64,000 nucleotides of DNA. It comes from an uncultured Rhodospirillaceae bacterium (GTDB lineage Bacteria; Pseudomonadota; Alphaproteobacteria; Rhodospirillales; UBA2165). The notes below the pieces were generated by a model. It was not told the origin of the DNA. It searched no databases and was given only the letters and a program-made list of their open reading frames with translations. The stretch lies in assembly GCA_964611435.1 (NCBI GenBank), contig CAZSXT010000015.1:2116-66115 (forward strand). Direction: 5' to 3'. Below, in pieces: positions 1-64,000 of the stretch. The translations under genes were made by a program, and so were the position numbers. How positions within the stretch are numbered: the stretch's first letter is position 1; every line of letters starts with the position of its first letter.

Positions 1-210
1 ACCTGGCGGCACGGCCGTGTTCCTGAACAGATCCGAGGCCTCGTCCTCGCCCAGGTTTATGGGCGGGGTGCACTCAAATGATTGGGGCGGAAAAACTCTC
101 AGGAAGAGGTTATTGGCGGCCGGATTGAAGAACTCGTCCGCCGTTTGGACTTCCCAGCAGAAATCCTTGAGGGAGACGATCCGGAAGGTGGCATAGTTGG
201 TAGACGCCAA
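1..210 (-). CDS. Partial ORF running off the left edge, unknown product
   Basis: Minus-strand frame open from TTG at 210 to position 1 (LASTNYATFRIVSLKDFCWEVQTADEFFNP...), with an in-frame stop just upstream. Not in the ORF track because it is truncated. Confidence 0.4.
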   Translation of the reverse strand, partial: MASTNYATFRIVSLKDFCWEVQTADEFFNPAANNLFLRVFPPQSFECTPPINLGEDEASDLFRNTAVPPG

Positions 211-264
211 AGTTCAAGTCCCGTCATTGTCGCGGCCACTATGGGCAAGTCCTTGAATTATAGC

Positions 265-338
265 AAGAAAAGGGGGTGCTGTGATCCTTATCGGGGGAAA
301 TCGGTTTGAAACACAAGCACCCCTAGTTCACCAGGAAA
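265..338 (-). ncRNA. Unit 3 of tandem suhB/MmgR-like structured RNA array (degenerate anti-SD motif)
   Basis: Minus strand TTTCCT-GGTGAACTA-GGGGTGCT-[35 nt]-AGCACCCC-CTTTTCTT. Same scaffold as units 1 and 2 but lacking CCCT. Confidence 0.5.
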
Positions 339-352
339 TTGGTTCTCCGAGG

Positions 353-447
353 AAAAAAATGGGGTGCGCGCGGTTTGGTAGTTGGCTGGCAGGCCCGCTC
401 CGCAACGCACCCCTAGTTCACCAGGGAGGAACCCGTTCTTTTCCTCC
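353..447 (-). ncRNA. Unit 2 of tandem suhB/MmgR-like structured RNA array
   Basis: Minus strand TTCCTCCCT-GGTGAACTA-GGGGTGCG-[37 nt]-CGCACCCC-ATTTTTTT. An upstream GGAGGAA can pair with TTCCTCC. Confidence 0.6.
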
Positions 448-462
448 GTCGTTTTTGCCGGC

Positions 463-545
463 AAAAAAATGGGGTACGCCGTACACAGCAATGAAAGGCT
501 GGTCTGTGCGTTGCCGTACCCCAAGTTCACCAGGGAGGAAAAGAA
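463..545 (-). ncRNA. Unit 1 of tandem suhB/MmgR-like structured RNA array; probably also the nrdJ terminator
   Basis: Minus strand TTTCCTCCCT-GGTGAACTT-GGGGTACG-[36 nt]-CGTACCCC-ATTTTTTT. The UUUCCUCCCU decamer followed by a hairpin and U-tract is the hallmark of alphaproteobacterial suhB/MmgR RNAs. Confidence 0.65.
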
Positions 546-561
546 TCTCTTTAAATTTCAT

Positions 562-3500
562 TTACGAACATCCGCTCGTCGCGCCGCAGGTCACGCACTT
601 CATGCAGGTGCCGTTTCTGACCAGCGTGAAGTTGCCGCACTCGCCGCAGGCGTCGCCTTCGTATCCTTTCATTTTCGCTTCTCGAACCGCATCCATGCGG
701 TTGTCTGTCGCCGCGGCCACATGCGCCTCGACCGAGACCGATTCCGTGATGCCGACCTCGACACTGGTCGGCGTTGCGACCATGGCTTCCGCCGACATGC
801 TTTCGCCCATGGCTTCTGACTTGCCGCCGTTAACGACCATCAGATTGCTCCGCATGTAGCCTTGGCTGGCGTAGCGTTCGACCCGATCCATTGCTTCGCT
901 GATGGCCTCGCTGACGGCTTCGTCGTCCTCATTGCCGCGGCCGACCGTATCCGGGGCCAGATCTTCCGGCTGGACATGGGCCAAGTCGTTGCGGCCCAGG
1001 TACGACACTGCCAACTCGCGGAAGATGTAATCCAGTATGGAGGTCGCCATCTTGATGGAATCGTTGCCTTCCACCATGCCGGACGGTTCGAACCGGGTGA
1101 AGGTGAAGGCCTCGACGAATTCTTCCAGCGGCACCCCATATTGCAGGGCGATTGAAATGGCGATGGCGAAGTTGTTCATCAATGAACGGAACGCAGCGCC
1201 TTCCTTATGCATATCGATGAAGATTTCGCCGGCTCGCCCGTCTTCGTATTCGCCGGTCCGCAGATAGACCTTGTGTCCACCAACCGTTGCCTTCTGGGTA
1301 TAACCCTTCCGGCGGTCGGGGAGGCGTAGGCGCTTGGCCATGTAGCGTTCCACCACCCGCTCGGCGATGAATTCGGCGCGAACGGCTGTCGGCGCGGCCG
1401 CGATTTCCTCGATCAGATCCTCATCCTCGTCATCCTCGATATCCTCCAGGAGTTGCGAATTGAGGGGCTGCGACAGTTTGGAACCGTCCCGATAGAGGGC
1501 GTTGGCTTTCAATCCTAGCTTCCAAGACAGCATGTAGGCGCTCATGCAATCTTCGACACTGGCGCTGTTGGGCATGTTGATCGTCTTGGAAATGGAGCCC
1601 GAGATAAACGGCTGCGAGGCCGCCAGCATCCTGATGTGGGAGTCTACCGACAGGAACCGTTTGCCATCCCGGCCACAGGGATTGGCGCAGTCAAATACCG
1701 GTAGATGCTCATCCCGCAGGTGCGGCGCGCCTTCCAGTGTCATGGCGCCGCAAACATAATTGTTGGCGGCGGCCACATCGGCCCTGGAGAACCCGAGCGA
1801 AGCCAGCATGTCGAACGAAATATCGTCCAGCTGATCATCAGTGAAGCCCAGGGTTTCCGTGCAGAAATCCGCGCCGAGGGTCCATTTGTTGAAGACAAAT
1901 TTGATGTCGAAAGCATCGCCCAAAGCGTTTTCCACAGTGGCGATGGCGTCGTCGTCAAAGCCCTTTTCCTTGAGCGTTTCGTGATTGATGGCGGGCGCGC
2001 CGGCCAAGGTGCCCAGACCAACCGCATAGTTGATCATGTCTTCGATCTGACCATCCTCGTAGCCCAGTTTTTTCAGGGCCATGGGCACGGTCTGGTTGAT
2101 GATCTTGAAGTAGCCGCCGCCGGCCAGTTTCTTGAACTTGACCAGGGCAAAGTCCGGCTCGATCCCGGTGGTGTCGCAATCCATGACCAGCCCGATCGTG
2201 CCGGTCGGCGCAATGACGGAAACTTGCGCGTTGCGGTAGCCATGCTTTTCACCTAGCGCGAGCGCCTCGTCCCAGGAGTTCCGGCCGGCGTCGATGATCG
2301 CATCACCGGCGCCGGAATCGATATTTGTCAGCGGCACCGGCAGAACCGAAAGCTGCTCGTAATCGGCTTCCTCGCCGTGGGCGGCGCGCCGATGGTTGCG
2401 GATCACCTTGAGCATGACGTCGGCGTTGTCATCATAACCGGGGAACGTGCCCAGAAGCTCGGCCATTTCCGCCGAGGTGCGGTAGCAAATGCCGGTCATC
2501 AGCGCGGTGATGGCGGCGCAAATAGTGCGGCCGTCTTCGCTGTCATAGGGGATGCCCATGGCCATCAGAAGCCCGCCGATATTGGCGTACCCTAGGCCCA
2601 GCGTACGATAGCGGTAGGACAGTTTGGCGATTTCCGCCGACGGGAACTGCGCCATCAGTACTGCGATTTCCAGGTTGATGGTCCACAGCCGCACCGCGTA
2701 GGAAAAGGCCTCGATGTCGAAAGAACCGTCCTCCAGTTGGAAGGCTTTCAGGTTCAACGACGCAAGATTGCAGGCCGTGTTGTCGAGGAACATGTATTCC
2801 GAGCACGGGTTCGACCCGTAAATTCGGTCTGTGTTCAGGCAGGTGTGCCAATCGTTGATGGTGGTGTCGAACTGAAGCCCTGGGTCAGCACAGGACCACG
2901 CGGCGTCGCCGATCTGACGCCAAAGCTCCCGGGCGTTGACCGACTTGGCAACTTCGCCGTCCGTGCGGCGGATCAGGTTCCATTCCTCGTCATTTTCCAC
3001 TGCGCGCAGGAAATCATCGGTCACCCGCACTGTATTGTTGGAATTTTGGCCGGACACCGTGAGATAGGCATCGGAATCCCAGTCCGTGTTGTAGGTTGGG
3101 AATTCGATCTCGGTGAAGCCTTGGCGGGCATAGTCAATGCAGCGCTGGATATAGTTTTCCGGCAGCATGACCTTGCGGGCGCGGATAATCGCCTTTTTCA
3201 GCCGCTTATTCTTCTTCGGATCAAACCGGTCTTCGGCATCGGCGTCGTGACAGGCTTCCATGACCTCGTTTAGATGTTTTTCGGCCAATTTGGAACCCGC
3301 GACCAAGGCCGCCACCTTCTGTTCTTCGGTTACTTTCCAGTTGATAAAGGTCTCGATGTCCGGGTGGTCGGCATCCAGGATGACCATTTTGGCCGCCCGG
3401 CGGGTGGTGCCGCCGGATTTGATGGCGCCGGCGGCGCGATCACCGATTTTGAGGAAGCTCATTACGCCGGAGGACTTGCCGCCGCCGGATAGAGGTTCAT

Positions 3501-4224
3501 TTTCACCCCGCAGTTGGGAGAAATTAGTGCCCGTACCGGAGCCGTACTTGAAAAGGCGGGCCTCTCGGACCCACAGGTCCATGATGCCGCCCTCGTTGAC
3601 CAAATCGTCCGAGATGCTCTGAATAAAGCAGGCATGGGGTTGCGGGTGTTCGTATGCCGATTTTGATTTCACCAGCTTGCCTGTCTCGAAATCCACATAG
3701 TGATGCCCTTGGGAGGGGCCATCGATGCCATAGGCCCAGTGCAGGCCGGTGTTGAACCACTGCGGCGAATTCGGCGCGCACATCTGCAGGCAGAGCATGA
3801 GGCTCATTTCATCGTAATAGGCGCGAGCGTCGGATTCGGCGTCAAAATAGCCGCCCTTCCAACCCCAATAGGTCCAGCAGCCGGCCAAACGATTAAAGAC
3901 TTCCTTCGCGGACGTTTCACCCCGGAAGCGCTCTTCTTCGGGTAATTTCTTGAGGGCGGCCTCGTCCGGCACGCTGCGCCAGAGCCAGGACGGCACATCG
4001 TTCTCTTCCACCTTTTTCAGGCGGGCAGGGACGCCCGCTTTGCGAAAATATTTCTGCGCGAGAACGTCACAAGCGACCTGAGACCAGGACGATGGGACTT
4101 CAATGGCATCGTGTTTAAAGACAAGAGAGCCGTCCGGATTCCGGATTTCGCTTGAGGCTTCCCGAAATTCTGTATCCCCGTAGGCGCCCGACTCCTCAGT
4201 GGTAAAGTAACGCTGTACTCGCAT
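562..4224 (-). CDS. nrdJ: Vitamin B12-dependent (class II) ribonucleotide reductase
   Basis: 1220 aa. Motifs [26 protein letters not shown] (radical Cys), IAPTGTIG, C-terminal TSCPD region and CGECG...[11 protein letters not shown] tail. Confidence 0.97.
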
Positions 4225-4321
4225 GTAGTCCCCCGAATTTTCACTCCCGGCAAACCAACTGGTCGGAATTTCCCGTTTCCCCCAGTCTCCCAGGCCGGCA
4301 TATTGGTGTTCATCGCCCCCG

Positions 4322-4438
4322 TCACAACATTTTGTCAGTTGCGACTTCGGACGCGCTATATGTAGCGCTGATCGAAATTTGAGTCAAAGAGAAACAAGAT
4401 ATTGGGGCAGATCGAAATAATATTGCCAAATATTGTAG
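4322..4438. promoter_or_regulatory. Four NrdR boxes upstream of nrdJ (starting 4322, 4353, 4392, 4423)
   Basis: 16-mers tcaCaAcATtTtGtca, gcgCtAtATgTaGcgc, aaaCaAgATaTtGggg and ttgCcAaATaTtGtag all keep the C-A-AT-T-G core of acaCwAtATaTwGtg. They form two pairs, each spaced 31 bp. Confidence 0.8.
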
Positions 4439-4482
4439 GCATTTGAACGATTTACCCGACGCCACCTGATGGGAAGTCTTCC

Positions 4483-4491
4483 TGTGGATAA
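4483..4491 (-). promoter_or_regulatory. Perfect DnaA box upstream of nrdJ
   Basis: TGTGGATAA is the reverse complement of TTATCCACA and lies in the nrdJ upstream intergenic region. Confidence 0.55.
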
Positions 4492-4592
4492 CTTTTTTGT
4501 TTCGTTACAAATAGTTATGGGACTTAGGCGGCAAATTGCCTTAGGAATAAAATGTACCCCGTGCTCTCGATTAAAATACGATTCGCCTTTGA

Positions 4593-6125
4593 TTACTGGG
4601 CTTTTTGGACAATCATGTCGGCGATTCTTCCCACAACTCCTGCCCAATCTCCGGGTGAATCCTGCCGGAACATTTGCACCGTGGGATACCAGGGGGCAAT
4701 GCCGTGTCCATCACCCCAGCGCCAGTCCGCTGCGTAACAGAGCGCCACGCATGTTGGCTTCCCAAGCCCGCCGGCTAGATGCGCCACGGCCGTGTCCACG
4801 GAGACAATGAAGTCCATCGCCTGGATGAGCCGGGCGGTATCGGTAAAATCCTTGATTTGAGGGGAGAGATCATCAAACCCGTCGGGGCAGTCATCGGCGC
4901 TCGGCCCGGTTTGGAGACTATAAACCTGAACCCCGTCCAACCGGGCGAGGCGGGTGAGGTCCTCAGGCCTGCAGGAGCGATTACGATACGGATCCAAAAT
5001 GTCTCTCGACCGGCCCGCCCAAACTACACCGATCTTGAATCCCTCCGTGGCCAGGACGGCCTTATCGGGCGGCACATTTATATAGGGAGTCTTTTGTGGG
5101 ATCGCGGCAGGCTCTGTCCGCAACAGCTTGGGTAGACTAAGCAGCGGCGCCTGGCAGTCGTGCGCCGGAAGACCTGTATCAAGGGAGACAGCGTCATCCA
5201 CGCCGTCTGCCCATGATAACAAGTCAACCAATTCGGTTTGGCAGGACAAGAGCACCCGGCCGCCGGCTTTCTTGATCACGCTTGCAAAGCGCACAAATTG
5301 GATGGTGTCGCCGTAGCCTTGCTCGCCGTGGAGGAGAAGGGTGCGGCCATCTAGGGGAGTTCCATCCCAAACGGGGCCTTCAAGCGCGCGCTTGGTCAGG
5401 TGGTTGGATGGATTTTTCCAGCGCCACTCATACTCCGCCCATCCTTGCTGCCAATCACCGGTATGGAGGAGTGTCATGGCTAAGTTCTCGTGGGCCTCGG
5501 CAAAATCGGGGGAGGCGCTGATGGCGTGGCGAAAGCTCTCAGCTGCCTTGGGCCACTTCCGCCGGATATAATGGGCAATGCCGGCCGCGTTGTGCGCCGC
5601 TGCTAAATCGGGGGCGGTAGAAACGGCCAGGCCCGCCGCCTCGCCAGCCTCCACAGGTTTCCCCACACCCAAATAGGCATTGGCCAGATTGACCAACAGG
5701 CCGCGGTCGCCGGAAAATCTCTCCCGTGCCGGTTCCAGCAGCGCCACCGCTTGATCAGGCCGGTCCATGGCGTTTAGCAAGCGGCCCAGGTTCACCAATG
5801 ACGGCAGGTGAGCGGGGTTGAGGGCCAGGCATTGCCGGTACAGATTCATTGCCGCCTCTGCTTCGCCGGTAGCTTCCAAGTGTTGCCCTAGGGCGGACAG
5901 GATCGTTGGGTTTTCAGGCGCCAGTTCCACCGCGATTCGGGATTGCGCCAGCGCTTCTTTCGCTTCGCCAAGCCGGTTCAACAGGAGGGCGTAGTTGTGG
6001 TGCGCCTCGGCTATGCCGGGGAACTTGGCCAAATCCGCCTTGTACGCCTTGGCTGCGGCGGGCAGGTCGCCTCGTTTTTCGAGTTCCTGGGCGTCCGCGA
6101 AAGGTGGTTTGGAGTTGTCCGGCAT
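4593..6125 (-). CDS. TPR-repeat protein with C-terminal glycosyltransferase (GT9-like) domain
   Basis: N-terminal TPR repeats, then GWAEYEWRW, LLHGEQGYGDTIQFVRF and VSVDTAVAHLAGGLGKP...DWRW. Start taken at ATG 6125 (the ORF track starts at GTG 6167). Confidence 0.85.
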   Translation of the reverse strand: MPDNSKPPFADAQELEKRGDLPAAAKAYKADLAKFPGIAEAHHNYALLLNRLGEAKEALAQSRIAVELAPENPTILSALGQHLEATGEAEAAMNLYRQCLALNPAHLPSLVNLGRLLNAMDRPDQAVALLEPARERFSGDRGLLVNLANAYLGVGKPVEAGEAAGLAVSTAPDLAAAHNAAGIAHYIRRKWPKAAESFRHAISASPDFAEAHENLAMTLLHTGDWQQGWAEYEWRWKNPSNHLTKRALEGPVWDGTPLDGRTLLLHGEQGYGDTIQFVRFASVIKKAGGRVLLSCQTELVDLLSWADGVDDAVSLDTGLPAHDCQAPLLSLPKLLRTEPAAIPQKTPYINVPPDKAVLATEGFKIGVVWAGRSRDILDPYRNRSCRPEDLTRLARLDGVQVYSLQTGPSADDCPDGFDDLSPQIKDFTDTARLIQAMDFIVSVDTAVAHLAGGLGKPTCVALCYAADWRWGDGHGIAPWYPTVQMFRQDSPGDWAGVVGRIADMIVQKAQ

Positions 6126-6166
6126 GAGATGCGTGCTTACTTCTCTTTGATGTAGCGGTCGTTTCA

Positions 6167-6438
6167 CTAGGGTCCGGCCTCTTTATTGTCATCCATTGCG
6201 CGGCAGTCAGTTTTGCCGGTGACAAGAAGCCAAGTCGCAGGAATATCCCATATATTTAAAGGCTTGGCGACGCCGTCGCCGGCAAAAGAGACGCCGCCCT
6301 TTAGGTTCGCGGGAAAGCTCCCCTCTGAATCGAAAACAATGCTCGAATATGCGCCAGCATGTCCTTGCGCTTGTTTTCTCGCAGCCGTAACCTTTCGCTC
6401 GAACGCAATTGTATGAGAATAAAAGGTCCGGACCCTAG
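6167..6438. mobile_element. 272-bp MITE-like palindromic element, copy A
   Basis: Bounded by CTAG at both ends. Terminal inverted repeats ctagggtccggcctctttatt / aataaaaggtccggaccctag. Near-identical inverted copy at 9426-9697. Confidence 0.85.
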
Positions 6439-6512
6439 ACCTCGGAAACGGCAAGTGCCATATTCCCCCTAATACTTCAATCGTGGCCGCCTGCGAAGCG
6501 AGACATTTTAAC

Positions 6513-6869
6513 ATGAGCCTAGGTACCAAGATTTATACATTGTTTAACGGCGAACAGGTCGGGCAAGACGTGTTCGGCAATCGTTATTACCGGGGCAAGG
6601 GCAAAAAGCTTAACGGACGGGAACGCCGGTGGGTTGTCTACAAGGGCATTGTCGAGGCCTCGAAAGTGCCGCCGGAGTGGCATGCATGGCTCCACTACAC
6701 GGTGGACGAACCGCTGATAGAACAAGTCACCAAGGCCAAAGACTGGCAACAGCAGCATCAGCCAAACTTGACCGGCACCGCCGGCGCCTATCGTCCCGCG
6801 GGGCACCAACTCGAAGGCGGGGTGCGCGCCAAGGCGACTGGTGATTACGAGGCTTGGACCCCAGAATAA
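6513..6869 (+). CDS. NADH:ubiquinone oxidoreductase subunit NDUFA12 (17.2 kDa) family
   Basis: VGQDVFGNRYY, RRWVVY, EASKVPPEWHAWLH, PNLTGT, GDYEAWTPE. ATG at 6513. Confidence 0.93.
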   Translation: MSLGTKIYTLFNGEQVGQDVFGNRYYRGKGKKLNGRERRWVVYKGIVEASKVPPEWHAWLHYTVDEPLIEQVTKAKDWQQQHQPNLTGTAGAYRPAGHQLEGGVRAKATGDYEAWTPE

Positions 6870-6894
6870 GCCGCCGGCGCGAGGATAGCTCTCC

Positions 6895-7377
6895 ATGAAT
6901 GAGGATGCCAAAGCGATCACAACGGGACTAGTTACCCTGGTCGTCCTTGTTTTGATCGGCTCGTTTTCGTTCAGGACGGATAAGGTCAATGCCGCCGAAT
7001 ACACCGAAATTAACGCGACGTTCGGCAAGATCGACGGGTTGTCCGTTGGTGATGAGGTCCGGATGAGCGGCATCAAGATTGGCGAGGTGTCGAAGGTCAC
7101 GTTGACTGATCAGTATCAGGCCCGGGTCCGTTTCAAGCTGGATACGGGAATCCAAATCCCCAGGGACACGTCAGTCGCCATTCATACCGAGAGTATATTC
7201 GGCTCGAAGCACGTGATCTTCAGTCCCGGCGCCGAGGAAAACTACATGAAATCTGGCGATTCCTTTGATTTTGCCCAATCGTCGGTGGACGTGCAGGAAA
7301 TCATGGATCTGATCATCGGTCAGGCCAAGGCCAACCGGGATAAAATTCAAAAACAGCTCGAAGCTTTAAAGAAGTAG
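6895..7377 (+). CDS. mlaD: MCE/MlaD family protein
   Basis: N-terminal TM helix, ATFGKIDGLSVGDEVRMSGIKIGEV MCE motif. Confidence 0.88.
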   Translation: MNEDAKAITTGLVTLVVLVLIGSFSFRTDKVNAAEYTEINATFGKIDGLSVGDEVRMSGIKIGEVSKVTLTDQYQARVRFKLDTGIQIPRDTSVAIHTESIFGSKHVIFSPGAEENYMKSGDSFDFAQSSVDVQEIMDLIIGQAKANRDKIQKQLEALKK

Positions 7378-7410
7378 CCGGCAGGGTCCGGTCAGTCTGG
7401 AGAGGCAGTC

Positions 7411-7860
7411 ATGCGGAAAAATGTTGCGGAAACCATCATGGGGGCGGTCGTGCTGATTGTCGCTGGCGCGTTTCTCTATTTCTTTGTGACAACGGCGCAA
7501 ATTCAGACAGTTCAGGGATACACTGTGAAGGCGTTGTTCGCGAATATTGGCGGATTGCAGGCGGGAAGCGATGTCCGCATCAACGGAATCAAGGTTGGCT
7601 CCGTCACCGAGCGGATTATCAACGAGGATTACGACGCGGTTGTGACGTTGAAAATTTCCGGTGAGGTGAAAATTCCTAAAAACTCCGTCGCGGCGATCGG
7701 CAGCGGCGGCTTCATCAGTGGGCCGCATATCGCAATCAAACCGGGCAACGTCAAAGAGTATCTGGCGGATGGAGACAGGTTGGCCAAGACCGAAGACTTC
7801 AAATCACTGGAAGATCAGGTGGGCGAAGTGATCTTCCTGGCGACCGGCGGCAACAAATAA
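7411..7860 (+). CDS. mlaD: Outer membrane lipid asymmetry maintenance protein MlaD
   Basis: ETIMGAVVL TM segment, ALFANIGGLQAGSDVRINGIKVGSV MCE motif. Confidence 0.9.
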   Translation: MRKNVAETIMGAVVLIVAGAFLYFFVTTAQIQTVQGYTVKALFANIGGLQAGSDVRINGIKVGSVTERIINEDYDAVVTLKISGEVKIPKNSVAAIGSGGFISGPHIAIKPGNVKEYLADGDRLAKTEDFKSLEDQVGEVIFLATGGNK

Positions 7861-7891
7861 TTTCCGCAATTTCATCCTAAATAGCGGCCTC

Positions 7892-8317
7892 ATGAAACTT
7901 TGCTTATTCATGAAACGTATCGCTGTCGTTTGTCCGATGGCCGGCGCGATACTCCTGCCAATTCAGGCGAGCGCAGAGGCATACGATACCGCGGTCTTGC
8001 AGACGCTGGACAAAGTGACCGCGCGGGTGTCCACATTTGACGCGCCGGTGGGTCAAACGGTGCGCTTTGGAACGTTGGCGATCATCGCGCGGACGTGCGA
8101 CAAGCGTCCACCGGAAGAGCAACCCGAAAGCGCGGCATTTTTGGATATCGCCGAGGTCAGACCCGGCGAGCCGACAGTCAGTGTTTTTCGAGGGTGGATG
8201 TTTGCGTCCAGCCCGGCGCTCTCCGCCATGGAACACCCGGTCTACGATGTTTGGGTTTTAGACTGTATCAGCTCTACCAGTGAATCCGCATCGCCGGAGC
8301 CCGGCAAATCTGATTGA
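7892..8317 (+). CDS. DUF2155 family exported protein
   Basis: [34 protein letters not shown]. Usual neighbour of mlaD and aat in Alphaproteobacteria. Confidence 0.88.
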
Positions 8318-8931
8318 AAATGCGCGTCTACAATGAGGGCGTGATCCAACATCAGATGGTATTCTTCCCGGGGCACCTCGATGGCGCCGAGGGTTGTCAG
8401 GTGGTCGGTCACGAATTGTGTGTCCAACAGCACAAAGCCGCAGCGTTTCAAATGCGCCACCAGGTGAACCAGGGCGACTTTGCTGGCGTCCCGATCCCGA
8501 TGAAACATACTTTCACCGAAGAATCCGCCCTTCAGTGAAACGCCATAAAGCCCGCCGGCCAATTTTCCGTCCCGCCAGCATTCCACCGAATGGACATGTC
8601 CCATCATATAGAGCTGAGTATAGAGGCGGATGATCTCGTCATTGATCCAGGTTTCCTGGCGGCCACTGCCTTCTGCGGCGCAGGCTTCAATTACTTGTTT
8701 GAAATCATGGTTGAAACGCACCTCGAAGGGTGCGCGCTTCAGGGTCTTTTTCAGGCTTTTGGATATATGCAGTCCGTCCAAGGGAATAATGCCCCGCATC
8801 TCCGGATCGACCCAGAAGAGCTCTTTATCGTGGCGGTTCTCGGCCATGGGAAAAATGCCCGAGGCATAGGCCCGGAGAAGAATTTCCGGCGTTAACTTGA
8901 ATCGATCTTCGGACTGTCCGGGTTCGGTCAT
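8242..8931 (-). CDS. aat: Leucyl/phenylalanyl-tRNA--protein transferase
   Basis: [49 protein letters not shown]. Overlaps the DUF2155 3' end by 76 bp. Confidence 0.96.
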
Positions 8932-8936
8932 TCGTC

Positions 8937-9374
8937 TTAGTTGGTCAGTTTCGCCGCTGCGCGCAAGGCAAATTCATAGCCCTGGCTGCCGAAGCCACAA
9001 ATCACGCCTTTGGCCACGCTCGATATATAGGAATGATGGCGGAACTCTTCCCGCTGAAAAACATTGGAGAGATGAACCTCAATCACCGGTATCCCGCACG
9101 CCAAGAGCGCGTCGTGGATCGCTACCGAGGTGTGGGTGTACGCGCCCGCGTTCAGAATGATGGCGCTCTGGCTGCCGCCAGCCTGTTGAATCCAATCAAC
9201 GATCTCGCCTTCGGTGTTGCTCTGGCGGAAATCGAGCTCAAGGCCGAGTTCGCCGGCCAAGGTCCGGCATTTGGCCTCAATATCGGCCAGGGTCTCCGAG
9301 CCGTAGATTTCAGGCTCCCGCGTGCCCAGCATGTTGAGGTTGGGGCCGTTGATGATCGTTACGCTATGTGACAT
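8937..9374 (-). CDS. aroQ: Type II 3-dehydroquinate dehydratase
   Basis: [54 protein letters not shown]. Confidence 0.97.
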
Positions 9375-9425
9375 GTGTCGCTTTCCTTGATGAGGCGGTT
9401 ATACCAGCCCAAGACCGAAAGTATC

Positions 9426-9697
9426 CTAGGGCCCGGTCTCTTTATTCTCATACAATTGCGTTCGGGGGAAAGGTTACGGCTGCGAGAAAACAAGCGCAAG
9501 GACATGCTGGCGCATATTCGAGTATTATTTTCAATGCAGAGGGGAGCTTTCCCGCGAACCCAACGGGCGGCGTCTCTTTTGCCGGCGACGGCGTCGCCAA
9601 GCCTTGAAATATATGGGATATTCCTGCGACTTGGCTCCTAGTCACCGGCAAAACTGACTGCCGCGCAATGGATGACAATAAAGAGGCCGGACCCTCG
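9426..9697. mobile_element. 272-bp MITE-like palindromic element, copy B (inverted relative to copy A)
   Basis: ctagggcccggtctctttatt ... aataaagaggccggaccctcg. Matches the reverse complement of 6167-6438 with about 16 substitutions (hand count) and no indels. Confidence 0.85.
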
Positions 9698-9751
9698 GAA
9701 CACAGGATAAATGAAGAATTAATTGCCAAACGAGAGTCCCGGCCTTGAATG

Positions 9752-9780
9752 TTGCATGGCCAGCCCCGTCGGCACATACT
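9752..9780 (+). promoter_or_regulatory. Putative sigma70 promoter of thiS-thiG
   Basis: TTGCAT-N17-CATACT, about 40 bp upstream of ATG 9821. Confidence 0.4.
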
Positions 9781-9820
9781 CGGTCCACTGGTTTTAACGA
9801 AGAATACGGAATATATCCCG

Positions 9821-10816
9821 ATGCATATTACGCTGAACGGCGAACCCCACAATCTAGAGGCGCCGATGACCGTCGCCGGGCTCTTGGGCGAGCTTGGCCT
9901 GGACACCAAAAAGGTCGCGGTCGAACGCAACTTGGAAATCGTGCCCAAGTCCACGTATAGCGATGTTGACCTCGCCGATGGCGACCGGCTGGAGGTGGTG
10001 CACTTTATCGGTGGGGGGGCGCCCGAAGGGGCGGGTTCTTTGCCGGGGAAAGACACTTTCGAAGTGGCGGGCAAGGTTTTCTCGTCGCGGCTGCTGGTCG
10101 GCACCGGCAAGTACAAGGACTTCGAGGAGACGGCGGAAGCGATTGAGGCCTCGGGGGCGGAGATCGTCACCGTGGCGGTGCGCCGGGTGAATGTCACAAA
10201 TCCGAAAGAGCCCATGCTGGTCGATTATGTGGACCCAAAGAAATACACCTATCTGCCCAACACTGCCGGCTGCCACACGGCGGACGATGCGCTGCGGACC
10301 CTGCGTCTGGCGCGGGAGGCCGGCGGTTGGGATCTGGTGAAGCTGGAGGTCCTGTGGGACCATGTGACCCTCTATCCGCACATGACCGAAACCCTGAAAG
10401 CAGCCGAGGATCTGATCAAGGAAGACTTCAAGGTTATGGTCTATTGCAGCGATGATCCGGTCATGGCGCAGCGGCTGGAGGATATGGGCTGTTCCGCCAT
10501 CATGCCGTTGGGTGCGCCCATCGGGTCGGGGTTGGGCATTCAAAATCCGGTCGGCATCCGGCTGATCATCGAGCAGGCCAATGTGCCGGTGCTGGTGGAT
10601 GCCGGCGTCGGCACCGCGTCTGATGCGGCGGAGGCCATGGAACTCGGCTGCGATGGGGTGCTGATGAACACGGCGATCGCCGAAGCCAAGGACCCGATCG
10701 CCATGGCGCGGGCCATGAAACACGCCGTTGAAGCCGGGCGTCTCGCTTATCTGGCCGGCCGCATGCCCAAGAAAATGTATGCCGACCCGTCTTCGCCGCT
10801 TGCCGGGCTGATTTGA
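9821..10816 (+). CDS. thiG: Fused sulfur carrier ThiS / thiazole synthase ThiG
   Basis: N-terminal ThiS (MHITLNGE...[11 protein letters not shown]...VVHFIGGG), linker, then ThiG ([46 protein letters not shown]). Confidence 0.95.
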
Positions 10817-12771
10817 GCGACCCGTTTTTAGAGGCGCAACGACTCCATAACGCCGGGCAGTTGGCCGAGGCTCAGGCCCTCTATGCCGAGGTCATCGAAG
10901 ACAGTCCGACCCACGAAAAGGCGCTCTATCTACTGGGCACGGTTCTGGCGCAGCGCGGCCGGTTTGAACAGGCGGTGGCGTTTCTGCGCCGCGCCATCGA
11001 TGAAAATCCGGAGAACGCGGTTTATCACACCAATCTAGGTGTCGCGCGCCAGAACCTGGGACGGTTGGACCGGGCAAAGGCGTCGTTTGACCGGGCGATC
11101 AAATTCGATCCCAACAATGTGGATGCCTACTACAATCTGGCCAAGCTGTACCGGCAGCTCGAACTCCCCGATGCAGCCCTGATGACCTACGAGCAGGTCC
11201 TGTCACTGAACCCCGAACGGACGGATGCGCTGGTCAACATGGGCAACATCCTGGACGAGGAAGGCCGGCTCGACGAGGCGCTGGCCTGTTTCGAACGTGC
11301 CGTGAAGATCAACCCCAAGGCCGGACGCGCCTATATCAATCTCGGCAATCTTTACCGGCGCATGGGGGAGGCGGAGAAGGCGGTCAGCGCCTATGACGGG
11401 TTGATCCGGCTGCGCGCCCACGGTGGCATGCGCATCAAAAGGGCGACGACCCTGCCGGTGGTGTACCGCGACCACGCCCATATCGAAGAGGCCCGCGCCG
11501 TATTCGAGAACCGGGTGTGGGAACTGTTGGACGATCCCAATCTTACCGTGGTTGATCCGACCTTGGAGACCTCCACTACCAATTTTTTCCTGGCGTACCA
11601 GAACAAGAACGACAAAGAGTTGCAGCAGCTGACGGCCCGGCTGCATCTGAAATCCTGTCCGCGTCTGGGCAGCGTCGCGCCGCACTGTGAGGGGGACCGC
11701 AAGCCGGGTCGTATCCGGCTCGGTCTGATCTCCGCCTACTTTCGCCGCCATTCCATCGGCCGGATGATGATCGGGCTGATGCGCAGCCTGCCGCGGGAGG
11801 ATTTCGAAGTGGTGCTGATCACGCCCCGGACGACCCGTGATCCGCTGGCCAGGGAGTTTCAAAAGCTGGCTGACCAGACCATTTACCTGGGCGAGCATTT
11901 TTGGGAGGACCAGCAGAAGATCGCCGAGGCCAAGCTGGATGTCCTGTTCTACGCGGATATCGGCATGGATATCCGGACGTACTTTATGGCCTTCGCCCGC
12001 CTGGCGCCCGTGCAGTGTTGCACCTGGGGGCATCCGGACACGACAGGCATTCCGAATATGGACTATTTTCTGTCGAGCAACTGGTTGGAGCCTGAAGATG
12101 CGGCGGATCACTACAGCGAGGAATTGGTGAAACTGCCGACCCTGCCGACCCGCTACCCGTTCCCGGATATCCCGGAGAATTTGAAAGATCGGGCGGCGTT
12201 TGGTCTGCCAAAAGATGAGACGATTTACTTGTGTCCGCAAAGCGCCATCAAACATCATCCCGATCTGGATCAGCTCTTCGCTGGCGTGTTGCGGGGCGAT
12301 GCGCAGGGCAGGGTGGTGCTGGTCGATGGCGCGGTGTCCCACTGGAGCACGCTGCTCAAAGAGCGGTGGGCGACGACCATCCCCGATGTGATGGACCGGA
12401 TCACTATTGTGCCGCGCCAGGCGCCGGAGGACTTCATTGCCCTTCAGGCGACGGCGGACGTGATCCTGGATACGCCGCACTTCAGCGGCGGCAACACGAC
12501 TTACGAAAGCTTTGCGCTCAGCAAGCCTATTGTCACTCTGGACAGCGCCTTCATGCGGGGCCGGGTCACCGCCGGCTTGTATCGGATGATGGCGATGGTA
12601 GACGGTATCGCGGCAGACCTGAATGAGTACGTGGAGACAGCCCTCCGCTTAGGCACAGAATCTGACGCCCGCGCCGATTTCGCCCGGCGATTAAGCGAGC
12701 GCAACGAGGTGCTGTTCGACGAGGCGGCGGTGACCGACGCGTTTGCGGACTTCTTTCGAAACACAGCCTGA
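10813..12771 (+). CDS. TPR-repeat O-GlcNAc transferase-like (GT41/SPINDLY family) protein
   Basis: About 5 TPRs, then [62 protein letters not shown] start overlaps the thiG stop. Confidence 0.88.
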
Positions 12772-12862
12772 GAATGTCTTTTTACGATGTCTAACGACAC
12801 TGAAACCGGCGTCGATACAGGATTATTTTCGCCGCCAAAAAGCGAGGGACGGCATCGATATT

Positions 12863-13628
12863 ATGTCACCCAGCGGAATCTTAAAGTCATCTTTATTTGA
12901 ATTCTGAGGGTTTGTCTGGATTGCAGTCATTGTTTTAGGTTGGCCGGATAGGCACTGGAGAACTCCCACCCACGCCTTAACTTTATTAACATACTGGGCT
13001 AATTCGGCACCTTTCAGTTTGATGCAATAGCGGACAAGTTCTCCGTTCACCGGTTTATGCCTTGGAAGCGAACTTTACTCTCGGTGAAAGGCGGCACGGT
13101 TTCTGCGGCGTTCACCAGCAGTTTTAAAAAGGATCGGGCGGAATTTGGCGCCTACCCCATGAGAAACGGTAAACCAGATCCGACTCGGCTCAGCGTGTAT
13201 ACGCTTACCATCTTTATTCAAAGCGAAGTACGCCCGAAGCTACAGGCGGTTGGAAAAATTCGATTGCGAAAGCTCGTGTTGGGGTCGAGCAAGCTGCCTC
13301 TATTATTCCGAGACTCACTGAACTTGGTGCGAGCCCATACGAGAGGGCGGGATATGACAATCTTCTCGAAATGCTTTCAAAAGGCCGGTTTCGATTTGTG
13401 GCGGGAATCGCGGACAATGTTGACCCTCGCATTAGAGCAAACGAGACATTTGCCAGTGAACTAGTTAAGCTTGACCCACCGCTCGAAGTACGGGTGGGCT
13501 ACGTTATGTTTGGGAAGAGATTCTACGAAGACAACAAAACTTTAGTCGAGTGCTTCTGGGACGAATCTGCTCGCCTATCTAAAACCGATTGGTATCAAAA
13601 AATCGTTGATGAATATCATCAAAACTAA
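12863..13628 (+). pseudogene. Disrupted periplasmic substrate-binding protein (family 3-like)
   Basis: Segments in different frames: signal-like N-terminus with an internal TGA; MPWKRTLLSVKGG...SFKKDRAEFGAYP...GKPDP (from 13057); then a frame switch near 13173-13200 to YHLY...NLLEMLSKGR...KLDPPL...GYVMFGK, ending at 13628. Lower GC than its flanks. Confidence 0.65.
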
Positions 13629-13796
13629 GTGAGCCGTGTCTGACGTGGGTCGCCTTCGCATCAAACCCGGCCGGTTCCGGTGATCGCGGAGTAGGCCGCT
13701 TGGCTTCGGCAAGCAGCACCTAAAGTTTATGACACGATAACACGGTCGGCGTATATGGTGCGTGACAATTGATCCGATGCGGATGAAACTGCGGCC

Positions 13797-15047
13797 ATGA
13801 CCGACATGCCCCTCACCGACGACCGCGCTCTCCATAAGCGCGAGAATTTCGCCACCTATCTGGTGTCGGTGCCGCATTTTTTCAGCCATTTTTACTTGCT
13901 GACCCTGTACCCGATGTTCCCGGTCATCAAGGATGATCTGAACGTCAGCTTTACGGAGCTCGGCCTCGTCATCACGCTCTATGCGCTGGGCTCGGCCTCC
14001 GGGCAGTATCCGGCCGGCATTCTGTCAGACAAGATAGGGCCACGCTGGGTGTTGATCTCCGGGGTCGGCACGATGTCGAGTTGTTTTTTCCTGATGGGAT
14101 TTGCGACCGAGTATTGGCACCTGCTGGTCCTGGCTGTGATTGGCGGCCTCGGCGACTCGGTCGTCCATCCGGCCAACTTCACGGTGATCACGGCGCAGGT
14201 GAGAGCCAAACGGCTGGGCTGGGCCTATTCGATCCATGCCTTTGCCGGCTTCTTCGGCTTTGCTGTCGCGCCGCCGATCATCGATATGCTGCGGATCGCG
14301 ACAGACTGGCACATAGCGCTGCATGTTGCCGGCGCGGCGGGGTTGATCACGACGGTGGCGTTGTTCCTCAACAAACATTGGCTGATCGCGGAAACCGTGG
14401 AGCCCAATGCGGATGGCTCCGCGGCAAAACCGGTCGGCATGTTTACCCTGCTGAAGTCGGGACCGATCCTGTTGCTGTTGATGTTCTATATCTCCATGGC
14501 GCTGGCCGGGCAGGGGATTCAGGGTTTCTCGCCGTCCGCCTTGCCGGTGCTCTATGACATTACCTTGTCGGAAGCCAACCGGACGCTGTTTGTTTACTTG
14601 CTCGGCATTTCATTGGGCGTGCTGGCGGGCGGCTGGGTCGCCGACAAGTTCGGCCGGTTTGATCTAATCGCCACAGTGGGATATTTCACCGCCGCGATCC
14701 TGATCGTCGTCATCGCCTTCGCCTGGCTGCCGGTTGTGCTGATGGTGATCGCGTTCTTCATCGCCGGTTTCATGATGGGGATCGTGTTCCCGTCCCGCGA
14801 TCTGATGGTGCGCGAGGTCGCCCCGAAAGGCGCCGCCGGCAAGGCCTTTGGTTTCGTGAACGCCGGCTTCGGCTATGGCGGGATGATCGGGCCGTTGTTG
14901 TTCGGCGCGATCATGGATGCCGGCAACGTCCAGGCGGTCTATTTCACTTCAGCCGGGGTGATCCTGATCATTATCGCCAGCGCCATCGGCTCGACCTTCC
15001 TGGCGCGCCGCCAAAGCCCGGTTGAGGCGCCCGCGCCGGCGGAATAA
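13797..15047 (+). CDS. MFS transporter (Fsr-like)
   Basis: About 12 hydrophobic segments, HFFSHFY, GILSDKIGPR and GWVADKFGR MFS loops, SVVHP. Confidence 0.9.
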   Translation: MTDMPLTDDRALHKRENFATYLVSVPHFFSHFYLLTLYPMFPVIKDDLNVSFTELGLVITLYALGSASGQYPAGILSDKIGPRWVLISGVGTMSSCFFLMGFATEYWHLLVLAVIGGLGDSVVHPANFTVITAQVRAKRLGWAYSIHAFAGFFGFAVAPPIIDMLRIATDWHIALHVAGAAGLITTVALFLNKHWLIAETVEPNADGSAAKPVGMFTLLKSGPILLLLMFYISMALAGQGIQGFSPSALPVLYDITLSEANRTLFVYLLGISLGVLAGGWVADKFGRFDLIATVGYFTAAILIVVIAFAWLPVVLMVIAFFIAGFMMGIVFPSRDLMVREVAPKGAAGKAFGFVNAGFGYGGMIGPLLFGAIMDAGNVQAVYFTSAGVILIIIASAIGSTFLARRQSPVEAPAPAE

Positions 15048-15050
15048 CGT

Positions 15051-15842
15051 CTACCAGTCGTTCCGTAGTTCACGCAGTTTTAGGAAGATCGTCTTTTCGT
15101 CCAGCTCGACCGGCAGGTCGGGGAAGGCTTCCCGCAACTTCTCGATCACGCTGGGGCTGTGCAGCCGGAAGAACGTGTTGATCTCTTTCTCCAGGCCCAA
15201 GGTGGTGACCATGGCGTCGTGGGTGTCCTGGCCTTCGACCTCGGCTTTTAGGGATTTGGCGCGCTCGTTATCCGGCTCCCGGTCCAGGGTGAAATTCAAA
15301 TTGTTTTCTATGTAATCATGGCCGGGATAGATGAGCGTCTCGTCCGGCAACTTGGCAAGCTGGCCGACAAACGTGCTGTAGAGCGAGTCCGGATGGCCAC
15401 CGCCTTTGCAGTGACCCGCGCCCGCGTTGAACATGGTGTCGCCGGCGAACAGCGCAGGGGTGTCGGTCCGGGACAGCAGGCACACATGGCTCATGGTGTG
15501 GCCGGGTGTGTCCAAGGCTTCCAGCTCTACGGTCTGGCCGACCTTGATCACGTCGCCGGCCTTTAGGCCTACATCCATGTCGGGGATTTGATCCGATGCG
15601 CCGGCATGCGCCAGGACCTTCGCGCCGGTGGCGTCCACGACGCCCTGATTGCCGCCGATATGATCGTGGTGATGGTGGGTGTTGAGCACCTGGGTGATGG
15701 TCCAGCCCTTGTCCTTGGCGGTGGCCAGGCACCGGTTGTAATCCAGCGGGTCGATGGCCAGGGCCTCGCCGGTTTCCGGGCAGGCGATTAGGTAATTGAA
15801 ATTGCGGTAGTCGTTCTCGGTCCAGATTTGTTCAACAAGCAC
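15051..15842 (-). CDS. gloB: Hydroxyacylglutathione hydrolase (glyoxalase II) family
   Basis: NTHHHHDHIGGN, TPGHT, AGDTMF, YPGHDY, LRELRNDW. Confidence 0.88.
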   Translation of the reverse strand: MLVEQIWTENDYRNFNYLIACPETGEALAIDPLDYNRCLATAKDKGWTITQVLNTHHHHDHIGGNQGVVDATGAKVLAHAGASDQIPDMDVGLKAGDVIKVGQTVELEALDTPGHTMSHVCLLSRTDTPALFAGDTMFNAGAGHCKGGGHPDSLYSTFVGQLAKLPDETLIYPGHDYIENNLNFTLDREPDNERAKSLKAEVEGQDTHDAMVTTLGLEKEINTFFRLHSPSVIEKLREAFPDLPVELDEKTIFLKLRELRNDW

Positions 15843-15917
15843 GCGTTAGTCCTCCGTTTGGCTTTGCGGCCATCTTAGAGGACCAGGGACGCGGCGTCAT
15901 CCTCGCCGTTGGCGTGC

Positions 15918-16370
15918 CTAGTCGGCTTGGTGCTTTTCCACCACCAACGTAGCGCCATCCATCCCGATGACTTTTACCCGCGTGCCTTTGGGCATGTCTT
16001 GGCCATGGACCCGCCAGTTCGTGTCATCGATGACCAGCTTGCCGATCCCGTCGCGGATGGATTCTTCCAGCGTATAGGTTTGTCCAATATAGCCGGCGCC
16101 CCGTTGATTGAGGTTGGGGTGGTCGCTGGGCCCCGGTTTTCCGGCGATGAACTTGCGCCCGATGTAGATGGAAATGGCGGACAGGGCGGCGAAGATGACA
16201 ATCTGAAATTCCCATCCCGTCCCGGGCATCAGGAAAAGCAGACCGCCGGTCAGCAGGGCGGCGATGCCGATCCACAGAAACACCGCGCCGGGGGCCAAAA
16301 TCTCCAGCGCCATGACCGCGACACCGAAGATCAGCCAATGCCAGAATACGACTTCGTTTAAGAATTCCAT
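15918..16370 (-). CDS. NfeD-like membrane protein (YbbJ family)
   Basis: WHWLIFG...LEIL.PG.VFLW TM region, LNQRGAGYIG, C-terminal OB fold. Downstream of the SPFH gene. Confidence 0.9.
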   Translation of the reverse strand: MEFLNEVVFWHWLIFGVAVMALEILAPGAVFLWIGIAALLTGGLLFLMPGTGWEFQIVIFAALSAISIYIGRKFIAGKPGPSDHPNLNQRGAGYIGQTYTLEESIRDGIGKLVIDDTNWRVHGQDMPKGTRVKVIGMDGATLVVEKHQAD

Positions 16371-16385
16371 ATCGCCGTTCCTCGT

Positions 16386-17363
16386 TTAGTCGCTCGTGGG
16401 CACGCTGCCCCGGCCGGAGGGGCGGAAACCGCCTCCCGATCCGCCACCGTCGCCGAAACTGTCCTTGGCGATCTCGGCGATGCCGCCCAGGGCGCCCAAC
16501 AGGCTGCCGGCTTCCAGGGGCATCATGATGACTTTCTGGTTGGGCGCGGAGGCGACTTTTGCCAAGGCGTCCGTATACTTGAGCGCGACGAAGTAATTGA
16601 CCGCGTGGACGTTCCCCTCGGCAATAGATTTGGACACCATCTCGGTCGCCTTGGCCTCGGCTTCGGCGGCGCGTTCCCGCGCTTCGGCGTCCCGGAAGGC
16701 CGCTTCCCGCCGGCCTTCGGCTTCCAGGATGGCGCTCTGCTTCTCACCTTCGGCGCGCAGAATTTCGGACTGACGATGGCCCTCGGCCTCCAGAATGTTG
16801 GCGCGCTTGTCCCGCTCGGCCTTCATCTGGCGGGCCATGGCGTCGACCAGATCACGCGGCGGTCCGATATCCTTGATTTCCACGCGGGTCACCTTGATGC
16901 CCCAAGGGTTGGTCGCCGCATCGATCACGCCCAAGAGTCGGGTGTTGATGGCGTCACGCTGAGACAGAAGCTCATCCAAATCCATTGAACCCATCACGGT
17001 TCTGAGGTTGGTCATGCTGAGGTTCAAGATGGCGTTATAGAGATCAGTGACCTCGTAAGCCGCTTTCGGCGCATCCAGCACCTGGAAGAACACCACGCCG
17101 TCGACCGCGACCATGGCGTTGTCCTTGGTGATGACTTCTTGTGTGGGGACATCCAAGACCTGTTCCATCATGTTCATGCGCCGGCCGATCTTATCAATAA
17201 TCGGCACGATGATATGAAGCCCGGGTGATAGCGTACGGGCGTACCGGCCAAACCGTTCCAGTGTGTAATTCATGCCCTGGGGCACCGTCTTGATGGCCAT
17301 CAGGGCAAACAGCAAGGCAAAGACGAAAATGACGATGGCGAAGATGGAAAACTCGGTAATCAT
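16386..17363 (-). CDS. qmcA: SPFH/band 7 protein QmcA
   Basis: ERFGRY, QEVITKDNA, NLRTVMGSMDLDELLSQRD, QMKAERDKRA. Confidence 0.92.
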   Translation of the reverse strand: MITEFSIFAIVIFVFALLFALMAIKTVPQGMNYTLERFGRYARTLSPGLHIIVPIIDKIGRRMNMMEQVLDVPTQEVITKDNAMVAVDGVVFFQVLDAPKAAYEVTDLYNAILNLSMTNLRTVMGSMDLDELLSQRDAINTRLLGVIDAATNPWGIKVTRVEIKDIGPPRDLVDAMARQMKAERDKRANILEAEGHRQSEILRAEGEKQSAILEAEGRREAAFRDAEARERAAEAEAKATEMVSKSIAEGNVHAVNYFVALKYTDALAKVASAPNQKVIMMPLEAGSLLGALGGIAEIAKDSFGDGGGSGGGFRPSGRGSVPTSD

Positions 17364-17522
17364 GGCGGTCTCCTACGCTGAGCCTAATTCTGGTTAAACT
17401 TTATTGTCCCTGAGTATGTAGTTTGTCTCGTACACTCAACTATCAGTATAACACCTTACATGGTTTGACCGGCCTTGAATACAGGTGTTGACAGGCGCGT
17501 TAAATTGCGACAACCCTTTGAT

Positions 17523-18152
17523 ATGATTGAAAAAATAGACAGGAAGACATTCAAGGCGGCGGTTGAGGAATTGGCCGCTAAAGATCCCGATGTCTCCCGT
17601 TTGTATGAAGAGCATGGCCTGCCGGGCCTGCGGTCGCGGAAGACTGGTTTTGGCTCGCTGCTCAAGACAATTTGTGGCCAGCAAGTTTCGACGTCTGCGG
17701 CCCGCGCCATCACCGGAAGGCTTGATGCCATCGCCGATCCGATGACGCCGGAGATATTCTTGAGCTTGTCTGATGCGGAGCTTCGGGCCGTTGGCCTGAG
17801 CGGCCAAAAAGCCGGGTACGGGCGGGGCATCGCTCAGGCAATCGTGGATGGGGAATTCAGTTTTCGCCGGGTTGCCCGCATGAGCGACGAAGACGCGATC
17901 GCCGAGATGGTAAAGCTGAAAGGCGTCGGACGCTGGACCGCAGAGGTCTATCTGTTATTTGCACTGCGCCGGCCCGACTTGTGGCCGGTGGACGATCTGG
18001 GAATCGTCAAAGGCGTGATGGGTGTGAAGGGCCTCCGTAAACGGCCCTCCCGGGAGAAGATGCTCGAAATCGGGGAGGCGTGGCGACCGTGGCGTAGCGC
18101 CGCCGCCCGTATGATGTGGCACTACACCAACGCCACACGGCAAAATCGTTAG
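17523..18152 (+). CDS. alkA: DNA-3-methyladenine glycosylase II family
   Basis: ICGQQVS, HhH motif LKGVGRWTAEVYLLF, WPVDDLG, WRPWRSAAA. ATG at 17523. Confidence 0.88.
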   Translation: MIEKIDRKTFKAAVEELAAKDPDVSRLYEEHGLPGLRSRKTGFGSLLKTICGQQVSTSAARAITGRLDAIADPMTPEIFLSLSDAELRAVGLSGQKAGYGRGIAQAIVDGEFSFRRVARMSDEDAIAEMVKLKGVGRWTAEVYLLFALRRPDLWPVDDLGIVKGVMGVKGLRKRPSREKMLEIGEAWRPWRSAAARMMWHYTNATRQNR

Positions 18153-18214
18153 TCCGCATTTATGTCTAGCTATTGGTTGGCTCGTCCAGGCGGAACAGAA
18201 CGTCGCACGGGGCC

Positions 18215-18850
18215 CTAGTTAGCGCCTGCTTTGAGGGCGCGATACCGGTCCATCATGCTCTGACGGGTGAAGGGTTGGAAACGCATCTGAGCCGCCTGTT
18301 TCGCTTCGTTCAGAATGTCCCCTGAAAGCATGGCCAGCAGACCATCTAATTTAGTGCCAAGTCGCCGGTCCAGCCGGGCCGCGAGGCCGAAATACCGGGC
18401 TGCGGTGACGGGATCGGCTGGTCCGCAATGATGAGAGGTGTAAAATTCCCCACCGTGGGCGGCCGCGGTCAGGTTTCCTGCGCGAGCGCCCCATTCCAGG
18501 ACTTTCTTGAATTCCTCGCAAGCTTTGGGGGAATACTCCGCCAATCTGGCGGCTAACCGATATTCCATAATCGCGCCGTCCAAGAAACCAAGTTCAGCGG
18601 CTTGGCGATAACTGGCTAAGGCGGTTTCCGCTCGCTGCTGGCCCAAAAGCCTTGTTTCTTCGGCTTTACCGTTCAGATAGGCGGCGAACCCGTCGCCGGC
18701 ATTGGCATTGTCGATCAGCGCGGCGTGCGCAGCCATATAGTCCCCGGCAAGAAACAGGTGGTAACCCTTTTCGCCGGCGCGAATGGAGACGGCGGCGATA
18801 AGCAATACGGCTGCGACTACGGAAATTGAAACGGATGTCTTAGTCGGCAT
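18215..18850 (-). CDS. Exported Sel1-like repeat protein
   Basis: Signal-like N-terminus; helical repeats such as YRQAAELG and DPVTAARYFGLAA. Confidence 0.55.
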   Translation of the reverse strand: MPTKTSVSISVVAAVLLIAAVSIRAGEKGYHLFLAGDYMAAHAALIDNANAGDGFAAYLNGKAEETRLLGQQRAETALASYRQAAELGFLDGAIMEYRLAARLAEYSPKACEEFKKVLEWGARAGNLTAAAHGGEFYTSHHCGPADPVTAARYFGLAARLDRRLGTKLDGLLAMLSGDILNEAKQAAQMRFQPFTRQSMMDRYRALKAGAN

Positions 18851-18921
18851 GACGGCAGGTTACGTAGCTTCGGATTCCCTGTAAAGTACGGTTCGAATGA
18901 AGCTGGACCAACGAACCGAAA

Positions 18922-19962
18922 ATGAACAACTCATTTATTGAACTTTACAGTGATACTAAGACCCGGCCATCCGCTGGGATGTTGGCCGCCATGACGGCTG
19001 CGGAGACCGGAGACGAACAAGCCGGCGAGGACCCAACAACAAATCGGCTGTGTGGGATGGTGGCGGAGTTGTTGGGAAAAGAGGCGGCAGTGTTTCTACC
19101 GTCAGGAACCATGTGTAATCAAATCGCTTTGGCGGTCCATTGCCGGTCCGGTGACGAAATCATTGCCGATGAAACGGCGCACATCATTAACTTCGAAGTC
19201 GGTGGTGCGGCCTCCATAGCCGGGGCCATGATCAGGCCGGCGCCGGGCGCGCACGGGATTTTCTCTGCCGAGCAGGTGGCGAACGCGATACGGCCTGATG
19301 TTCGGCACATGCCCAAATCGCGGCTGGTGTCGGTGGAACAAACCTCTAACCTGGGCGGCGGCACTGTGTGGCCGCTGGAAACGTTGGGGCAAGTTTCAAC
19401 CGTAGCGAAGGATGCGGGGCTGCTGGTTCATATGGACGGCGCGAGACTGATGAATGCGGTCGTGGCGTCAGGCGTGGCAGCTGCTGATTATGCCGCTCTC
19501 ACCGATACGTTGTGGATTGATCTCTCCAAAGGATTGGGCTGTCCCATTGGGGGCGTGTTGGCGGGCTCCAAAGCGTTTATCGAGGAGGCCTGGTTCTGGA
19601 AGCAGCGGCTCGGCGGGTCAATGCGGCAATCGGGGGTAATCGCCGCCGCCGGCATTTATGCGCTGGATCACAACGTGGATCGTCTTGCCGAGGATCACGA
19701 AAATGCGCGGGTGTTGGCGGAGGTGCTACATGGCGTGGACGGTGTTTCCGTACCGTTGGAGACCGTGCAAACCAATATTGTCATTGTTGATGTTTCGAAC
19801 ATCGGCAAATCTGCACCGGAGATTTCCGCGGAACTCCTGGCCAAAGGAGTTCGCATGGGCGCCTTGGATAAGCAACGATTACGCGCGGTGACCCATTTGG
19901 ATGTCAGCCGGGAGGGCGTCGAACGCGCCGGTGAGATTTTTGCCGAAGTCTGCGCTGGCTGA
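18922..19962 (+). CDS. ltaE: Low-specificity L-threonine aldolase (PLP)
   Basis: SDTKTRP, FLPSGTMCNQ, HMDGARL, SKGLGCPIG, LGGSMRQSG. Confidence 0.9.
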   Translation: MNNSFIELYSDTKTRPSAGMLAAMTAAETGDEQAGEDPTTNRLCGMVAELLGKEAAVFLPSGTMCNQIALAVHCRSGDEIIADETAHIINFEVGGAASIAGAMIRPAPGAHGIFSAEQVANAIRPDVRHMPKSRLVSVEQTSNLGGGTVWPLETLGQVSTVAKDAGLLVHMDGARLMNAVVASGVAAADYAALTDTLWIDLSKGLGCPIGGVLAGSKAFIEEAWFWKQRLGGSMRQSGVIAAAGIYALDHNVDRLAEDHENARVLAEVLHGVDGVSVPLETVQTNIVIVDVSNIGKSAPEISAELLAKGVRMGALDKQRLRAVTHLDVSREGVERAGEIFAEVCAG

Positions 19963-21210
19963 TCAGCTGATTTCAAAAGTGAGTTTGCCGTGTGCGTCCC
20001 GCAATGATGCCTCTACCTCATCGGGGGCATTACCCTTGGCAAAGATAAAACCGAGATATTCGTTGCCTTCGGGCAGCGCGGTGACGGACTGTCCGACCTT
20101 TTTGGATATCTCCAGGCCGGTTATGCCTGTCACGTTGCGGGCCTCGATCTCGCCGCTCACAGATATTAACGTGCCGGAGTGTGGGATTGGAATCATCATG
20201 ACCCCGGAGGCCTGGATCTCCCGGTCCGGTGGTGGTGTGGTTACGCCGAGGGCATGATCCAAAATGATATCTTCCAGACTCAGGCCATCGCCGAACGACA
20301 GGCTTCGGCTGCACAACCCTCCGATGGATCGCGCGGCCACCTCGATCACCCAAGGGCCCGATTGGTTGCTGCGTCGGTCGGGCGCTGAAAGGCGCAGTTC
20401 AGCGTGAACCGGCCCATCCGTCAGCCCGATGGCCCGGCAGGCGTCTTCTGCTATCCTGGTGAGACGCTCAATGTCCTCTGGCGCGTGGCGGGACGGGGTG
20501 ACGTAGATCGTCTCCTCGAAATACGGTCCGTCCAATGGGTCAGGTTTGTCGAAAATCGCCAATGTGGTGAGGTCGCCCTCGGTCAAGATGCCTTCCAAAG
20601 CAATTTCTTCGCCCGGCCAGAAATCTTCGATCAGAATATTTTGTTCAAGGTTTGCGCCCGACAGCATACGCCGAATGCGGCGCGCCGCGGCAACGAACTG
20701 ATCCGGATCGTCGGCCCGGATCACGCCTCGGCTGGCCGATAAGTTGATGGGTTTTAAGACGCAAGGATAGGCAATCGTCTTCGCGACATTGGCGGCGTCT
20801 TCCCCAGAGCGGAACAAGCGCGCCGCGGGGCCCGGCAGCCCAGCGTCGGCAAGTTCTTTTCGAAATGATAGTTTGTTATTTGCCCGTGAAACAGCCTCTG
20901 GGTCATTGTGCGCCAGCCCTAATTCTTTGGAGGCGGCGGCGGCAACCAATGTGGTGGATTCCTCCACGCCGATGACGGCGCTAAGCGGCGTGTCTTGGTG
21001 AAACTTGGCAATGCGGGCAACACTGTCATCTAGGTTGCCAAAGTCCAGGGTCAGCGCACCGTCGCCTTGAATTTCCCGGAACACACTGTCCTGATCGGAG
21101 CCGATTGTGATCAACACGTCCCGCCGGTGAGCGGCGGCGATAAAGTCCTTGGCCCGGTAGGATGTCGAAGGCAGAAGTAGAAGAATACGGGCTGGCGGCT
21201 CGGCGGTCAT
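19963..21210 (-). CDS. ATP-grasp enzyme (L-amino acid ligase-like)
   Basis: NKLSFRKEL, YPCVLKP, SASRGV, ILIEDF, HAELRL, IEVAAR, C-terminal LAL-type domain. ATG 21210 overlaps the radical SAM stop (ATGA). Confidence 0.88.
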   Translation of the reverse strand: MTAEPPARILLLLPSTSYRAKDFIAAAHRRDVLITIGSDQDSVFREIQGDGALTLDFGNLDDSVARIAKFHQDTPLSAVIGVEESTTLVAAAASKELGLAHNDPEAVSRANNKLSFRKELADAGLPGPAARLFRSGEDAANVAKTIAYPCVLKPINLSASRGVIRADDPDQFVAAARRIRRMLSGANLEQNILIEDFWPGEEIALEGILTEGDLTTLAIFDKPDPLDGPYFEETIYVTPSRHAPEDIERLTRIAEDACRAIGLTDGPVHAELRLSAPDRRSNQSGPWVIEVAARSIGGLCSRSLSFGDGLSLEDIILDHALGVTTPPPDREIQASGVMMIPIPHSGTLISVSGEIEARNVTGITGLEISKKVGQSVTALPEGNEYLGFIFAKGNAPDEVEASLRDAHGKLTFEIS

Positions 21211-22580
21211 ACGCGCGCCAATTGCTCCCGGCTCGGTTCCGCACAGCAATACCAGGGCTCGCTCATGCGGGGAACAAACATTTTCGGCCGTTCCGTCATT
21301 AATAGGGCAGGGGCGTCAGTCCCGTCGATCTCGTGGGCGGTCTGCCAAATCTGGGTGAAAATGGCGCTCCGGGAGTCGCCGGCGCTTTCCCCGTGATCAA
21401 CAATCCCCTGGATCGTGTTGGCGAGTTCGTCCACCGCCAAATCCGGGTTGGCCCATGTGTAACTTAACGCATCCCGATCAAAAACCTCGGGGGTCAACGG
21501 GAGGTCTTCCAGTTCCAACAGCCGGGAACCAAGAGGGATCAGCAACCGGATCGCCAGTTGAATGGGCGAGACGTTTTCGATGAGGTCCAGGTCTCGGATG
21601 ACCGACAACAGGTCCCGATAACCGTCTAGCGTTGTCCAGGGCGTGAACGGGATAAATGTGGGCGACAGCGTCAGGCCAGAGGCGCGCACCAAAGACACCG
21701 CCTCGATAAACGCCGCCCTGGTATGGCCCTTGTCCAGCAGTGTCAGCGTCCGGTCATCGACAGATTCCACCGCGGTTGTGATGAACAAACAGCCAGTTTG
21801 CTTAAGCTCGGGCAGGCGATTCCGATGTTTCAGCAAATGCTCGACCTTGATGATGACGTCGTAAGTGAGGTGCGGATGGCGATTTCGCATTTCACGAACC
21901 ACCCGTAACCCATGAGACGGGCCATTGAAAAAATCCGGATCGCCAAAGGAGATATGCCGCGCGCCCGCTTCCACTTGTTGATCGATATCGGCCAGAACGG
22001 TCTCCACCGGTATGGGAAAGAACTTGCCGCCGTAAACCGGCACCACCGGGCAGTGACGGCAGACATGTTTGCAGCCGCGGGTGGCTTCCGTGTAGCCGGT
22101 GACCACATCATTGCCCTCTGATTTCTGCAACCGGGCGTACTTGTCGAGGGCGGGCAAATCCGTGCGGTCCGGAGTTTCTAGCAGAAGTTTGGACAAGTGA
22201 ATATCGTTGGCTGGCGGATTACCCGTTTTGGCGAGGCCAAGCAGCTCGTCTTCGATCTCACCGCCAATAAAATGGGCGGTGATGTCTTCCGTGATGAGTT
22301 CCCGCGCCATGGGGGCATAGAGTCCGAAAAACACGTAAGTGGCGTCGCTGTTCAGGGCGACCAATCTGGGCAATAGTTCCAACGACAACCGCGTCGCCGT
22401 GTGCATAGCGAGATGAATGGCGATGAGGTCCGCACCGGCGACGGCCTCTTCGTTCAGATCATCGACTGCCACGTCGTTGCAGGTGACCGGAATGCCTTCG
22501 CCGCGCAGTCGCGCTGCCGCAGAGGCCAGCGCAAACGGCTGGTGCCCCAGGTCATAGGTCGAAAGCAGAAGAACCCGCAT
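21207..22580 (-). CDS. B12-binding radical SAM protein with CCAEP tail (CUAEP/CCAEP-tail family)
   Basis: N-terminal cobalamin-binding-type domain (STYDLGHQP), TRGCKHVCRHC CxxxCxxC motif, FGDPDF, C-terminal EPWYCCAEP. Confidence 0.88.
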   Translation of the reverse strand: MRVLLLSTYDLGHQPFALASAAARLRGEGIPVTCNDVAVDDLNEEAVAGADLIAIHLAMHTATRLSLELLPRLVALNSDATYVFFGLYAPMARELITEDITAHFIGGEIEDELLGLAKTGNPPANDIHLSKLLLETPDRTDLPALDKYARLQKSEGNDVVTGYTEATRGCKHVCRHCPVVPVYGGKFFPIPVETVLADIDQQVEAGARHISFGDPDFFNGPSHGLRVVREMRNRHPHLTYDVIIKVEHLLKHRNRLPELKQTGCLFITTAVESVDDRTLTLLDKGHTRAAFIEAVSLVRASGLTLSPTFIPFTPWTTLDGYRDLLSVIRDLDLIENVSPIQLAIRLLIPLGSRLLELEDLPLTPEVFDRDALSYTWANPDLAVDELANTIQGIVDHGESAGDSRSAIFTQIWQTAHEIDGTDAPALLMTERPKMFVPRMSEPWYCCAEPSREQLARV

Positions 22581-22609
22581 GGACGATCCGATCTTTTCGG
22601 ACCAGCGGC

Positions 22610-23458
22610 CTACTTACCCGGCGAGTAGTAGGGGTTGGAACCGTTGGCGTGGTCGGTAACGTCCAGCACCTCGATGATGGACGGCACGGCGTCCTTGATT
22701 TCCACCTCGACACCTTGTTTGAGGGTCACGTCGGCCATGCCGCAACCCTGGCAGCCGCCTTCGAGGCGGATATAGGCCTTGTCCTCCTTGATGTCGATCA
22801 GGGCGATGTGGCCGCCGTGGCTGGCCACGGCAGGGTTGATGCGACTGTCCAAAACTTCCTGCACGGCTTTGCCTTGCGGTGTATCCAAGCCTGGCTTCGG
22901 AATGGCGTCCCGGAAATCCTTCACCGCGTTGACCTCGGGCACGTAATGGCTCAGCAAATTGGTCATGCCGCCCATCAGGTTCATTGTCGGGCCGGCAAAC
23001 TCCACGTAAACCGTGCCGGCCTTGTAGCCCTTATAGATCACGTCGCCGTCCATCTGCTGAGCGGCCGGCCGGATGCGGGATTCCATCAGCTCCATCACTT
23101 GGGAAATAATCTCCGCGTCTTCGGGATTGTCTTCGAAAGTGATTTCTTCGTTTTCACCTTCGTTCCCCGATGCTTCGTTCATGACCGGATCGCCTGCGGT
23201 ATAGTGATCCATGATGGCGCCCAGGACCATCGGCTTCATGATCTGCCAGTCCTCGCCGTCGCTTTTTACGACCATCACGGAATCGGTATAAAGCGTTACC
23301 GCATCGACGCCGCCGATGTCGAACAGTCGCGCCGCCAGTGGGGATCGTGCCGCCGCACTGGCATTCTCAAATTCGGCAATGCCGCCCGACAAAACCGCCT
23401 CACCGGGGTGGAACTTCATCCGGTTCGGATCGGGCATGCTTTCCGTCTGTATAAACAT
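22610..23458 (-). CDS. nfuA: NifU/NfuA-like Fe-S cluster carrier with duplicated C-terminal domain
   Basis: Nfu_N (MFIQTE..PDPNRMKFHP, SPLAARLF), a NifU_C-like domain lacking CxxC, then a second NifU_C with GGCQGC and DVTDH..G.NPYY. Confidence 0.82.
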   Translation of the reverse strand: MFIQTESMPDPNRMKFHPGEAVLSGGIAEFENASAAARSPLAARLFDIGGVDAVTLYTDSVMVVKSDGEDWQIMKPMVLGAIMDHYTAGDPVMNEASGNEGENEEITFEDNPEDAEIISQVMELMESRIRPAAQQMDGDVIYKGYKAGTVYVEFAGPTMNLMGGMTNLLSHYVPEVNAVKDFRDAIPKPGLDTPQGKAVQEVLDSRINPAVASHGGHIALIDIKEDKAYIRLEGGCQGCGMADVTLKQGVEVEIKDAVPSIIEVLDVTDHANGSNPYYSPGK

Positions 23459-23637
23459 CTATCTCTCCAATTCTTGCCGATCAGCAAGGGTGCTGCCGAA
23501 ACAAGGCCGGGCGCTCTACCAGATCAGACTTTTAGGTGCTTTATTTGTCAGCAAAATAGCGCTTTTCAACGGTTCAAAAAAGCGTATAACCGCGTCCCTT
23601 ATTTTTAGCGCTTCTTTGCAGCCGGGGATGCACCGCG

Positions 23638-24768
23638 TTGACCAAGAAACTCGATCAGTTTTTGGACAGTCAGAACCTCGCGACACCGTGTTTGGTTGTC
23701 GATTTGGACGAGGTGGCGAACAACTACCGCCGCTTGAAAGACGCCATGCCGATGGCCGAGATCTACTACGCAGTGAAGGCAAACCCAGCGGGGCCGGTTT
23801 TGCAGACTTTGCATAGCCTCGGTTCTTCATTTGACGCGGCGAGCATTGCGGAAATTGATCGTTGCCTCGCAGCAGGCGCCTCGCCGGCCTCGATTTCCTA
23901 CGGCAGCACCATCAAGAAGCAGGGCGACATCGCCACGGCCTATGGTCTGGGCGTCCGAATTTTCGGGTTTGACTGCGAAAACGAGTTGGCCAAGCTGGCC
24001 ATCGCGGCGCCGGGCTCCAAGGTGTACTGCCGGGTGCTGGTCGAAAACGCGGGGGCCGCATGGCCGTTGGCCAAGAAGTTTGGCTGCTCCGTCGAAATGG
24101 CCGTTGATCTGATGGTGGCCGCGAAAGAGAAAGGGCTTGTTCCCCATGGCATCTCTTTCCATGTGGGTTCGCAGCAGACCGATACGGTCCAGTGGGATGC
24201 CGCCATCGCCAAAGCGGCGATGATCTTTACCGACCTCCGCGAGAAATCGATAGAGCCCGAAGTGCTGAACCTGGGCGGCGGTTTTCCGACCCGGTATCGG
24301 GATGACGTGCCGGAGTATCGCCAAATCGCAAATGCGATTCATGACAGTATGCAACGCCATTTCGGCAACCGGCAGCCGGCCTTGATGCTGGAACCTGGGC
24401 GCTGCATTCCCGGATCGGCCGGCGTCATCCGAAGCGAGGTGATTTTGGTCTCCAAACGCTCTTATGACACGGATGTACGTTGGGTCTATCTGGATGTCGG
24501 CAAATTCGGCGGTCTCGCCGAAACCATGGACGAAGCGATCCAGTATCCGATTCGCACCCCCCATGACGGTGGGCCAGAGGGACCAGTGATGATTGCTGGG
24601 CCAACCTGCGATGGTGCGGATGTTCTGTATGAGAAAGCCGGATACAAACTGCCTTTGGCTTTGAAAGAAGGCGACCATGTGGATTTGATGGCGGCGGGCG
24701 CCTATACGGCCAGCTATGCGTCCATCGGCTTTAACGGCATTCCGCCGCTGATGGAATACTACATCTGA
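23638..24768 (+). CDS. Ornithine/lysine decarboxylase (fold type III PLP)
   Basis: YYAVKAN, FDAAS, SFHVGSQ, NLGGGF, LEPGR, GPTCDGAD, GAYT...FNG. Confidence 0.92.
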   Translation: MTKKLDQFLDSQNLATPCLVVDLDEVANNYRRLKDAMPMAEIYYAVKANPAGPVLQTLHSLGSSFDAASIAEIDRCLAAGASPASISYGSTIKKQGDIATAYGLGVRIFGFDCENELAKLAIAAPGSKVYCRVLVENAGAAWPLAKKFGCSVEMAVDLMVAAKEKGLVPHGISFHVGSQQTDTVQWDAAIAKAAMIFTDLREKSIEPEVLNLGGGFPTRYRDDVPEYRQIANAIHDSMQRHFGNRQPALMLEPGRCIPGSAGVIRSEVILVSKRSYDTDVRWVYLDVGKFGGLAETMDEAIQYPIRTPHDGGPEGPVMIAGPTCDGADVLYEKAGYKLPLALKEGDHVDLMAAGAYTASYASIGFNGIPPLMEYYI

Positions 24769-24783
24769 CTTGGGGAGCCGATC

Positions 24784-26448
24784 CTAGTTGGCTTCGGGTG
24801 GGGTGTAACCGCAGATTCCCAATTTTATCAGCCAGCCGGCGGTCATCATGACCGGCCCGGTCACCGGCGCGCCCATAGCGTCGGCAAGCTCTTGCAGGGT
24901 GCAGCTTTCCTGCATCTCCAGATGTCCGAAGACCACCGGAAGTTCTTCCAAGGGGATGAGCGTCTCCGGGTAGATCAGTCCCATCTTCAACTGGACACGC
25001 ACCACAGCTTGCTGCCAGTCTCTGAGCAACAGGGTAATTTTTCCATCCGCCGCCAGGTGTCTGGTGGGAAAGCTTTCGAACATGGTAAGTGGATCGGGGA
25101 AAGACGGGTGAAAGCCAGCATCTTGTGACGGCGCGGCGATTTCATCAGCTTCCCGGCGCCGCACAGACAGTTCCTGCCACAATTCTTCGTAGGCGCGGAT
25201 GATGCGGGACCATTCGAAGCGATTCATCACCTCTTGGCGACCGGCGCGTCCCATCTTGAGGCGCAGGTCAGGATTTTCTATCAGCGGCATCAGCGCCTTG
25301 ACCAATTGGCCGACGTCCACTGACGTCGATTGAGAAACACCGCCGAGGTAGTCGCCATAGGTAAGCTGTCCGGCGAAATAGCCGTAGGCCATGTCAGCGC
25401 CGCTCCCAGGCGGAGGCGCCAGCGTCGGCACTGTGAATCCCACGTCGCCGTCACGTACTGTATCCCGATAGCCGTCCCAGTCGCTGACCACCACAGGCAG
25501 GCTGGCGGCCATGGCCTCGATCGGTGTCAGGCCGAAGCTTTCTTGTATATTGTCGGAGAGCGAGCAAAAAATATCCGCGCCGGCCCAAAATCCGTCGGGG
25601 TAGTCGCTGTCGCCATGCCGGATGAAATTGACCTGTGCATTTTCGTTTACTTTTTGGACCGCTTGTTTGAACGCTGTCTCGTTCATTTCGTCATTGAAAT
25701 AGCCGTTGAAAACCACGCGCACGGGGGTGGCCGATTTGCCGGCAATTTCTTCCGCCGCTAAAAGCAGGGGCAGGGGATTGGCCTTCGCCAGATAATTCAG
25801 CCGGCCGACATAAAGGATCACCACTTCGTCTTCGGCGACGCCTAGTTTTTCCCGTTGTTCTGTCCGCCTTTCCAATTCGCTGAGCCGGTCGAAACGGACC
25901 GAGTCCACGCCCAGCGGGATAACCGGTAATTCTAGCGGGCAATGGGCTTCTATAGCGAACCGGTCCTTCATATAAACACGCCAGCCGTCGATCACCGCCT
26001 GCACCGCGCTTCGGATGGATCGAGAAGGACAGATCAATGCATCCCAATTTTGCAACGGCGCGGTAAAATAATCGCCGAACATTTCCATGGCCGCCGCAGA
26101 GGCGCTAGCGTGGGCGATCCCGCAGAGGCTATAGCGCCGCTGATCGTGATGACGCCGCGCCCAGGAGAATTTCACGATGCCGGGGTCGTAACGCACCAGG
26201 CAGCCGGCTTCTTCGAGGCCGGTCGCGTCATTTTGATTGATTGAAACGCACCGTTCCGGATCGATGTTTTCTTCCCCGGCATAGTCGCGGAAAAGGCCAA
26301 AGGCCGTATCGTCGGGACACACGGTGTAAAACTGCTTCTGATTGGCGAAGCGGAAATAGGCGCGGAGGAATTCCCGCGTGGCCACATCTATACCCACCGG
26401 CTGATCCGTTTCCGCGCGATGTCCGTCGAAGTTGATGGCGGCGGTCAT
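24784..26448 (-). CDS. Glycosyltransferase family 4
   Basis: VIPLGVD, LYVGRL, SDNIQESFGLTPIEAMAASLPVVVSDWDGYRDTV. Confidence 0.9.
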   Translation of the reverse strand: MTAAINFDGHRAETDQPVGIDVATREFLRAYFRFANQKQFYTVCPDDTAFGLFRDYAGEENIDPERCVSINQNDATGLEEAGCLVRYDPGIVKFSWARRHHDQRRYSLCGIAHASASAAAMEMFGDYFTAPLQNWDALICPSRSIRSAVQAVIDGWRVYMKDRFAIEAHCPLELPVIPLGVDSVRFDRLSELERRTEQREKLGVAEDEVVILYVGRLNYLAKANPLPLLLAAEEIAGKSATPVRVVFNGYFNDEMNETAFKQAVQKVNENAQVNFIRHGDSDYPDGFWAGADIFCSLSDNIQESFGLTPIEAMAASLPVVVSDWDGYRDTVRDGDVGFTVPTLAPPPGSGADMAYGYFAGQLTYGDYLGGVSQSTSVDVGQLVKALMPLIENPDLRLKMGRAGRQEVMNRFEWSRIIRAYEELWQELSVRRREADEIAAPSQDAGFHPSFPDPLTMFESFPTRHLAADGKITLLLRDWQQAVVRVQLKMGLIYPETLIPLEELPVVFGHLEMQESCTLQELADAMGAPVTGPVMMTAGWLIKLGICGYTPPEAN

Positions 26449-26484
26449 GTCACAACTCGTCCAAGGTGGCGGCGCGGAAGGACT

Positions 26485-26727
26485 TTAGGTGAAGGCTTTG
26501 AAGGTGATCAGGGTAAACGTGTCTTTGACGCCCGGAATTTTTTGGATGTTCTCGGTGACGAAGTGCCCGATATCAGACGCATCCTCCAAATAGCACTTCA
26601 GCAGAAGGTCGTACTGGCCCGATGTGGAATGCACCTCGGAAACCTGTTCGACATTTTCGACGGCGTCCGCGGCGACTTTATAGGCTTCGCCCAGTTCGCA
26701 TTTTACTTGGATGAATATGGTCTGCAT
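26485..26727 (-). CDS. Stand-alone Lrp/AsnC ligand-binding domain protein
   Basis: 80 aa; EVHSTSGQYDLLLK and IPGVKDTFTL; no HTH. Confidence 0.88.
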   Translation of the reverse strand: MQTIFIQVKCELGEAYKVAADAVENVEQVSEVHSTSGQYDLLLKCYLEDASDIGHFVTENIQKIPGVKDTFTLITFKAFT

Positions 26728-26801
26728 GGTCCTCTCCGGCGGTCAAGTACGCCTCACAATACACGATAGGACGGCGGCTTTAAGGGAAAAAATGTACGTG
26801 G

Positions 26802-28208
26802 TTAGCTTTTAACGGGCCGCGCCAGGAAGGCTGGCATATGGTCGCCCATACCGACTACGGGATCATTGGACTGATCGTCGTCGTCTTCGTTCTTGTCCCG
26901 GCGCGAACTGCGGCGTTTTCGGGGCTTCTCTTTTTCGGGGGAACTCTTTTCACTTTTACTTTTGGCGGCAGACTTTTTGCGCGAACGCCGTTCTTTAGTC
27001 TCTCCGGTGTCCGTTTCGTCCTCCGCAGAATCATCCGCGGGTGCGCCGTTTCCGGAATCAAGACTATCCAGTTTCACCGGTTCGATTTTGCTGCCCATGA
27101 GCTTTTCGATGGAATCGAGGTACTTTTGCTCTTCCTGCCACGCCAGGGTAAACGCCCGACCTTTTTTGCCCGCCCGGCCGGTGCGGCCGATCCGGTGGAC
27201 GTAATCTTCCGCATGGGTCGGTACGTCGAAATTAAACACGTGGCTTAGGTCGTCGATGTCGAGGCCGCGGGCGGCAACATCGCTGCAAACGAGGATGTCT
27301 ATTTCACGGGCCTTGAACCGATCCATGGTTTCCGTGCGCGCCGGTTGGGACATGTCGCCGTGCAAGGTGGCTGAATTCAGGCCGTGCTTCTGGCAGGACT
27401 TGTGAACAATATCCACGTCCCTCTTTCGATTGCAAAAAACCAGCGCATTGGTCACGTCTTCCTTGATGATCAGTTCACGAAGGGCGGCCCGCTTTTTCTT
27501 TTGCATGCCGCCAATATCTCGCTTCGGCATGTGGCGGATCATCACCAGGCCCTGGGTGATGTTTTCACCCGGCGTTGACGGCGGCGCGACGGTGATTTCC
27601 TTTGGATTCATCAGGAAGGCATCGGCGAGACGTTTGATCTCCGGCGGCATGGTGGCCGAAAAGAACAATGTCTGGCGGATTTTATTCAGCAGCGAGACGA
27701 TTTTCTCGACATCCGGGATAAAGCCCATGTCGAGCATCCGGTCCGCTTCGTCGATCACCAGGATTTTAACATCGGTCAGCAGAAGCCCGCCCCGGTCAAA
27801 AATATCCAGCAGCCGGCCCGGCGTCGCGATCAGCACATCCACACCTCGGTCCAGCAGCTTGGACTGCTCGTCCATGGAGGTGCCGCCGATGATCAGCGCC
27901 TTGGTTAATTTGTGATACTTGCCGTAGATGTCGAAGTTTTCCGCGACCTGCGCCGCCAATTCCCGTGTCGGCTCCAGGATCAGCGTACGAGGCATACGCG
28001 CCCGCGCCCGGCCGCTGGCCAGGATATCGATCATCGGCAGGGTAAAGGACGCGGTCTTGCCGGTGCCGGTCTGTGCACAGCCGAGAATATCCCGTCCCAT
28101 CAAGACGTTGGGAATTGCGGCGGCTTGAATGGGGGTCGGTTCGCTGTAGCCTGCGTCGGAAACAGCTTTCAGGACCTCATCGCTGAGACCGAGGTCTGCA
28201 AAGCTCAT
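26802..28208 (-). CDS. rhlE: DEAD-box RNA helicase (RhlE-like)
   Basis: Q motif, AQTGTGKT, PTRELA, TPGRL, DEAD, SAT, ARGLD, HRIGRTGRAG, charged C-terminal tail. Confidence 0.93.
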   Translation of the reverse strand: MSFADLGLSDEVLKAVSDAGYSEPTPIQAAAIPNVLMGRDILGCAQTGTGKTASFTLPMIDILASGRARARMPRTLILEPTRELAAQVAENFDIYGKYHKLTKALIIGGTSMDEQSKLLDRGVDVLIATPGRLLDIFDRGGLLLTDVKILVIDEADRMLDMGFIPDVEKIVSLLNKIRQTLFFSATMPPEIKRLADAFLMNPKEITVAPPSTPGENITQGLVMIRHMPKRDIGGMQKKKRAALRELIIKEDVTNALVFCNRKRDVDIVHKSCQKHGLNSATLHGDMSQPARTETMDRFKAREIDILVCSDVAARGLDIDDLSHVFNFDVPTHAEDYVHRIGRTGRAGKKGRAFTLAWQEEQKYLDSIEKLMGSKIEPVKLDSLDSGNGAPADDSAEDETDTGETKERRSRKKSAAKSKSEKSSPEKEKPRKRRSSRRDKNEDDDDQSNDPVVGMGDHMPAFLARPVKS

Positions 28209-28400
28209 GTAGGATGTCCGGGTTGAAAATGTATGTGAATTCTGGATTTCATATCTTCACAATAGCGGGCGGAATAGGCCATCCCTTGCACGATGTCAAC
28301 GATTCAAATATTTCAATGCATTGGTCAAATGCGCTAATCACCAACAACACACCGGTGCAACGGGAACCCCCTGGCGATGAAACTCTAGGAATAAATTAAC

Positions 28401-28928
28401 ATGAGCGGACTTATCCTTCCTTATCAGGACTTCATGCCGGAAATTGCCGATGACGCGTTTATCGCACCCAACGCCACAGTGATCGGACGCACTAAAATCG
28501 GATCCCAATCCAGCATTTGGTTTAACGTGGTGATCCGGGGCGATGTCGAGCCCATCACCATCGGCGCCCGCACCAACATCCAGGACGGCACCATCGTCCA
28601 TGTGACCGGTGGGGACGCGGCGACGGTGATCGGCGACGATGTGCTGGTCGGCCACTGCGCTATCATCCATGGCTGCACGTTGGAAAGCGGCAGCTTCGTC
28701 GGCATGGGGGCGACCGTGCTGGACAACGCCATCGTGGAAAGCGGCGCCATGGTCGCCGCCGGGGCCATGGTCACGCCGGGCAAGGTGGTGAAGGCCGGCG
28801 AGCTCTGGGCCGGCAGCCCGGCCAAATTCTTCCGCGAGCTCAGCCCGGAGGAGCGGGAAAACCTCACCAGCGGCGCGGAAGGCTACCGCCGGCTCGGCCA
28901 GGAATACAAAGCCAAGCTGGAGGGGTAG
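28401..28928 (+). CDS. Gamma-carbonic anhydrase family (hexapeptide repeat) protein
   Basis: IRGDV, TNIQDGTIVH, VGHCAIIHGC, GSPAK. Confidence 0.92.
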   Translation: MSGLILPYQDFMPEIADDAFIAPNATVIGRTKIGSQSSIWFNVVIRGDVEPITIGARTNIQDGTIVHVTGGDAATVIGDDVLVGHCAIIHGCTLESGSFVGMGATVLDNAIVESGAMVAAGAMVTPGKVVKAGELWAGSPAKFFRELSPEERENLTSGAEGYRRLGQEYKAKLEG

Positions 28929-28945
28929 GGGAGAGAGTGCGGAAC

Positions 28946-30709
28946 TTACCGCCGCTTCACAAAAATAAAATCGCCGCCCTCGTGGCCGGCTTTGCGGACG
29001 TCGGAATATTCCGGCGTTTGGTCGGCTGCGGTCATCACCGGGCGGCGGATCGCATCAAACAACCGGGTGCCGTCGAGAATGCCCTGATTGCTGCGAAGCG
29101 TTCTGAGGAGCGCGGCGGCGAAGGGGGAGTGATCGCCCCGCCCGTCATCCACCGGTTCCAGCCCGCCCGAGGTGATTACCACCCTGGCCTTCTTATGGGT
29201 CATCTTCTGATAATAGTCGGCGACGCCGGGAAGCACGCTGATGCCCCGGGTGAGCCGCCCGGCGAAGCAACTGTCTGCCAACAACATGACATGCTTGGCC
29301 TTGATGGCGCGCAGGGAATTGGTGACTACTGCGTTGGATATCCAGTTTGACCGCCGTTTGGGCCGGGCGTCCACCGGCATCCAATAGCCCACGTCGGTGA
29401 CCTGATCGAGCCAGCCGTGACCTGCATAGTAGATTACCAAATTGTCCTTGAACCGGAGCCGTTCGCGGAGGATATCCAGCCGGTCGATGATTTGCGCGCG
29501 GGTCGGATTCAACATCAGTGTTGTTTTGAATCCGTACTGTTTGGAAAGCACATCGGCGATCTGGCGGGCGTCGTTTTCGGCGGTGCGCAGTTTGCGGATA
29601 TGCCGGTAGTTATTGATGCCAATGATTAGGGCGTGGTAGTCGCCGAAGGTCACCCCCTCGGCGACGGGCATGGCGTCACCTGTGCTGGCGTCGGCGGTGG
29701 CCGCCTGACCGAACCGACGATCCAGGGCTGCCTGCTTACGCCGGTTATATTCCGACTTGTTCAGAAGACCGGACTTTAGAAGTTTATCGAGCAATTCAAG
29801 TTCTTGGACGATGGGCTGGCTGGCAGGTTGTGGCTTATTTCCCTTGTCAGTTTTCTTGGGCCGGTCTTTCTCAAGCCGTTCTGCCTCCAATCGCGCGGCT
29901 TCCCGGAGTGCTGCTTCCTGGCGGTCCTCTTCTGCGGTAAGGCGCGCCAAGCGTTCTGCTTCCCGTCGTTCGGCCGAACGACGCCTGGCCTCCTGGCGTT
30001 CCCGATCAGCCCGCGTCTGTTCGGCGGTAGTCCGGGTTAGGCGCTCCAGTTCCATTTGTTGTTCTTTCCGCAGGGCGGCCGCGCGCCGTTCGGCCCCAAG
30101 CGTTTCCAGCCGTTTGGCTTCCTGGTTCACAAAAGTGCGCCAATGGACTTCGAGAGATTTTTGCCGGCGTTTCCCGTCTGGGAGGCGCGCCATGTCGTCG
30201 TGTTTTGCTAGAAAACCTGGGTGCTCTTCGGCGAGGTGGCGGCTGACGAGATAGATCGCCCCAAAACAAGGGTGAAGCCCGCTCGGCTGATTTCCATCTC
30301 TGGTAAATTCCCCTTCGAACACATCGCCGCGAAATTGTCCTGTGATACTCACTGTGGCGTTCCGCCCGCTTGCGCCAAAGTTTCCGGCATCACGCCACGA
30401 AGTGGCCGGACTCCGCAAAGATACCGAAAAAGTGTTGTCTATCTTGCCCGACAGAGTTTGAGGACCAGAGGTGTCCCGCGTCTTCACCACCAGCCCATCT
30501 CCTTCGACGGTCGCTGCAATTTTAACGGCGCCGAGTTCGCATTGGGTCTGCTCCAGGGAGGCAAGGCCAATCCATTCACCCTGACGCGGCGGTGGCTCCA
30601 ACGCCTTGGACGATTTTTGCGCCAACGCACTCTGTAGCAAGAATGCCATCAAAATAGCGCAACTAAACTTGATCAAAAATTTAGCCATCGCCCCAAAACT
30701 ACCATACAT
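28946..30709 (-). CDS. Exported caspase-like (peptidase C14) protein with coiled-coil and SHOCT-like segments
   Basis: Signal-like N-terminus, R/E/A-rich coiled coil, ELELLDKLLKSGLLNKSEYNRRK, then ALIIGINNY, YYAGHG (His) and ADSCF (Cys). Confidence 0.85.
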   Translation of the reverse strand: MYGSFGAMAKFLIKFSCAILMAFLLQSALAQKSSKALEPPPRQGEWIGLASLEQTQCELGAVKIAATVEGDGLVVKTRDTSGPQTLSGKIDNTFSVSLRSPATSWRDAGNFGASGRNATVSITGQFRGDVFEGEFTRDGNQPSGLHPCFGAIYLVSRHLAEEHPGFLAKHDDMARLPDGKRRQKSLEVHWRTFVNQEAKRLETLGAERRAAALRKEQQMELERLTRTTAEQTRADRERQEARRRSAERREAERLARLTAEEDRQEAALREAARLEAERLEKDRPKKTDKGNKPQPASQPIVQELELLDKLLKSGLLNKSEYNRRKQAALDRRFGQAATADASTGDAMPVAEGVTFGDYHALIIGINNYRHIRKLRTAENDARQIADVLSKQYGFKTTLMLNPTRAQIIDRLDILRERLRFKDNLVIYYAGHGWLDQVTDVGYWMPVDARPKRRSNWISNAVVTNSLRAIKAKHVMLLADSCFAGRLTRGISVLPGVADYYQKMTHKKARVVITSGGLEPVDDGRGDHSPFAAALLRTLRSNQGILDGTRLFDAIRRPVMTAADQTPEYSDVRKAGHEGGDFIFVKRR

Positions 30710-30758
30710 GATTGCAGAGAATGCAAACTAAAAGAGGGGCGGATTGAAGGAACACACT

Positions 30759-32411
30759 TTAGGAGGTGGTGCGAGTGTCTCTGGCTCCCCGCACGGTATC
30801 TAAGAATTGTCGTGGGTCAGGCGGTAGGCAATCTGAACGCCATGCCACCATCATGTCGGGCCGAACCAGAACCAGGGGGCGCTCGTATAGATCGGCTGCA
30901 TCTTTGTCGTCAATTCTCACGATATCGAGTGGCAACCCAATGCCGCGAGCCGCAGAAACCATCGTATCGAAATCCTGCTCGACACCGTCAAATACCAGAA
31001 GAGTAAATCCTGCACCCAACTTGTCCAATATAGACAGTCCTTCTTCCAACCAAATATGGGGTGCGCGATGCCCCGGTCTGGCGGTCGGTATATAGGTCCT
31101 TGGATTGTCAGGTGGTTCCGGCGTGCCATCCGGCACGACAATCGGCGATCCTTCATAACGATAGCCTAGGAGAGTCCCTGAAGAAGAAATCAGCTTTTCC
31201 TGATCTTTAAGATCGGCGCCCAGCCGGTCTCTGAAGGCTTCGGCATCGGAGCCTTCCTCGTCCAGTTCGTCGCCATACTGCATGACGGCATTTAACCGGT
31301 CAAAGCAGTCTGCGGCTTCCGAGGTGTTGCGGACGCCGATCGGGTGGCGCTCCACGAAATAACTATCGAGCAGACGCTCGCCACCCCAGCCTTCGAGCAT
31401 CGCCTGGACTTTCCAGGCAAGGTCAATAGCATCGGAGACGCCCGTATTCATCCCGAAGCCGCCTGTTGGTGTAAACAGATGTACTGCATCTCCGGCCATC
31501 AGCACCCGTCCTGCGTGATAGCGGTCAGCCACAAGTGCATGGGCCGTCCAGGGTTGGGTCGATATAATATTTATGGCCGTCGACGCGCCAAGAACGGCTT
31601 CGATTGCTTCAACCGCATCAACCGAGTTCCATTCTTGTCCGTCCTTCAACATAAGGTGATAGGTAAACGTGGTTCCCCCGTCCCAGTTGAGGATGAAACC
31701 AGCGTAATCCCTGTGGAGAGGGAAATAGATATTTGCCGGGCCGAATTTATGGCTCGCCATGAAGTTTGGCGCCTTAAAATAAATCGAGACAAAACGGGCA
31801 AGATTGGCGCGACCGCTAAGACCAATGTTTAATTTATCCCGCACAAACGAGCGGCCCCCATCGCAGGCGAGCAAATATTCGCATCGTACTGTTTCGGCTT
31901 TTCCCGTGGCCAAACATTCGATTTGGCAGTTCACCCCATTGTCATCCTGCGAGAAGTCCACAAGCTTCCAGCCAAATCTAAATTCAACCTTATCCAATTT
32001 GCGAACGTAGTCGAGGATTGCCTGCTCCACCTCGTTTTGACCAGTGATTGTCTTTAAATAGGGGGACCATGTGTGTTCTTCTTTTACGTATCCACTGTTG
32101 TTCTTTACCTCTTTGATTTTTTGAAACGGCGGCAGGGAAATCCGGTGCAACTCCCGGCCATGCAGGCTTGATATCCAATAGTAATCCGCCAGATGATCGG
32201 GGGGAACGCCGGCGTCGCTGATGGCCTGGTCTATGCCCCAACGCCGGTAATATTCCATGGTTCTATTGGCGACGGCATTGGCCCGTGGGTGCGGATTTAA
32301 GTCATCGGCCTGCTCTACGGCCAGACAATCTATGCCGCGCCAGCCCAATTCCGCTGCCAGTGACAGGCCGACGGAACCACCTCCAGAAATTAGTACCGGA
32401 ATTTCGATCAT
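30759..32411 (-). CDS. FAD-dependent monooxygenase (aromatic-ring hydroxylase family)
   Basis: ISGGGSVGL, CDGGRS, AGDAVHLFTPTGGFGMNTG, PGHRAPH, VLVRPD thioredoxin-like tail. Confidence 0.92.
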   Translation of the reverse strand: MIEIPVLISGGGSVGLSLAAELGWRGIDCLAVEQADDLNPHPRANAVANRTMEYYRRWGIDQAISDAGVPPDHLADYYWISSLHGRELHRISLPPFQKIKEVKNNSGYVKEEHTWSPYLKTITGQNEVEQAILDYVRKLDKVEFRFGWKLVDFSQDDNGVNCQIECLATGKAETVRCEYLLACDGGRSFVRDKLNIGLSGRANLARFVSIYFKAPNFMASHKFGPANIYFPLHRDYAGFILNWDGGTTFTYHLMLKDGQEWNSVDAVEAIEAVLGASTAINIISTQPWTAHALVADRYHAGRVLMAGDAVHLFTPTGGFGMNTGVSDAIDLAWKVQAMLEGWGGERLLDSYFVERHPIGVRNTSEAADCFDRLNAVMQYGDELDEEGSDAEAFRDRLGADLKDQEKLISSSGTLLGYRYEGSPIVVPDGTPEPPDNPRTYIPTARPGHRAPHIWLEEGLSILDKLGAGFTLLVFDGVEQDFDTMVSAARGIGLPLDIVRIDDKDAADLYERPLVLVRPDMMVAWRSDCLPPDPRQFLDTVRGARDTRTTS

Positions 32412-32441
32412 AAAAATGCCTCCGGATCTGTGCTGAACCGT

Positions 32442-32723
32442 TTAATTGTCAACGAAGGCGTCAAACGGATTGATGAGCACGACTCTAAACAATCCGGCCT
32501 TATTGTAAGGTTCCTCATCGATAAACTTTTCTGCCGCTGTTCGATCAGAAAATTCCTTAATGACAACGCTGCCGATCATGGTTTTATGATCATCGGCATA
32601 GAGGGGACCTCCCAACTTCATCCCCGTCTCGTTTGCCGCCATGTATTCGCCGTGGGCGTTTCGGTTCTCTGCACGCAACTTTGCACTGCCGGGTTTATCA
32701 AGCATGTAGATGGCAAATAACAT
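32442..32723 (-). CDS. YciI family protein
   Basis: DKPG...R...H..Y, GGPL, MIGS, EPYNKAGLF. Confidence 0.88.
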   Translation of the reverse strand: MLFAIYMLDKPGSAKLRAENRNAHGEYMAANETGMKLGGPLYADDHKTMIGSVVIKEFSDRTAAEKFIDEEPYNKAGLFRVVLINPFDAFVDN

Positions 32724-32742
32724 TGGCTATCGCTCCCTCGAA

Positions 32743-33582
32743 CTACGCTGCCATGTATGAGGCTAGTTTTAGATGAGGCTCAATAAAGTTTCTGAGTATT
32801 TCATTGAAGGCATCGGGCTGTTCCATATTGCTTAAATGACCGGCATTTTCGATCACCGCCAATTGCGCGCTGGGCATTTTCTCCAACATGGTTTGACCAA
32901 TCGACGGCGGCGTCAATTGATCGTGTTCGCCAAAGATCAATTGTACCGGCACGTTAAATTCTTTCAGGCTACCGCTCACGTCGTAGGTCACCGTGGCGGC
33001 AACGGTTTTAAGATAAGATTCAACGTGGATATCGAGGATGCTTTGATGCAGTTGCTGCCGGGCAGCTTCCGAACAATTCGGCCCAACCAGTGATTTAATC
33101 AACGCGGGGGCCAGTTCCGCGAGCGACTTTCCCTCTTTGAGAGGTTTTTGCCGCAGTTCGATAAACTCTTGCCGTTTTTCCGGACTCAGCGCCTTTTCGT
33201 AGCTGAAAAAACAATCGCACAAAACAAGTGTGGCAACCCGTTCGCGATGGCGCGGAAAAAAGTCCATCAATATGCGCGCCCCCATGGACAGACCGACCAA
33301 ATGCGCGCGCTCTATTCCGTTGAAATCCAACAGGCGCGCCAAGTCGTCACTAAAATCACTAAAATTTAGGGGTCCCTCGTAGTCGTCCGAGCGACCGTAG
33401 CCTCGTGCGTCCCACGAAATGGCCGTACAGATATCGGCCATCGCTAGCTGTTGAGACGTCCAGCTGGTCCGGTTGCCGCCAATGCCATGAAGAAAAACAA
33501 CTGGAGCGCCGTCTCCGATCTGGTCAAAGGCGAGGCGTGGAACACCGTCGACCCAGCGTTGGGATATGTCTGAGGAGGCCAT
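32743..33582 (-). CDS. Alpha/beta hydrolase (possible ring-cleavage product hydrolase or deformylase)
   Basis: FLHGIGG, DARGYGRS, GLSMG nucleophile elbow, GEHD, AGHLSN. ATG at 33582 is coupled to the upstream stop (TAATG). Confidence 0.88.
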   Translation of the reverse strand: MASSDISQRWVDGVPRLAFDQIGDGAPVVFLHGIGGNRTSWTSQQLAMADICTAISWDARGYGRSDDYEGPLNFSDFSDDLARLLDFNGIERAHLVGLSMGARILMDFFPRHRERVATLVLCDCFFSYEKALSPEKRQEFIELRQKPLKEGKSLAELAPALIKSLVGPNCSEAARQQLHQSILDIHVESYLKTVAATVTYDVSGSLKEFNVPVQLIFGEHDQLTPPSIGQTMLEKMPSAQLAVIENAGHLSNMEQPDAFNEILRNFIEPHLKLASYMAA

Positions 33583-34628
33583 TACAAGAGGGGCTCCTGC
33601 AATTGGCCATCTTTGACGATTTCCTTGTTGTCGAGAGCAATCGTACAATGTCGCATCGGCAGGTCAAAATGGCAGTTAGTGTGCCGGCCGCTAAATTCAT
33701 TGGCGCCTGTAGAGATCAGAAAATTACCGGCGAAAGCGCGAAGCTCCGTACAATTTACATGCTGTTTGTCGTACATGATCAGCGCGTCCCACCTTGCGCC
33801 CGGATTCAATCCCCAACCGACGTGAGAAATTGCATAAGCATTCGGGTCATCCCATCCTTCAAAATAGGATCGCATTAAATCGGCATCGAGACCTTGCCCG
33901 TCGATTGCCGTGACGAAATCGTTCTCAATTGATAGCGTGACAGGCGATTCGATGTATCGTTTGAACGTCAGATTCACATCCCCGACATCCAAGACCACGG
34001 TCCCACTCACGGTGTTTTCCAGCGGAAAAAAAAGCGCCAGACCTGCCGGCCAATAAGCGACTTTTTCCCCGGGGGACAAATAACCGGCTCCTGCCCGGCA
34101 GGGCGCGTCCTTGATCTCGATTGTTAAATCTGTGCCCGCAGCCGACGTTACCCTCATAACTGAGGCTTGATTGATCAGCTCAATACTCTTGTCGACTTTT
34201 GGTTTCAGCGCCGGATCGGGCATACAGCGCTCAAGCACTTCAGGGTGTTCGTTCGAAATCATGAGAATACGACCGCCGTTACTAAGAACGGACTGCGCCT
34301 CCTTGCTGTGGAGCAGGCCCTCGACGGTGCAATCGATGATCAGATCACAAGCGCTCAAGGCAGGCAGAATGACGTCATAACCCGTCAAAGCATAACTGGA
34401 TCCCGTCGAACGTACAGGAACGGGGTCTTTGACCGGCGGAGATGGCACGCGCACATGGACCGGTTTGGCGCCAATGCGGAGCAAAGCTTGTTCGGCGAGA
34501 TCGACCAATACTTGACGGGATTGAGACTCCGACAAAATGGCAATGGTTTCGCCCCGGCGAACGCTGCTCAGTTCAAAACTTTTTTGAAAACAGTCAATCC
34601 ATTTTCCTTCAAGATTTTCTCTCAGCAT
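33582..34628 (-). CDS. 2,5-dihydroxypyridine 5,6-dioxygenase (NicX)-like non-heme Fe protein
   Basis: Colinear, from recall, with NicX-type proteins: LLHS, PEVLERC, VLDVGD, ISHVGWGLNP.A.W, RAFAGNFL.STG.N, CHFDLP. Confidence 0.75.
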   Translation of the reverse strand: MLRENLEGKWIDCFQKSFELSSVRRGETIAILSESQSRQVLVDLAEQALLRIGAKPVHVRVPSPPVKDPVPVRSTGSSYALTGYDVILPALSACDLIIDCTVEGLLHSKEAQSVLSNGGRILMISNEHPEVLERCMPDPALKPKVDKSIELINQASVMRVTSAAGTDLTIEIKDAPCRAGAGYLSPGEKVAYWPAGLALFFPLENTVSGTVVLDVGDVNLTFKRYIESPVTLSIENDFVTAIDGQGLDADLMRSYFEGWDDPNAYAISHVGWGLNPGARWDALIMYDKQHVNCTELRAFAGNFLISTGANEFSGRHTNCHFDLPMRHCTIALDNKEIVKDGQLQEPLL

Positions 34629-34727
34629 ATTGAATTCCTACACAATTTAATAATATATAGAAATGAATATAGTTTTTAATATAATATGTCCTGGACCTGT
34701 TTCTGTCAATTTTGAGGTGTATTCCAG

Positions 34728-35189
34728 ATGGTTCAATCGTCGGACCGATTTCTAGAAAAATTGCTACCCTATCTGCTGCAGCGCGCGAGTTTTTTGGTTA
34801 CGGAACAGTTTCACCAACACTTGAAGCTAAATGGCGTGAGTGTAAGCCGATGGCGCTTGCTTGCCTGGCTTTCTGATTACAAGAGATCGACCATCAACGA
34901 ATTGACAGACAATCTTATGCTGAAACAGCCGACCGTAACCCGTCTTGTGGATGCTGCCGTGAAAGACGGTCTCGTGACGAAAGCCGCCGGTCGTGAAGAC
35001 GGTCGGCGAGTTTATGTTTCGCTTACCGCAGCTGGCGAGAAATTGATTGAACAATTAAAGAGCGATGCGAGTGAGGCGGAGGCCAAGATAGGAGAAATTG
35101 GCGATCTGAAGGCGATCGACCGTTTAAAAAAGAATCTGGTTGAAATCATCGATCAATTTGAAGGACAGAAATACTTCAGACGGTCGTGA
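34728..35189 (+). CDS. MarR family transcriptional regulator, divergent from the catabolic operon
   Basis: LPYLLQRA, WRLL, QPTVTRLVD, DGRRVYVSLTAAG. Confidence 0.92.
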   Translation: MVQSSDRFLEKLLPYLLQRASFLVTEQFHQHLKLNGVSVSRWRLLAWLSDYKRSTINELTDNLMLKQPTVTRLVDAAVKDGLVTKAAGREDGRRVYVSLTAAGEKLIEQLKSDASEAEAKIGEIGDLKAIDRLKKNLVEIIDQFEGQKYFRRS

Positions 35190-35358
35190 GTGTTCTCAGC
35201 ATTTGTACGCCATTTCAGACCTGGCCTGACACCCCTCCATTTCAACAATGAGTCCAGAGCTGAAAGTCGCCAGTTAACGCAAAAGCGCCTTAACTTCTTT
35301 GCAAACCACCCTATTTTTTTGCTTAATGCGCCCAAATTTACTCATTTGGATTGCTTTC

Positions 35359-36186
35359 ATGACTGATACGCCTGCCCCCGCCATTCCATCCGCCACGGTT
35401 CTGTTGTTAAGGGACCGTCCGGGCGGATTCGAGGTGTTTATGGTTAAGCGGCATTCAGGCATTGATTTCGCCGGTGGGGCCTTGGTGTTTCCAGGTGGTA
35501 AGACCGATCCGGGCGATATCGAACATGGTTGGGATGATCACTGTGATGGCGTTGACGGTTTAAGCCCGATCGAAATCGGCAACCGGGTCTGCGGTATCCG
35601 CGAAACCTTCGAGGAGGCCGGATTTCTGCTGGCGCGGGACAAACACGATGGCGCGTTGATCGGCAAGGACCGGGCGGGCGAGCTGGGGGAAAAATACCGA
35701 AATGCGGTGCATGCAGGCGATGTGGGTATGCGCGAAATGGCCCAAGCTGAAAATTTGATCTTGGCGTGCGATCTGATGGTGCCGTATGCGTGGTGGATCA
35801 CGCCGTCGCCGTTCCCTAAGCGTTTCGACACGTGGTTTTTCATGGCGCGCGCGCCCGAGGACCAGCAAGGCTCCCACGATCAGGGAGAATCCGTGGATTC
35901 TCTCTGGATTTCGCCGGACAAGGCGCTGCAGGCGGCGGCGGACCAGGACTTTAAAATCGTATTCGCGACCCGGATGAACCTGAAAAAAGCGGGCCGGGCC
36001 ACCACCGTGGATGAGGCGTTGGCGGCGGCTGCGGCGGACACCATCGTGCCGGTTGAACCCCATGTGACCCGGGCCGACGAGGGTATCATCTTTCGCATTC
36101 CGGAGGAGGCGGGGTATGGTCTGACCGAACACCTGGAAACTGACGGGGCGACTCGCGTGCCCAAAACGGCTGGCGAGGGACGGTGA
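35359..36186 (+). CDS. NUDIX hydrolase (NUDT19-like)
   Basis: SATVLLLRD, VFPGG, IRETFEEAG, WITP...KRFDTWFF. Confidence 0.88.
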   Translation: MTDTPAPAIPSATVLLLRDRPGGFEVFMVKRHSGIDFAGGALVFPGGKTDPGDIEHGWDDHCDGVDGLSPIEIGNRVCGIRETFEEAGFLLARDKHDGALIGKDRAGELGEKYRNAVHAGDVGMREMAQAENLILACDLMVPYAWWITPSPFPKRFDTWFFMARAPEDQQGSHDQGESVDSLWISPDKALQAAADQDFKIVFATRMNLKKAGRATTVDEALAAAAADTIVPVEPHVTRADEGIIFRIPEEAGYGLTEHLETDGATRVPKTAGEGR

Positions 36187-36332
36187 AATCAGGTGAAATC
36201 GGTTTTCAAGGACCGTTAAATCTTTTATTTATCAGGGAAATTTATCGTCGTTTGCCTTCTGTTAAGGATATAAGCAATATGACTGCACTCGTGGTTTTTT
36301 GCTGCCGAGAACTTGGTGCGGCAAAATGACAT

Positions 36333-37484
36333 GTGAGCGAGGGGATCATGGAGTCTAAGTTTAAGCTGCCACTGACGGGTTCGAGCGTTGTTTTTGGTGC
36401 GGCGCTGCTGCTCGCAGGTTGTTCGTCCGTACCGGATGCCGCCAATCCGGTTGAGTGGTACAAAAGTGTCAAGGAATCCATTGCCGGCGACGACGCCGAG
36501 AAGGAAGGCGACGCCGCCGAAAAGCCGGCCAATGAACTAGTGGCGGATCGCGATAAGCCTGCGCCCGGCGCAAACGAGGAGTTTCCGAAGCTTTCTTCGG
36601 TGCCTCCACGTCCCGCTCCGAGTTCCGCCGCAGAGCGCGAACGTATTCGCGAAGGGCTGGTCGCGGATCAGGAGAGCGCGCGCCGCTATTCCGATGAGGT
36701 GATCCAGCGCCAGGGTGAGGCATCCAATCCCTTGGTCACATCGGCGCCTACCCCGGCACCAGCGCCGGAAGCCGCCGTAAAAGCGCCGGAGTCAGCGGCT
36801 ATGCCCGCGCCCAAGCCGGAACCGATGAAACAGGAAATGGCGAAGACTCCGCCTGCAAAACCTATTCCTGCAGCGCCGCAAGTGGCGCCGCCACCGCCGC
36901 CGCAATCGTCCGGTCCGCAACAGCAATCGAGCTTTAGAGAACCCGCTGTACAGATGGCGGCGATCTCTCCGGCGCCGGCGGGCGAGCAGGGCACGGTGGT
37001 AATTTCCGGCAGCGGTGTGCAAACGATCGCCAGTGCTGCGGCTATCCAGGGCAACATGCCTGCTGTGTCCGGCACCACGATTCCGGGGGTGCGGTCGTTG
37101 TCCGAATTTAATCCGTCTGGTGTTCGGGGTTCATATCAGGTCGCGACGATTATCTTTGCTAACGGCTCTTCAAAGCTTGCCGCCCGTGACCGGCGGATCC
37201 TCCGTCAGGTCGTAGGTCAGCATAAGAAAGTCGGTGGCACGATCCGCGTAGTGGGTCATGCCAGTCATCGGACCCGCGATCTGGAACCTGTCCGCCACAA
37301 GATGGTGAATTTTGAAGTTTCATCGGAGCGGGCCGATATTGTCGCCAAGGAATTGATGAAATTGGGAACACCGGCTACGAGTTTATTTGTCGGTGCGGTA
37401 TCGGACAATGAACCTAAGTACCGGGAAAATATGCCCTCCGGTGAGGCTGGAAATAGGCGAACCGAAATTTTCATCGACTTCTAG
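36333..37484 (+). CDS. OmpA-domain lipoprotein
   Basis: Lipobox LAGC, Pro/Ala-rich linker, C-terminal IIFANGSSKL...VVGHAS...S.ERA...NRRTEIF. Confidence 0.88.
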   Translation: MSEGIMESKFKLPLTGSSVVFGAALLLAGCSSVPDAANPVEWYKSVKESIAGDDAEKEGDAAEKPANELVADRDKPAPGANEEFPKLSSVPPRPAPSSAAERERIREGLVADQESARRYSDEVIQRQGEASNPLVTSAPTPAPAPEAAVKAPESAAMPAPKPEPMKQEMAKTPPAKPIPAAPQVAPPPPPQSSGPQQQSSFREPAVQMAAISPAPAGEQGTVVISGSGVQTIASAAAIQGNMPAVSGTTIPGVRSLSEFNPSGVRGSYQVATIIFANGSSKLAARDRRILRQVVGQHKKVGGTIRVVGHASHRTRDLEPVRHKMVNFEVSSERADIVAKELMKLGTPATSLFVGAVSDNEPKYRENMPSGEAGNRRTEIFIDF

Positions 37485-37592
37485 GCTAGCCGCCACGTAG
37501 TTGACATCATCTTCTAATAGATTTGGTTTGCTTTGAGAGGCCATCAAAGCGAAAACCGTTGCAGCAATCAGGCTTTAAAAAGATACAGGATC

Positions 37593-38816
37593 ATGGAACA
37601 GGAATTTCACAGGATTAAGCGTCTCCCGCCGTATGTGTTCAATGAAGTGAACGACATGAAGGCCAAGGCGCGAGCTGCCGGGGAGGACATTATCGACTTC
37701 GGCATGGGCAATCCTGATTCTGCAACCCCGCCGCACATCGTCGAGAAGCTGGTGGAAACGGTCCATGACGGGCGTACCCATCGCTATTCGGCGTCCAAGG
37801 GCATTCCCGGTTTGCGGAAGGCGATCGCGTCCTATTACGGCCGCCGGTTTAACGTGGATATCGATCCGAATTCAGAAGCCATCGTGACCTTGGGTTCAAA
37901 GGAAGGCTTGGCGAACCTCGCCTCCGCCATCACCAGCCCCGGTGACGTGATCCTGGTGCCCAATCCCAGCTATCCGATTCACCAGTTCGGCTTTATCATT
38001 GCCGGCGCGGCGGTGCGGAATGTACCTGTCGCGCCTGACGGCGACTATTTGAAGGCCTTGGAGACAGCCGTCATCCATAGCGTGCCTAAGCCGACCGCTG
38101 TGGTTCTCAACTACCCCAACAACCCGACGGCGATGGTCGCTGATCTGGATTTCTATGGCCAGGTGGTCGATTTCTGCCTGCACCACGGGATTTATATCCT
38201 GTCTGACCTCGCCTATGCGGAGCTGTTTTTCGACATCGCGCCGCCGCCATCGATCCTGGAAATTCCACGCGCCCGTGAAATTGCTGTCGAATTCACCTCT
38301 ATGAGCAAGACCTACAACATGCCCGGCTGGCGGATCGGTTTCGCCGCCGGCAACAAGCACCTGATTGCGGCGCTGACTCGGATAAAATCTTATCTCGACT
38401 ATGGTGCGTTTACGCCGATCCAGGTGGCCGCTGCGGCGGCCTTGAATGGTCCCCAGGATTGCGTCGAAGAAATCCGCCAGCTCTATAAGGAACGCCGCGA
38501 CGTTCTGATCGAAAGCATGTCAGCCTCCGGCTGGGATATTCCTGCGCCGCCGGCCACCATGTTCGCTTGGGCGCCTTTGCCGCCGGGCTTTGAGGATTTG
38601 GGGTCAGTCGAATTTTCCAAGCTGATCCTGCAAGAGGCCAAGATGGCCGTCTCGCCGGGTATTGCTTTCGGCGAGCATGGCGACGGGCATGTCCGGATTT
38701 CTCTGGTCGAGAACAAGCAGCGCATTCGCCAAGCCGCACGTAACGTGAAGACCTTTATGTCTCAGCAGTGCAATGTCCTGGAAGATTGGGAACGAAAGCG
38801 GGCCGCTGTCTCTTGA
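37593..38816 (+). CDS. alaC: Class I aminotransferase (AlaC / LL-DAP aminotransferase-like)
   Basis: RLPPYVF, DFGMGNPD, NYPNNPT, SDLAY, SMSKTYNMPGWRIG. Commonly upstream of hom. Confidence 0.85.
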   Translation: MEQEFHRIKRLPPYVFNEVNDMKAKARAAGEDIIDFGMGNPDSATPPHIVEKLVETVHDGRTHRYSASKGIPGLRKAIASYYGRRFNVDIDPNSEAIVTLGSKEGLANLASAITSPGDVILVPNPSYPIHQFGFIIAGAAVRNVPVAPDGDYLKALETAVIHSVPKPTAVVLNYPNNPTAMVADLDFYGQVVDFCLHHGIYILSDLAYAELFFDIAPPPSILEIPRAREIAVEFTSMSKTYNMPGWRIGFAAGNKHLIAALTRIKSYLDYGAFTPIQVAAAAALNGPQDCVEEIRQLYKERRDVLIESMSASGWDIPAPPATMFAWAPLPPGFEDLGSVEFSKLILQEAKMAVSPGIAFGEHGDGHVRISLVENKQRIRQAARNVKTFMSQQCNVLEDWERKRAAVS

Positions 38817-40108
38817 GTGATCCATTGAAAATTGGTGTGGCGGGCCTCGGGACCGTCGGGGCCGGCACGGTCAAGCTGTTGCGCGATCAGGCCGAGCTTC
38901 TGCGCCAGCGATCCGGGCGGGACATTACAGTGACCGCCGTTTCAGCTCGTGACGCCGGGAAAGACCGGGGTTTCTCCAAAGACGGACTGACCTGGTACGA
39001 CGATGCCATCGCTATGGCGGACGACGATAATGTCGATGTGGTTGTTGAACTGATCGGCGGTTCCGAAGGTGTGGCCAAGGACCTGGTCGAAAAGGCGTTG
39101 GCCAACGGTAAGCATGTTGTGACCGCCAACAAGGCCCTGATCGCCCATCACGGTGCGGCGCTGGCCAAGGCAGCAGAAGGCGCAGGTGTCGCCCTGGCGT
39201 ACGAGGCGGCTGTTGCCGGCGGTATCCCCATCGTGAAAGCTCTGCGCGAAGGCTTGGCGGCGAACAGCATCAGCCGGGTCTATGGCATTCTCAACGGCAC
39301 CTGCAATTATATCCTCAGCAATATGCGGGAGACCGGCAAGCCGTTCGACATGGTTCTCTCCGAAGCGCAAGAGCTAGGATACGCGGAGGCCGATCCAGCT
39401 TTTGACGTGGACGGTGTGGATGCAGCGCACAAGCTCGCCATTCTCGCCAGCCTGGCGTTCGGCACGGAAGTTAATTTTGAGGCTATCCATTGCGAGGGCA
39501 TTCGACATGTTTCGCCGTTGGATTTTGAATTCGCGGAGGAGCTCGGTTACCGGATTAAGTTGCTCGGCATAGCGCGCAAGACGGGTCACGGCGTGGAGCA
39601 GCGGGTGCATCCTTGTATGGTGCCGCTCGAAGATCCGATCGCGCATATCGAGGACGTTTTTAATGCCGTCGTTGTCGATGGCCACGCGGTGGAGACCACC
39701 ATGTACGAAGGCCGGGGCGCCGGCGTAGGGCCGACGTCATCGGCCGTGGTCGCGGATATTGTCGATATAGCCAGGGGTTTGAACCTGCCAGTCTTCGGCG
39801 TGCCCGCCGATTCGTTGATTCGGGCTGAAATACCGCCTATGGCGCGGCATTCGGGGCAATACTATGTGCGGTTTACGGTGATCGACCGGCCGGGTGTATT
39901 TGCTGAAATTGCCAGTGCGCTCAAAGAGAACAATGTGTCCATGGAGGCTATAATCCAGCGTGGCCGGGCACCAGGGGAGGCCGTGGAAGTTGTTCTCACC
40001 ACCCATGAAACCGAAGAAAAGGCCATGCTCGCGACCATCGAGGCCATCGGCAAATCCGAGGCTATATTAGAGCCCACGAGGATGATAAGAATCGTGTCGT
40101 TTTCATAG
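38813..40108 (+). CDS. hom: Homoserine dehydrogenase with ACT domain
   Basis: GLGTVG, VVTANKA, YEAAVAGGIP, GILNGTCNYIL, GYAEADP, C-terminal DRPGV. TTG start overlaps the alaC stop. Confidence 0.96.
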   Translation: MSDPLKIGVAGLGTVGAGTVKLLRDQAELLRQRSGRDITVTAVSARDAGKDRGFSKDGLTWYDDAIAMADDDNVDVVVELIGGSEGVAKDLVEKALANGKHVVTANKALIAHHGAALAKAAEGAGVALAYEAAVAGGIPIVKALREGLAANSISRVYGILNGTCNYILSNMRETGKPFDMVLSEAQELGYAEADPAFDVDGVDAAHKLAILASLAFGTEVNFEAIHCEGIRHVSPLDFEFAEELGYRIKLLGIARKTGHGVEQRVHPCMVPLEDPIAHIEDVFNAVVVDGHAVETTMYEGRGAGVGPTSSAVVADIVDIARGLNLPVFGVPADSLIRAEIPPMARHSGQYYVRFTVIDRPGVFAEIASALKENNVSMEAIIQRGRAPGEAVEVVLTTHETEEKAMLATIEAIGKSEAILEPTRMIRIVSFS

Positions 40109-40153
40109 CACCAAATACGGTGGCTTAAATAACCAAAAATAGGGTGGAATGGC

Positions 40154-41146
40154 ATGAGTGAACTTCCGGCAAAAATGGATCGAAATTTGGCGTTGGAAGC
40201 CGTTCGGGTAACCGAGGCGGCGGCTCTCGCGGCGTCCCGGTGGATGGGGCGAGGCGATGAGAAAGCGGCCGATCAGGCCGCTGTCGACGCGATGCGCCGG
40301 GCGCTCAATAGTTTGAATATCGAAGGCACCGTTCGGATCGGAGAGGGCGAACGGGATGAAGCGCCGATGCTCTATATCGGCGAGGAAGTCGGCGTCGGCG
40401 ATGGACCGAAGATCGATATCGCCCTCGACCCCCTGGAAGGAACGACCATCACCGCCAAGGGCGGCACCAATGCGCTGGCCGTTGTTGCGATGGCGGAGGA
40501 AGGGGGCTTTTTGAACGCACCCGACACCTACATGGAGAAAATCGCTGTCGGCCATGGTTTGCCCGAAGGCGTGGTTGATCTGGATGAGAAGGTCGAGGTG
40601 AACCTTAAAAATTTGGCCAAGGCCAAGGGCATGGATATCAGCGATATTGTCGCCTGTGTGCTGGACCGGCCGCGTCATGACGAGATCATCGCCAAGTGCC
40701 GGGAAGTCGGTGCTCGGATCATGCTGATTGGCGACGGCGATGTCAGCGGCGTGATCGCCACTTCGCGGGAAGAGGCGGGAGTCGATATCTATATGGGTGT
40801 CGGCGGGGCGCCCGAAGGCGTTTTGGCCGCGGCGGCTCTCCGCTGTATCGGCGGGCAGATGCAGGGCCGCCTGGTGTTCCGGAATGCCCATGAAAAAGCC
40901 CGCGCAGAACGGCTGGGCGTCACTGATTTCGATCGAAAATACAATCTGCTTGATTTGGCCGGCGGTGAGGTGATGTTCGCCGCCACCGGTGTGACCAACG
41001 GCACCATGCTGAAAGGCGTGCGCCGGTTCCGCCAGGGCGCGATGACTCATTCCATGATCATGCGCTCCAAGTCCGGCACGGTCCGCTATATCGAGGCGGA
41101 GCACAATTTTGACCGTAAGACGGGTTTCGACCCCGCCGACGAGTAG
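40154..41146 (+). CDS. glpX: Class II fructose-1,6-bisphosphatase
   Basis: VRVTEAAA, IGEGERDEAPMLYIGE, DPLEGT, APDTYMEK, GGAPEGV, FAATGVT. Confidence 0.97.
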   Translation: MSELPAKMDRNLALEAVRVTEAAALAASRWMGRGDEKAADQAAVDAMRRALNSLNIEGTVRIGEGERDEAPMLYIGEEVGVGDGPKIDIALDPLEGTTITAKGGTNALAVVAMAEEGGFLNAPDTYMEKIAVGHGLPEGVVDLDEKVEVNLKNLAKAKGMDISDIVACVLDRPRHDEIIAKCREVGARIMLIGDGDVSGVIATSREEAGVDIYMGVGGAPEGVLAAAALRCIGGQMQGRLVFRNAHEKARAERLGVTDFDRKYNLLDLAGGEVMFAATGVTNGTMLKGVRRFRQGAMTHSMIMRSKSGTVRYIEAEHNFDRKTGFDPADE

Positions 41147-41148
41147 CC

Positions 41149-42933
41149 GTGGACGCCGTCGCATCAGAGACGGTCGTATTCGGGGTAGAGAAATCCTTCT
41201 CAGGCCGTCGCTGGCTGGAACGTGACTATGACCAGCGGCTGGCGATGGCCATTTCCCAACAGTATACCCTGCCGGAAATCATCGGGCGGCTGCTGTCCGC
41301 CCGGGACGTGGACCTGGAAGTTGTCGAGACGTTCCTGGACCCCCGTCTGAATACGCTGCTGCCCGATCCCGGACATTTATTGGACATGGATAAGGCCGTC
41401 GAGCGGCTGATCCGGGCGATCAAGGCCGGCGAGCAGGTCGCGGTGTTTGGCGACTATGACGTGGATGGAGCAACCTCGTCGGCGCTGGTCAAACGTTTCT
41501 TTCGGGCGTTGGGCGTTGATCTCCGCATCTATATTCCCGACCGCATGAAAGAAGGCTATGGCCCCAACATCCCGGCGCTGAGCCAATTGAAGGGCCAGGG
41601 CACAGACGTCGTGATCACCGTCGATTGCGGCACCGCGTCCTATGAGCCGTTGGAATATGCGCTGGAAAACGACCTGGATGTCATTGTCGTCGACCACCAT
41701 GTGGCCGAAGCGGGCCTGCCCAAGGCCACCGCAGTGGTGAACCCGAACCGGATGGACGAAGACAGCCCGCACGGTCAGTTGGCGGCAGTTGGCGTGACGT
41801 TTCTCCTTCTCGTCGCGCTCAACCGGGGCTTGAGGGAGGCTGGTTATTACAAAGAACAGAATTTGGCCGAACCTGATTTGATGGCTTTGCTTGATCTCGT
41901 TGCGCTCGGCACGGTGGCCGATATCGTGCCTCTGACAGGCGTCAACCGGGCGCTGGTGATTCAGGGATTGAAGGTCTTCGCCCGCCGCCGCAATGCGGGC
42001 ATGAAGGCGCTGGCGGACATTGCCGGGATAGATGAAACACCAAGCGCGTATCACATGGGATTTATTTTAGGTCCCAGGGTCAACGCCGGCGGCCGGGTAG
42101 GGGAGTCTCACCTGGGCGCGCAGTTGCTGTCCACCGAGGATGAGATGGAGGCCGCACAAATCGCCGAGGCGCTCAACAACTATAATCTGGAACGCCGGGA
42201 GATCGAAGAGCAGATCAGTAACGAGGCGGTCGAGCAGGCGGAGTCCCAGCGCGGTGAGTCCGTTGTGTTCGTCGCGGCAGAGAACTGGCACGCCGGCGTT
42301 ATCGGCATTGTCGCCAGCCGTTTGAAGGAACGCTTCAATGTGCCGGCCTGTGTGGTCGCCGTGACCGATGGCAAAGGCGTCGGCTCTGCCCGATCCGTAC
42401 CGGGGGTTAATCTCGGGGCTGCCGTCATCGCCGCTCGTCAACAGGGGATGCTGCTGGCCGGCGGCGGTCACGCCATGGCGGCCGGCTTTACCTGCGAGGC
42501 GGATAAGTTGGAGGCGTTCCGGGATTTCCTGGCCGAGCGCATCAGCAAGCAGATCGAAGACAATGGCGTCGCGCCAAGCTGGAAGATCGACGGTGCGCTC
42601 AAAGTCGAAGCGGCGAGTTTGGACCTAATCCATCAGGTGGCCCGGCTTGGCCCCTTCGGCAGTGGCAATGCCGAGCCCCGGTTCGTGTTTAATGGACTGC
42701 GTGTCGCCAAGGTGGATGTGGTCGGCGCCGATCACGTGCGCTGCCACTTCGTCGATGCCAACGGTAAGCGGTTGCAGGGGATCGCCTTTCGAACGGCGGA
42801 GACGGAGTTAGGCCAGGCATTGCTGAACCATGGCGGTCTGCCGGTGCACGTGCTCGGCCGGCTCCGGGAGAATGTTTGGCAGGGCCGGTCGTCGGTGCAG
42901 TTGATGATCGACGACGCCGCGCCCGCGCAATAA
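41149..42933 (+). CDS. recJ: Single-stranded DNA exonuclease RecJ
   Basis: GDYDVDG, PDR..EGYG, TVDCG, DHH, LGTVAD, PRVNAGGR, GSARS, GGHAMAAG. Confidence 0.97.
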   Translation: MDAVASETVVFGVEKSFSGRRWLERDYDQRLAMAISQQYTLPEIIGRLLSARDVDLEVVETFLDPRLNTLLPDPGHLLDMDKAVERLIRAIKAGEQVAVFGDYDVDGATSSALVKRFFRALGVDLRIYIPDRMKEGYGPNIPALSQLKGQGTDVVITVDCGTASYEPLEYALENDLDVIVVDHHVAEAGLPKATAVVNPNRMDEDSPHGQLAAVGVTFLLLVALNRGLREAGYYKEQNLAEPDLMALLDLVALGTVADIVPLTGVNRALVIQGLKVFARRRNAGMKALADIAGIDETPSAYHMGFILGPRVNAGGRVGESHLGAQLLSTEDEMEAAQIAEALNNYNLERREIEEQISNEAVEQAESQRGESVVFVAAENWHAGVIGIVASRLKERFNVPACVVAVTDGKGVGSARSVPGVNLGAAVIAARQQGMLLAGGGHAMAAGFTCEADKLEAFRDFLAERISKQIEDNGVAPSWKIDGALKVEAASLDLIHQVARLGPFGSGNAEPRFVFNGLRVAKVDVVGADHVRCHFVDANGKRLQGIAFRTAETELGQALLNHGGLPVHVLGRLRENVWQGRSSVQLMIDDAAPAQ

Positions 42934-42946
42934 GGACCTCACCTCC

Positions 42947-44158
42947 ATGAACTCGTCCGTCCGTCTGGTCGCCACCGTTTGCCTGGCGGAGTTGCTGACC
43001 ATGGTGGGGGTCTTCACCTTCCCCGCCCTGATGCCGGACTTCATCGCCGAATGGGGGTTGAACAATACCGAGGCCGGTTGGATCGCCGGGGTGATGCTGG
43101 CCGGGTATGCTTGCGGCGTGCCTGTACTGGTCAGCCTGACTGATCGGGTGGATGCGCGACTCGTCCATATAGGCGGCTCGATAGTAACGGCGCTGTCGCT
43201 TGTGGGCTTCGTGCTGATTGCCGAAGGTTTTCTCTCGGCTTTAATCCTGCGATTTTTCGCCGGGGTGGGCCTGGCGGCGACCTACATGCCCGGACTCCGT
43301 ATGTTGATGGACCGTTACGAGGGCCACAAACAGGCCCGCTCGGTCGCCTTTTATACGGCAAGCTTTTCCCTCGGTACGGCGATTTCGTTCTTCGTCTCCG
43401 GAGAATTGGGCAGCGCGTTCGGTTGGCAGACCGCCATTTGGGTGGCGGCCGTTTCCGCCGCGTTGGCGGTCCTCCTGGTTTTCGTAAGCCTGCAACCGGT
43501 GGCGCCGGCAAAGCCCGATGAACCAACCCGGCTTTTGGACTTCCGGCCGATCTTCCGAAACCGGGCGGCCATGGGCTATATCTGGGCTTATGGCGCGCAC
43601 AATTGGGAATTGTTCGCCTATCGATCCTGGATGGTGGCCTTCCTGGCCTTCAGTCTGACCCTGCAGCCTGACGCAATCACCTGGGGGGCGCCGACCCTCA
43701 TCGCCACCTTTAGCGCGATCGTCGCCGTTCTTACCAGCATCGGCGGGAACGAGTTGGCCGACCGGTTCGGCCGGCGGCGGATGATTTGTCTCTATCTGAT
43801 TGCCGCCGGAACCCTGGGCCTGTTTGCCGGCTTTTTGCCGGCGTTGCCCTACGGGATCGTGGCCGGACTCATGCTGCTCTATGCCGCATTGATCCAGTTG
43901 GACTCGGCCGCGCTGACCGCCGGCGCCGTAAGTGTGGCGGAGGAGGGGCGCCGTGGCGCGACCCTGGGCCTGCACGCATTGATCGGATTCGCCGGCGCGG
44001 CCATCGGGCCGCTGGTGTTTGGCATGCTCCTCGATATTGGCGGCGGCCGGGAAGACATTTTCGCCTGGGGACTGGGATTCGCGTCCATGGGGGGTGTCGC
44101 GCTCCTGGGCCCCGTCGCCTTGTGGCTGTTAAGACCGAAAACCGGGGACGTGAATTGA
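42947..44158 (+). CDS. MFS transporter
   Basis: About 12 TM segments, SLTDRVDAR, TYMPGL, HNWELF, ELADRFGRR. Confidence 0.9.
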   Translation: MNSSVRLVATVCLAELLTMVGVFTFPALMPDFIAEWGLNNTEAGWIAGVMLAGYACGVPVLVSLTDRVDARLVHIGGSIVTALSLVGFVLIAEGFLSALILRFFAGVGLAATYMPGLRMLMDRYEGHKQARSVAFYTASFSLGTAISFFVSGELGSAFGWQTAIWVAAVSAALAVLLVFVSLQPVAPAKPDEPTRLLDFRPIFRNRAAMGYIWAYGAHNWELFAYRSWMVAFLAFSLTLQPDAITWGAPTLIATFSAIVAVLTSIGGNELADRFGRRRMICLYLIAAGTLGLFAGFLPALPYGIVAGLMLLYAALIQLDSAALTAGAVSVAEEGRRGATLGLHALIGFAGAAIGPLVFGMLLDIGGGREDIFAWGLGFASMGGVALLGPVALWLLRPKTGDVN

Positions 44159-44203
44159 GACTTGATTTCGCCCGGCGCTGTTTATATATGGAGCCCCTCG
44201 CGT

Positions 44204-44281
44204 GACCCCTTCGTCTAGTCAGGCCTAGGACTCCAGATTTTCATTCTGGCAACACGGGTTCGAATCCCGTAGGGGTCACCA
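44204..44281 (+). tRNA. tRNA-Glu (anticodon TTC)
   Basis: Acceptor stem GACCCCT/AGGGGTC plus ACCA; anticodon arm CCAGA-TTTTCAT-TCTGG; T arm ACGGG-TTCGAAT-CCCGT. Confidence 0.95.
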
Positions 44282-44295
44282 CTTTTTCCCAGTTT

Positions 44296-44533
44296 CACCC
44301 CATCCGGCCCGCCGGGCCACCTTCCCCCGCGAGCGGGGAAGGGGTTCTGATATGGATATCGCGGCACACCGCCCCACCTCCCCCTATGACGGGTGAGGTC
44401 GAGAAACGCCATGCGTTTCGAGGGTGGGGGTGGAATTTATGAACACAGAGGACAAAGAGCTCATCGAGAAGTTTACTGCACTCCGCCCCACAGTGCGTCA
44501 TCCCCGAGTTGCGAAGCAATTCTCGGGGAACCA
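44296..44533. repeat. Mosaic of REP-like palindromic intergenic repeats after the tRNA
   Basis: CCCCATCCGGCCC..GGGCCACCTTCCCCCGCGAGCGGGGAAGGGG hairpin; CTCCCCCT..GGGTGAGGTCGAGAAACGC..GCGTTTCG..GGGTGGGGG; CGTCATCCCCGAGTTGCGAAGCAATTCTCGGGGAACCA (44496-44533, repeated at 52888-52926). Confidence 0.7.
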
Positions 44534-44534
44534 C

Positions 44535-45422
44535 TCACCCCCTCAAAAACAGCACGTTCGCGAAGCCGTCGGAGAGTCGGCCGGTAGCAGACGCGTAGTC
44601 GTCCCAGGTGATCTCGAGGATGCCGCCGGCCTCGATCATGCCGACCGGTGTGTAGCCGCAAGATTGGAGGAGGTCGGCGATTTTGGCGCGGGCCTCCGCC
44701 GCCTCGTTGCCGGCTTCCAGGACCAGGGCCGGGCCGAAGCGTTCAAGCGTCGCCCGTGCGCCCTCCAGAACCTCGAACTCATGGCCCTCCACATCGATCT
44801 TTAGGAAATCCAGCCGGTCGAGGTTTTGTTCCTCGGCGACGGCGTCCAGGGGGGTGGCCGGGATAGTGAGGCTCTCCGATTGATCGGCGCCGGCGTCAAC
44901 GCCGATCCCCGACTTGCCGGAATGATCTTGATTGTGAGTGAAGGAAACCTCACCTGCGCCGTTGCTGGCGGCTTTGCGGATGACGGTGGCGTTCTTGAGC
45001 CCGTTGACCGCGAGGGTCTTGTCCATGGAGTCTGAGAGGCGCGCCACCGGCTCGAACGCGATGACCCTGCCCGCCGGTCCGACAGCGCGGGCCATTTGCA
45101 GGGTCCATTCGCCGTAGTTCGCCCCCACATCAATGGCGACGCCGCCGGCCGGGCAGTGATTGCGGATCACTGTGCCGCCTTCCAGCCCGTTCAGCAGATA
45201 ATGCGCCCCCATGGTGTCGAGAGGCGCGGGGAGATAGAGCTGATCTCGGCTGCTCACCGTCACATAGCCGCCGGGCCAATCGGCCATCACCTGCCGCTCG
45301 ATCGATTTCCGGTACTTGCCCCAGTGAAACAGCAGGGGGATGCGGTCGCGGAAGCGCTGCCGTCTTGCCCGCAGGCGCGCCACATTCCGCATCAGCCGTT
45401 TGTCACTGTCACTTGAATTCAT
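44535..45422 (-). CDS. FkbM family methyltransferase
   Basis: IDVGANYG, AFEP, FLKIDVEGHEFEVLEG. Confidence 0.92.
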   Translation of the reverse strand: MNSSDSDKRLMRNVARLRARRQRFRDRIPLLFHWGKYRKSIERQVMADWPGGYVTVSSRDQLYLPAPLDTMGAHYLLNGLEGGTVIRNHCPAGGVAIDVGANYGEWTLQMARAVGPAGRVIAFEPVARLSDSMDKTLAVNGLKNATVIRKAASNGAGEVSFTHNQDHSGKSGIGVDAGADQSESLTIPATPLDAVAEEQNLDRLDFLKIDVEGHEFEVLEGARATLERFGPALVLEAGNEAAEARAKIADLLQSCGYTPVGMIEAGGILEITWDDYASATGRLSDGFANVLFLRG

Positions 45423-45431
45423 TGCCGGTCT

Positions 45432-46184
45432 TTACCCGCTGGCCAGTTTCCAAAACAGATACATGCCACCGAACAGGATCGGCTGGTGGATGAGATAAAT
45501 CAACAGGCTATGCCGCCCGGCCAGATGAAGGAGCTTTGCCGCTGCACTAACCGGCTGGTAGTTAAATACCGCCGGCGCACCGTTTTCGAACGTGAGCCGT
45601 CCCGCCAAAAGTCCCAGCACCGGCGCCCCGAACCAAGGCAGCAGCGGCACATAATCGACGCTGGCTGGAAATTCGACCGCCAATCCCAGCCATAGCCAAT
45701 GATCGGCGGACAACGCTTGTGATGTCAGGAACAGGGGTGCAGCGAGGCAGGCAATGCCCAAGATCAAGAGCCCGATGTTCGGGAGCCGTGCGACGGCGAG
45801 CATCAGCACACTCGCGACCGTAATGTGATGCAGGATGCCGAAAAAGATATACGTGTTCGGATCGACAAAATACGTGCCGGCGGAAACGACCCCGGCCGCC
45901 GCTGCGATCATGACCAATCGCCGCCAAAACGCGCGGGTCGTCAGACCCCGCCGCCGGGCTAGGGCCTGGGCGAATCCCATCACGAACAGGATCATCCCGG
46001 CGATGAAGCGGGCGTACCATTGCCAGGCCGGGTCGCCGAACAGGTCGAATTCGGCGTAGCGGAAATAGGTCAGGTCCCAGGAAAAGTGGTAGCTGATCAT
46101 CAACAGGATGGCGACGCCCCGGACCATATCAACAATAGGGTAACGAGGGCGGCTTGGCGCGGGTATGGCTGATCTATCGTTCAT
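45432..46184 (-). CDS. DUF1624 / HGSNAT-like membrane acyltransferase
   Basis: D.VRGVAILLMISYHFSWDL, FFGILH, SVDYVPLLPWFG, GRHSLLIYLIHQP. Confidence 0.85.
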   Translation of the reverse strand: MNDRSAIPAPSRPRYPIVDMVRGVAILLMISYHFSWDLTYFRYAEFDLFGDPAWQWYARFIAGMILFVMGFAQALARRRGLTTRAFWRRLVMIAAAAGVVSAGTYFVDPNTYIFFGILHHITVASVLMLAVARLPNIGLLILGIACLAAPLFLTSQALSADHWLWLGLAVEFPASVDYVPLLPWFGAPVLGLLAGRLTFENGAPAVFNYQPVSAAAKLLHLAGRHSLLIYLIHQPILFGGMYLFWKLASG

Positions 46185-46273
46185 TCTGGCATCGCTTGTA
46201 CCCGTTGGCGGAGGTTCAAGCCACCCGTAAAACATTGGTTGTACAGGTTAAATTCGCCACTAAGCTGGCGGCC

Positions 46274-47227
46274 ATGGTTTTTCTGAACGCCACACTTCCC
46301 ATGTTCGCGCTGCTGTTCGCCGGCTTTTTCGCGGTCCGGCGGGGCTATCTGACCGAAGGCGGCATCAAGGGCCTCGCCCTGTTCGCCTTTTATTTCGCCA
46401 TGCCGGTGTTTTTGTTCCGGACGATGGCGAACCTGTCGCTGGCGGACGGCCTGGACGCCCGGTTTTTCATCCATTACCTGGCGGCAGGGATATGCACCTA
46501 TCTGATCGGCATGGGGATCGGCCGCTTTGTTTTCGGCGCACAACTGGCCGGGCAGGCGATCTTTGGTATGTCGGCGTGCTTCGGCAATCTGGCGATCATC
46601 GCGCTGCCCATTGTTATTGATGTCTTCGGCGAAAAGGCGACGCTGCCCATCACTATGCTGGTGTTGCTGGAAGCTGCGGTCTACATGCCAGTGACCATCA
46701 TCATTCTGGAAGTTCTCAGAAGCCGGGAAGGGGCAGTGGCGGGCGCCGGGCTGCCCCGCGCCGTCGGCAAGGGCGTTATGGCGGTAATCACCAATGCGGT
46801 GATCATGTCCATGCTGATCGGCATCCTGTTTTCCTACTATTCCATTCCGATCCCGACGTTGGTTGACGAATTTGCAAGCCTGGTCGGGAGCGCCGGTATT
46901 CCGTGTTCCTTGTTTGCCCTGGGGGCGAGTCTGGCTCGGATCAAGCGCACCGATAAGTTCTCCGAGAGTGCGGTGATGACCGGCGTGAAACTGATCCTGT
47001 ATCCGCTCTTGGTGTTCGGTGCGCTGTCCTTGCTGCCGGCGCCGGACCCGATTTGGGTGGCGACCGCCGTCCTGGCGGCCTGTATGCCCATGGGCGCGAA
47101 CTTGTACTTGGTGGCGGAAACCTTCAACGCCCATGTGGGCCGGGCGTCCATGGCCGTTCTGACCTCCACCATCGTTTCCGCGCTGACGGTGTCCATCGCG
47201 GCCGCCATTTTGGCCGGAAATCTCTAA
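46274..47227 (+). CDS. AEC family transporter
   Basis: FAFYFAMPVFLF, FGN...LP, SLFALGASL, KLILYPL, MPMGAN. Confidence 0.9.
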   Translation: MVFLNATLPMFALLFAGFFAVRRGYLTEGGIKGLALFAFYFAMPVFLFRTMANLSLADGLDARFFIHYLAAGICTYLIGMGIGRFVFGAQLAGQAIFGMSACFGNLAIIALPIVIDVFGEKATLPITMLVLLEAAVYMPVTIIILEVLRSREGAVAGAGLPRAVGKGVMAVITNAVIMSMLIGILFSYYSIPIPTLVDEFASLVGSAGIPCSLFALGASLARIKRTDKFSESAVMTGVKLILYPLLVFGALSLLPAPDPIWVATAVLAACMPMGANLYLVAETFNAHVGRASMAVLTSTIVSALTVSIAAAILAGNL

Positions 47228-47294
47228 AAATAACCGGTTAGGCTCTGTCGCTCTCCGATTTATCGGTTATGATACGGCCCGAGGGAGGAAATAA

Positions 47295-47990
47295 ATGGGT
47301 GTTCTTGAAACCCTGACACTGGCGCTGGGCGCGTCTTGGGGCGCCGGGCTCAATCTATATGCAACCGCCGCGATTATGGGCGTGTTGGACCTGATGGGGT
47401 TGGTTGACCTTCCAGAGCCTCTCCAAATTCTGGGGAATCCGTTGGTCATTGGCGTCGCCGCCATCCTCTACTTCATCGAGTTCTTCGCCGATAAAATCCC
47501 GGGTCTGGACTCCGTTTGGGACGCCATCCACACCTTTGTTCGTATCCCCGCAGGCGCATTGATGGCCATGGGCGCGATTGAGGGCCTGGACATCGGTTTC
47601 GCGCCGGAGCTTCAGACGGTTGCGGCGCTGGTCGGCGGCGGCGCTATTGCCGCCGGTACGCACGCCACCAAGGCCGGCACGAGGGCGGTTATTAATACGT
47701 CGCCGGAACCGGTCACCAACTGGACGGCATCGTTCCTGGAAGACGTGCTTGTGGTGGTCGGTATGTTTTTCGCGATCTTCAAGCCAATCGTGTTCCTGGT
47801 GATCTTTGCGGTCTTTGCCTTGTTGGCCATCTGGATTGTGCCGAAGATTTGGCGCGGCATTCGAAAGGTGTTTTCCAGCGCCCGTCATCCGGTGAATACA
47901 ATCAAATCCGACCCTCAGGAGCGAATGTCGCTCTCACTGGCTCAGGTCGAATCCACGGAACCGGTCAAGCTGGAAGACAAGTCCGGCTAG
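47295..47990 (+). CDS. DUF4126 family membrane protein
   Basis: GLNLYA, EFFADKIPGLDSVWDAIHTFVRIPAGA, NTSPEP..NW.AS..ED. Confidence 0.88.
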   Translation: MGVLETLTLALGASWGAGLNLYATAAIMGVLDLMGLVDLPEPLQILGNPLVIGVAAILYFIEFFADKIPGLDSVWDAIHTFVRIPAGALMAMGAIEGLDIGFAPELQTVAALVGGGAIAAGTHATKAGTRAVINTSPEPVTNWTASFLEDVLVVVGMFFAIFKPIVFLVIFAVFALLAIWIVPKIWRGIRKVFSSARHPVNTIKSDPQERMSLSLAQVESTEPVKLEDKSG

Positions 47991-48053
47991 TTTACCAATT
48001 TTAAACCTCACGCGGTCTATGGTCTCCCTGTACCCATAGAAGGAGACCGCAGA

Positions 48054-48266
48054 ATGCGTTATTCGGTCCATTTTGAAACGTCAGATCGCAATTGGGTTGT
48101 CACCGACCAGGCCAACGCCAATCAGGTCATGGGCGTGCACGTCAGCAAATCCGATGCCTACCGCCACGCCTTTGCCGAGCAAGAGCGCTGGCGCAAGTTT
48201 GATCCTGTCGCCAAGCATCTGGCGCGGATCCGGAAGATGATGCCGCAGTCTCTTGTGGTCGGCTAA
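48054..48266 (+). CDS. Small hypothetical protein
   Basis: AGGAG RBS 8 nt before the ATG, coding-like composition, fills the gap between two genes. Confidence 0.65.
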   Translation: MRYSVHFETSDRNWVVTDQANANQVMGVHVSKSDAYRHAFAEQERWRKFDPVAKHLARIRKMMPQSLVVG

Positions 48267-48285
48267 ATTTTAGCCGCCGGTTGGA

Positions 48286-48909
48286 CTAACGCATCGGCGA
48301 AAATGGCGCCGGCAGCATGATTTTGCTGTCCTGAGCGCCCATATGATGAGGCCCGCCTTCAACCGGCGCCGGCCAGACGCCCGCCTCTCCGGCTTCTTTT
48401 CGTGCTTTGGCGCGATCATCCAGGCTTTTGTACGGCCAAATATGAATCATCTTGCTGGCCACCCCGATATCGCACTCCAACAGCCCAACGCAGGGTGAAT
48501 ATTCGAGCCGTCCCGGCAAATCCTTTTCCCAGGCCGCTTTAACCGCCGGCATCTTGCCGGGTTCCACCATATAGCTCCGCATTTCGTAGTAGGGGCCGTG
48601 CTCGCCCGGCGTCATTTCCGGCGAGAACGGCCACGCGAAGCAGATTTCAACATTCTGTTTGAGAACAAATTCACCGATCTTCGGCGGCCAGGCGCCGCTG
48701 GCGACGGATTCATGGCGAATCTCTGCGCGTTGATTAAGGTCATCGTAGCGCCAGATATGGACGATCTGGTTGAGTGGGCCGATCTCGGTGTACCAAAAGC
48801 CGACCAGCGGGGAGAGCTTGGTGCGGCCTTCAATTTTTTCTTCAAATCGTTTGATGACCTCGCCGGTGGAGCGGGCGGTGAGGTCGTATGTCCGAATTTC
48901 ATAAATCAT
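48286..48909 (-). CDS. NIPSNAP family protein (two domains)
   Basis: IYEIRTY...EIGPLNQIVHIW, repeated as YEMRSY...IHIWPY, ending PAPFSPMR. Confidence 0.92.
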   Translation of the reverse strand: MIYEIRTYDLTARSTGEVIKRFEEKIEGRTKLSPLVGFWYTEIGPLNQIVHIWRYDDLNQRAEIRHESVASGAWPPKIGEFVLKQNVEICFAWPFSPEMTPGEHGPYYEMRSYMVEPGKMPAVKAAWEKDLPGRLEYSPCVGLLECDIGVASKMIHIWPYKSLDDRAKARKEAGEAGVWPAPVEGGPHHMGAQDSKIMLPAPFSPMR

Positions 48910-49087
48910 GATTGTTCCCTGTTTAATTCGCTACGTGAGTCGTACTGGACCCGTTTGGCATTGAAAAGCCAAATAGACGCAAATAGAGGTGTGACAGCGA
49001 ATTGTCTTCGCGCCAATTTCCCCATATAAGGTTGGACATTAGAAATTTCGCCGGGTCAAAAAATCCTAAACCATCCCGGCACCGAAC

Positions 49088-49537
49088 ATGGAGAAGAAGA
49101 TGGCGAAAATTCCTGCCAAGCTGCACGACTATATTAACGATGCCTTTCCCCAAAATGTGATTCTGGTCGGCACCGCCTTGGATGACGGCTTTGCCCAGAT
49201 CAGTCCCCGTGGCAGCGTGATTGTCTATGATGACGAAACCCTGGGCTTTTGGGATCGTGGCCGCGGCAGAACACACGATGCCGTTAAGGACGGCACTAAG
49301 GTGACGTTTTACTATCGCAACACGGCTCTTCGCGATGAAGGCGTTTTGCCCAAGGGCGGTATCGCCCGGTTCTATGGCACGGCCAAGCTGCATATGGATG
49401 ACGAGGTCTCTGAACACATCTATAACACCATGAAAGAGGCCGAGCGGGAACGGGATGCCGAGAAAAAGGGCTCCGGTGTTCTGGTGAAAATCGAACGCGC
49501 CGAAGATCTCAGCGGCGCGCCGCTGGATCTGGACTAA
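49088..49537 (+). CDS. Pyridoxamine 5'-phosphate oxidase-like (split barrel) protein
   Basis: LVGTA..DG..QISPRGS, RFYGTA. Start may be ATG 49100. Confidence 0.75.
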   Translation: MEKKMAKIPAKLHDYINDAFPQNVILVGTALDDGFAQISPRGSVIVYDDETLGFWDRGRGRTHDAVKDGTKVTFYYRNTALRDEGVLPKGGIARFYGTAKLHMDDEVSEHIYNTMKEAERERDAEKKGSGVLVKIERAEDLSGAPLDLD

Positions 49538-49577
49538 GGTTTAGCAGGATCGGCTAACAGAAACGGATGGCGGACGA

Positions 49578-50339
49578 ATGACCAAGGGGCTCAACTATAT
49601 TGCAGGGGCGGCCTTGCTGGCTGTTTTTGCCATTACCACGCCCGGCACCGTTGAGGCGTCAAACGGTCTTTATGACATGTCACGGCTGTTGAATGAGCCG
49701 CATCCGTTTGCCAATGCGCCAGCCGCACCGCGCCCGGCCGAACCCGCGCCCGTGGTTTCACGCCCAGCACCTATGCCCACACCCGCTGTCCGTCCGGTGC
49801 AGCCTCAACGGTCCCAAGAGGGCCGGGAAACCATCGTTCGCCAATCAGAACCCGTGAACTATCACAAGCCGGGCGGTATTTTCTCCGAAATCCGGGTTGG
49901 GGCTATGGTCCATGATGAAGGGCCTTTTAGCCGCAATAAGGAAAGCGGATTCGACAGTAATATTGAACTGCTGTTCACGTCGCCGGATTTCCTGGATGTG
50001 ATCTGGTCACCCCGTCCCCATATCGGCGGCACGTACAACTCTGACGGCAATACCCACCAAGCATATCTCGGCCTGACCTGGGAATGGGATTTCTTCACTC
50101 ACTTCTTTTTCGACTTTTCACTGGGCGGCGCTTATCACACCGGTGAAAAGGTCACCAGCGATCCAAAAAAGAAGTCCCTCGGTTGCAGCGTTCTGTTCCG
50201 GGAATCCCTCAATCTTGGCTACCGGATCAACGAGGCGCATTCACTGATGTTCCACTTCGATCACATCTCGAACGCCAAACTGTGCACAACCAACGAAGGG
50301 TTGGAAACGTTCGGTCTTCGTTACGGATATCGCTTCTAA
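49578..50339 (+). CDS. Acyloxyacyl hydrolase / PagL-like lipid A 3-O-deacylase
   Basis: Signal peptide, Pro-rich linker, RPHIGG, YLGLTW, LGCSVLFRE, DHISNA, C-terminal GYRF beta-signal. Confidence 0.82.
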   Translation: MTKGLNYIAGAALLAVFAITTPGTVEASNGLYDMSRLLNEPHPFANAPAAPRPAEPAPVVSRPAPMPTPAVRPVQPQRSQEGRETIVRQSEPVNYHKPGGIFSEIRVGAMVHDEGPFSRNKESGFDSNIELLFTSPDFLDVIWSPRPHIGGTYNSDGNTHQAYLGLTWEWDFFTHFFFDFSLGGAYHTGEKVTSDPKKKSLGCSVLFRESLNLGYRINEAHSLMFHFDHISNAKLCTTNEGLETFGLRYGYRF

Positions 50340-50342
50340 GCC

Positions 50343-51695
50343 CTAGACGCTTTCATTTATCGCGGCGCGTTCCACGCGGGGGTAAAATATTCCCAGCGTC
50401 AACGCGCGCGACGTCATGAATAGGATGAACGCCAGCCAGACTCCGTGATAGCCGAGGACCGGCTTGAGGATGAGAGTCAGAGCGGCAAACAAAACCAGCG
50501 AGATGATCATGCCGTTGCGCATCTCCCGGCTGAAGGTCGCGCCGATAAAAACCCCGTCCAACATAAACGACCACACCGAGATAATGGGCGACAGAATGAT
50601 CCACGGCAGGTACTGCCCGGCGATGTTCTGCACGTCTTCCATGCCGGTCAGGACGGCGATGATGAGATCGCCCAGGATTGCATAGATCAGTGCATAGCCG
50701 GCGGCGATCAGCACCGCCCAAAGGCTGGCGATCTTCACCGCATTTCTCAGCGCATCCCTTTTTTTCGCGCCTATGGCGCCCCCGACCAGCGCCTCCGCCG
50801 CATGGGCAAACCCATCAAGCCCGAATGCCAGAAAACCCTGAAATTGGATCAGGACAAGATGCGCCGCCGTTGTCGCGTCGCCGAAACCAGACGCTTGCGA
50901 GGTGAAGAAGGCAAAGGCGGAGAGGAGGCAGATGGTGCGAATGAAAATATCGAAGTTGATCGACAGCATTCGCTTGATTTTCGCCGGCTGCCACAGGGCC
51001 GCCGCCTGTCCGCCGGGGTCGAATTTGGCAACTTCACGCCGGTAGAGCCAGATTGCCGCCAAGGTTGCGGTGACCTCGGCAATCACCGTGGCGGCGGCGA
51101 CGCCAGCCACACCCCATTCCAGGCCAAGTACAAAATAGAGATCGAGGACTATATTCAGCCCGTTCATCAGTACTTGGAGGATCAGTACCGCGCGGGTGTT
51201 TTGCATACCGATGAACCAGCCCATCAGGCAGTAGTTGATCAATACGACGGGTGCACTCCATATCCGGATTTGGAAGTAGTCGGTCGCAAGGTCTTTGGCT
51301 TCGCTCGACCCGTCAAACAGGGACAGCGACAGGGTAATGATCGGGAACTGCAGTAGCCATAACAGCACCCCGACGCTGCACGCGATCGCGAGAGAACGAA
51401 GAACTAGGGCGCGGACTTCCGGCGCGTCGTTTGCGCCGCGAGCCTGCGCAGCAAATCCGGTCACCCCCATGCGGAGGAAACCGAACGCCCAAAACAGAAA
51501 ATGAATGATGGTGGAGCCGATGGCGACAGCACTCAGATTGTAGACGTGGTCGGAATGCCCGATGACAGCCGTGTCTACCGCGCCTAAAAGGGGAATCGAC
51601 AAATTCGCCAGGATGATCGGACCGGCCAGCCGCCATACATCGCGGTGCCCGGCGCGCGGGTCGTTTCCGCCGAATTGAGATATCTGGTCTGCCAC
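50343..51695 (-). CDS. dinF: MATE family efflux transporter (DinF-like)
   Basis: LAGPIILANLSIPLLGAVDTAVIGH, FGFLRMG, NIVLD, IFIRT, LDGFA, DGVFIG. Start codon uncertain. Confidence 0.9.
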   Translation of the reverse strand: MADQISQFGGNDPRAGHRDVWRLAGPIILANLSIPLLGAVDTAVIGHSDHVYNLSAVAIGSTIIHFLFWAFGFLRMGVTGFAAQARGANDAPEVRALVLRSLAIACSVGVLLWLLQFPIITLSLSLFDGSSEAKDLATDYFQIRIWSAPVVLINYCLMGWFIGMQNTRAVLILQVLMNGLNIVLDLYFVLGLEWGVAGVAAATVIAEVTATLAAIWLYRREVAKFDPGGQAAALWQPAKIKRMLSINFDIFIRTICLLSAFAFFTSQASGFGDATTAAHLVLIQFQGFLAFGLDGFAHAAEALVGGAIGAKKRDALRNAVKIASLWAVLIAAGYALIYAILGDLIIAVLTGMEDVQNIAGQYLPWIILSPIISVWSFMLDGVFIGATFSREMRNGMIISLVLFAALTLILKPVLGYHGVWLAFILFMTSRALTLGIFYPRVERAAINESV

Positions 51696-51770
51696 GGTAT
51701 TCTCCGGTCGCGAGGCGCGCAAAATAGCTGAAATACGGCTTGTGTCGAGGGCTATGCATTGTGGCGCGGT

Positions 51771-51799
51771 CTCGAAAATTCAGATTGATTTGCCTATAT
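51771..51799 (+). promoter_or_regulatory. Putative RpoH-type promoter of the 2OG oxygenase
   Basis: CTCGAA-N16-CCTATAT, compared with the alphaproteobacterial RpoH consensus CTTGAA-N15/16-CCTATAT. Confidence 0.4.
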
Positions 51800-51844
51800 T
51801 AGGCGTTATCTAACCGGCGACGTTAAAAGCAGGATGAGCAATCA

Positions 51845-52861
51845 ATGAATAAGATCGACAGCGGCAGCAACGCCTATACCGAAATCCCGACCCTCGACCT
51901 GGGACCGTATTTGGCGGGGGAAGCGGGGGCGTTAAAGGAATTGGGCGAAAAAGTCCGCCATATTCAAGAGAACCTGGGTTTTTGGGCGGTGATCAATCAC
52001 GGTGTTTCGTGGGATAAGCTGGCCCGAGTTTACGAGCAACTCAATCGGTTCTTCGATCTGCCGATCGAACAGAAGATGAAATACAAGATCAATCATCTTT
52101 CGGTCGGGTATGTGCCCGCCAAAAGCACCAAGTACATCACCTCGATCATCAACGAGAACACCAAGAAAGACCTGAACGAAACACTAATTACCGCGCTGGA
52201 CCGGCCGGATGACCATCCGCTGATCCAGGCCGGCACCCGCTTTGTCGGCCCCAACCAGTGGCCGGAAGAAGTGGCGGAACTTCGTGACGCCATCGTCGAT
52301 TATCAGCAGGATATTGTGGCGCTTGGCCGAAAGCTGCTGCCGATTTTCGCTGTGGCGCTGGAACTGGCGCCCGATTATTTTGACAAATATTTCAAAGACC
52401 CGGTGATGTGGTCCCGCAATGCACATTATCCGGCGGTAGAGCCGGAGGAGAACCAATACGGCATTGCGCCGCACAGTGATCACAGCTTCCTCACCATGTT
52501 GCCGACCACCGAAGTGCCGGGGCTGCAAATTCTAACCCCGGATAAAAAGTGGATCGACGCCAAGTACATCCACGAAGGCATCCTGGTGAATACCGGCGAA
52601 TTCCTGAACCGCTGGTCCAATGGTCGTTTTATCCCGACCCCGCACCGTGTGGTGCCGCCGGAAACCGACCGGCTGTCCATCGCCACCTTCTTTAATCCGA
52701 GCCCGGACACCATGTCCAATGCCTTGGAAAGCTGCGTCAGCGAGGCCAACCCGGCCCAATACGAGCCCATGAGCCTGATGGATTACGTCTGCTGGTACAT
52801 CGACACGAACTATCAACGCGACGCCGGCGGCACTCAAGAGGTCGAGCAAGAGGCGGGGTAG
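51845..52861 (+). CDS. 2-oxoglutarate/Fe(II) oxygenase, isopenicillin N synthase family
   Basis: IPTLDL, GF...NHGV, NQWP, HSD, PGLQI, VNTGE, HRV, RLS. Confidence 0.92.
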   Translation: MNKIDSGSNAYTEIPTLDLGPYLAGEAGALKELGEKVRHIQENLGFWAVINHGVSWDKLARVYEQLNRFFDLPIEQKMKYKINHLSVGYVPAKSTKYITSIINENTKKDLNETLITALDRPDDHPLIQAGTRFVGPNQWPEEVAELRDAIVDYQQDIVALGRKLLPIFAVALELAPDYFDKYFKDPVMWSRNAHYPAVEPEENQYGIAPHSDHSFLTMLPTTEVPGLQILTPDKKWIDAKYIHEGILVNTGEFLNRWSNGRFIPTPHRVVPPETDRLSIATFFNPSPDTMSNALESCVSEANPAQYEPMSLMDYVCWYIDTNYQRDAGGTQEVEQEAG

Positions 52862-52887
52862 GGGGGCTTTCTTCACCCCTCTCCATT

Positions 52888-53147
52888 CGTCACCCCCGAA
52901 TTGCGCAGCAATTCTCGGGGACCCATCCAGCGCATCAACTTACACCTCCGATACCCATGGTCCCCCGAGACTTGGTCCCTATTGCCATTGGTCCCAACTC
53001 GGGGGCGACGCGATAAGGAGGCGGGGGATTAAATTCACCACGAAGGTCACAAAGGACACGAAGACTGCGGAATACCAGGGTCCTTCGTGGTTAAACTATA
53101 TGTATGGGTACGCGGATCAGGCTCTTTCGTTGCCGTCCGCGCATGAC
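52888..53147. repeat. Mosaic of REP-like palindromes between convergent genes
   Basis: Inverted pair CGTCACCCCCGA...TCGGGGACCCAT (52888-52926) and ATGGTCCCCCGAG...CTCGGGGGCGACG (52957-53010); CACCACGAAGG..CCTTCGTGG hairpin; reverse GTCATGCGCGGAC..TCCGCGTACCCAT (53104-53147). Confidence 0.7.
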
Positions 53148-53776
53148 TAATAAATTTTGCTGCCCAGCCCCTCGATCACCGCGCGCGCCTCTGCCGGGCC
53201 GCGCACATGATGCGCCTGCCAGCCGGCGTTGCGGGCGGCGGCGGCGTTTTCCGCCCTGTCATCAAAGAACATGATCTTTTCGGGCGGCAGGTCCAAAGCC
53301 TCTTGCGTCTTGGCGTAGATCTCTGGACCCGGCTTCATCACGCCAAGCTCGAACGACAGATACGCATGGTCGCCGAACAGGTTGCGGATGGTCTCGGCCT
53401 CCGTCTGCTCCCACCAGTGACACTCGTTGGTGTTGCTGAGGCAGCCGACGGTGACATGGCTGGAGAGCTCTTGGGCCAAGCCAGCCGCGCCGTCAAATAT
53501 GCCGTTGGGCCAACGGCGAAACAGATCAACGAAGTCTTGGGGACCGACTTCCAGACCAAAGTCTTCGATCATACCTGCAGCGAAGGTGAGCCGGTCACAG
53601 CGTCCGCTTTCATACTCTTTCACCCATTGGGAAGCGTCCCAGCGAGCCGGAGCGGGGTCGCCGCTGGCCATACCTAACATCCGGTGAAAATAATCGCCGG
53701 GCTGAAACTGGATGACCACGCCACCCAGGTCGAACAGGACGGCTTCAACGCCGGATCTCTTGAGTAGTGTCTCCAT
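53147..53776 (-). CDS. HAD-superfamily phosphatase
   Basis: LFDLGGV, LSNTN..H, KP.PEIY, FFDD..EN..AA. Confidence 0.9.
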   Translation of the reverse strand: METLLKRSGVEAVLFDLGGVVIQFQPGDYFHRMLGMASGDPAPARWDASQWVKEYESGRCDRLTFAAGMIEDFGLEVGPQDFVDLFRRWPNGIFDGAAGLAQELSSHVTVGCLSNTNECHWWEQTEAETIRNLFGDHAYLSFELGVMKPGPEIYAKTQEALDLPPEKIMFFDDRAENAAAARNAGWQAHHVRGPAEARAVIEGLGSKIY

Positions 53777-53831
53777 GCGCCGCCAATATCAGGCGAGCCG
53801 GGGTAGGTCAAAGGAAGTGGTTTCCCACCGC

Positions 53832-54089
53832 CTAAAAAATGCCTGGGGAGCGCAACGCGGCCGTACGGCAGCCGCAAGTTGTTGAGCCTAAGGAGCTGGG
53901 TTTATAGGTATTGCCGCAGCTCATGCAGGTCTTGCGCCGGTCCCCATCCCGGCGGTCACTCTCTTCCATGCGACGGCCTTTTACTTGGCGATTTTTCTCT
54001 TCCCGCCGGTCTTTACCGCTGCGCCTTTCCTGACCGCTGCGGCGTTCTTCGGGAAATCTTCGTTCCACAAAGCTCATGAGGGGCTCCAT
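53832..54089 (-). CDS. Small protein with (E/D)RR repeats and a C-terminal Cys cluster
   Basis: ERR..ERRSGQERRSGKDRR..GRR..DRRDGDRR, then CMSC...CGC. Start uncertain (54089 or 54077). Confidence 0.6.
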   Translation of the reverse strand: MEPLMSFVERRFPEERRSGQERRSGKDRREEKNRQVKGRRMEESDRRDGDRRKTCMSCGNTYKPSSLGSTTCGCRTAALRSPGIF

Positions 54090-54162
54090 TTTTTCGTTGT
54101 CCAATTCGCTCCAACGCACACCAGCAAATCGGTACGAAAGTTATATACGTATATACCCCTAA

Positions 54163-54183
54163 AGTGATGTGATTCACATCACA
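54163..54183. promoter_or_regulatory. Overlapping CRP-family binding sites in a 19-bp palindrome
   Basis: Perfect TGTGA-N6-TCACA at 54168-54183 and AGTGA-N6-TCACA at 54163-54178. Minus-strand TATAAC at 54140-54145. Confidence 0.6.
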
Positions 54184-54188
54184 AAAAT

Positions 54189-55019
54189 TCATATAGAGTT
54201 GAAATAGGCAACCATCCGGGCGCGTTCTGCGCGATCCGGCAAGTGTCCCTGGCCCGCTTTCAGGTTATCTTCCACGTGGGCCGGATTGCCGGTGGCGGGG
54301 ATCAAACAGGTCACGGCCTCAAAAGACAGCAAGTATTTTAGGAAATACTGCGCCCAACTGGTGATCCCCATGTCACCGGCCCATTCGGGAAGTGGCGCCC
54401 GGCGGACATCGGCGAACAGCCCGTCTTGTTCGAACGGCCGGTTGATGAGGGTCGCCACACCGTGATCGGCGCACAGCTCGAGGAAATACTCCTCCGCCGC
54501 CCGCCGGTCGATGGAATAGGGGAACTGGCAAAAATCGATCTCCGGTTCTTGCTTGATATATCGGCCCATTTCACCAAACGCGCTCTCTGTGTAATGGGTG
54601 ATGCCGATGTATTTAATCTTGCCGGCGGATTTCCACTCTTTCAGAGTTTCAAGATGGGTGTCTGTATCCACCATATTGTGGATTTGCATAAGCTCCAGAC
54701 GCCCGTCGCAGCCCATCTTACCCATAGAGGCGTCCATCTCGTCGATGCCCTTCTGCCGGCCGCTGGTCCAGACTTTGGTGGCCATAAAAGCGTTTTCGTC
54801 GCCGGGCACGCCTTGGCGGACTTCGCCGATGACGGCTTCCGATTTGCCGTACATGGGAGAAGAATCAATCAAACGTCCGCCACCGGCATAAAAAAGCCGC
54901 AAGACTTCTTGTAGATCCTTTTTCTTGAACGGGTTGATGGAGACGTTGAACGACCGGTAGGTGCCGAGCCCGATCACGGGCAAGGGCTCTCCGGTGGAGG
55001 GAATGGGGCGTGTCAGCAT
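54189..55019 (-). CDS. Aldo/keto reductase
   Basis: IGLGTY, IDSSPMYG, ATKVW, QIHN, GKIKYIGIT, IPAT.N..H..DN. Confidence 0.92.
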   Translation of the reverse strand: MLTRPIPSTGEPLPVIGLGTYRSFNVSINPFKKKDLQEVLRLFYAGGGRLIDSSPMYGKSEAVIGEVRQGVPGDENAFMATKVWTSGRQKGIDEMDASMGKMGCDGRLELMQIHNMVDTDTHLETLKEWKSAGKIKYIGITHYTESAFGEMGRYIKQEPEIDFCQFPYSIDRRAAEEYFLELCADHGVATLINRPFEQDGLFADVRRAPLPEWAGDMGITSWAQYFLKYLLSFEAVTCLIPATGNPAHVEDNLKAGQGHLPDRAERARMVAYFNSI

Positions 55020-55148
55020 GCCGCCACGTTAGCTGCCCGCCGGAACCGCGGCAAACAATTCATGGCCACGGCAGGGCCCGCTGGCTACTCTGCCATTCTT
55101 CTTTGGCCGTTCTTGAAATGTTAATCAGATTGTCCGCATTTTCCGACC

Positions 55149-57230
55149 ATGATTGATCTTTGGCTCAACCGGTTAAAGCGTGCGACGCGGCGGTCGCCTG
55201 GGGAACTGCTGCGCCGGTTTGGGCACGAGCGGCGCGCCCTGACGGACCGGCTTCGTGGTGCGCCCTCAGCACAGCTGGGCCCGAGAGGCTTGGCCGTGAC
55301 GTTTGATGCTACCGGTATTGACGAATTGTGGCAGCGGATCGCCATGGGGTCTCACCCTGTCTTTCATGACAGCCTGCCCGCGGCAGAGCTCGACAAGATT
55401 ATACCGGGTGAAAGTGCTCGCATTCTCGACGCTGCCGAGCAGGCGATGCGGGGGCAGGTGGATTTGCTGGGCTCGGGCCCCAGGGCGCTCGGCGACAGAA
55501 TCGACTGGTACACGGACTTCAAAAATGATGTGACCTGGCCGCCGGCGTTCTTCCGCGACATCGATATTCTAAAACCGGGGACGGTGTGCGATGTGAAGGT
55601 TCCTTGGGACCTGTCCCGGCTGCAATGGGCCATTCCAGTGGCCCAAGCCTACCAACTGACCGGCGATGACACGTATGCAGTGTTCGTCCGGGACCTGATT
55701 GGTGACTGGATCACCGCCAACCCTTACGCCCGAAGCGTCAATTGGGCTGTGGCCATGGAAGCGGCCATGCGGGTCTTTACCTGGACCTGGTTTTTTCATG
55801 TATTCAAGGGGTCTACAGCTTGGCGGGATGAACAGTTCCAAACTCAATTCCTATGTGGTCTCTACGATCACGCCGTATTCTGCGAACGCTACCTCGAAGA
55901 TTTTGGAATTAATGGCAACCACTTGACAGCCGATGCCGCCGCGCTCGTTTTCGCAGGCGAGTTTTTTGAGAAAGGTGACCGCGCGATCCTTTGGGAGCAG
56001 CGGGGCTGGCGCATTCTGGTGCAGGAAAATTTCCGGCAGGTGCATCCCGACGGCGTCGACTTCGAGGGCTCGGCCAGCTATCACCGTATGGTGGCGGAAC
56101 TCTTCCTATGGCCGGCGCTGTATCGCCGGGTCAATGGCAAGGGGGCACCGGAAACCTATCTTCAGCGGGTCCGGCTGATGGGGGAATTTGCCAGGGCCTA
56201 TACCAGAGACAACGGTCTGTCGCCGCTCTGGGGTGATGCGGATGACGGACGGGCCTATATTTTCGGCGTGCAGCCGTTTGCTGATCATAGCTATCTGCCG
56301 TTACTCGTCTCCAAGTCCCTCGGCGGGTCCTCCTCCTCCTCCTCCTCCGTATCGACGACGGCGCGGGTGGAACTGATCTGGGGGCTTGGGCCGGAAAGGG
56401 CCGGAGCCGCGCTGGATGCGGGGCCTCACCAACCGTTTACGACCGCTTTCCCGGCGGGCGGTGTCTACGTTATGCGGGGCGAGGGCGACTGGGTTTTCAT
56501 TGATTGCGGACCGGTCGGTTATGGCGGGCGCGGTGGACACGGTCACAATGATTGCCTGTCGTTCGAAGCGGCCCTGAACGGCGTGGACCTGATCACCGAC
56601 AGCGGCTCTTTTGTCTATTCGGAATCGCGAGAGTGGCGCAACCTGTTCCGCAGCACCGCGTCTCATAGCACGCCGATGATCGATGGCGCGGAGCAAAACC
56701 GTTTCGTCTCGGAAGATGAGTTGTTTGCCCTGCACGACGACGCGGCGCCGCTGGTGAATCAATGGCGGACGGGCGACGGCTTGGATGTCTTCACCGGATC
56801 GCACACGGGCTACCAGCGTCTCGGCAGGCCGGTCACACCTGTTCGAACCCTTGCACTGGATAAACAGACACATGGGCTGTTGATCGCCGACCGGTTCGAT
56901 GGAGAGGGAAGTCATGATGTCTTTGTTCCTTACCACTTTGCGCCGGGTTTCGTTGCAAGTCCGGCCAAAGATCAGCAGTGGCGCGTGGCGTCATCCGACG
57001 CGGTATTCCTGCTCTATATTGTCGAGGCCGGAGATTGGACGGCCGATGTCGGAGAGGGATGGGTCTCCGCCAGCTATGGCGTTAAACAGGCTCGCCAGAA
57101 GCTGATGTTTGATCGCCAGGGGGAGTTGAAGCCGTTGACCATTGCCATATGGCCGGAAGCGCATGCGCCGGCCGACAAAGAAGCTTGGATCAGGGAAATG
57201 ATGGCGAAAAGCGCCGAGGACCAGAATTAA
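55149..57230 (+). CDS. Heparinase II/III family protein
   Basis: KVPWDLSRLQW, W...NP, NHL, DG..FEGSASYH, GD.DDG, GHGHND.LSF, DSG..VY, FRSTASHST. Confidence 0.88.
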   Translation: MIDLWLNRLKRATRRSPGELLRRFGHERRALTDRLRGAPSAQLGPRGLAVTFDATGIDELWQRIAMGSHPVFHDSLPAAELDKIIPGESARILDAAEQAMRGQVDLLGSGPRALGDRIDWYTDFKNDVTWPPAFFRDIDILKPGTVCDVKVPWDLSRLQWAIPVAQAYQLTGDDTYAVFVRDLIGDWITANPYARSVNWAVAMEAAMRVFTWTWFFHVFKGSTAWRDEQFQTQFLCGLYDHAVFCERYLEDFGINGNHLTADAAALVFAGEFFEKGDRAILWEQRGWRILVQENFRQVHPDGVDFEGSASYHRMVAELFLWPALYRRVNGKGAPETYLQRVRLMGEFARAYTRDNGLSPLWGDADDGRAYIFGVQPFADHSYLPLLVSKSLGGSSSSSSSVSTTARVELIWGLGPERAGAALDAGPHQPFTTAFPAGGVYVMRGEGDWVFIDCGPVGYGGRGGHGHNDCLSFEAALNGVDLITDSGSFVYSESREWRNLFRSTASHSTPMIDGAEQNRFVSEDELFALHDDAAPLVNQWRTGDGLDVFTGSHTGYQRLGRPVTPVRTLALDKQTHGLLIADRFDGEGSHDVFVPYHFAPGFVASPAKDQQWRVASSDAVFLLYIVEAGDWTADVGEGWVSASYGVKQARQKLMFDRQGELKPLTIAIWPEAHAPADKEAWIREMMAKSAEDQN
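56328..56348 (+). repeat. (TCC)7 in-frame microsatellite encoding poly-Ser
   Basis: tcc repeated 7 times inside the heparinase-family CDS. Confidence 0.85.
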
Positions 57231-57949
57231 GCACCTTCGACGGTCGTGGCGAAGACATACCCCGCCCCGCGGACGGTTTTGATGAATTCCGGCTTCTTGG
57301 GGTTTTCTTCAATTTTACCCCGAAGGCGACCAACCAGTACGTCTATGCTGCGATCATAGGGGTCCCAACTCCTGTTTTGCAGAAGCTCCAGCAGCTTATC
57401 CCGGTCCAGAACCTGGTTCGGGTGATTGGTGAAGGCATTCAGGAGGTTAAATTCCATAGTGGTCAGCGGCACTTCACCGCCGCCGGGTGCTGTCAGCTTT
57501 CGGCTGATCTTGTCAAAGTTCCATCCGGCAAACGTAATAGCGTCCGAGCCTTTGGCCGGCATAACCCCGCTGCCGGCGTCCTTGGACCGGCGCAAAACCG
57601 TTTTGACCCGGGCCAGCAGCTCGCGCGAGCTGAACGGCTTGGCCACATAGTCATCCGCGCCCATCTCCAAACCGATGATGCGATCCACTTCTTCGTCCTT
57701 GCCGGTCAGGATAATCACCGCGACGTTGGAGGTTTCCCGAAGATAACGGGTCAGGGTGAGCCCATCTTCGCCGGGCATGACCAAATCGAGGATGACAAGA
57801 TCGATTTCGTGGGAGGCCATCACGTCCCGCATGCCGGCGCCGTCATTGGCTATCTGCACGTCATAGCCGTGCGCCTGTAAGTAGTCGCTGAGAAACTCGC
57901 AAATTTGCTTCTCATCATCGACGATCAGGATGTTGGATCGATTTTCCAT
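57227..57949 (-). CDS. OmpR family response regulator (no adjacent kinase)
   Basis: IVDDE, ILDLVMPGEDG, GADDYVAKPF, winged helix DRSIDV..GRLR.KIE, TVRGAGY. Confidence 0.93.
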   Translation of the reverse strand: MENRSNILIVDDEKQICEFLSDYLQAHGYDVQIANDGAGMRDVMASHEIDLVILDLVMPGEDGLTLTRYLRETSNVAVIILTGKDEEVDRIIGLEMGADDYVAKPFSSRELLARVKTVLRRSKDAGSGVMPAKGSDAITFAGWNFDKISRKLTAPGGGEVPLTTMEFNLLNAFTNHPNQVLDRDKLLELLQNRSWDPYDRSIDVLVGRLRGKIEENPKKPEFIKTVRGAGYVFATTVEGA

Positions 57950-58137
57950 TGACGTTTCGGATCTAAACTACGGGGCCGATTAATTTTTTTATTTATCAGT
58001 AGGTTATATGATTAAAATAGTACTTACGAAAGAGGATGATCAATTTCCCACTGTATCTACTTGAAAACACATAATTAAGTGGGGCTCTAGTCCTATATTT
58101 CAAGTGTGGATATTACGGAGGCGCGAGAGATCGAGGG

Positions 58138-58428
58138 TCAAAAATCTTCCAAGGGCTCGCCCGACAGCAGAACCCATGCCCGCTTCGGCGCTTCTGGGTT
58201 GATGTCCTGCGCCTCGCAGAACTGAACCAGCTCTTCCTCGCGGCTTAAAAGATACTCCAATACCCCCGCCAAATAGCCGGGGTCGGCCAAGTTCTCTTTT
58301 ACATCTTGGGGGTCGGCGCCGGTAAGGCCGACAAAGCCGTTCATCAGGCTTTCGTCGGCGAAAATAAATGCGGCTGCTTGTAGGGCAAGAGTTTCCGCCG
58401 CTTCGCGCCTGGGGTCAGTTGCCGTCAT
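58138..58428 (-). CDS. DUF3572 family protein
   Basis: AETLALQA..FI, F..LTG, DPGYLAGVLEYL...E..L..FC. Confidence 0.85.
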   Translation of the reverse strand: MTATDPRREAAETLALQAAAFIFADESLMNGFVGLTGADPQDVKENLADPGYLAGVLEYLLSREEELVQFCEAQDINPEAPKRAWVLLSGEPLEDF

Positions 58429-59281
58429 CCCAATCACCCCAAATGCGCTGCCACATGCGTTCGCCGATATCGCAACCCTTTTCATAGACGAATCCAGGCG
58501 GCGGCTGGAATTGCGCCAAGTGCAACAGTGGGTTTGCGCGCCCTGCCCATTGCGTTTTCGGAGCAGTGCCGGCGATCTCGAAGATCAGTTTCCGGCGAAA
58601 GGCGGTGGCAAAATCGTGGAAGTCCTTGGCAATGATCATGAACGCGCCGACGCCGCCGATGACGCAACCTTTGTAGTATTTATCCAGGTCTTCCAAATAA
58701 AATCTGCTGCCGGGCCCGGTTTGGTTGTCGATAATGGGTAACCCATTGATCGTAATGCGTTTTTTGATCGTGGCGTCCCGCACTCGATGAACCAAACTAC
58801 CATGGTTGTTGGGCCCATCGCCGGCCACGTCGATGACCCGGCGGGTGCCTTCGAAGGCGTTGCCGTCGATCATTTCGGCGGCTTGCACAACCGCATCGCT
58901 GATAGAGGTCCGCCGGCCATGGGTCAGTGGGGCCGATAGTAGCTTGGTTACAAACGCCTCGGCATTTGCCGCGTTGGCGATTTTCATCCAGTCGACGACA
59001 ACCTCGTTATAGGGCCGACTGGAGTAATCAATATAGGCGACCGCGATTTTTCCCAGGATGCCGGATTTAATGGCGTTGATGACTTCGGGACTGCGGAAAG
59101 CCGCGGCCACACCTTCTCGCTGCAAGAGCGCTTCCTGATGATCAATGCTACGGGACACATCGGTGGCGATCACCAGTTCTAGATCGACCGGTTCGCCCGC
59201 CACAGCCGGCTCGGCTGCGCTAGGTACGAGCGCCGCCAGAACAGCGGCGACCATTCGATGTTTGATCAACCGTGTCTCCAC
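58415..59281 (-). CDS. DUF1194 (VWA-like) exported protein
   Basis: VDLELVIATDVSRS, RRVIDVAGDGPNN, TINGLPI, VIGG.GAF, RKL..EIA. Confidence 0.88.
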   Translation of the reverse strand: METRLIKHRMVAAVLAALVPSAAEPAVAGEPVDLELVIATDVSRSIDHQEALLQREGVAAAFRSPEVINAIKSGILGKIAVAYIDYSSRPYNEVVVDWMKIANAANAEAFVTKLLSAPLTHGRRTSISDAVVQAAEMIDGNAFEGTRRVIDVAGDGPNNHGSLVHRVRDATIKKRITINGLPIIDNQTGPGSRFYLEDLDKYYKGCVIGGVGAFMIIAKDFHDFATAFRRKLIFEIAGTAPKTQWAGRANPLLHLAQFQPPPGFVYEKGCDIGERMWQRIWGDWDDGN

Positions 59282-59610
59282 CAGGCCATGAAACGGGCAT
59301 AGACGCCTATGCCGAGGGCGGCGAGCAGCGCAAGCAAGCCGAAAATGCCGCCGAAACCGAACAACGCGTCCCCCAACATCGGTACAGGCTGGGTTTTTAA
59401 GGTCAGGCCAGCGGTGAGAAGGGGCTCATAGACCTCCGCCCAAATCTGCCAGCCCAACAAAAGAAAACCCAACAAGCCCAAGACGAAGGCGACGATCTGC
59501 AGTCCTTTCCAGCGTTTTGCCGTGAGTTCAATTAGGATAGGAGGATCACTTCTGCCGTCCTCGCCCCATCCCGGAGACGCCAACCGGGCGCCCATTACGG
59601 TTATTGCCAT
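59266..59610 (-). CDS. Small two-TM hypothetical protein
   Basis: AGGAG RBS, IELTAKRWK, two hydrophobic helices, AWWRHG end overlapping the DUF1194 start. Confidence 0.65.
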   Translation of the reverse strand: MAITVMGARLASPGWGEDGRSDPPILIELTAKRWKGLQIVAFVLGLLGFLLLGWQIWAEVYEPLLTAGLTLKTQPVPMLGDALFGFGGIFGLLALLAALGIGVYARFMAWWRHG

Positions 59611-59789
59611 GGTTCATCACTCCTTTCTGGCTGATCAGATTGATGGGAAGTCTACGCCCAATCTGGAGAAGGAGGTAGCAAAATCAGCGGTGATCCGTAG
59701 TGCACGCCGAGTGGCCGGCGGCTGGCTTGAACAGGACTCGACCAGAGACCTTATTAGCGTCAGGTATCTGCCAAAGGAGGAGAAAATTC

Positions 59790-60209
59790 ATGGGCGAACT
59801 TACCTCTGCCCGCCACGAGATGTTTTGCCGCTACTACGTGTTGGAGCCAAACGGCGCCAAGGCGGCCCGGCTGGCCGGATATTCCGCTCAAGGCGCCAAG
59901 GGCCGGGCCTGGGAGGTCCTTAAACGAAAGGATATCCAAAAGCGGCTTAGAGAACTCCGCACTGAGTTGACGAAGAATTATTGTCTCAATCTCGATACAC
60001 TATTCATGAAACTTGAAACCATTTACAGGCGTGCGTTGGAAGACCGAAAATACGCCGCCGCCTGCAAGGCCGTGGAGATTCAGGCAAAGCTCGCCGGGCT
60101 TTTGCCCGCGAATAGGATGACAGCGCATATCCCGGAAGAAGAGCTTGAAGTGGGGTCCGCTTTGCCCTCAAAAAATGATAAGATAAAAATAATAAAATCA
60201 GTTAATTAG
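59790..60209 (+). CDS. Phage terminase small subunit-like protein
   Basis: LT.RHE.FC.YY...NGAKAARLAGYS...A...AWEVL....I..RL HTH pattern, A.KA.E..AKL.G oligomerisation segment, AAGGAGG RBS. Confidence 0.8.
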   Translation: MGELTSARHEMFCRYYVLEPNGAKAARLAGYSAQGAKGRAWEVLKRKDIQKRLRELRTELTKNYCLNLDTLFMKLETIYRRALEDRKYAAACKAVEIQAKLAGLLPANRMTAHIPEEELEVGSALPSKNDKIKIIKSVN

Positions 60210-60215
60210 AAGAAA

Positions 60216-61238
60216 TTATTTAGAATTAACATCAAACGCGTCGGCGATCAGTTCATAGGACCGCCTGCGGTCGTCCGGATCGTGGCAGATGGTCAACAAC
60301 ACGATCTCATTGACGTCATACTGCCGGGCAATATCGGTCAGCATATCGCGGCATTGCTCCGGCGTGCCGAAAAGGCTTCGCGGACGGTTACGTTCAATAA
60401 TCTTTTCGTCCGCGTCGGTGTATTCGTAGGCCTCGGCCTCCTCAATCGACGGGAAGGGCCCGTGCCGCCCGTATTCTCGCGAGAGCAAGACCAGATCACG
60501 GCACAAAGCCAGTTGGCGGGCCTTTTCCTCGGTCTCGCCGCAGACGATGGCGATGCACACGCTGGCCTGTGGTTCGGCATACAGGGCCGAAGGCTGGAAC
60601 TGGTGCTTGTAGGCGGAGATCACGATATCGCCGCCGTCCTGCACGATGAACTGGGCGAACGAGAACGGCAGACCGAAATTGGCGGCCAACAGTGCGCTTT
60701 GGTCGCTGGAACCCAGCATCCACATTTGCGGCGGAACCTCGGGCCGGGGCACCATCTTGATCCGCTTGAATATTTTGGTCGGCGGTTCGCCGCCGCTTAG
60801 GAAGGCCATCAGATCGGCCACGCGGGTGGGAAAGTACTCGACACCGATTTCGGACCCATAGGCGAGGGCGGCTGCGGTCAGCTGATCACTGCCCGGCGCC
60901 CGGCCGATGCCCAGATCTATCCGCCCCGGGTACAGAGTTTCCAGCATGCCGAAGGTTTCTGCGACCTTGAGGGGGCTGTAATGTCCCAGCATCACACCGC
61001 CGGAGCCAACACGGATGCGCTCGGTCTCTGCGGCGATGCGGGTGATCAGGATTTCCGGTGCGGGGCCCGCCAGCGCCGGGGTTGCGTGGTGCTCGGCCAG
61101 CCAATAGCGGTGATAGCCCGCCGCTTCGCAGGCGCGGGCCAGATCAATCGATTCCCGGATCGCCGCCGCCGGGGTGCCGCCGGAGCGAATGGGGGACTGA
61201 TCAAGAACGGATAACTTTAGCTTGGGTTTGGTGCTCAC
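60216..61238 (-). CDS. Luciferase-like (LLM class) flavin-dependent monooxygenase
   Basis: LSVLDQSP, RYWLAEHH, RVGSGGVML.HYSPLKVAE.F, RIDLGIGRAPG, LGSS..SA. Confidence 0.92.
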   Translation of the reverse strand: MSTKPKLKLSVLDQSPIRSGGTPAAAIRESIDLARACEAAGYHRYWLAEHHATPALAGPAPEILITRIAAETERIRVGSGGVMLGHYSPLKVAETFGMLETLYPGRIDLGIGRAPGSDQLTAAALAYGSEIGVEYFPTRVADLMAFLSGGEPPTKIFKRIKMVPRPEVPPQMWMLGSSDQSALLAANFGLPFSFAQFIVQDGGDIVISAYKHQFQPSALYAEPQASVCIAIVCGETEEKARQLALCRDLVLLSREYGRHGPFPSIEEAEAYEYTDADEKIIERNRPRSLFGTPEQCRDMLTDIARQYDVNEIVLLTICHDPDDRRRSYELIADAFDVNSK

Positions 61239-61307
61239 AACGACCGGAGTATACCGGTTGGCGCGACACCGTCTAACCCTGATTTAGGGTAGGGGCTGTG
61301 CCCTGGG

Positions 61308-61673
61308 TCAGGCGATCAGCGCGTCGTCGTCTTCGTCGCTGGGGAACAGCTGTGCCAAGTAACCGAAGTCATTCCGTTTACCGCGCCGGCCGATGATCTT
61401 TTGTTGTGCTTGCAGCGGAAAGTCGGTGATCTCCAGTACATCCTTTTTGATCAGGATGTCTACGAGATCTTCGATCACCCGGCTGAGGGACAAATCGGCC
61501 GCCAGCCAGTTCTCCTCCAAACTCTCGGCCAACCCCTCGCCAAACAAAAATTCGGCGACCTCCTTAGAGCCAGGATCAACCTGTTCGGGCTGCCGGTTTG
61601 CCGTTTCCCGGACAATAGCGAGAATTCTGCCGTCACTGTCCCGTTCAACAAAGGCCATGAACTTTCCTTCCAT
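61308..61673 (-). CDS. Conserved hypothetical protein (family often found near type I secretion loci)
   Basis: FVERD.DG.I, EV.EFL, DL.L.RVIEDLVD.LI.K.V..ITD.P..AQQK...R. Confidence 0.6.
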   Translation of the reverse strand: MEGKFMAFVERDSDGRILAIVRETANRQPEQVDPGSKEVAEFLFGEGLAESLEENWLAADLSLSRVIEDLVDILIKKDVLEITDFPLQAQQKIIGRRGKRNDFGYLAQLFPSDEDDDALIA

Positions 61674-61797
61674 GCGCTCTCTTTGCTTGCATATGACGGC
61701 GCAGGGCGTGAATTTCCAGACCCGATGGAGAATTTCTTTTGCAGTCGTTTATCTGCCGATTGTCCCTCTTGACCGGAAGGGTTATAGAGAAGGCGTC

Positions 61798-62118
61798 ATG
61801 AACGCGCGAAATTCAGCACTCATTTCTTTGTTCGCGGTTGTCGCCATCGCCTTGGGCGCGTGCAGCAATCAACAGGCTTATATTTTCAAGGCCGACGAAT
61901 TCAACCGGGACTCCCCGACCTTCAACAAAGAGCCCAAAGACCGGGATGATGTACAAATTTGCTACAGCAAGTTGGCCACTAATGTGGATGAACTGCTGCA
62001 AATGGCTGCCACGGAATGCGGCAAATACGGGAAAACGGCCCGTTTTCAAGGACATGACTATCTCGAATGCCCGCTGACGACGCCGGCGCGGGCGACATTT
62101 TCTTGTCTAAGAAAATAA
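61798..62118 (+). CDS. Small Cys-rich lipoprotein
   Basis: Lipobox LGAC; EFNR, ICY, A..EC, CPL.TP..A.F.C. Confidence 0.72.
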   Translation: MNARNSALISLFAVVAIALGACSNQQAYIFKADEFNRDSPTFNKEPKDRDDVQICYSKLATNVDELLQMAATECGKYGKTARFQGHDYLECPLTTPARATFSCLRK

Positions 62119-62264
62119 TAAAATCAAAGACTTGCGTTGAATTCCGCCGCCGGGATTCCCATCTAAAAGTAGCTGTGCTAGCCTTTACCGACGCTTTTAG
62201 TGTTCCTTAACACTCGTCGTCGCTAATAGGGGTAGAAGGCCCCGCATTGTATAGGAGACTAGGC

Positions 62265-62741
62265 ATGAAGAAGGTCATGGTTTTAACCGCTGCCCTTTCC
62301 TTGGCGGCATGTGCGGACAACGAGCACTTTACGCCGGGCAAGGTGGCCGGCGCCATCGGCGGCGCAGCCGTTGGCATGTTCGCCGGTAGTCAGTTTGGCG
62401 GCGGGACCGGCAAGCTCTTGTTTATGATCGCCGGCGGTCTTATTGGCGGTGGTGCGGGATATTCGATCGGGAACGAGCTATTGCCGTCCGATAAGTCTAC
62501 GTTCGAGAGATCGACGGCCTACGCGATGAATAATGCCGCGGATGGACAGCAGGTGAATTGGGCCAATCCCGAAACCGGGGTGGCCGGCACGATCAAGCCG
62601 ACCCGCAGCTATTATGCAGGTCAAAACCGCTACTGCCGGGACTTCACCGCCAGCATCGCTGTCAAATCGGGAGTTGGATCGGGCGAAGCGCGGGCCTGCC
62701 GGATCGCCGGTGGCAATTGGTTTATTGACGAGCGAGCCTGA
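62265..62741 (+). CDS. RT0821/Lpp0805 (17-kDa surface antigen-like) glycine-zipper lipoprotein
   Basis: Lipobox LAAC, glycine zipper, W.NPETG..G, YCRDF, ACR..GG.W. Confidence 0.88.
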   Translation: MKKVMVLTAALSLAACADNEHFTPGKVAGAIGGAAVGMFAGSQFGGGTGKLLFMIAGGLIGGGAGYSIGNELLPSDKSTFERSTAYAMNNAADGQQVNWANPETGVAGTIKPTRSYYAGQNRYCRDFTASIAVKSGVGSGEARACRIAGGNWFIDERA

Positions 62742-62796
62742 TTAGCATCAACAATCGTTCGGGCGCCGGCCCTCTCCAAACAGCGCGCCACGTCAG

Positions 62797-63600
62797 ATGC
62801 GCCGCTTAATGCTGATCGCGCTATCCGCTATTGCCGTCTATGCCGGATTTTTGGCCTGCCTGTTCCTGTTTCAGCGAACGCTTTTGTACCACCCCTCCGG
62901 CGACCGGCCCGACCCGGCAGCGTATGGCGTACCGGATCTAGAGCAAATCAGTGTAGAAACACAAGACGGACTGAAGCTGCTCGCCTGGTACCGACCGGCG
63001 GCGGCAGGCCGGCAAACCATACTCTACCTGCATGGGAACGGCGGACATATCGGCCATCGCGGTGGAAAGGTCCGGGCCTATCTGGATGCAGGCTATGGGC
63101 TCCTGTTGCTCAGCTATCGCGGCTATGCCGGCAATCCGGGTAAGCCCACGGAGGAGGGGCTCTACGCCGACGGGGACGCGGCCATGGCCTTCTTGGCGGG
63201 AACAGGCGTTCAGAGCAGCCGCGTCGTTCTGTACGGAGAATCGCTTGGGACCGGTATCGCCATAGAACTGGCCACAAAATACGACGTAAACGCGGCTGTG
63301 CTTGAGGCGCCCTATAGTTCCATTCCCGATGTGGCGCAGCATCATTATTTTTATATGCCGGTAAGGTATTTGGTCCGTGACCGTTTCGATTCCACGGAAA
63401 AAATAGCGCGCGTTGAGGAGCCGATCCTGGTGGTGCATGGGGGTAAGGACCGGGTGGTGCCGATGAAGTTCGGCAAGAAATTATTTGACACGGCTCGCGA
63501 ACCGAAGTCGTTTTTGCAATTGGCGACCGCCGGACACAACGATCTGTATAACTTCGGCGTTGCCGCCAAAGTCATTGATTTTATGAGAAAATATCAATAG
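62797..63600 (+). CDS. Alpha/beta hydrolase (ABHD13/BEM46-like)
   Basis: FQR.LLYHP, YLHGNG, YRGY, GESLG, HG.KD.VVP, GHNDL. Confidence 0.92.
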   Translation: MRRLMLIALSAIAVYAGFLACLFLFQRTLLYHPSGDRPDPAAYGVPDLEQISVETQDGLKLLAWYRPAAAGRQTILYLHGNGGHIGHRGGKVRAYLDAGYGLLLLSYRGYAGNPGKPTEEGLYADGDAAMAFLAGTGVQSSRVVLYGESLGTGIAIELATKYDVNAAVLEAPYSSIPDVAQHHYFYMPVRYLVRDRFDSTEKIARVEEPILVVHGGKDRVVPMKFGKKLFDTAREPKSFLQLATAGHNDLYNFGVAAKVIDFMRKYQ

Positions 63601-63631
63601 CCACGGCAAAGAGTCTCTAAGTCTTTGACTC

Positions 63632-63657
63632 TTAACAATAAATTAAGATATACTTAA
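63632..63657. promoter_or_regulatory. Tandem CtrA-type sites TTAA-N7-TTAA-N7-TTAA
   Basis: TTAA at 63632, 63643 and 63654, preceded by GANTC sites at 63611 and 63627 in an inverted repeat. Confidence 0.6.
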
Positions 63658-63687
63658 GCTGTGGTGTACTGTGCGATGGTGGCGTAA

Positions 63688-64000
63688 ATGGCGCTAGCGG
63701 CCAAAGTAGCTCAACAAAATTCGATACCGGCGGTCAACCGACTAGCCGGCCACTCGATATCGCCCACAATCAGCGAGCAAGCGGTTGGGGAAGTCGAGAC
63801 CTATTCCGCCATCGTTAACGACCGCCTTGGATATCGTCAGGAAGAATTGGGTCTTGATCAACGTCGGGCCCGCAATCGCCGGGATGCGCCACAGGCGCCG
63901 GAGCGGCGGATCAACACGCCCATGGTGGCGACGAACACCCACACGTTCGCCGAAGCTTTTGCCTCGGTCCTCAACAAAGGTGGCACTGGTGGTGCGCCGC
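63688..64000 (+). CDS. Partial hypothetical protein running off the right edge
   Basis: Open frame from ATG 63688 (MALAAKVAQQNSIPAVNRLAGH...) to the end of the window. Confidence 0.55.
   Translation, partial: MALAAKVAQQNSIPAVNRLAGHSISPTISEQAVGEVETYSAIVNDRLGYRQEELGLDQRRARNRRDAPQAPERRINTPMVATNTHTFAEAFASVLNKGGTGGAP

Follow-up and report, generated by a model that had tools for sequence, protein, structure and literature searches.

Judged from its sequence, the tandem array directly behind nrdJ in the DNA analysed here belongs to an established alphaproteobacterial RNA family, within which it falls in a conserved, nrdJ-linked branch that is uncatalogued and absent from Rfam 15. We lean slightly towards a reading in which the array would consist of three tandem sibling copies of an alphaR8-like small regulatory RNA that is produced by read-through, released by processing and active in trans. 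To our knowledge, no sRNA family of Alphaproteobacteria is more widespread than the alphaR8 group, and we know of only a few members that have been studied (MmgR, SuhB and SisA-D), all of them free-standing genes tied to carbon metabolism. The array would represent a sister lineage to alphaR8 that is hard-wired to the 3' end of nrdJ, an essential, B12-dependent ribonucleotide reductase gene, and such an nrdJ-linked sRNA is found in at least 51 of the 151 genomes sampled across the order. The locus also provides a natural series for the duplication and divergence of sibling sRNAs, with one to three copies, short versus elongated hairpins and the gain of a loop motif. Full-text literature, in which Lagares et al. 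2016 (Mol Phylogenet Evol) was not covered, contained no description of an sRNA behind nrdJ in Alphaproteobacteria.

Anatomy and uniqueness of the array

In the window, the whole 64,000-nucleotide stretch of DNA that was analysed, nrdJ (Pfam matches Ribonuc_red_lgC, 1.1e-124; Ribonuc_red_2_N, 4e-44; TSCPD, 3.3e-11) is followed on the minus strand, directly 3' of its stop codon, by three tandem units (Table 1), at the positions where an earlier note on this DNA had read them. The plan of the units is a C/U-rich anti-Shine-Dalgarno stretch, a mimic of the ribosome's mRNA-docking sequence, then a constant linker, and last a GC stem with covariation ahead of a U-tract. With the Pfam identification of nrdJ, this succession of anti-Shine-Dalgarno motif, linker and terminator hairpin bears out the earlier note's proposal of a multi-unit sRNA cassette in the nrdJ 3' region. 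The note's reading needs one correction here: the seed motif is present in units 1 and 2, in which the GC-clamped hairpin is followed by A and U7, but not in unit 3, from which the CCUCCC seed is gone (UUUCCUGG) and in which the linker is retained. The form of unit 3 is seen in the host genus only, and the order-level covariance model (R2) did not report unit 3 at E<=0.001. With its seed lost, unit 3 is either decaying or specialised.

Table 1. Features of the nrdJ 3' region, in the direction of nrdJ transcription
Feature	Position	Strand	Basis or remark
nrdJ, class II (B12-dependent) ribonucleotide reductase, 1220 aa	562..4224	-	Parent gene of the array; ORF and Pfam
Unit 1	463..545	-	Sequence, fold, R1 covariance model 81.4 bits
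Unit 1 seed UUCUUUUCCUCCCU	545-532	-	Contains the exact alphaR8 10-mer UUUCCUCCCU at 541-532
Unit 1 linker GGUGAACUU	between seed and hairpin	-	Sequence
Unit 1 hairpin	522-471	-	Outer arms 522-515 / 478-471
Unit 1 insert, distal part of the hairpin, 36 nt	514-479	-	ACCAGCC loop
Unit 1 U7 tail	469-463	-	Sequence
Purine-rich spacer box GACGGAGGAAAAGAACGGG	432..450	-	Between units 1 and 2; inverted repeats I1, I2, I3
Unit 2, conserved orthologue	353..431	-	R1 85.8 bits; 80-90% identity to units of other genera
Unit 2 seed UUCCUCCCU	431-423	-	9/10 of the alphaR8 10-mer (GUUCCUCCCU)
Unit 2 linker GGUGAACUA	between seed and hairpin	-	Sequence
Unit 2 hairpin	413-361	-	Outer arms 413-406 / 368-361
Unit 2 insert, 37 nt	405-369	-	Holds the apical motif
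Unit 2 conserved apical motif GCCUGCCAGCC	394-384	-	Loop motif counts in relatives
Unit 2 U7 tail	359-353	-	Sequence
Unit 3, diverged copy	265..338	-	Sequence; R1 48.5 bits; same-genus alignment
Unit 3 AAUUUCCUGG, without CCUCCC	340-331	-	Sequence
Unit 3 hairpin	323-273	-	Arms 323-316 / 280-273; loop includes UUUCCCCCGA
Unit 3 insert, 35 nt	315-281	-	Sequence
Unit 3 weak tail CUUUUCUU	272-265	-	Weaker than the U7 of units 1 and 2
Sigma-70-like promoter ATCACA-17-TATAAT with TG extension	257..285	-	Overlaps the 3' arm of unit 3; consensus scan, 10/12 matches
GT61-family glycosyltransferase gene start, 401 aa, running off the window	1..210	-	ORF; Pfam Glyco_transf_61 8.6e-25

The spacer box GACGGAGGAAAAGAACGGG is complementary to the unit 1 seed (17 nt, 88%), the unit 2 seed (12 nt, 83%) and the unit 2 U-tail, and purine-rich boxes recur upstream of units in relatives; such a box could be a seed-masking or an Hfq (A-R-N)-type element. 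The sigma-70-like promoter is probably that of the downstream glycosyltransferase gene and would mark the 3' border of the array. The gene downstream of the array is not conserved: a GT61 gene stands there in 3 of 20 relatives' loci and is kept there within the genus only; it lies outside the RNA system. At about 170-250, a tRNA- or tmRNA-like fragment was considered and rejected, ARAGORN and Rfam being negative and the stretch being the 5' end of the GT61 gene.

Pairing in the outer helix amounts to 95.1% over 56 distinct units taken from relatives, and five of its eight pairs carry compensatory changes; none of 500 shuffles reached the observed covariation score and every slid register scored far lower, in agreement with the earlier claim of covarying stems. 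At the level of the order, the stem is 84.5% paired and 8 of its 11 pairs have compensatory changes. RNAalifold on a MAFFT alignment gave a small seed hairpin only, and because the 3' arms were misaligned in that alignment, the structure was supplied by hand and tested by pair counts.

The 17-mer CCTGGTGAACTWGGGGT occurs in three copies in the window, where shuffling predicts 0.15 and none of 100 shuffles reaches three. With at most one mismatch, the core occurs five times in the whole 4.06-Mb genome; three of these occurrences are the array units and the other two, on contig C1, have neither hairpin nor U-tract. The covariance model of the unit (R1) recovered all three units (Table 1), and the next-best site in the genome scored only 15.3 bits (E 1.3), which excludes a REP or generic terminator spread through the genome, a pattern that the earlier note had named as one that would speak against its reading. 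At Rfam gathering thresholds, the single match in the whole window is a tRNA at 44204-44278, and permissive Rfam searches of positions 1-700 plus the flank beyond the window start returned only sub-threshold SorY, suhB and PK-repBA, or nothing.

Linkage to nrdJ and a proposed mode of action

The nrdJ-linked sRNA family is found directly behind nrdJ in 50 of 51 loci, with one to three copies each. The linkage is on the same strand in 20 of 20 loci in one set, and holds for 19 of 21 and 26 of 40 order-level matches; among other alphaproteobacterial families sampled, the nrdJ-linked sRNA was found in 5 of 150. Copy numbers of one, two and three occur in 12, 10 and 10 of 32 distinct arrays, respectively, and tandem copies are present also in other families of the order. 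The 22-nt seed and linker show almost no variation between genera in which NrdJ itself is only ~64-77% identical (CCUCCC in 51 of the 56 distinct units of relatives), and the seed begins ~21-27 nt past the nrdJ stop. Upstream of the units there is no conserved sequence, just the nrdJ stop region or a short spacer. A median of 24 nt separates each U-tract from the TCCCTGG of the following seed, which leaves no room for another sigma-70 promoter; later units therefore probably come from read-through, and their dose would thereby be tied to nrdJ transcription. In some relatives nrdJ and the unit are separated by an additional U-run, which would allow the unit a promoter of its own. Contigs from three RNA libraries of three studies extend from nrdJ through units 1 and 2 and stop in unit 3, at 310, 323 and 331; these three contigs show no loose end there, and a fourth covers 280-515. 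Such contigs could contain DNA and cannot show strand, transcript ends or abundance; they are a weak hint of co-transcription of nrdJ and the array.

In the sibling-sRNA reading that we favour, each unit would combine the C/U-rich anti-Shine-Dalgarno seed (U)UUCCUCCCU and the constant linker with a GC-clamped intrinsic terminator hairpin and its U-tail, together the typical Hfq-binding 3' module; the host genome contains an hfq gene. Transcription would start at the nrdJ promoter and read through successive, partly leaky terminators, as the anatomy and the RNA-library contigs suggest. Endonucleolytic cuts by the U-rich 5' edge of the seeds may then free RNAs of ~80 nt, by analogy with CcsR1-4, and with Hfq the seed may pair with GGGAGG-type RBSs and repress translation in trans, as SisA, SuhB and SorY do. 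Regulator dose would then track nrdJ transcription as a measure of replication or dNTP demand. If the action in trans is true, cells would broadcast nrdJ transcription, that is, the demand for DNA precursors, to other mRNAs, and replication status would be linked to translation control, which is testable in cultivable relatives.

A wider reading, rather unlikely when its parts are taken jointly, adds a replication- or dNTP-coupled post-transcriptional regulon across Rhodospirillales, dual-site siblings and feedback of unit 3 on nrdJ. Transcription of nrdJ, apparently under NrdR control, would double as the promoter of one to three anti-Shine-Dalgarno sibling sRNAs, and terminator leakiness would fix how many siblings are made. 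The host-family siblings would carry two sites, the 5' CCUCCC seed and the new apical CUGCCAGCC loop, and the unit 3 loop, through its perfect match to the nrdJ RBS, would close a negative feedback on nrdJ.

In MFE folds of 51 units, the mean unpaired fraction of CCUCCC is only 54%, and in no unit is the motif entirely free. Pairing is possible between the CCC of the seed and the leading Gs of the terminator (CCCUGG-UGAA-CUAGGG), in competition with the terminator base, and covariation is undecided on this hairpin because its columns are all invariant. Seed duplexes with 19,940 candidate start regions of the host genome (crude ORF call, duplexfold) reached -32.4 kcal/mol at best, no improvement on five shuffled seeds (-31.0 to -32.1 kcal/mol), and a target search with the loop motif did no better than shuffled loops. 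The start region of ssb (AUGGCUGGCAG) is complementary to the unit 2 loop over 10 nt; it ranks 158 of 10,456 and is equalled by shuffled loops, and the ssb start of relatives is mostly AUGGCAGGC..., which fits the loop in a different register, so that ssb is an unproven candidate lead. In 39 genomes of the family, the seed complement ACCAGGGAGGAA yielded no target common to different genera; its perfect 12-nt matches outside sRNA genes are at the RBSs of genes for an SDR, seen in two same-genus genomes, for a protein of 141 aa and for a dienelactone-hydrolase-like protein.

Inserts and competing explanations

The earlier note had described the inserts as nearly constant in length and unrelated in sequence, and had raised the idea of spacer-like specificity modules. 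Their lengths are indeed close (Table 1), but units 1 and 2 have a common CCAGCC loop motif that is kept in relatives. The motif CUGCCAGCC is found in 34 of 56 distinct units and is mostly unpaired in folds (at least 5/6 bases free in 21 of 41 units). The unit 2 insert is the part best conserved between genera (80-90% identity over query positions 116-210), and the inserts of three same-genus species differ by 0-4 bases, including one G-C to U-A compensatory pair. In the host's taxonomic family the terminator hairpin is lengthened to 52 nt and carries the conserved apical motif CUGCCAGCC, which may be a second pairing or protein-contact site, and in the rest of the order the homologous RNA has an ordinary short hairpin without an insert. 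As their sequences read, the inserts make up the distal section of an elongated terminator hairpin and are not spacers. A pseudoknot between linker CUGGUG and loop UGCCAG is unsupported, as units with the variant loop CUGCUAC keep an identical linker.

This conservation between genera and near-identity within the genus, the paired distal hairpin with its compensatory changes, the common loop motif and the insert-free short hairpins of order-level homologues all speak against a guide-like array with a constant scaffold and exchangeable 35-37-nt specificity inserts, to which we leave a very small chance in spite of the near-constant insert lengths and their dissimilar sequences within the locus. 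Neither the whole array nor the inserts matched any of 50,697 phage and 72,556 plasmid records, and BLAST of the three inserts against the host's own genome gave short matches only, the best being 16 nt (E 0.018) between the unit 3 loop and contig C12, inside a methyltransferase-like CDS. In CRISPR-like guide-RNA arrays, spacers turn over between close relatives and match foreign DNA, and neither trait was found here; a tempting "guide-RNA array" reading of the locus is thereby removed as wrong. Practically no weight is given to a generic repeat (REP-like or a common terminator) or to a small repeat-protein gene, although an 80-aa ORF (288-530, minus strand) runs across the units and repeats FLPGELGV: the only three genome copies are all at the array locus, the unit lengths (70-83 nt) and periods (88-138 nt) are not multiples of three, and indels of 1-2 nt between units break any common reading frame.

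A purely cis-acting nrdJ 3' UTR, in which the units are redundant terminators and 3'-end stabilisers and the C/U stretch pairs with the nrdJ RBS or a purine box, so adjusting translation or decay of nrdJ itself without targets in trans, is an unlikely explanation with several observations on its side. The linkage to nrdJ is absolute, purine boxes complementary to the seed lie within the array, the nrdJ RBS of the family is a conserved G-run (UCGGGGGA) with which UCCUCC pairs with one G-U, and the unit 3 loop UCCCCCGA is perfectly complementary to that RBS over 8 nt; in addition, PMC3484140 describes a far greater drop of NrdJ protein than of nrdJ mRNA in an S. meliloti hfq mutant. A terminator alone, however, leaves a 22-nt invariant, putatively single-stranded segment unexplained, and CCCCC would suit the nrdJ RBS better than the actual CCUCCC. 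The nrdJ leaders of 30 genomes form modest, variable duplexes with the seed (-10.5 to -21.0 kcal/mol) and have no conserved long complement, an identical seed and 3' module occur in free-standing, trans-acting alphaR8 genes, and one to three copies fit the dosage of a diffusible RNA better than a cis element. Decidedly improbable is an RNA decoy or sponge, whose repeated CUGCCAGCC loops and C/U stretches would titrate an RNA-binding protein or another sRNA in the manner of multi-hairpin sponges. The conserved and largely unpaired loop motif and the tandem repetition of units would suit such a role, and alphaR8 RNAs are named as partners of the sponge CrfA in PMC12559287; but 12 of the 32 distinct arrays have a single copy, and the loop motif is limited to one family, the rest of the order having the seed and a plain hairpin. 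With the seed kept order-wide and the loop motif in one family only, the ancestral function is placed in the seed module.

Comparison with known small RNAs

With alphaR8 (Rfam RF00519 'suhB'; MmgR of S. meliloti, SuhB of Sphingopyxis, SisA-D of Caulobacter), the array has in common the C/U-rich anti-Shine-Dalgarno core, a short linker ending in ACUU or ACUA, a GC-rich Rho-independent terminator and a U-tail. In PMC12559287, alphaR8 RNAs are defined by the internal 10-mer UUUCCUCCCU, through which they pair, and are described as binding Hfq and occurring as sibling copies, some of them adjacent, as in the array; the 10-mer, present or nearly so in units 1 and 2 (Table 1), is absent from unit 3. 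Covariance models built from nrdJ-linked units alone retrieve canonical suhB/alphaR8 genes at 28-38 bits, and two free-standing genes of this kind in the same order score 51.7 and 63.7 bits in Rfam. The suhB/MmgR identity given in the earlier note is therefore supported as kinship, but not by the Rfam model, whose gathering score is 41 bits: unit 1 reaches 15.2 bits (E 2.2), nothing is reported for units 2 and 3 at E<=10, and 0 of 18 nrdJ-linked loci of relatives match at E<=0.1. The weak 5' hairpin of alphaR8 is missing here, the Rfam alignment replacing 13 model positions by 1. Unlike alphaR8, the nrdJ-linked units have a conserved extended linker, CUGG(U/G)(G/A)AACUU, and those of the host family have the 52-nt terminator hairpin with a loop motif of its own. 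The synteny also differs, the array being 3' of nrdJ and alphaR8 usually beside an N-formylglutamate amidohydrolase gene, a position that PMC12559287 presents as typical and not obligatory, as paralogues may lie elsewhere.

SorY of Rhodobacter sphaeroides (Rfam RF02651), described in PMC4615379 as a trans-acting sRNA that represses a transporter mRNA, has a 3' module, CCUCCCUG-N-ACUUGGG, that aligns with unit 1 together with its terminator and U-tail. Unit 1 scores 16.4 bits (E 1) against a gathering score of 111, and the 5' hairpin of SorY is missing from it, with the stem down to 4 pairs and 26 model positions absent. A separate SorY-like class (CCUCCCUGUUGAACUUGCCGG) occurs in the order at non-nrdJ loci, and the host genome has two weak SorY-like candidates.

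By analogy, CcsR1-4, of the cuckoo (alpha-r14) RNAs of Rhodobacter and rhizobia, are the best precedent for the biogenesis of the array. In PMC8034643 they are four tandem, homologous sRNAs with C/U-rich, anti-Shine-Dalgarno-type motifs that share a transcript with the gene upstream, are cut out of its 3' UTR by RNase E (one cut at GUUUCC) and are affected by Hfq; their motif is CCUCCUCCC and their parent is a DUF1127 protein gene, whereas the parent of the array is nrdJ. Cuckoo-type Rfam families gave no match to the units at E<=10. The cuckoo motif is located in hairpin loops, and the motif of the array, a single CCUCCC ahead of the hairpin, differs from CCUCCUCCC.

Like other 3'-UTR-derived sRNAs, such as SorX and UdsC of R. 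sphaeroides, which have promoter and terminator in common with a protein gene and whose level reports that gene's transcription, the units follow a coding sequence. CpxQ and SdhX are further 3'-UTR-derived sRNAs, in enterobacteria. Unlike such sRNAs in general, the module described here is tandemly multiplied and, throughout an order, linked to a single housekeeping gene.

Anatomy of the tandem RNA units

Three tandem RNA units are found behind nrdJ, whose product matches the barrel domain (1.1e-124) and the class II N-domain (4e-44) of Pfam, with unit 1 starting ~17 nt past the nrdJ stop codon. In units 1 and 2, a C/U-rich anti-Shine-Dalgarno seed (UUCUUUUCCUCCCU or GUUCCUCCCU) is followed by the linker GGUGAACU(U/A), an 8-bp GC-clamped stem that encloses 36 and 37 nt, respectively, and then A and seven U. 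Unit 3 retains the linker and the stem, which here encloses 35 nt, while CCUCCC is lost (AAUUUCCUGG) and the tail is weaker. The window has three copies of a 17-mer common to the units, where 0.15 would be expected, and none of 100 shuffles has as many. The 4.06-Mb host assembly contains five core matches at <=1 mismatch, two of which possess neither hairpin nor tail. A covariance model of the unit (R1) scores 85.8, 81.4 and 48.5 bits for the three units and 15.3 bits for the next place in this genome. As the unit is present only at the nrdJ locus, the three-unit structured RNA array described in the earlier note is confirmed, and the unit is neither a generic REP nor a generic terminator repeat.

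Features of the nrdJ locus and its surroundings (window positions)
Feature	Position	Strand	Remark
nrdJ, class II B12-dependent ribonucleotide reductase	562-4224	minus	1220-aa ORF, Pfam
nrdJ ribosome-binding site	4228-4240		UCGGGGGA, conserved in the host family
nrdJ leader/promoter region	4225-4470	minus	several AT-rich palindrome-like boxes: CTACATATAGCG, CCCCAATATCTTG, CTACAATATTTGG, CACCAATATGCC
Unit 1	545-463	minus	
Unit 2	431-353	minus	apical motif at 394-384
Unit 3	338-265	minus	loop UCCCCCGA at 281-300
Extended -10 promoter-like site TGcTATAAT	285-257	minus	overlaps 3' arm of unit 3 hairpin
GT61 glycosyltransferase gene	downstream of array	minus	
tRNA gene	44204-44278	plus	58.9 bits; single Rfam match at gathering level in the whole 64-kb window

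The AT-rich boxes of the nrdJ leader or promoter region are putative NrdR boxes by resemblance. The promoter-like site precedes the start of the GT61 glycosyltransferase by ~50 nt, and the last terminator of the array and this site of the next gene have sequence in common.

The enclosed segments were compared in 56 distinct units, which comprise those in the relatives' loci found by BLASTN and those in 31 loci retrieved when 185,579 species genomes were scanned for the exact motif; the genomes of the latter loci are labelled Rhodospirillales or Rhodospirillaceae and are for the most part metagenome-assembled. In these units, one long hairpin extends into the enclosed segment, which makes up its distal part; the outer helix of this hairpin is 95.1% paired with compensatory changes in five of eight pairs. 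The covariation score of the outer helix is reached by none of 500 shuffles and is far lower in every slid register. The inserts had been regarded as unrelated in sequence, which does not hold: the hairpin apex carries CUGCCAGCC in 34 of the 56 units, unit 2 among them, and CCAGCC in 41, with ACCAGCC in unit 1. Among 40 relatives, BLASTN found the array in 22 of 24 other genomes of the host family and in none of 16 genomes of other families. Between genera, unit 2 including its insert is the best-conserved part (80-90% identity); among three species of the host genus, the inserts are 0-4 bases apart, which is not above the flanks, and one of the insert changes replaces a G-C pair of the stem by U-A. 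The earlier note had also suggested that the inserts are guide-like specificity modules, for which matches to the host genome or to phage and plasmid DNA were sought. The array matched none of 50,697 phage and 72,556 plasmid records, and BLAST of the inserts against the own genome returned short matches only. Given the insert conservation, the stem covariation and the absent phage and plasmid matches, the idea of a guide array with spacer inserts is rejected. A 16-nt perfect complement of the unit 3 loop (G000:C12:53269-53284 of the host assembly, L137 1770-1785; BLAST E 0.018) falls within a methyltransferase-like ORF of 273 aa, far from the ORF start, and is probably a chance match.

Linkage to nrdJ across the order

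The NrdJ C-terminus is encoded directly upstream on the same strand at all 20 relatives' loci and at 50 of 51 loci overall. The single unlinked locus, from a record titled Bathyarchaeia MAG (L047), was rejected as a chance match with the motif in apparent coding sequence and without hairpin or U-tail. The GT61 gene behind the array is conserved only within the genus, which indicates that the RNA belongs with nrdJ. The 32 distinct arrays contain one unit (12), two units (10) or three units (10), and unit 3 exists only in the host genus. At five loci (L005, L008, L020, L032 and L048), nrdJ is set apart from the single unit by a distinct U-run or terminator-like stretch, which may be left over from a lost first copy or provide room for an independent promoter.

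Across the order, 151 genomes were sampled, and R1 had matches in 63 of them. Outside the host family, the RNA is shorter (~64 nt), consists of (G/A)AUCCUCCCUGGGAAACUUGGGG and an ordinary terminator with a U-tail, and is located ~21-27 nt behind the nrdJ stop at 19 of 21 and at 26 of 40 of the loci inspected. At least 51 of the 151 genomes possess an nrdJ-linked unit (at least 44 outside the family and 7 checked inside), and tandem duplicates are found in further families of the order, too. A second covariance model (R2), built from 51 order-level units, has a supported structure, which is 84.5% paired and shows compensatory changes in 8 of 11 pairs. When the class was sampled with one genome per family, R2 matched 47 of these 151 genomes; among the 31 class-level loci inspected, five genomes have nrdJ-linked matches and the remainder are other RNA classes.

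Proposed mode of action

We propose as the most likely mechanism that transcription of nrdJ would run through partly leaky terminators, that endonuclease cuts at the U-rich seed edges may free RNAs of ~80 nt and that the seed, helped by Hfq, may mask GGGAGG-type ribosome-binding sites. As a result, the dose of the regulator would track nrdJ transcription. The cutting and masking steps are drawn by analogy: RNase E releases four CcsR RNAs from a 3' UTR, with one cut at GUUUCC (PMC8034643), and masking of ribosome-binding sites is shown for alphaR8 and SorY RNAs (PMC12559287; PMC4615379). The own genome has hfq. A 22-nt unpaired-looking segment is under strong purifying selection, the NrdJ proteins of the same genomes being only ~64-77% identical. 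A median of 24 nt separates TCCCTGG of a later seed from the U-tract before it, which leaves too little room for promoters before the later units. RNA-library contigs from three libraries of three studies, which may contain DNA, extend out of nrdJ, span units 1 and 2 and end without loose ends inside unit 3 at 310, 323 and 331; unable to show transcript ends, strand or level, they give a weak hint of nrdJ-unit read-through. One RNA run has a separate lower-depth contig past the unit 3 breakpoint, and a contig of a fourth run covers 280-515.

That the array instead acts in cis on nrdJ itself seems to us unlikely. The unit 3 loop is perfectly complementary over 8 nt to the nrdJ ribosome-binding site and could make an autoregulatory contact, and an S. 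meliloti hfq mutant has NrdJ protein down to 0.09 with nrdJ mRNA halved (PMC3484140); the seed, however, fits this ribosome-binding site only via a G-U.

Against the proposed masking in trans, predicted folds leave the seed only partly free. Its CCC can pair with the first terminator Gs in a small hairpin, CCCUGG-UGAA-CUAGGG, which has a GAAA loop in the order-level form and which covariation cannot judge because every column of it is invariant. The spacers contain purine-rich boxes capable of pairing with seeds and U-tails; we speculate that they mask the seed in the precursor or are Hfq distal-face sites. Duplex scans of seed and loop in the own genome were no better than shuffled controls and yielded no target, while in relatives perfect seed complements at ribosome-binding sites fall in differing genes. 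Seed-complement matches at L259 and L261 (G320:C14 and G321:C25; genus g4) are further sRNA gene copies on the opposite strand. The first ssb codons (AUGGCUGGCAG; G000:C8:13111-13121) are a 10-nt complement of the conserved unit 2 loop (383-392), and the ssb start in relatives, AUGGCAGGC, matches this loop in a shifted register; the pairing ranks 158 of 10,456 genome-wide, which is not significant.

Relation to known RNA families

Tandem sibling anti-Shine-Dalgarno sRNAs are of a known kind, as are 3'-UTR-derived sRNAs. The conserved coupling of such an sRNA to nrdJ across an order, an nrdJ-linked RNA that is missing from Rfam 15 and the family-specific elongated hairpin with its conserved loop motif appear to be new. 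The full-text literature searched holds no account of an sRNA behind nrdJ in Alphaproteobacteria, and the main alphaR8 phylogeny may already include such copies.

In Rfam, unit 1 scores 15.2 bits for suhB (threshold 41) and 16.4 bits for SorY (threshold 111), units 2 and 3 have nothing at E<=10, and none of 18 nrdJ-linked loci of relatives reaches E<=0.1 against all families. The non-nrdJ matches of our models form two classes: canonical alphaR8/suhB genes with a weak hairpin, GUUUCCUCCCU, (A/G)AACUUGGGCCG and a terminator, which score 51.7 and 63.7 bits in Rfam, above threshold, and SorY-like loci with CCUCCCUGUUGAACUUGCCGG. The own genome has no above-threshold suhB match, and its best two (30 and 24.9 bits) are candidate sRNAs akin to the SorY-like class of the order (G000:C1:96880-96954 and G000:C41:8492-8569, both plus strand), with GCCUCCCUGU, (A)ACUCGC, a terminator and a U-tail.

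PMC12559287 defines alphaR8 RNAs by a terminator and by UUUCCUCCCU, which is internal, single-stranded and preceded by a weak hairpin, and names a formylglutamate amidohydrolase gene as their usual neighbour. The nrdJ-linked units share the terminator and the motif, with the exact 10-mer in unit 1, but lack the 5' hairpin and the synteny. The suhB/MmgR-type assignment made earlier thus stands for the terminator and the anti-Shine-Dalgarno motif and fails for the Rfam threshold, the 5' hairpin and the synteny. On these sequence features, we file the nrdJ-linked units as a putative sister lineage that may work like alphaR8, outside RF00519.
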